From: Myxococcota bacterium
GTDB taxonomy: Bacteria > Myxococcota_A > Polyangia > Polyangiales > Houyiibacteriaceae
Direction: 5' to 3'
NCBI GenBank assembly: GCA_039030515.1
Contig: JBCCEA010000062.1
Coordinates: 1-14,942, forward strand
DNA length: 14,942 nucleotides
In this document: one piece after another, positions 1 to 14,942 of the stretch
Layout of the letters: every line of letters begins with the position of its first letter
How positions within the stretch are numbered: the first letter of the stretch is position 1
The notes under the pieces: generated by a model
Seen by the model: the letters and a program-made list of their open reading frames with translations, nothing else
Told to the model about the DNA's origin: nothing
Database searches by the model: none
Translations under genes and position numbers: made by a program

Positions 1-18
1 ACGACCATCACCACACCA

Positions 19-514
19 CAGCGGGCCTAGGTTGGTCGAAACAGCTAGCGCCCCGGAAGCACAGGAGCGCAGCAGTAGTTTCGCTACTTCAAGCGACGAG
101 CATCGGAGGTAAGCAGCTGTTTGGGCCGACATAGGCCCGCTGGAGCGCGTCTCGATGGGTGTGAACGCTTAGCGCCCCGCACGCGCTGGAGCGCTGGAGT
201 ATTAATGATACTTCAAGCGACGAGCGTGGGGGGAAAGCGGCCGTTCAGGCCCAGCGACCACCTCTCCAGCGCGTCTAGGTTGGCCTAAATAGTGAGCGCC
301 CCGGAAGCGCAGGAGTGAAGGCGTACTTCGAGTACGTTGAGGGACGAGCATGGGAGGAAAGCGGCCGTTCAGGCCCAGCGACCACCTCCCCAGCGCGTCT
401 AGGTTGGCCTAAATAGCGAGCGCCCCGGAAGCGCAGGAGCGAAGGCGTACTTCGAGTACGTTGAGCGACGAGCATGGGAGGAAAGCAGCTGTTTTGGCCG
501 ACATAGGCCCCCTG
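19..514 (+). repeat. Tandem array of four 124-bp structured palindromic units (19-142, 143-266, 267-390, 391-514)
   Basis: AGCGCCCC recurs at 47, 171, 295 and 419, and G(T/A)AAGC at 109, 233, 357 and 481, giving an exact 124-bp period. Units 1, 2 and 4 have imperfect inverted terminal arms of up to 28 nt, and all four have a central hairpin. The array may extend left of the window. Confidence 0.95.
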
Positions 515-526
515 GAGCGCAGGGTA

Positions 527-1048
527 TCACTCCCAGCCTTTACTATCGTCCGCCCAAATATTGCTCTGCTGAGAAGTTGTCTCAAAAATGATATTGGTGG
601 AGTCTTGATCTAAATCGGCTTGAGCGCGCACGACGTACCAAAACGTGTTGATATTGAAATTGGGGATACCTGCGACGGCCCCGGGCAGCGCATCTCCGGG
701 TAGGCCAGCCCACGTGTTGTACTGAAACCGTACTGCTCCCTCGGGACTCGCCCCAAGGTCAAGCCAGCCGCCAGTCAACGAGGGTGCCACCGGTTCATTT
801 GGAACTGTCGCCGGCAACCACTGGTCGACATCGGCATACTGACCGAACTCTGCACGATAACTCTCCTGCCGGTTACGGATTTCACCCATAAAGCCAAAGG
901 CTTCTTGGGCTCTTGAGCGGTAGACGTAAGATTGAAAGGCGGGAACCGCTACCGCTGCCAACACACCTATGATCACGACGACGATCATCAACTCGATGAG
1001 AGTGAAGCCTTGCTCCGATTTGATTTTGGGCACCGTGGTCTCCGGCAT
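527..1048 (-). CDS. pilA: Type IVa major pilin
   Basis: Class III signal [23 protein letters not shown] with E5, directly downstream of a PilR-type regulator. The start is either ATG 1048 or GTG 1033, which has GGAG 6 nt upstream. The ORF-track start at 1093 is probably too long. Confidence 0.9.
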
Positions 1049-1066
1049 TTGTGATTTGATTACAAA
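1048..1066. promoter_or_regulatory. AT-rich imperfect palindrome TTTGTGAT-TTG-ATTACAAA upstream of the pilin gene, candidate operator
   Basis: Inverted arms matching at 7 of 8 bp in the short AT-rich pilR-pilA spacer. Function is inferred only. Confidence 0.35.
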
Positions 1067-1106
1067 TTTATCGAAATGATACCGCAAAATCATATAGTTT
1101 TCCTAC

Positions 1107-2492
1107 TCAGGCTTCTTCTTCATCATCAATTCCATATTTCGAAAGTCGGTAGCGGAGGGAGCGAAAGCTTGTTCCGAGGAGCTTGGCGGCCTTGGTGCGC
1201 ACGCCAAACGCTTGCACAAGGGACTGGAGCAGCAGATTTTTTTCTATGGTTGCAAGGTAGTCGTCTAAGACGAACCCCTCCTCCGGAATGAGTTCGATGG
1301 ATCTTCGGGTTCCGCTCGCTGCTTCGATACCAGGCAGGTCTTCGACATCGATCGTCTCTTTCCGAGCCAGGGTCACTGCGCGCTCTACGATATTTTCCAG
1401 TTCGCGAATATTTCCCGGGAACGCGAGCAAGCTTAGGTGCCGCATCACTTCGGGAGAGAGCGTCAGCTGCTTCCGCTGTATCGCGCCGTGTTTGCGAACG
1501 AAGAACGCTGCAAGCATGGGAATGTCCTCCCTTCGTTGCTCGAGAGGCGGCGCTTGAATGCGTATGACGTTGAGCCGGTAGAACAGATCCTCGCGGAATC
1601 GACCCTCGTCCACCTCTTGTTCGACGTTTCGGTTGGTTGCGGCCACCACGCGAACATCGACTTCGAGCTCATCTCGGCCGCCGATAGCGCGCACTCGACG
1701 TTCTTGAAGCACTCGGAGTAATTTTACCTGCAGTGAAAGCGGCAGTTCTCCAATCTCATCGAGGAACAGAGTGCCGCCGTGGGCAGCCTTAAATAAGCCA
1801 TCTTTCGCCTTCGCGGCTCCCGTAAACGCACCTTTTTCGTAGCCGAAAAGCTCGCTCTCCATAAGATTTTCCGGCAGCGCTCCGCAATTGATGACCACAA
1901 ACGGATGATCGCAACGATCGCTGCGTCCATGCAGCTCGCGGGCGATGAGTTCCTTGCCCGTTCCACTCGGACCCGTAATGAATACGCTCGTGGGTGCATT
2001 GCAGACGCGCTCGACCATGGAGCGCACTTTTTTTATGGCTTCGGACGTTCCGATCAATCGGCTTCCATCGCTGGCTCCCTCGACCTGAGCACGAAGCGCG
2101 CGATTTTCCTCTACGATGACGCGTTTCTCTAAAGCCTTCTCGAGCGTCGCGAGGAGGAGGTGGTTTCGAAAAGGTTTTTGTACGTAATCGTACGCTCCCT
2201 TACGCATGGCATCGACCGCCTGCTCCGTCGTGGCGTACGCGGTCATCATCACAACTTGAGTGCTCTTGTCCTTGGACTTCACCGCTTCAAGGATGTCCAT
2301 CCCAGAACCATCCGGCATGACCAGGTCGGTTACCACCGCATCAAATGCCGATGCTTGCGCGATCTGACTCAGGCATTCGGTCGCGCTCTGGCAGCATTGA
2401 ACGTCATAACCGGACCGAGACAACAGAACGCGGAGCATGTGTCGCAAGCCGGGTTCATCGTCACATACGAGAATTCTCGCAGTTTCAGGCAA
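1107..2492 (-). CDS. pilR: Sigma-54-dependent NtrC-family response regulator, PilR-like
   Basis: Receiver domain (ILVCDDE...[11 protein letters not shown]...QKPF), AAA+ Walker [15 protein letters not shown] loop, Walker B LFLDEIGE and a C-terminal Fis-type HTH. Adjacent to the pilin gene. Likely start is TTG 2492, overlapping the upstream stop codon. Confidence 0.88.
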
Positions 2493-2769
2493 AGCCAGGA
2501 CGACGTTCTTCCTTTGGCTTTGGTGGTCGAACCGCCAGTCCGTGGATCGCCTCGTAGAGCACGGAGAGAACCGCGCCGTCTTCACGGCGTACAAGCGAGA
2601 GAAAGCTGTCGTAAAGTGTGGCTTGAAGCACGTCCGAAATCACCATCGCTTGCCCTGGTTGGCCGAGGTAGAACGAGAGGCGATGTTTTTCGGCCACGTG
2701 TATTGCTTCTTTGGAAAGGGTAAGCCCCGGGGTAACTTCGAGCATCTTGAGCAGGGTTGCACGGTCCAT
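2485..2769 (-). CDS. Hypothetical protein (94 aa) ending RRPGFA
   Basis: MDRATLLKML... ORF with globular-looking composition. Its stop overlaps the pilR start (TTGCCTGA) and it fills the gap to the divergent gene. Confidence 0.7.
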   Translation of the reverse strand: MDRATLLKMLEVTPGLTLSKEAIHVAEKHRLSFYLGQPGQAMVISDVLQATLYDSFLSLVRREDGAVLSVLYEAIHGLAVRPPKPKEERRPGFA

Positions 2770-2875
2770 GCATCTGATGGTTCCGGGAACTGCGCATGGC
2801 GTCAAGCGCCGGTTGCTTTTTGAGCGCTTCTCGTCTCGTGAGCCCTCGACCCATTCGCTATGGTCGAAAGAAACT

Positions 2876-3661
2876 ATGGAACCATCCGAATCCGAATCGT
2901 TGGTGCGTCAGGAAATCCGAGACGGTATTGCCGTTTGGACCCTTGATCGACCTAATCGGCGCAATGCGCTCTCCCGAGGCACACTCGAGCGACTGATCGA
3001 ATTGCGCAGCAAACTTCCTATATCTGTGCGCGCTGTCGTGCTGACGGGTGCAGGTGATAAGGCCTTTTGTGCCGGAGCAGACCTTAAAGAACGAAAAGAA
3101 ATGAGCGAGGAAGAGGTTCGCAGTTTGCTCGACCTGTTTCGCTCGACCCTGCATGAGGTTGACCGAATGCCGATTCCTACGATCGCAGCGATCGATGGAG
3201 TAGCGCTCGGCGGAGGCTTTGAACTGGCGATGGCTTGCGACTTTCGAATCATTCGGCGCACGGCCTCCGTCGGCTTGCCGGAGGTTTCGCTCGCGATCAT
3301 CCCGGGCGCGGGCGGGACCGTGCGTCTAACTCGCCTGGTTGGAGAAGCGAGGGCCAAAGAGTTGATCTTGCTTTCGAAACGATTGACCGCGGAGGAAGCC
3401 TACGGGCTTGGCCTTGCGCATCGCATACACGACACTTCAGCGCTGGAGGGGGCGATGGATTTGGCTCAGGACCTAGCGCGCAAGGCACCGATTGCGGTTT
3501 CGGCGGCGCTTGAAGCGATCGACGGTGCCGTCTGTCGGCCTCAAGACGATGCTCTAGATCGCGAACGCCGATGCTACGAGCGTACGCTGTCGTCGCAAGA
3601 CCGGATCGAAGCGCTGTCCGCTTTTGTCGAAAAGCGTCCACCCAGGTTCTTAGGTGAGTAG
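2876..3661 (+). CDS. Enoyl-CoA hydratase/isomerase (crotonase family; possibly methylglutaconyl-CoA hydratase-like)
   Basis: Motifs LDRPNRRNAL, AFCAGADLKE, ALGGGFELAMACD and GLPEVSLAIIPGAGGT, with both catalytic Glu present. Likely start is ATG 2876. Confidence 0.93.
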   Translation: MEPSESESLVRQEIRDGIAVWTLDRPNRRNALSRGTLERLIELRSKLPISVRAVVLTGAGDKAFCAGADLKERKEMSEEEVRSLLDLFRSTLHEVDRMPIPTIAAIDGVALGGGFELAMACDFRIIRRTASVGLPEVSLAIIPGAGGTVRLTRLVGEARAKELILLSKRLTAEEAYGLGLAHRIHDTSALEGAMDLAQDLARKAPIAVSAALEAIDGAVCRPQDDALDRERRCYERTLSSQDRIEALSAFVEKRPPRFLGE

Positions 3662-3702
3662 AACGCTCATTTTACCGCACGCACAGTTTTATTGAGGAGT
3701 CT

Positions 3703-4662
3703 ATGAATCCCGCTGATGATGAGTCTCACGCTGCGCTCCGAGAAATGGTTCGGAAAATCGTACGAACCGATCAGACGCCTCCATCCACCGATGCTTCCGT
3801 GCCCTCGCCGGTGCTGTTTGAGCGCCTGAGAGAGGGCGGCCTTTGGGAAATCACGTTGCCTCAAGATTTCGGCGGCTCCGATCTCGATCCACTTGCGGCG
3901 GTCGTGTTGCTGGAAGAGCTGGCGATGCACTCCGGGGTTTTGGCGGGCGCGGTGGCGGTGCAAGAGATCGTGCTGTCGGCCCTTGCTCGCTCGAGTCAGG
4001 AAAACGTCAGCTTCGCGAAAGTGCTTCGAACGCCTTGTTCCGCGTGGGTCTATCGAGGCGCTGAAGGGCCGTGGCGAGGCTGGGGGCAAACGCAGGGAGG
4101 AGTCGTGGTAGCTCAAGAAGGAGGCAGCTTTCGGGTTGTCCACGATCACCCGCTCAACCGTCAGACCGCGATGGGCATGGATGGGTTGTCCGTTGTCGCT
4201 CACGAATTGCCGAAAACGAGCACGCTGGATCAGATGGCCTCGACCGAACTGCAATCCATCGCAGACCGGTCGATCGCTGCAGTTGCGCTAGGTATCGGTG
4301 GTGACGCCTTAAGGCGCGCCAGGATCTATGCCCGAGAGCGTCGTCAGTTCGGGAGGCCGATTTCCGAGTTTCAGGCGATTGCGGAGTACATCGCGAATGG
4401 TGAAGTAAAACTCGACGCAACCCGTTGCCTACTGCATCGGGCCGCCTGCTCAGGTAGCGCAGGCGATGCATCGAGTGCACGGCTGTACGCTGTGGAGTCA
4501 GCGGTATGGGTTGCCGACGCGGCGCTGCAAATACACGGCGGCTACGGATATACGCGCGAGTTCCAAGTCGAAGCGTGTTTGAGAAACGCGATCGCTTGTC
4601 GAGATGGCTTCGGCACTACCGATGCGGTTCGTCAACAGGTAGCCGCTCGATACACCGCTTGA
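3703..4662 (+). CDS. Acyl-CoA dehydrogenase family protein, shortened and divergent
   Basis: N-terminal LPQDFGGS...LLEELA, C-terminal RRQFGRPISEFQAI and ALQIHGGYGY. RBS GAGGAG. Only 319 aa, with a reduced middle domain. Confidence 0.85.
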   Translation: MNPADDESHAALREMVRKIVRTDQTPPSTDASVPSPVLFERLREGGLWEITLPQDFGGSDLDPLAAVVLLEELAMHSGVLAGAVAVQEIVLSALARSSQENVSFAKVLRTPCSAWVYRGAEGPWRGWGQTQGGVVVAQEGGSFRVVHDHPLNRQTAMGMDGLSVVAHELPKTSTLDQMASTELQSIADRSIAAVALGIGGDALRRARIYARERRQFGRPISEFQAIAEYIANGEVKLDATRCLLHRAACSGSAGDASSARLYAVESAVWVADAALQIHGGYGYTREFQVEACLRNAIACRDGFGTTDAVRQQVAARYTA

Positions 4663-4668
4663 GGTACG

Positions 4669-5112
4669 TCACGGCGTACAGCGATGCCGGGCTCCGTCGC
4701 CGACTTTCAGAATCTCTAATCGAATGGGCACTACGCCGGCGCGAATCATATCAAGCTCCTCGGCCGCGCGTCTCGACAAGTCGACGATTCTGCTTCGATC
4801 ACGACCGAACGGCCCCCGATCGTTGAAGCGAACGACGACCGTGGCCCCCGTATCTTTGCGCACTACCCGAGCCACCGTCCCAAAAGGCAGTTCTCGACTT
4901 GCAGCGGTTCGTTTTCGAGGATCGTAGTGTTCTCCGTTCGCGGTGCAGTTGCCCGCTAGAGAGTCATGGTAGTAACTGGCGCGCCCTTCGATAACCGAAC
5001 TCGGAACGGTCGCGCTCGAGCGGGCACCCGATGAGGAAGTAGTGCCACATCCCCAAAACAGTAGAAGTCCGACCGAGAACAAAAAGCGCGTTGAGCGCGA
5101 GGTTCGATGCAT
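4669..5112 (-). CDS. rlpA: RlpA-family (DPBB) septal ring lytic transglycosylase lipoprotein
   Basis: GRASYY...TANGE.YD...TAASRELPFGT...VVVRFNDRGPF...RIVDLS..AA motifs and a lipobox-like FWGC. Start is ATG 5112 or 5145. Confidence 0.9.
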   Translation of the reverse strand: MHRTSRSTRFLFSVGLLLFWGCGTTSSSGARSSATVPSSVIEGRASYYHDSLAGNCTANGEHYDPRKRTAASRELPFGTVARVVRKDTGATVVVRFNDRGPFGRDRSRIVDLSRRAAEELDMIRAGVVPIRLEILKVGDGARHRCTP

Positions 5113-5188
5113 TGCCGAGTATCTCCCAAAGAGCAGGTCACTCATCGTCGAGTGCGTTGTTGGATTTGCCTCTCCTCAGTTCAACCGC

Positions 5189-5220
5189 TTGACTTGCTCG
5201 CACGGCAACGCTACGCCGCC
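5189..5220 (+). promoter_or_regulatory. Possible sigma-70 promoter for the rpsP operon
   Basis: TTGACT (5189-5194), a 17-nt spacer, then TACGCC (weak -10) followed by a GC-rich discriminator-like stretch. Confidence 0.3.
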
Positions 5221-5260
5221 GACTTCACTCGGTCTTCTACCGCCCTGAGGATATGCTTCG

Positions 5261-5548
5261 ATGGTCAAGGTTCGTCTTTCCCGCGCAGGACGCAAGCGGC
5301 GTCCATTTTTTAATATCGTAGTCGCTGACTCCGAAAGTCCGCGAAACGGAAAAGTTATTGAGCGCATCGGTCTCTACGATCCAGCCAAGCCGGAAGCAGA
5401 AGCGACGGTAGCGCATGAGCGACTCGACTACTGGCTCGGTGTGGGCGCTCAAATGACGCAGCGAGTTAAACACATCGTCAACCGCCAAAAGAGAGCAGTG
5501 CGGGCAGCGTTGACGAACGCCCAGGCGACGAACCGAGCAGATAGCTAG
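5261..5548 (+). CDS. rpsP: 30S ribosomal protein S16
   Basis: MVKVRLSRAGRKRRPFFNIVVADSESPRNGKVIERIGLYDP...YWLGVGAQ, in canonical operon context. Confidence 0.98.
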   Translation: MVKVRLSRAGRKRRPFFNIVVADSESPRNGKVIERIGLYDPAKPEAEATVAHERLDYWLGVGAQMTQRVKHIVNRQKRAVRAALTNAQATNRADS

Positions 5549-5556
5549 GCGGCTAT

Positions 5557-5658
5557 TGCGCGAGACCAAAATGGTGCGCGAGACCAAAATGGTGCGCGAG
5601 ACCAAAATGGTGCGCGAGACCAAAATGGTACGCGAGACCAAAATGGTACGCGAGACCA
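5557..5658. repeat. 18-bp tandem repeat T(G/A)CGCGAGACCAAAATGG, about 5.7 copies
   Basis: Units start at 5557, 5575, 5593, 5611, 5629 and 5647 (partial). The last two carry a G>A change at position 2. Confidence 0.97.
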
Positions 5659-5803
5659 GAGTACCTCGGGATTTCGGTTTCACGAGACTCAGGACTTATC
5701 ACTTTCAACGGACTCGCACGGCCATAGGTTTAGGATTCGCTCTTTTAGGTCAAACCTAATCTGCTCGGGCATTCCCCTGAACTGAACAGTCGAACGACAT
5801 GGA

Positions 5804-6088
5804 ATGGCGCATGACATGGAAGATAATACAGACCCTATAGACGACTCAGTAGATCGGCTTCAGGAGCTCGTTGAATTCGTAGCAAAATCACTGGTGGACG
5901 ACCCTGATTCAGTGGAAGTGAGCACCGTGGACGGCGACCGGACCTTGGTGGTCGAACTCAGTGTGGAACCTGAAGATCTCGGGAAAGTCATCGGTCGAGA
6001 AGGGCGAACGGCACGCGCCATACGAACGCTTCTCGCAGCGAGTTCCGCAAGACAGAACCGAAGGGTCGTTCTCGAGATACTCGAATAA
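5804..6088 (+). CDS. khpA: KH-domain RNA-binding protein (KhpA/YlqC)
   Basis: [16 protein letters not shown]...[21 protein letters not shown] with a GxxG loop, located between rpsP and rimM. Confidence 0.95.
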
Positions 6089-6158
6089 GCAGTGTCTTGT
6101 ACGAAAAAGACAACGGCCCCAAGGCCGCAGCCAACTGCAGGTGAGCCAGGCCGAACCC

Positions 6159-6734
6159 ATGCGGTTTGACAAGCACGCTCCGCAATCCGTTGATGGTGAA
6201 GACCTGGTCGCACTCGCCGTTGTTGGTCGGCCTCATGGGATTGCAGGTGAGGTTCGCGTACATCGCTACAACGACTCATCTCATCTCATTGAGGAACTCA
6301 GCGAAGTACGTCTCAGATCTCCGAACGGGGAGGCGAGGACGGTTGCGATCCAGCTGTGTCGCCCGGGACCAAAGTTTCATCGATGTGCTTTTGAAGGCGT
6401 AAACGATCGCAACGAGGCAGAAGCGTTAAGAGGACTTGAGCTTTGCGTTCTGCGCGAAACGCTTCCTGAATTGGCAGACGACGAGTACTACTTTGTCGAT
6501 TTGGCTGGACTCGCCGTCGTGAACTCTGAAGGCAAAACGCTTGGGCGCGTAATACGCGCGCTCCAGTTTCCGTCGATCGATTGTCTAGAGGTGGACCTGG
6601 AACACGGCGTGGTTGAAGTACCGATGGTGGAGCCGTGGCTCGTGGACGTTCAGCTCGGGCGTCGCATGGTTTTAGTGGGAGATCTCTCCGATCTGCCAGT
6701 CTCTCAAAGCCCAAAAACTAGGGCGCACCCTTGA
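6159..6734 (+). CDS. rimM: Ribosome maturation factor RimM
   Basis: VGRPHGIAGEVRV, FEGVNDRNEAEALRG and LPELADDEYYFVDLAGLAV motifs. Start is ATG 6159 or GTG 6141. Confidence 0.95.
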   Translation: MRFDKHAPQSVDGEDLVALAVVGRPHGIAGEVRVHRYNDSSHLIEELSEVRLRSPNGEARTVAIQLCRPGPKFHRCAFEGVNDRNEAEALRGLELCVLRETLPELADDEYYFVDLAGLAVVNSEGKTLGRVIRALQFPSIDCLEVDLEHGVVEVPMVEPWLVDVQLGRRMVLVGDLSDLPVSQSPKTRAHP

Positions 6735-7480
6735 CGCACTACGTCGTGGTCAGCGTGCTGCCTCAGATTTTTGGCTCCTTCAATACCACCGGAATTATCC
6801 ACAGGGCGATCCAATCGGGTCTCATCAGCATCGAGACCATCAATCCACGCGACCATGCGAAAGGGCGTCATCGCACGGTGGACGACGCACCTTACGGAGG
6901 AGGCAATGGAATGTTGCTGAAGCCGGATCCACTGATCGCTGCGATGGAAGCAGCTCCTTCTTCGAGTCATCGTGTGCTTTTGACACCAGCGGGGATCCCG
7001 TTCGATCAGACCCAGGCCGCGCGTCTTGCGAACTTCGATACGCTCACCTTGATTTGTGGTCGCTACGAGGGGTTTGACGCGCGCGTTGAGGCCTATGTCG
7101 ATGAGGAGATCTCGATCGGTGATTTTGTGCTTTTGGGAGGTGAAGTTGCAGCGATGGCGCTTATAGAAGCCACCGCCCGACTGCAGCCGGGAGTACTTGG
7201 GAATCACAATTCAGTGAGGGATGAATCGCATTCGACTCCACGACTCGAACACCCTCAATACACAAGGCCACCCTGTTTCCGTGAACTCACCGTTCCCGAG
7301 GTGCTTTTGAGTGGGGATCATGAAACGGTCGCCCGATGGAGACATGCCCACTCACTGCATCGCACTGTGCGTCGTCGACCAGATTTGCTGAAGTCTTCGG
7401 AGCTATCGGATGAGCAGCGGCGGTTGCTTCGCGAGTTTTCACTGATTCCGGAGACGGATGCGGTCTTCGAGGATGGATAG
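6731..7480 (+). CDS. trmD: tRNA (guanine37-N1)-methyltransferase
   Basis: VDDAPYGGGNGM, LICGRYEGFDAR, SIGDFVLLGGE, LEHPQYTRP and VPEVLLSGDH motifs. The TTG start overlaps the rimM stop. Confidence 0.98.
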   Translation: MTHYVVVSVLPQIFGSFNTTGIIHRAIQSGLISIETINPRDHAKGRHRTVDDAPYGGGNGMLLKPDPLIAAMEAAPSSSHRVLLTPAGIPFDQTQAARLANFDTLTLICGRYEGFDARVEAYVDEEISIGDFVLLGGEVAAMALIEATARLQPGVLGNHNSVRDESHSTPRLEHPQYTRPPCFRELTVPEVLLSGDHETVARWRHAHSLHRTVRRRPDLLKSSELSDEQRRLLREFSLIPETDAVFEDG

Positions 7481-7491
7481 GGCTTAAGACG

Positions 7492-8049
7492 ATGCCGTCC
7501 ATTTACTGTGCTTTAGTTCATCACCCAGTGCTCGATCGACGTGGCGAGGAGGTCACGAGTGCAGTAACGAACGTCGACGTGCACGATATCGCTCGGAGCG
7601 CCCGAACCTATGGTCTTGACGGCTACTTTGTCGTGGCTCCGGTTGAGGCACAGCGGCGTGTTGTCCAGAGAATCCTCGATCATTGGAGTTCGGGTCCCGG
7701 GGCACAGCGTCTACCATCTCGCCGGGATGCGCTTGCACTGTGTCGACCCGTGGAGAGTCTTGCTCAGGTTGCTGAGTGCATCTGGAATCAACACGGCAGC
7801 AAACCGTATTTTTGGGCGACAACCGCTCGTTCAGAAGGAGTTCAATCTCCGATCGGAGTGGCTCGGAGGCGTATCGCTCATGCGAAACGACCTCAGTGCA
7901 TCCTATTCGGCACCGGACATGGTTTGGCCCCTTCGGTATTCGATCTCGTCGAGGGCGTATTACCTTCCATTCAGCCTGGGAAATACAACCACCTTTCCGT
8001 ACGCGCAGCCGCCGCGATTCTATTCGATCGTTTGTTCGCACAGGACTAA
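7492..8049 (+). CDS. SPOUT-class RNA methyltransferase (TrmD-associated, DUF2168-like)
   Basis: ALVHHPV...TSAVTNVDVHDIARSARTYG, LFGTGHGL and YNHLSVRAAAAILFDRL motifs. This family typically follows or is fused to trmD. Confidence 0.9.
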   Translation: MPSIYCALVHHPVLDRRGEEVTSAVTNVDVHDIARSARTYGLDGYFVVAPVEAQRRVVQRILDHWSSGPGAQRLPSRRDALALCRPVESLAQVAECIWNQHGSKPYFWATTARSEGVQSPIGVARRRIAHAKRPQCILFGTGHGLAPSVFDLVEGVLPSIQPGKYNHLSVRAAAAILFDRLFAQD

Positions 8050-8171
8050 CTCGACTCCATGAATGCGAAGTGTTGTTGCATTCGGTAGACGATAATTTTC
8101 AAGTGACTCGCTAAGTAACTCGTGTTAATGCATTGCGCTCACGCGGCGCGATTCGATAGGTTTTTTGGGAG

Positions 8172-8230
8172 TCACTGAGACCGTAGCGGAATCATCGTTC
8201 CGCTAAACCCCAATGTGCGTCTCGCGGTGA
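8172..8230 (+). promoter_or_regulatory. Candidate structured 5' leader of rplS
   Basis: Perfect 8-bp hairpin TAGCGGAA/TTCCGCTA (8184-8205) enclosed by the bulged stem TCACTGAGAC (8172-8181)/GTCTCGCGGTGA (8219-8230), ending at the RBS region. Confidence 0.4.
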
Positions 8231-8243
8231 AGAGAAGGTTCTC

Positions 8244-8702
8244 ATGGGTAATAGAGTCCCACAGATAGAAGCTATAGAGCGCGCTCAGATGCGCGAGCGT
8301 CCTGCCTTTCGGGTTGGCGACACCATCAAAGTTCACTACCGCATTCGGGAAGGTGAGAAGGAGCGCATCCAAATATTTCAGGGCGTGGTCATCCGCCGGA
8401 ACAACGGAGGGATCGGCGCCACGTTTACTGTCCGGAAGATATCCTACGGAGTTGGAGTCGAGCGCATTTTCCCTTTCCACTCACCCCGTGTCGAACGAGT
8501 GGAAGTTGAAAGTCGAGCCCACGTGCGACGGGCACGTCTATACTATCTTCGAGATCTCAGTGGGAAAAAGGCAAGACTCCGTGCCAGCAAAAAGAAGTCT
8601 GCGGATATTTCCGGATTAAACGTCGATCTTTCCGCAAAGACTGGTGAAAAAAGACGCAAGCGCGGAAAGAAGAGAAAGAAGGCGGCGCTAGCCGCTTCCT
8701 AA
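8244..8702 (+). CDS. rplS: 50S ribosomal protein L19 with a basic C-terminal extension
   Basis: [31 protein letters not shown]...[17 protein letters not shown]...[10 protein letters not shown]. Confidence 0.98.
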
Positions 8703-8713
8703 AGCCGTACCGT

Positions 8714-8741
8714 TGCAGTGTTGGGCATAGTCAACACTGCA
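8714..8741. terminator. Hairpin between convergent rplS and the JAB gene, possible terminator
   Basis: Perfect 10-bp stem TGCAGTGTTG/CAACACTGCA starting 12 nt after the rplS stop. No U-tract. Confidence 0.5.
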
Positions 8742-8790
8742 CATCTCCGACATAGGATTTTCCAGGTGCGGTGTAGGTAAGTCTAGTGAC

Positions 8791-9306
8791 CTAAGAACGG
8801 TCGGTGCAGATCCGCAACTGATATTCGCGGAACTCATCGGTGCCTGCAACATGGCACCACAACTTTCGATCCACCGCGCTTCCTTGAATCACGCTCACTA
8901 CGAGGAATGAGCAAGGATAAGTGAGTGCGCCCCCCCAAGAGAAGGTGGCCGCGTCTTCCTCGGAAAAGTACGCACCGGCATCGCAGTGGCTATGGTAGAT
9001 AACCTTGAGGGGTCTCCCGTTTTTGTTCCCTTCTCGCTCTGCACTCGAAGCGCGTTGAGTGTCCATCACGAAATACTCCTTCGACGTACGCGGGAATTGC
9101 TCAGGGTACTTGGCGTGTAGCGCGTCTGCCTGATTGATCTCCCGCGAAAACGAATCAAGCCGCGGTGGATTATCTTTCGGCCCGAAGATCAATCCACATG
9201 CCTCACTGGGGTACTGCTCTTCGGCATGGGCTTCGATATCGAGAAGCACGGCAGAAGCGATTTCTAGATCTCCACAGATCCAAGGCGGGTCATGTTCCTT
9301 TGTCAC
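8791..9306 (-). CDS. JAB/MPN+ (Mov34, Mec-like) zinc metallopeptidase
   Basis: YPSEACGLI containing the catalytic Glu, and JAMM motif YHSHCDAGAYFSEED (HxH-x7-S-x2-D). Confidence 0.92.
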   Translation of the reverse strand: MTKEHDPPWICGDLEIASAVLLDIEAHAEEQYPSEACGLIFGPKDNPPRLDSFSREINQADALHAKYPEQFPRTSKEYFVMDTQRASSAEREGNKNGRPLKVIYHSHCDAGAYFSEEDAATFSWGGALTYPCSFLVVSVIQGSAVDRKLWCHVAGTDEFREYQLRICTDRS

Positions 9307-9311
9307 GATTC

Positions 9312-9800
9312 TTAGTTCTTTCGATGGTTGTTGGCGGAATGGTCCATCTGTGACCCTGCTTGTTGGTCTTCATGGAGTGCCGCGCGCCGAAGCACATCTA
9401 CCGCTGTGAGAGCACCTGTCAGAATCTCCAGCGCCGGCAGGTCTCCATCTGCGCTGCGCAGGAAGTCATAAGTTTCGGTACACAAATCCACGTCGGCTTG
9501 GTAGCTCGCGTCAGCGCGCAGGCGAGATGTCTCTTGATGTGGCGCGCATGACTGCGCGGTGACCATCGCTTGAACCCCCGGCTGTTGCTCGAGTCGTTCC
9601 TCATCGTCGAAACAGCTAGGATTCTTCCTCTCGCATACGGCAAGCCCCGCTCGCTCGAGATAGATCTTGGCATAACGAAGCGCGCCTTGCTGGGTTCCGG
9701 TAAGCCGCACCTCAGAGTTGAGGAGATGATCCTGAGCCCCCTGACCGATCACCAAGATCTGTCGCATATAGCGTTTCGAACTTCTACGGAACTCACTCAC
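9312..9800 (-). CDS. Degenerate ThiF/MoeB-like protein (N-terminal RYxRQ kept, catalytic motifs lost)
   Basis: RYMRQILVIGQGAQDHLLNSEVRLTG...YLERAG aligns by eye with the MoeB N-terminus, and TGALTAVDVLR resembles the C-terminal helix. No GxGGxG, SNLxRQ or CxxC. The GTG start overlaps the Ubl stop (GTGA). Confidence 0.7.
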   Translation of the reverse strand: MSEFRRSSKRYMRQILVIGQGAQDHLLNSEVRLTGTQQGALRYAKIYLERAGLAVCERKNPSCFDDEERLEQQPGVQAMVTAQSCAPHQETSRLRADASYQADVDLCTETYDFLRSADGDLPALEILTGALTAVDVLRRAALHEDQQAGSQMDHSANNHRKN

Positions 9801-10075
9801 AAGCCCCCTGCGATGGCAGGGACAATGGAAATTTCGTCGCCGTCCCGGAGCGAGGTTTCTAGCTCTTCCATCGAACGAATGTCCTCTTCGCCCACGTAGA
9901 TGTTGACGTGCCTGAGCACGCCACCGAGCTCGTCACAGAGACGCGCCTTGAGCCCCGGATAGTTGCCCTCGAGGTTCTCGATAACCTTTCCGACCGTTTC
10001 CCCTTCAGCGTCCACTTCATCTTTACCGCCGGTCAAAGTGCGCAAAGGGGTCGGAATACGTACGGATATAGACAT
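9797..10075 (-). CDS. MoaD/ThiS/CysO-family ubiquitin-like sulfur carrier (92 aa), C-terminus GGL
   Basis: MSISVRIPTPLRTLTGG...VNIYVGEEDIR...LRDGDEISIVPAIAGGL. RBS AGGAG lies upstream of ATG 10075. Confidence 0.93.
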   Translation of the reverse strand: MSISVRIPTPLRTLTGGKDEVDAEGETVGKVIENLEGNYPGLKARLCDELGGVLRHVNIYVGEEDIRSMEELETSLRDGDEISIVPAIAGGL

Positions 10076-10100
10076 TGTAATTGCACTCCTGTCTTGAGAT

Positions 10101-10817
10101 TCAGATGTACTGACTTCGATCGAGGCTTGGCGCGTCGGTAAGGCAGAGTGGACAGTCCGTTCTCCGTTGAATGACGCGCTTTGTGAGACGACTGCGAGAT
10201 CCGTCGTAGTGGATGAGTTGTCCTGCATCTTCGTAATCACCTCGCAAAATTCGCAGCGCGCTCCAAGCCTGAATGGCACCAAGCACGCCGACGACAGGTC
10301 CCACGACGCCTGCAGAGGCGCAGGTTTCGGGGACGCCCCGAGGGATGTCTTCAAAAACGCAGCGTAGACAAGCCGTGTGCTTTGGAATTGTGCTTAGCGA
10401 CCAACCATACCAGCGAACAGAGCCCGCCTGAACGACGGGCTTGTCGAGCAGACGCGCGGTGTCGGCAGCTAAAAACTTGGTGGCAAAGTTATCGCTTCCC
10501 TCGAGTAAGATTGTCGATTCTGCTGCAAGTTCGGCGGCGTTTGCGGGAAGAAAACGACTGGCGATCGATTGAACGGAAATCCGGTGTCCCTCCCGGCGGG
10601 CGGCATCTTTGAGTCGCTCAGCCGCAACTTCCACCTTTGGACGACCGACATCACTCGACTCGAATAGGATCTGACGGTGTAAGTTGCTTTCGTCTACGCT
10701 GTCATCATCAACTAGGGTGAGATGTATCGGACGGCTACGGGCGATCGCAAGCGCCGCCGGGGAACCGAGTCCGCCCAGGCCGATCACCAGGACACGAGGT
10801 CTTCGAGGGCCTCTCAT
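10101..10817 (-). CDS. ThiF/MoeB/HesA-family E1-like adenylyltransferase
   Basis: VLVIGLGGLG, DDDSVDESNLHRQ, GRPKV, GSDNF, zinc pairs CLRC and CPLC, and a Cys in TCASAGVVGP. Confidence 0.93.
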   Translation of the reverse strand: MRGPRRPRVLVIGLGGLGSPAALAIARSRPIHLTLVDDDSVDESNLHRQILFESSDVGRPKVEVAAERLKDAARREGHRISVQSIASRFLPANAAELAAESTILLEGSDNFATKFLAADTARLLDKPVVQAGSVRWYGWSLSTIPKHTACLRCVFEDIPRGVPETCASAGVVGPVVGVLGAIQAWSALRILRGDYEDAGQLIHYDGSRSRLTKRVIQRRTDCPLCLTDAPSLDRSQYI

Positions 10818-10917
10818 GGTTCAATCCCGATCGAGAACTGCTTCATGAAGAATTATCCGCTGGACTCCGCGTATCCAGAGTCCGCGCGGCGACCAGAAGC
10901 AAAGCGATCCACCGAAC

Positions 10918-11373
10918 TCAAATCGTATAGGCATAGCCGGGTATCCCCTTCGGACCGTGTGAGGTGCCGTTGCCGCGATCGCAAAGCGCCTGGATAGAAA
11001 CTTCGTTTAAGCACTCCTCCACACGCTTTGAGAGCTCAGCCAGGACCATTTTGGTGATCGTACGACTCGAGGTGCGCTCACAATCCATAGATTCGTCCGG
11101 ATCACTGATCCCCAAAGGACCCTCCACAGCGTATACGATGTCTCCCAGACTTACTGCATGGGCCGGTCTCCCCAAAACGTAGCCGCCCCTAGGCCCTCTC
11201 TTCGAGACGACAATCCCGGCTCGTTTCAAATCCTGAAATATCTGCTCGAGAAAGCGAGGAGGAATGGCCTGGCGTTCCGCAATTTCGCTGATTCGGGCTG
11301 GGCGGCCCTTGCCGTGGAACTCAACATCGAACACGGCGCGTATACCGTATCTACATTTGTTGGACAGTTTCAT
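10918..11373 (-). CDS. Rrf2-family transcriptional regulator (CymR-like rather than 3-Cys IscR)
   Basis: MKLSNKCRYGIRA...IAERQAIPPRFLEQIFQDLKRAGIVVSKRGPRGGYVL...VSLGDIVYAVEG. Only one Cys lies in the IscR cluster-ligand region. Confidence 0.93.
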   Translation of the reverse strand: MKLSNKCRYGIRAVFDVEFHGKGRPARISEIAERQAIPPRFLEQIFQDLKRAGIVVSKRGPRGGYVLGRPAHAVSLGDIVYAVEGPLGISDPDESMDCERTSSRTITKMVLAELSKRVEECLNEVSIQALCDRGNGTSHGPKGIPGYAYTI

Positions 11374-11404
11374 CAGATGGAACTCGGGCGAAGGTTTATT
11401 CAGT

Positions 11405-11439
11405 TCTCATTCCATGAACTACCCCATCGGGCTTGTCAA
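11405..11439 (-). promoter_or_regulatory. Possible promoter for the Rrf2 operon
   Basis: Consensus TTGACA on the minus strand at 11439-11434, about 60 nt upstream of the Rrf2 start. No good -10 at 17-nt spacing. Confidence 0.3.
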
Positions 11440-11507
11440 CAATCGACTCTGGCGCTGAAGCCAGGTCCCGGTTTGATGTAAAGCATGCCTTCTGGTAACG
11501 CACCGCC

Positions 11508-12083
11508 GTGGTTTGGAAGTGTCTCGATACGCGTCATGCCGCCGGCTTGAGAAGTACGTCGACCCGCGTAGGACTCTTCGTTCTTTGGCTTGTTGGCTGC
11601 CCAATTGAAGCCTCCTCCGAGCCCGAGTCCGAGCGCCTAAAGTCGACCGACTTTTACGCTGCATCGCTCGACAGCCGTCTCCGTAGGGCAGTAGACGTAT
11701 TGCGCACGCGAGGTTTCGACTCGGATGCGCCGATATTGCGCACCTTTCTGGTAGAGCGAGACGCCCATGTACACGACGCAACGCTCAGTCGTGGTCGATG
11801 TTATGTATTCGCAGGTGTCGCGACTGACGCGGTGGAGCAGCTGAGCATTCGAGTATTCGATAGTGACGGTGCCCGTGCAGTAGAGGAACATAGCTTAGGA
11901 GCCGCAACCGCAGCGTTCTTCTGTCCTTCGGACTCCGGACGCTACTTTGTCGCGCTGACTGCGAGCCGCGGCAACGGTCTACTCGCGTTTCGACGATTGT
12001 CGGGACCGACAGGACTGACTCTGAGGGTCGATGACATCTTCCGTCCCCGAGAGCAGGAAGGGCGTCCTGGGAGCGTCCAGTGA
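11508..12083 (+). CDS. Putative lipoprotein with one Cys-paired beta-rich domain
   Basis: Hydrophobic stretch plus lipobox LVGC. Domain RGF...GRCYVFAG...IRVFDSDG...FCPSDSGRY...GNG is shared with the next two genes. Exact start uncertain. Confidence 0.75.
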   Translation: MVWKCLDTRHAAGLRSTSTRVGLFVLWLVGCPIEASSEPESERLKSTDFYAASLDSRLRRAVDVLRTRGFDSDAPILRTFLVERDAHVHDATLSRGRCYVFAGVATDAVEQLSIRVFDSDGARAVEEHSLGAATAAFFCPSDSGRYFVALTASRGNGLLAFRRLSGPTGLTLRVDDIFRPREQEGRPGSVQ

Positions 12084-13864
12084 ACGCTCCGATTCGTACC
12101 TACCGGGACTTTGACCATCTCAGGCGGGCTCGACCGTGTGGAATGTGGACGGGCCTCTTGTGCATGCTGGTCGCCTGTCCACCGAGCACAGATCCGGCAG
12201 CTGTTCGGACCTCCCCGATCGAGGCGCGCATGCCTCCTGAGCCTCTCGATGCGCTCAGTCAGCGTCTCGGAAGGGTGAGGCGCCGCATGCGAGAGCGCGG
12301 CTATCGCGAGACCGCGGTACTCCCTCGAGAGTTCGTGCTGCAGGGCAGAGGCATCGTCGTGCCGCTCGAACTGACAAGTGGATTGTGTTCCACCTACGTA
12401 TCCCTTGCCGCTGGAGGCGTGCGGCGACTCCAGATGCTGCTTTACGACGAAAACGGACACGAGATCGCGAGCAGCCGTCAAGACGGAGAGGGCTTGGTTC
12501 ACGCCTGCCCCATAGCGACTCAAGCCGATCACTCCCCCTTGCACACACTGGCGCACTACCTCGTGATCCGCTCCCGGTCCGGTTCAGGAGCGGTTGTGTT
12601 TTCAAAGTTCGAATCTGAATTGGGGGAAGGAGATGGATTCGACGGGTTGTTCGACGGAATCCGAAGACCGATCGTGCCGCTCGATGAAACAGAAAAACAA
12701 CTGACGCAGGCGCGTTCTCTGCTCCGCAGTCGTGGATTGAGTCCGGTCGAGAACATGCACCTCGTCACCCTGGCAGAGTCAGAGGGAACGCGACGTTCCT
12801 ACGAATTGACGTCGGAGCGCTGTTATTTCGTCGTAGCTCGAGCGGGTGAGGGAGTACGTGACTTAGACGTCTACGTATTCGATGAAGACGGAGCAGAGGT
12901 GGAGCGGGAGCTCGATAGCAGAGACTCCGCCAATCTTCCGTTCTGCCCGACTGAAGACGGGAGACACACGATTGAAGTTCGCATATTTGAGGGCTCTGGA
13001 GCGGTGGGTTTGATGTTGATGGACGGACCTCCAAGTTCCGCTCGCAGCGCGCCGCTTCCGAGTTCTGCAGTCTCCCGAGGCACGGCTCGACCTGGCTCTT
13101 TGCGGGAGCGATCGAAGCAGTCGACTGCTTCGAAGCCGCTCAGGGGAACTCCGCTGGTCGGACTGCACAAACTCACGGAAGCCATGCAGGGCCGAGGCTA
13201 CGTGCGTCCGACGTTTGTCGCCCGCGAGGTTCGACTAGACCCCGGTGAGACCCGACGGCATCAGGTGCTGACCGGAGAACATTGTGTGGTTGTGATGGCT
13301 GCGGCAGACGACGCCACGGCAGATCTCGATCTCTATCTTTTCGACGGGCAAGCGCAATCCATCGACAGCGACGCAGGTATCGACTCCACGGCTCGAGTGG
13401 TTGCCTGCGCGGAAGAAGCCGAAGTTCTAGACCTTGCGGTCAAGTTGTATGGTCGACCGGCTGCGTACTCGGTCGTGATGCTCTTTGCGCCGAGCGAGTT
13501 ACAAGGGGTGCAGAGTATCCGCTTGGATCTGGCTGATGCGTTGTTTCGAGACCGAGGCTACGTCACCACGGTGGAGGCTGTGCGCGATATGGAAGTTGGC
13601 GAGCGTTTTGTTCAAGACTTCATTCTGGCCGCAGGTAGCTGTCTCGCGGTCGCTGCGGCAGGAGATCGAGGAGTGGAGGATGTGGACATTACCCTCCGCG
13701 GCGAGGATGGTCGGGTCCTTGCTTCTGCATCCGGACCGGAAGCCTGGGGTGCTGTGGGCAAGTGCGCCTCCCCCAATGAGCCGAGCCGCATGCTGTCGGC
13801 AGAAGTACTGATCTACCGCGGAGCCGGCCGAGTCGCGATTCGACACCTAGAGAACCCGGGTTGA
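12080..13864 (+). CDS. Putative lipoprotein with four tandem Cys-paired domains (PPC-like)
   Basis: 594-aa ORF with lipobox LVAC and four repeats of RG[YL]...C...DLD(L/V)Y.FD..G...C, variably conserved. GTGA overlap with the previous gene. Confidence 0.85.
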   Translation: MNAPIRTYRDFDHLRRARPCGMWTGLLCMLVACPPSTDPAAVRTSPIEARMPPEPLDALSQRLGRVRRRMRERGYRETAVLPREFVLQGRGIVVPLELTSGLCSTYVSLAAGGVRRLQMLLYDENGHEIASSRQDGEGLVHACPIATQADHSPLHTLAHYLVIRSRSGSGAVVFSKFESELGEGDGFDGLFDGIRRPIVPLDETEKQLTQARSLLRSRGLSPVENMHLVTLAESEGTRRSYELTSERCYFVVARAGEGVRDLDVYVFDEDGAEVERELDSRDSANLPFCPTEDGRHTIEVRIFEGSGAVGLMLMDGPPSSARSAPLPSSAVSRGTARPGSLRERSKQSTASKPLRGTPLVGLHKLTEAMQGRGYVRPTFVAREVRLDPGETRRHQVLTGEHCVVVMAAADDATADLDLYLFDGQAQSIDSDAGIDSTARVVACAEEAEVLDLAVKLYGRPAAYSVVMLFAPSELQGVQSIRLDLADALFRDRGYVTTVEAVRDMEVGERFVQDFILAAGSCLAVAAAGDRGVEDVDITLRGEDGRVLASASGPEAWGAVGKCASPNEPSRMLSAEVLIYRGAGRVAIRHLENPG

Positions 13865-13867
13865 GCG

Positions 13868-14942
13868 ATGCACGTGACACCGCGCTCCGAATCATGCGTC
13901 GCTTGCTTTCCGAGCGCGTTATGTGTGTCCCGATGTTCGTTTGCCTTCACCGCAACTCTGGTCGTTTCTGAGATCGTTTTGGGCGTTAGGATCGACGCAC
14001 GCGCGCAAGAGCACTCTGGTGAATTAGATTGTCGAGTAGAGGGTCTGGATGAAGAGGACCCGGATGCAGCCCGATGCGCCCCTGAAGTGGACGTGTCTCG
14101 CCTAGGATTGCGATGTGCAGAACGGGCGCGCGTGCAGATGGAGTCAAGCGGGGCGATCTGGACGTCTCGGGAGACGGTCTTTCTATCTTCGGGTGCGAGG
14201 GTGTCGTTGCCGTTTCCGCCGGGCGACCATTCCTGTTTCGGGGTTCTCGCCACCGGCTCGGAGCCGATGGGCGATCTGGATCTCGCCGTATTCTCGGCGC
14301 CTGGGGCTCTACTCGCGGAGGACGCGGGACCGTATGCGTACGCGTACGTAGCACTTTGTCGCGAGGACGCGGCAGGACACGCATTGACCCTCACAGCGTC
14401 CCGAGGAAGCGGAGAGGTGGTGCTCGATTTCTTCAAAGATGCACCATCGCATGTGCATCAGCTCAATCGCGATATCGGCCTTTGCTATGCTGGATGGACT
14501 GGTCCGCCCGCAGAGTCATCCGAACTACATCATTACGGCCCAGATCACGACGGCCCGAATCACGACGGCCCCGGTGCTTCAGTGGAGGCGATCGCTGCAG
14601 GTCATGTTCAAGAAGAGTTGCGTCGCGGCTGGCAGCTGCTCCAGACAGCCCGGGAGCCATCGTTCCAAGCTAACGTGGCGGCACAGACTCGGTTCAGCGT
14701 AGGAGCCGGCATGTGCTACCAGGTCCTTATTGCATTAGAAGAGCATATACCACCGGTCAAACTAAGGTTGGAAATGACCTCCACTCAGCATCACTCGGGG
14801 CCGATTCGCTCCTTAGAAGCCCGAGGGCGACATCCACGGTTGAAGTTCTGTGCGACGCGGTCTGGAGAGGTTACTGCAAAGGTCTATCTTCAGAGAGATC
14901 TAGAGGTTGATGCAGAGCAACTTGCGGTTTGCGTATTTACGC
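13868..14942 (+). CDS. Exported protein with at least two copies of the same domain, 3'-partial (absent from the ORF track)
   Basis: My manual translation from ATG 13868 is open for 358 codons to the window end. It has a signal-like ...ARA|QE, domain 1 SCFGVLATGSEPMGDLDLAVFSAPGALLAEDAG...LC...TASRGSG and domain 2 RGW...AGMCYQV...FCATRSG. Confidence 0.85.
   Translation, partial: MHVTPRSESCVACFPSALCVSRCSFAFTATLVVSEIVLGVRIDARAQEHSGELDCRVEGLDEEDPDAARCAPEVDVSRLGLRCAERARVQMESSGAIWTSRETVFLSSGARVSLPFPPGDHSCFGVLATGSEPMGDLDLAVFSAPGALLAEDAGPYAYAYVALCREDAAGHALTLTASRGSGEVVLDFFKDAPSHVHQLNRDIGLCYAGWTGPPAESSELHHYGPDHDGPNHDGPGASVEAIAAGHVQEELRRGWQLLQTAREPSFQANVAAQTRFSVGAGMCYQVLIALEEHIPPVKLRLEMTSTQHHSGPIRSLEARGRHPRLKFCATRSGEVTAKVYLQRDLEVDAEQLAVCVFT
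14531..14572 (+). repeat. In-frame 15-bp repeat, about 2.8 copies, encoding HYGPD-HDGPN-HDGP
   Basis: CATTACGGCCCAGAT / CACGACGGCCCGAAT / CACGACGGCCCC in the interdomain linker. Confidence 0.85.

What the first reader, a model, noticed from the sequence alone, without database searches (positions are those of the whole stretch)
9312..10817. Two complementary E1 genes flanking a Ubl: candidate heterodimeric bacterial E1
Seen: the 238-aa E1 has all catalytic motifs but starts just before its first beta-strand (MRGPRRPRVLVIGLGG). An in-frame TGA two codons upstream means it truly lacks the N-terminal RYxRQ helix. The 162-aa gene keeps exactly that segment (RYMRQ, 9773-9759) plus scaffold helices, but has lost the Gly loop, SNLxRQ and the zinc sites. 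Established: in homodimeric MoeB, Arg14 of RYNRQ reaches in trans into the partner's ATP site. In the eukaryotic heterodimers APPBP1-UBA3 and SAE1-UBA2, the inactive subunit supplies this Arg. Inference: these two genes form an active/inactive E1 heterodimer, a bacterial parallel of the eukaryotic architecture, acting on the Ubl encoded between them.
Basis: partly seen in the sequence, partly recalled or inferred. Interest (0 to 1): 0.85.

Follow-up and report, generated by a model that had tools for sequence, protein, structure and literature searches.

The report
Two-gene bacterial E1 activating enzyme
A myxobacterial sulfur-carrier operon encodes its activating enzyme in two pieces, a catalytic E1 that lacks its N-terminal arginine helix and a small dead E1 remnant that keeps it, and the two are predicted to pair like the two-subunit E1 enzymes of eukaryotes.

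Summary
On the minus strand lie Rrf2, a 238-aa ThiF/MoeB-type E1 (10101-10817), a 92-aa ThiS/MoaD-type Ubl ending GGL, a 162-aa protein here called X (9312-9800), and a JAMM peptidase. The E1 starts at the position of ThiF residue 30 / MoeB residue 32, and an in-frame TGA lies two codons upstream. X has no Pfam hit. A profile of 29 syntenic orthologues matches ThiF and MoeB (E about 1e-7) over their first ~58 residues plus the late dimer helix. The second Arg of RYxRQ was R in 29 of 29 and in 73 of 73 further copies; one further copy, in neither set (G016), carries Gln. X follows the Ubl in 73 of 80 named Myxococcota loci, and all 42 of 42 relatives with the short E1 have X. No short E1 carries an upstream RYxRQ. 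A complex prediction of E1 + X + ATP scored ipSAE 0.90 (best control 0.00) and used a MoeB-like dimer interface. The heterodimer reading is therefore supported in silico, not shown. Three caveats apply: the Arg finger is reported as non-essential in MoeB and ThiF, two genomes have the short E1 without X, and single-chain (BilD) and eukaryotic precedents exist. I rate it a new variant of a known kind.

The parts
10918..11373 (-). Rrf2-family transcription regulator, first gene of the cluster
   Evidence: PF02082 5.1e-34; TIGR00738 1.3e-33, with IscR and CymR models below their cut-offs. It precedes the E1 in most related loci.
10821..10823 (-). In-frame TGA two codons upstream of the E1 start codon
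   Evidence: The frame reads ...LDRD*TM. This excludes an N-terminal extension in this frame.
10101..10817 (-). Catalytic E1 (ThiF/MoeB-type adenylyltransferase), 238 aa, lacking the N-terminal RYxRQ helices and lacking a rhodanese domain
   Evidence: PF00899 6.6e-50, profile positions 20-237. Aligns with ThiF 30-243 and MoeB 32-247. Gly loop, SNLHRQ, Asp109, two CxxC and Cys166 are conserved in 30 orthologues.
9797..10075 (-). ThiS/MoaD-type ubiquitin-like sulfur carrier, 92 aa, ending AIAGGL (one residue after Gly-Gly)
   Evidence: PF02597 2.3e-17. SAMP1 model 59.8 bits against a cut-off of 60; moaD_arch 54.5 against 49.5. 18 of 30 orthologues carry 1-4 residues after GG.
9312..9800 (-). X: degenerate ThiF-domain protein (candidate inactive E1 subunit), 162 aa; its GTG start overlaps the Ubl stop (GTGA)
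   Evidence: No Pfam hit. Family profile against ThiF 1.2e-7 and MoeB 1.9e-7. Model pLDDT 73.8 with an alpha-alpha-alpha-beta-alpha-beta start and a long C-terminal helix. Predicted to bind the E1.
9759..9773 (-). RYMRQ motif of X (Arg10-Gln14); Arg13 corresponds to MoeB Arg14 / ThiF Arg11
   Evidence: Only R[YF]xRQ in six frames of the window. Arg13 is invariant in 29 of 29 and 73 of 73 copies. Residues 9-14 lie in the predicted interface.
8791..9306 (-). JAMM/MPN+ metallopeptidase (Mec+/desampylase-like), 171 aa, with HSHCDAGAYFSEED motif
   Evidence: PF14464 9.8e-16. It ends the cluster in related loci.

Best explanation
The cluster encodes a ThiS/MoaD-type sulfur-carrier system whose E1 is made of two polypeptides. 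The 238-aa protein is the catalytic subunit. It binds ATP and adenylates the C-terminal glycine of the Ubl, after the JAMM peptidase has removed the residue(s) that follow Gly-Gly. It lacks the N-terminal helices that, in homodimeric MoeB and ThiF, reach across the dimer and place an arginine at the partner's ATP phosphates. X is a shrunken, catalytically dead ThiF paralogue. It keeps those helices with the invariant Arg, the first beta-alpha-beta unit, and the late helix that forms the MoeB-type dimer contact. X takes the place of the second protomer, giving a 1:1 pseudo-dimer with one active site, which it completes in trans. Each partner has lost the parts that would have served the other, now dead, site. 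In most relatives the activated Ubl feeds a CysM-type cysteine synthase, and the JAMM enzyme releases cysteine (CysO/Mec+ logic). In this window both cysteine-synthase genes are missing from the cluster, so the acceptor is open. Shown here: gene content, homology, conservation, synteny. Predicted: E1-X binding and its interface. Inferred: the trans Arg function, the stoichiometry and the pathway chemistry.
For: E1 truncation is real and clade-wide. Its Pfam match covers profile positions 20-237 and it aligns from ThiF residue 30 / MoeB residue 32. No R[YFHW]xR[QH] lies upstream in frame in the window's E1 or in 29 relatives, nor in 80 named loci. The genome's other ThiF (394-aa frame) has RYSRH 27 residues before its Gly loop. 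X is ThiF-derived: profile residues 2-59 match ThiF 2-58 and residues 89-110 match ThiF 198-219 (E 1.2e-7), MoeB scores 1.9e-7, Uba4 2e-6, and SAE1 and APPBP1 0.07-0.08. By my reading of the list, about 44 of the 50 top VIA-align rows are E1-family, with Z up to 7.3. The Atlas gives TM 0.77 over 116 of 121 residues to a MoeB cluster. X is under purifying selection: median dN/dS 0.295 against 0.159 for the E1. Arg13 is R in 29 of 29 and 73 of 73 copies, and no conserved Cys exists. Co-occurrence is strong. 42 of 42 relatives with the short E1 have X: 40 adjacent, 1 on another contig end, 1 seen by eye. 15 of 18 relatives without the short E1 have no X-type hit. 73 of 80 named loci have X after the Ubl. 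Complex model E1+X+ATP: ipSAE 0.92/0.90/0.89 (median 0.90), best of 3 controls 0.00. That mark was reached by 116 of 157 solved complexes and 2 of 215 mismatched pairs. The runs agree in at least 90% of contacts, and partner pLDDT is at least 56. The interface joins the X helix 119-138 to the E1 helix 166-189, and X 9-14 and 46-52 to E1 42-50.
Against: No experiment exists, and the complex score may reflect likeness to solved MoeB/ThiF homodimers (warning). The Arg13-to-ATP distance could not be read. A 2026 paper states that the Arg fingers of MoeB (Arg14) and ThiF (Arg11) are not catalytically essential and that E. coli TcdA lacks one (PMC13139853, passages). Two genomes (those of L100 and L141) have short E1-Ubl-CysM-JAMM with no room for X and no X-type hit elsewhere at E <= 1e-3; their completeness is unknown, and one of them, G444, is unpublished. 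In G016 the locus has no Ubl gene and X carries Gln instead of the Arg. In two genomes X stays with the Ubl while the E1 lies elsewhere. The profile comparison of X against the short E1 is not significant (E 0.37, 16 columns). Foldseek alone gave no hit at E <= 0.001, and VIA-align Z stays below 8.
Confidence: 0.7

Rival explanations
1. The short E1 is self-sufficient (for example as a homodimer without Arg fingers). X is an accessory protein that binds the same face to regulate, stabilise or localise it, or to hand the Ubl on to CysM or JAMM, and is not needed for catalysis.
For: The Arg finger is reported as non-essential in MoeB and ThiF and is absent from TcdA (PMC13139853, passages). Two genomes have short E1-Ubl-CysM-JAMM without X. 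The G016 copy of X has Gln at the Arg position. X evolves about twice as fast as the E1 (dN/dS 0.295 against 0.159).
Against: The Arg is R in 102 of 102 aligned copies, which is hard to explain for a mere scaffold. The losses are reciprocal and complementary: E1 covers ThiF 30-243, X covers ThiF 2-58 plus 198-219. Co-occurrence is near-perfect. The predicted interface places the RYMRQ segment against the E1 SNLHRQ region.
Confidence: 0.17
2. X works mainly on the Ubl, not the E1. It could be a carrier or chaperone for the Ubl or its thiocarboxylate, or a substitute for the missing rhodanese or E2 function.
For: X is always next to the Ubl and often translationally coupled to it (start overlaps or lies within about 10 nt of the Ubl stop). 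It stays with the Ubl when the E1 is unlinked (L148, L153). The operon E1 lacks a rhodanese domain.
Against: X has no conserved cysteine; the invariant columns are R13, L26, G52, A133. It therefore has no persulfide or thioester chemistry. Its homology is to the E1 adenylation domain, not to E2, RWD or rhodanese. It is confidently predicted against the E1. Ubl-X binding was not tested.
Confidence: 0.08
3. X is a non-functional relic of a duplicated or split E1 gene, or an ORF called by chance.
For: The window's X alone finds only itself in 1.8 billion representatives and in the word-indexed search. It has no Pfam hit, and its middle part (residues 62-98) is modelled with pLDDT below 50.
Against: The family has 88 clusters at E <= 1e-3 among the 8000 candidates scored and Atlas clusters of 277, 122 and 61 members. 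It keeps a conserved position and reading frame across many families of the phylum. dN/dS is 0.295, and key residues are invariant.
Confidence: 0.02

Closest known systems
Eukaryotic heterodimeric E1s: NAE1(APPBP1)-UBA3 and SAE1-SAE2(UBA2)
   Same: Two genes encode one active and one inactive ThiF-type adenylation unit, paired through the MoeB-like dimer face to give a single ATP site. The inactive unit keeps the N-terminal Arg; the BilD preprint says eukaryotic E1s receive a key Arg from the inactive domain (PMC10557695, passages). The X profile weakly matches the SAE1 and APPBP1 N-termini (E 0.07-0.08) and aligns structurally (Z 6.4-6.8).
   Different: The eukaryotic inactive subunits are full-size domains (chains of 313-530 residues), whereas X is about 90-160 aa and keeps only the N-terminal third plus one helix. 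The active partner here has no inserted catalytic-Cys domain, no ubiquitin-fold domain and no E2 in the cluster. The likely chemistry is sulfur transfer. The origin is probably independent.
BilD, the E1 of bacterial BilABCD antiviral ubiquitination systems
   Same: It is bacterial and has an inactive plus an active adenylation domain forming a pseudo-dimer, with Arg9 supplied by the inactive domain (PMC10557695, abstract and passages).
   Different: In BilD both domains lie in one polypeptide, with a mobile Cys domain and a dedicated E2 and DUB, and it conjugates the Ubl to proteins. Here there are two genes separated by the Ubl gene, a far smaller inactive unit and a sulfur-metabolism context. 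[quoted passage not shown]
Yeast Tcd1-Tcd2 (ct6A dehydratase, ThiF family)
   Same: It is an active/inactive ThiF-domain heterodimer in which the inactive Tcd1 donates an Arg finger (Arg59) to the Tcd2 site (PMC13139853, passages).
   Different: It is a eukaryotic tRNA-modifying enzyme and both subunits are full-length. R59A had little effect there, which warns that the Arg need not be essential.
Homodimeric MoeB and ThiF (E. coli)
   Same: The catalytic subunit is a clear homologue (ThiF 2.5e-37, MoeB 1.8e-27) with all core motifs. The predicted E1-X interface uses the equivalent helices.
   Different: MoeB and ThiF carry the RYxRQ helices themselves and have two active sites per dimer. Here these helices are absent from the enzyme and encoded by a separate gene.
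CysO-CysM-Mec+ cysteine pathway and 'ThiS/MoaD + E1 + JAB + cysteine synthase' operons (Iyer, Burroughs and Aravind 2006, Table 1 row 4c)
   Same: Ubl, JAMM peptidase and E1 occur here, with a CysM-like gene in 64 of the 73 related loci that have X. Operon type 4c is described in PMC1779556 (passages). The mycobacterial pathway is known to me from search listings only and from recall.
   Different: [quoted passage not shown] Here the E1 has no rhodanese and no N-terminal helix, and X is added. The window itself lacks CysM.

Membership tests
ThiF/MoeB-type E1 adenylyltransferase (PF00899): the 238-aa protein | Profile match above the curated cut-off | tested here: met
   169.9 bits against a cut-off of 28.1.
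ThiF/MoeB-type E1 adenylyltransferase (PF00899): the 238-aa protein | Nucleotide-binding Gly loop, the Arg/Gln of SNLxRQ, and the catalytic Asp | tested here: met
   GLGGLG 13-18, SNLHRQ 44-49 and Asp109 align with the ThiF and MoeB motifs and are invariant in 30 orthologues.
ThiF/MoeB-type E1 adenylyltransferase (PF00899): the 238-aa protein | Two CxxC zinc motifs and the crossover-loop Cys | tested here: met
   CLRC 150-153, CPLC 222-225 and Cys166 are present; C150, C153, C166 and C222 are invariant.
ThiF/MoeB-type E1 adenylyltransferase (PF00899): the 238-aa protein | N-terminal helices with the RYxRQ arginine finger | tested here: not met
   The match starts at profile position 20, equal to ThiF residue 30 / MoeB residue 32. 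An in-frame TGA lies two codons upstream.
ThiF/MoeB-type E1 adenylyltransferase (PF00899): the 238-aa protein | Homodimer with two active sites | not tested
Inactive adenylation subunit or domain of an asymmetric E1 (NAE1, SAE1, BilD IAD, Tcd1): X | Derived from the ThiF adenylation fold | tested here: met
   Profile E 1.2e-7 to ThiF and 1.9e-7 to MoeB. VIA-align Z 6.8 (103 aligned, rmsd 3.2) to ThiF 1zud, a middling value. Atlas TM 0.77 by query. Only 6 of 29 members touch PF00899 individually, best 6e-4, and the window's copy does not.
Inactive adenylation subunit or domain of an asymmetric E1 (NAE1, SAE1, BilD IAD, Tcd1): X | Loss of the ATP-binding and catalytic motifs | tested here: met
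   GTQQGA replaces GxGGxG. There is no SNLxRQ, no catalytic Asp region and no CxxC. ThiF residues about 59-197 have no counterpart.
Inactive adenylation subunit or domain of an asymmetric E1 (NAE1, SAE1, BilD IAD, Tcd1): X | Retains the N-terminal Arg that completes the partner's ATP site | tested here: met
   Arg13 is R in 29 of 29 and 73 of 73; one exception carries Gln (G016). Whether it reaches ATP could not be read.
Inactive adenylation subunit or domain of an asymmetric E1 (NAE1, SAE1, BilD IAD, Tcd1): X | Forms a pseudo-dimer with an active subunit | tested here: inconclusive
   In-silico pass only: ipSAE 0.90 against a best control of 0.00, a mark reached by 116 of 157 solved and 2 of 215 mismatched pairs; runs agree in at least 90% of contacts; partner pLDDT at least 56. 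The pass may stem from likeness to solved MoeB/ThiF dimers.
CysO-CysM-Mec+ type sulfur-carrier cysteine pathway | ThiS/MoaD-fold carrier with C-terminal Gly-Gly | tested here: met
   PF02597 2.3e-17. It ends GGL, so one residue must be removed.
CysO-CysM-Mec+ type sulfur-carrier cysteine pathway | JAMM/MPN+ hydrolase in the cluster | tested here: met
   PF14464 9.8e-16, with the HSHCDAGAYFSEED motif.
CysO-CysM-Mec+ type sulfur-carrier cysteine pathway | CysM-type PLP enzyme linked to the carrier | tested here: not met
   None lies in the window's cluster. The only cysteine-synthase-like gene found in the 85%-complete genome is 40% identical to a relative's operon CysM. CysM follows X in 64 of the 73 related loci that have X.
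SAMP/UbaA-type Ubl protein conjugation | Carrier and E1 reach the curated equivalog scores | tested here: not met
   SAMP1 scores 59.8 against 60 (just under). UbaA scores 144.6 against 450. Desampylase scores 28.2 against 130.

The most novel reading that the evidence does not exclude
This is an independently evolved, two-gene active/inactive E1 heterodimer in a bacterial sulfur-carrier pathway, widespread in Myxococcota. Its inactive subunit, at about 90-160 aa, is the smallest known to me: the Arg-finger helices, one beta-alpha-beta unit and the dimer helix. It would show that E1 asymmetry, regarded as a hallmark of eukaryotic and BilD-type ubiquitination, also arises in plain MoeB/ThiF-type enzymes by duplication and reciprocal loss. 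It would also define the minimal part of a second protomer that an E1 active site needs. X could further act as a limiting, regulated subunit that switches Ubl activation on.
Probability: 0.6. Interest if true: 0.75.

Novelty: new variant of a known kind. Interest (0 to 1): 0.65.

Why it matters
Bacterial ThiF/MoeB-type E1s are textbook symmetric homodimers. Asymmetric E1s with one dead and one live adenylation unit are treated as a step towards eukaryotic ubiquitination, and in bacteria they are so far described only for the fused BilD enzyme. A common, two-gene version in an ordinary sulfur-carrier operon would give a simple natural system for three questions: what the second protomer contributes, how heterodimeric E1s arise, and whether the trans arginine matters. 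It also gives a function to a family of roughly 120-aa 'hypothetical proteins' without a Pfam domain. Finally, it corrects gene calls that start X at an internal Met.

Tried and rejected
- **X alone against sequence databases.** The word-indexed search of 5.8 billion proteins and phmmer against 1.84 billion representatives each found only X itself. A single-protein search of 60 relatives found one weak hit. Homologues appeared only through synteny and a profile.
- **The search for related loci with the X alignments.** I used the E1 alignment A3 instead.
- **Foldseek on the X model.** No match reached E <= 0.001, though the best local rows are E1 family members. VIA-align Z stays at or below 7.3, which is middling.
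- **hhalign of the X profile against the short-E1 profile.** It was not significant (E 0.37). Duplication of the neighbouring E1 versus another origin therefore stays open.
- **Expression.** No RNA holder was listed for the operon; four DNA runs of one study were found and none was laid.
- **Earlier notes of this scan.** Nothing was found near the window.
- **Literature.** Five full-text searches and passages of PMC1779556 gave no description of a separate inactive partner gene for a bacterial ThiF/MoeB-type E1. Burroughs, Iyer and Aravind 2009, 'Natural history of the E1-like superfamily', was not read (I did not request it) and may bear on novelty.
- **Alternatives considered and rejected.** An upstream extension of the E1 by another frame or start is excluded, because a stop lies in frame and no motif occurs in any frame. 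X as a sulfurtransferase or E2-like carrier is unlikely, because it has no conserved Cys.
Full report
**What is there.** The minus strand between 11373 and 8791 carries five tightly packed genes.
- An Rrf2-family regulator lies at 10918-11373.
- A 238-aa ThiF/MoeB-type E1 lies at 10101-10817.
- A 92-aa ThiS/MoaD-type ubiquitin-like carrier ending AIAGGL lies at 9797-10075.
- A 162-aa protein, which I call X, lies at 9312-9800.
- A JAMM/MPN+ peptidase lies at 8791-9306.

These assignments rest. The GTG start of X overlaps the Ubl stop (GTGA), and the JAMM gene starts 5 bases after the X stop. On one side the neighbours are rimM, trmD, an RNA methyltransferase and rplS. On the other side are three ORFs without a Pfam family. 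No other sulfur-metabolism gene lies in the window.

- The E1 frame upstream of its ATG reads ...LDRD*TM, so a TGA lies two codons upstream.
- The Pfam ThiF match begins at profile position 20 of 238.
- Against solved structures, E1 residue 8 aligns with ThiF residue 30 and E1 residue 7 with MoeB residue 32.
- The E1 therefore lacks the roughly 30 residues that hold ThiF Arg11 / MoeB Arg14.
- The rest is intact: Gly loop, SNLHRQ, Asp109, two CxxC motifs and the crossover-loop Cys166. All of these are conserved across 30 orthologues.
- RYMRQ in X (9773-9759) is the only R[YF]xRQ in any frame of the window.
- X reads GTQQGA where the Gly loop would be and has no SNLxRQ or CxxC.

**X is a real, conserved, ThiF-derived protein.** Taken alone it looks like an orphan. 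It has no Pfam family, and it finds only itself in two very large protein searches.

Synteny resolves this. I fetched 29 loci around E1 orthologues (45-58% identical) from related genomes. Each has an ORF of about 90-150 aa directly after the Ubl. These ORFs begin R[YF]xR[QH]..L.EIG..GQ..L, continue ..YL.RAG.., and end ..GAFAAVE.IK.

Several tests support homology to the E1 adenylation domain.
- A profile of these sequences matches E. coli ThiF (E 1.2e-7), MoeB (1.9e-7) and Uba4 (2e-6). Profile positions 2-59 match chain residues 2-58, and positions 89-110 match chain residues 198-220. It also weakly matches the inactive eukaryotic subunits SAE1 and APPBP1 (0.07-0.08).
- The AlphaFold2 model of the window's X has pLDDT 73.8 and pTM 0.64. 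Residues 62-98 are poorly modelled. It has three N-terminal helices, a beta-alpha-beta unit and a long C-terminal helix.
- Foldseek gave no significant E-value. Its best local matches are E1 family members, for example SAE1 with 54 columns at 1.4 A.
- VIA-align gave Z 5.5-7.3 to TcdA, Uba4, ThiF, MoeB, APPBP1 and SAE1. This is middling, but by my reading of the list about 44 of the 50 rows are E1 family members.
- The ESM Atlas holds a typical 121-aa orthologue. Its model aligns over 116 residues with MoeB/ThiF clusters (TM 0.75-0.77 by query). Its own clusters (277, 122 and 61 members) are 'hypothetical protein', commonest in Myxococcota.
- The profile search of 5.8 billion proteins gave 88 clusters, mostly 121 aa, none with a Pfam domain. 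Where named, most are labelled hypothetical proteins, many from Myxococcales, Polyangiales or Deltaproteobacteria MAGs; two carry an adenylyltransferase name.
- Among 19 loci, median dN/dS is 0.295 for X (104 of 171 pairs usable) and 0.159 for the E1 (135 of 171 pairs usable). dS is near saturation, so these figures are rough.

**The key arginine.** Arg13 of X, the second Arg of RYxRQ, is the counterpart of MoeB Arg14 and ThiF Arg11. It is invariant in 29 of 29 copies. Two of those 29 were located by their motif, so they are not independent. In 73 further copies, retrieved by profile and by position downstream of E1 orthologues, it is R in 73 of 73. The first Arg is R in 65 of 73. The one exception I saw is G016, which has RYLQQ in a locus that also lacks the Ubl gene. 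No cysteine is conserved in X.

**The E1 truncation is shared by the whole group.** No R[YFHW]xR[QH] lies in frame upstream of the Gly loop in the window's E1 or in the E1s of 29 relatives. None lies there in 80 named loci either. The start codon usually sits 8-12 codons before the Gly loop and abuts the upstream gene. The genome's second ThiF gene is a MoeZ-like paralogue with a 394-aa frame, and it has the normal RYSRH.

**Co-occurrence among 60 relatives.** 42 of the 60 have the short E1, and all 42 have X.
- In 40, X lies on the same contig within about 1.1 kb.
- In one (G009), X and the E1 lie at two different contig ends.
- In one (G052), X is too divergent for the profile at 1e-4 but is plainly present as LRHSRQ...GEVGQ between the Ubl and the JAMM gene.

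Of the 18 relatives without the short E1, 15 have no X-type hit. Two fragmented genomes have X at a contig edge, and one hit is ambiguous.

**Co-occurrence among 80 named loci.** Nearly all titles name Myxococcota (Polyangiales, Sandaracinaceae, Myxococcales or 'Deltaproteobacteria' MAGs). A few read Pseudomonadota, Proteobacteria or 'uncultured bacterium'.
- 73 have X after the Ubl.
- 3 end at a contig edge before the place where X would lie.
- 4 lack X at that place.

Of those four, two genomes have X elsewhere, still next to the Ubl (L148 and L153). The other two have E1-Ubl-CysM-JAMM with no room for X and no X-type hit in the genome at E <= 1e-3. These are the genome of L141 and the genome of L100. 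The latter claim rests on G444, which the tool marks as unpublished.

Related genomes are not independent, so these counts show a clade-wide association, not a statistical test. A sample of 400 genomes of the phylum shows X-type hits (full profile coverage, short frames) in many families.

**Predicted complex.** E1 (30-row alignment), X (29-row alignment) and ATP gave ipSAE 0.92, 0.90 and 0.89 (median 0.90). The best of 3 controls scored 0.00. This mark was reached by 116 of 157 solved complexes and by 2 of 215 mismatched pairs. The runs agree in at least 90% of contacts. Partner pLDDT is at least 56, and the E1 scores 88-89.

The tightest contacts join the X helix 119-138 to the E1 helix 166-189. 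They also join X 46-52 (YLERAG) and X 9-14 (KRYMRQ) to E1 20-29 and 42-50, which holds SNLHRQ. This is the kind of face by which MoeB and ThiF dimerise, so X would sit where the second protomer sits. MoeB and ThiF homodimers are solved structures, so the pass may come from likeness. The model supports binding and does not show it.

**Mechanism I consider most likely (0.7).** The enzyme is a 1:1 pseudo-dimer with one active site. X supplies in trans the N-terminal helices and the Arg that the catalytic subunit has lost. X has lost the catalytic core that the E1's missing helices would have served.

In ThiF coordinates the two proteins overlap: X covers 2-58 and 198-219, and the E1 covers 30-243. 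This points to duplication followed by reciprocal loss rather than a simple gene split. The point is weak, because a direct X-versus-E1 profile comparison is not significant (E 0.37).

The pathway is most likely of the CysO type. In 64 of the 73 related loci with X, a CysM-like gene follows X, and another cysteine-synthase-family gene precedes the E1. 18 of 30 Ubls carry 1-4 residues after Gly-Gly, which fits trimming by the JAMM enzyme.

The window has the shorter form Rrf2-E1-Ubl-X-JAMM. This form is also seen in 7 of the 73 loci, and G052 likewise has JAMM directly after X with no CysM in the cluster. The 85%-complete genome holds only one cysteine-synthase-like gene, 40% identical to a relative's operon CysM. 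The acceptor of the activated Ubl in this organism is therefore open. The sulfur donor is also open: the E1 has no rhodanese domain and X has no conserved Cys.

[quoted passage not shown] Together with the two genomes without X and the Gln variant, this keeps alive the rival that the short E1 works by itself and X is an accessory partner (0.17). A Ubl-directed role for X gets 0.08, and a dead relic gets 0.02.

**Comparison with what is known.** Operons joining a ThiS/MoaD protein, an E1 fused to rhodanese, a JAB peptidase and a cysteine synthase were described in 2006 (PMC1779556, Table 1 row 4c, passages read). In that paper 'truncated' occurs 0 times, and the 'inactive' passages shown refer to E2-like domains.

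Asymmetric E1s are known as eukaryotic two-gene heterodimers, as the fused bacterial BilD and as yeast Tcd1-Tcd2. In BilD, Arg9 comes from the inactive domain. [quoted passage not shown]

My five literature searches found no report of a separate inactive partner gene for a bacterial ThiF/MoeB-type E1. The 2009 survey of the E1-like superfamily was not read. I file the finding as a new variant of a known kind. The principle is known. The two-gene bacterial form, the very small inactive unit and the sulfur-carrier setting are not described in what I could search.

Noticed in passing
window 8791-11373, compared with L004 and L068-L147: The window's cluster lacks both cysteine-synthase-family genes that flank E1-Ubl-X in most relatives (64 of 73 loci have a CysM-like gene after X). 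The same short form, Rrf2-E1-Ubl-X-JAMM, recurs in 7 of those 73 loci, several of them titled Sandaracinaceae or Sandaracinus. The 85%-complete genome has only one cysteine-synthase-like gene, 40% identical to a relative's operon CysM.
   Followed up: partly
L066 (G016:C46) 1387-3204: A variant locus reads Rrf2-E1-X-JAMM with no Ubl gene between E1 and X. Here X reads RYLQQ (Gln in place of the otherwise invariant Arg), and the second zinc motif of the E1 is degenerate.
   Followed up: no
L065 (G052:C1) 2126-4764: A 187-aa Cys-rich protein with a signal-like N-terminus is inserted between the E1 and the Ubl. X in this locus (LRHSRQ..., 136 aa) keeps a more Gly-loop-like GDGAAAG and escaped the X profile at 1e-4.
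   Followed up: no
L100 and L141 (genomes G444, marked unpublished, and G445): These loci have the short E1-Ubl-CysM-JAMM with no X gene and no X-type hit elsewhere in the genome. They are the only clear exceptions to the E1/X association.
   Followed up: partly
Ubl genes of the window and L004-L034: 18 of 30 Ubls end with 1-4 extra residues after Gly-Gly (R, L, A, I, AQL, ARR, STH, RGAC, SWHG). The extension is often created by the overlap with the X start codon.
   Followed up: no
window 9767-9800: The only database copy of X (P0001, 151 aa) is called from the internal Met12, which removes Arg10-Tyr11 of the motif. The upstream GTG, with an AGGGGG Shine-Dalgarno-like stretch and the GTGA overlap, fits the orthologues better.
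   Followed up: partly
window 11508-14941 (+): Three consecutive ORFs (191, 594 and more than 358 aa) have no Pfam family. By eye, the 594-aa protein holds about four copies, and the 191-aa protein one copy, of a roughly 60-residue unit of the form RG[YFL]...C....A......[DL]D..[LV][FY]D..G (translations).
   Followed up: no
ESM Atlas result for L011:797-1162: A cluster of 195-aa 'ThiF family domain-containing' proteins, commonest in Candidatus Binatota, is among the structural neighbours of X. It may be another shortened ThiF outside Myxococcota.
   Followed up: no
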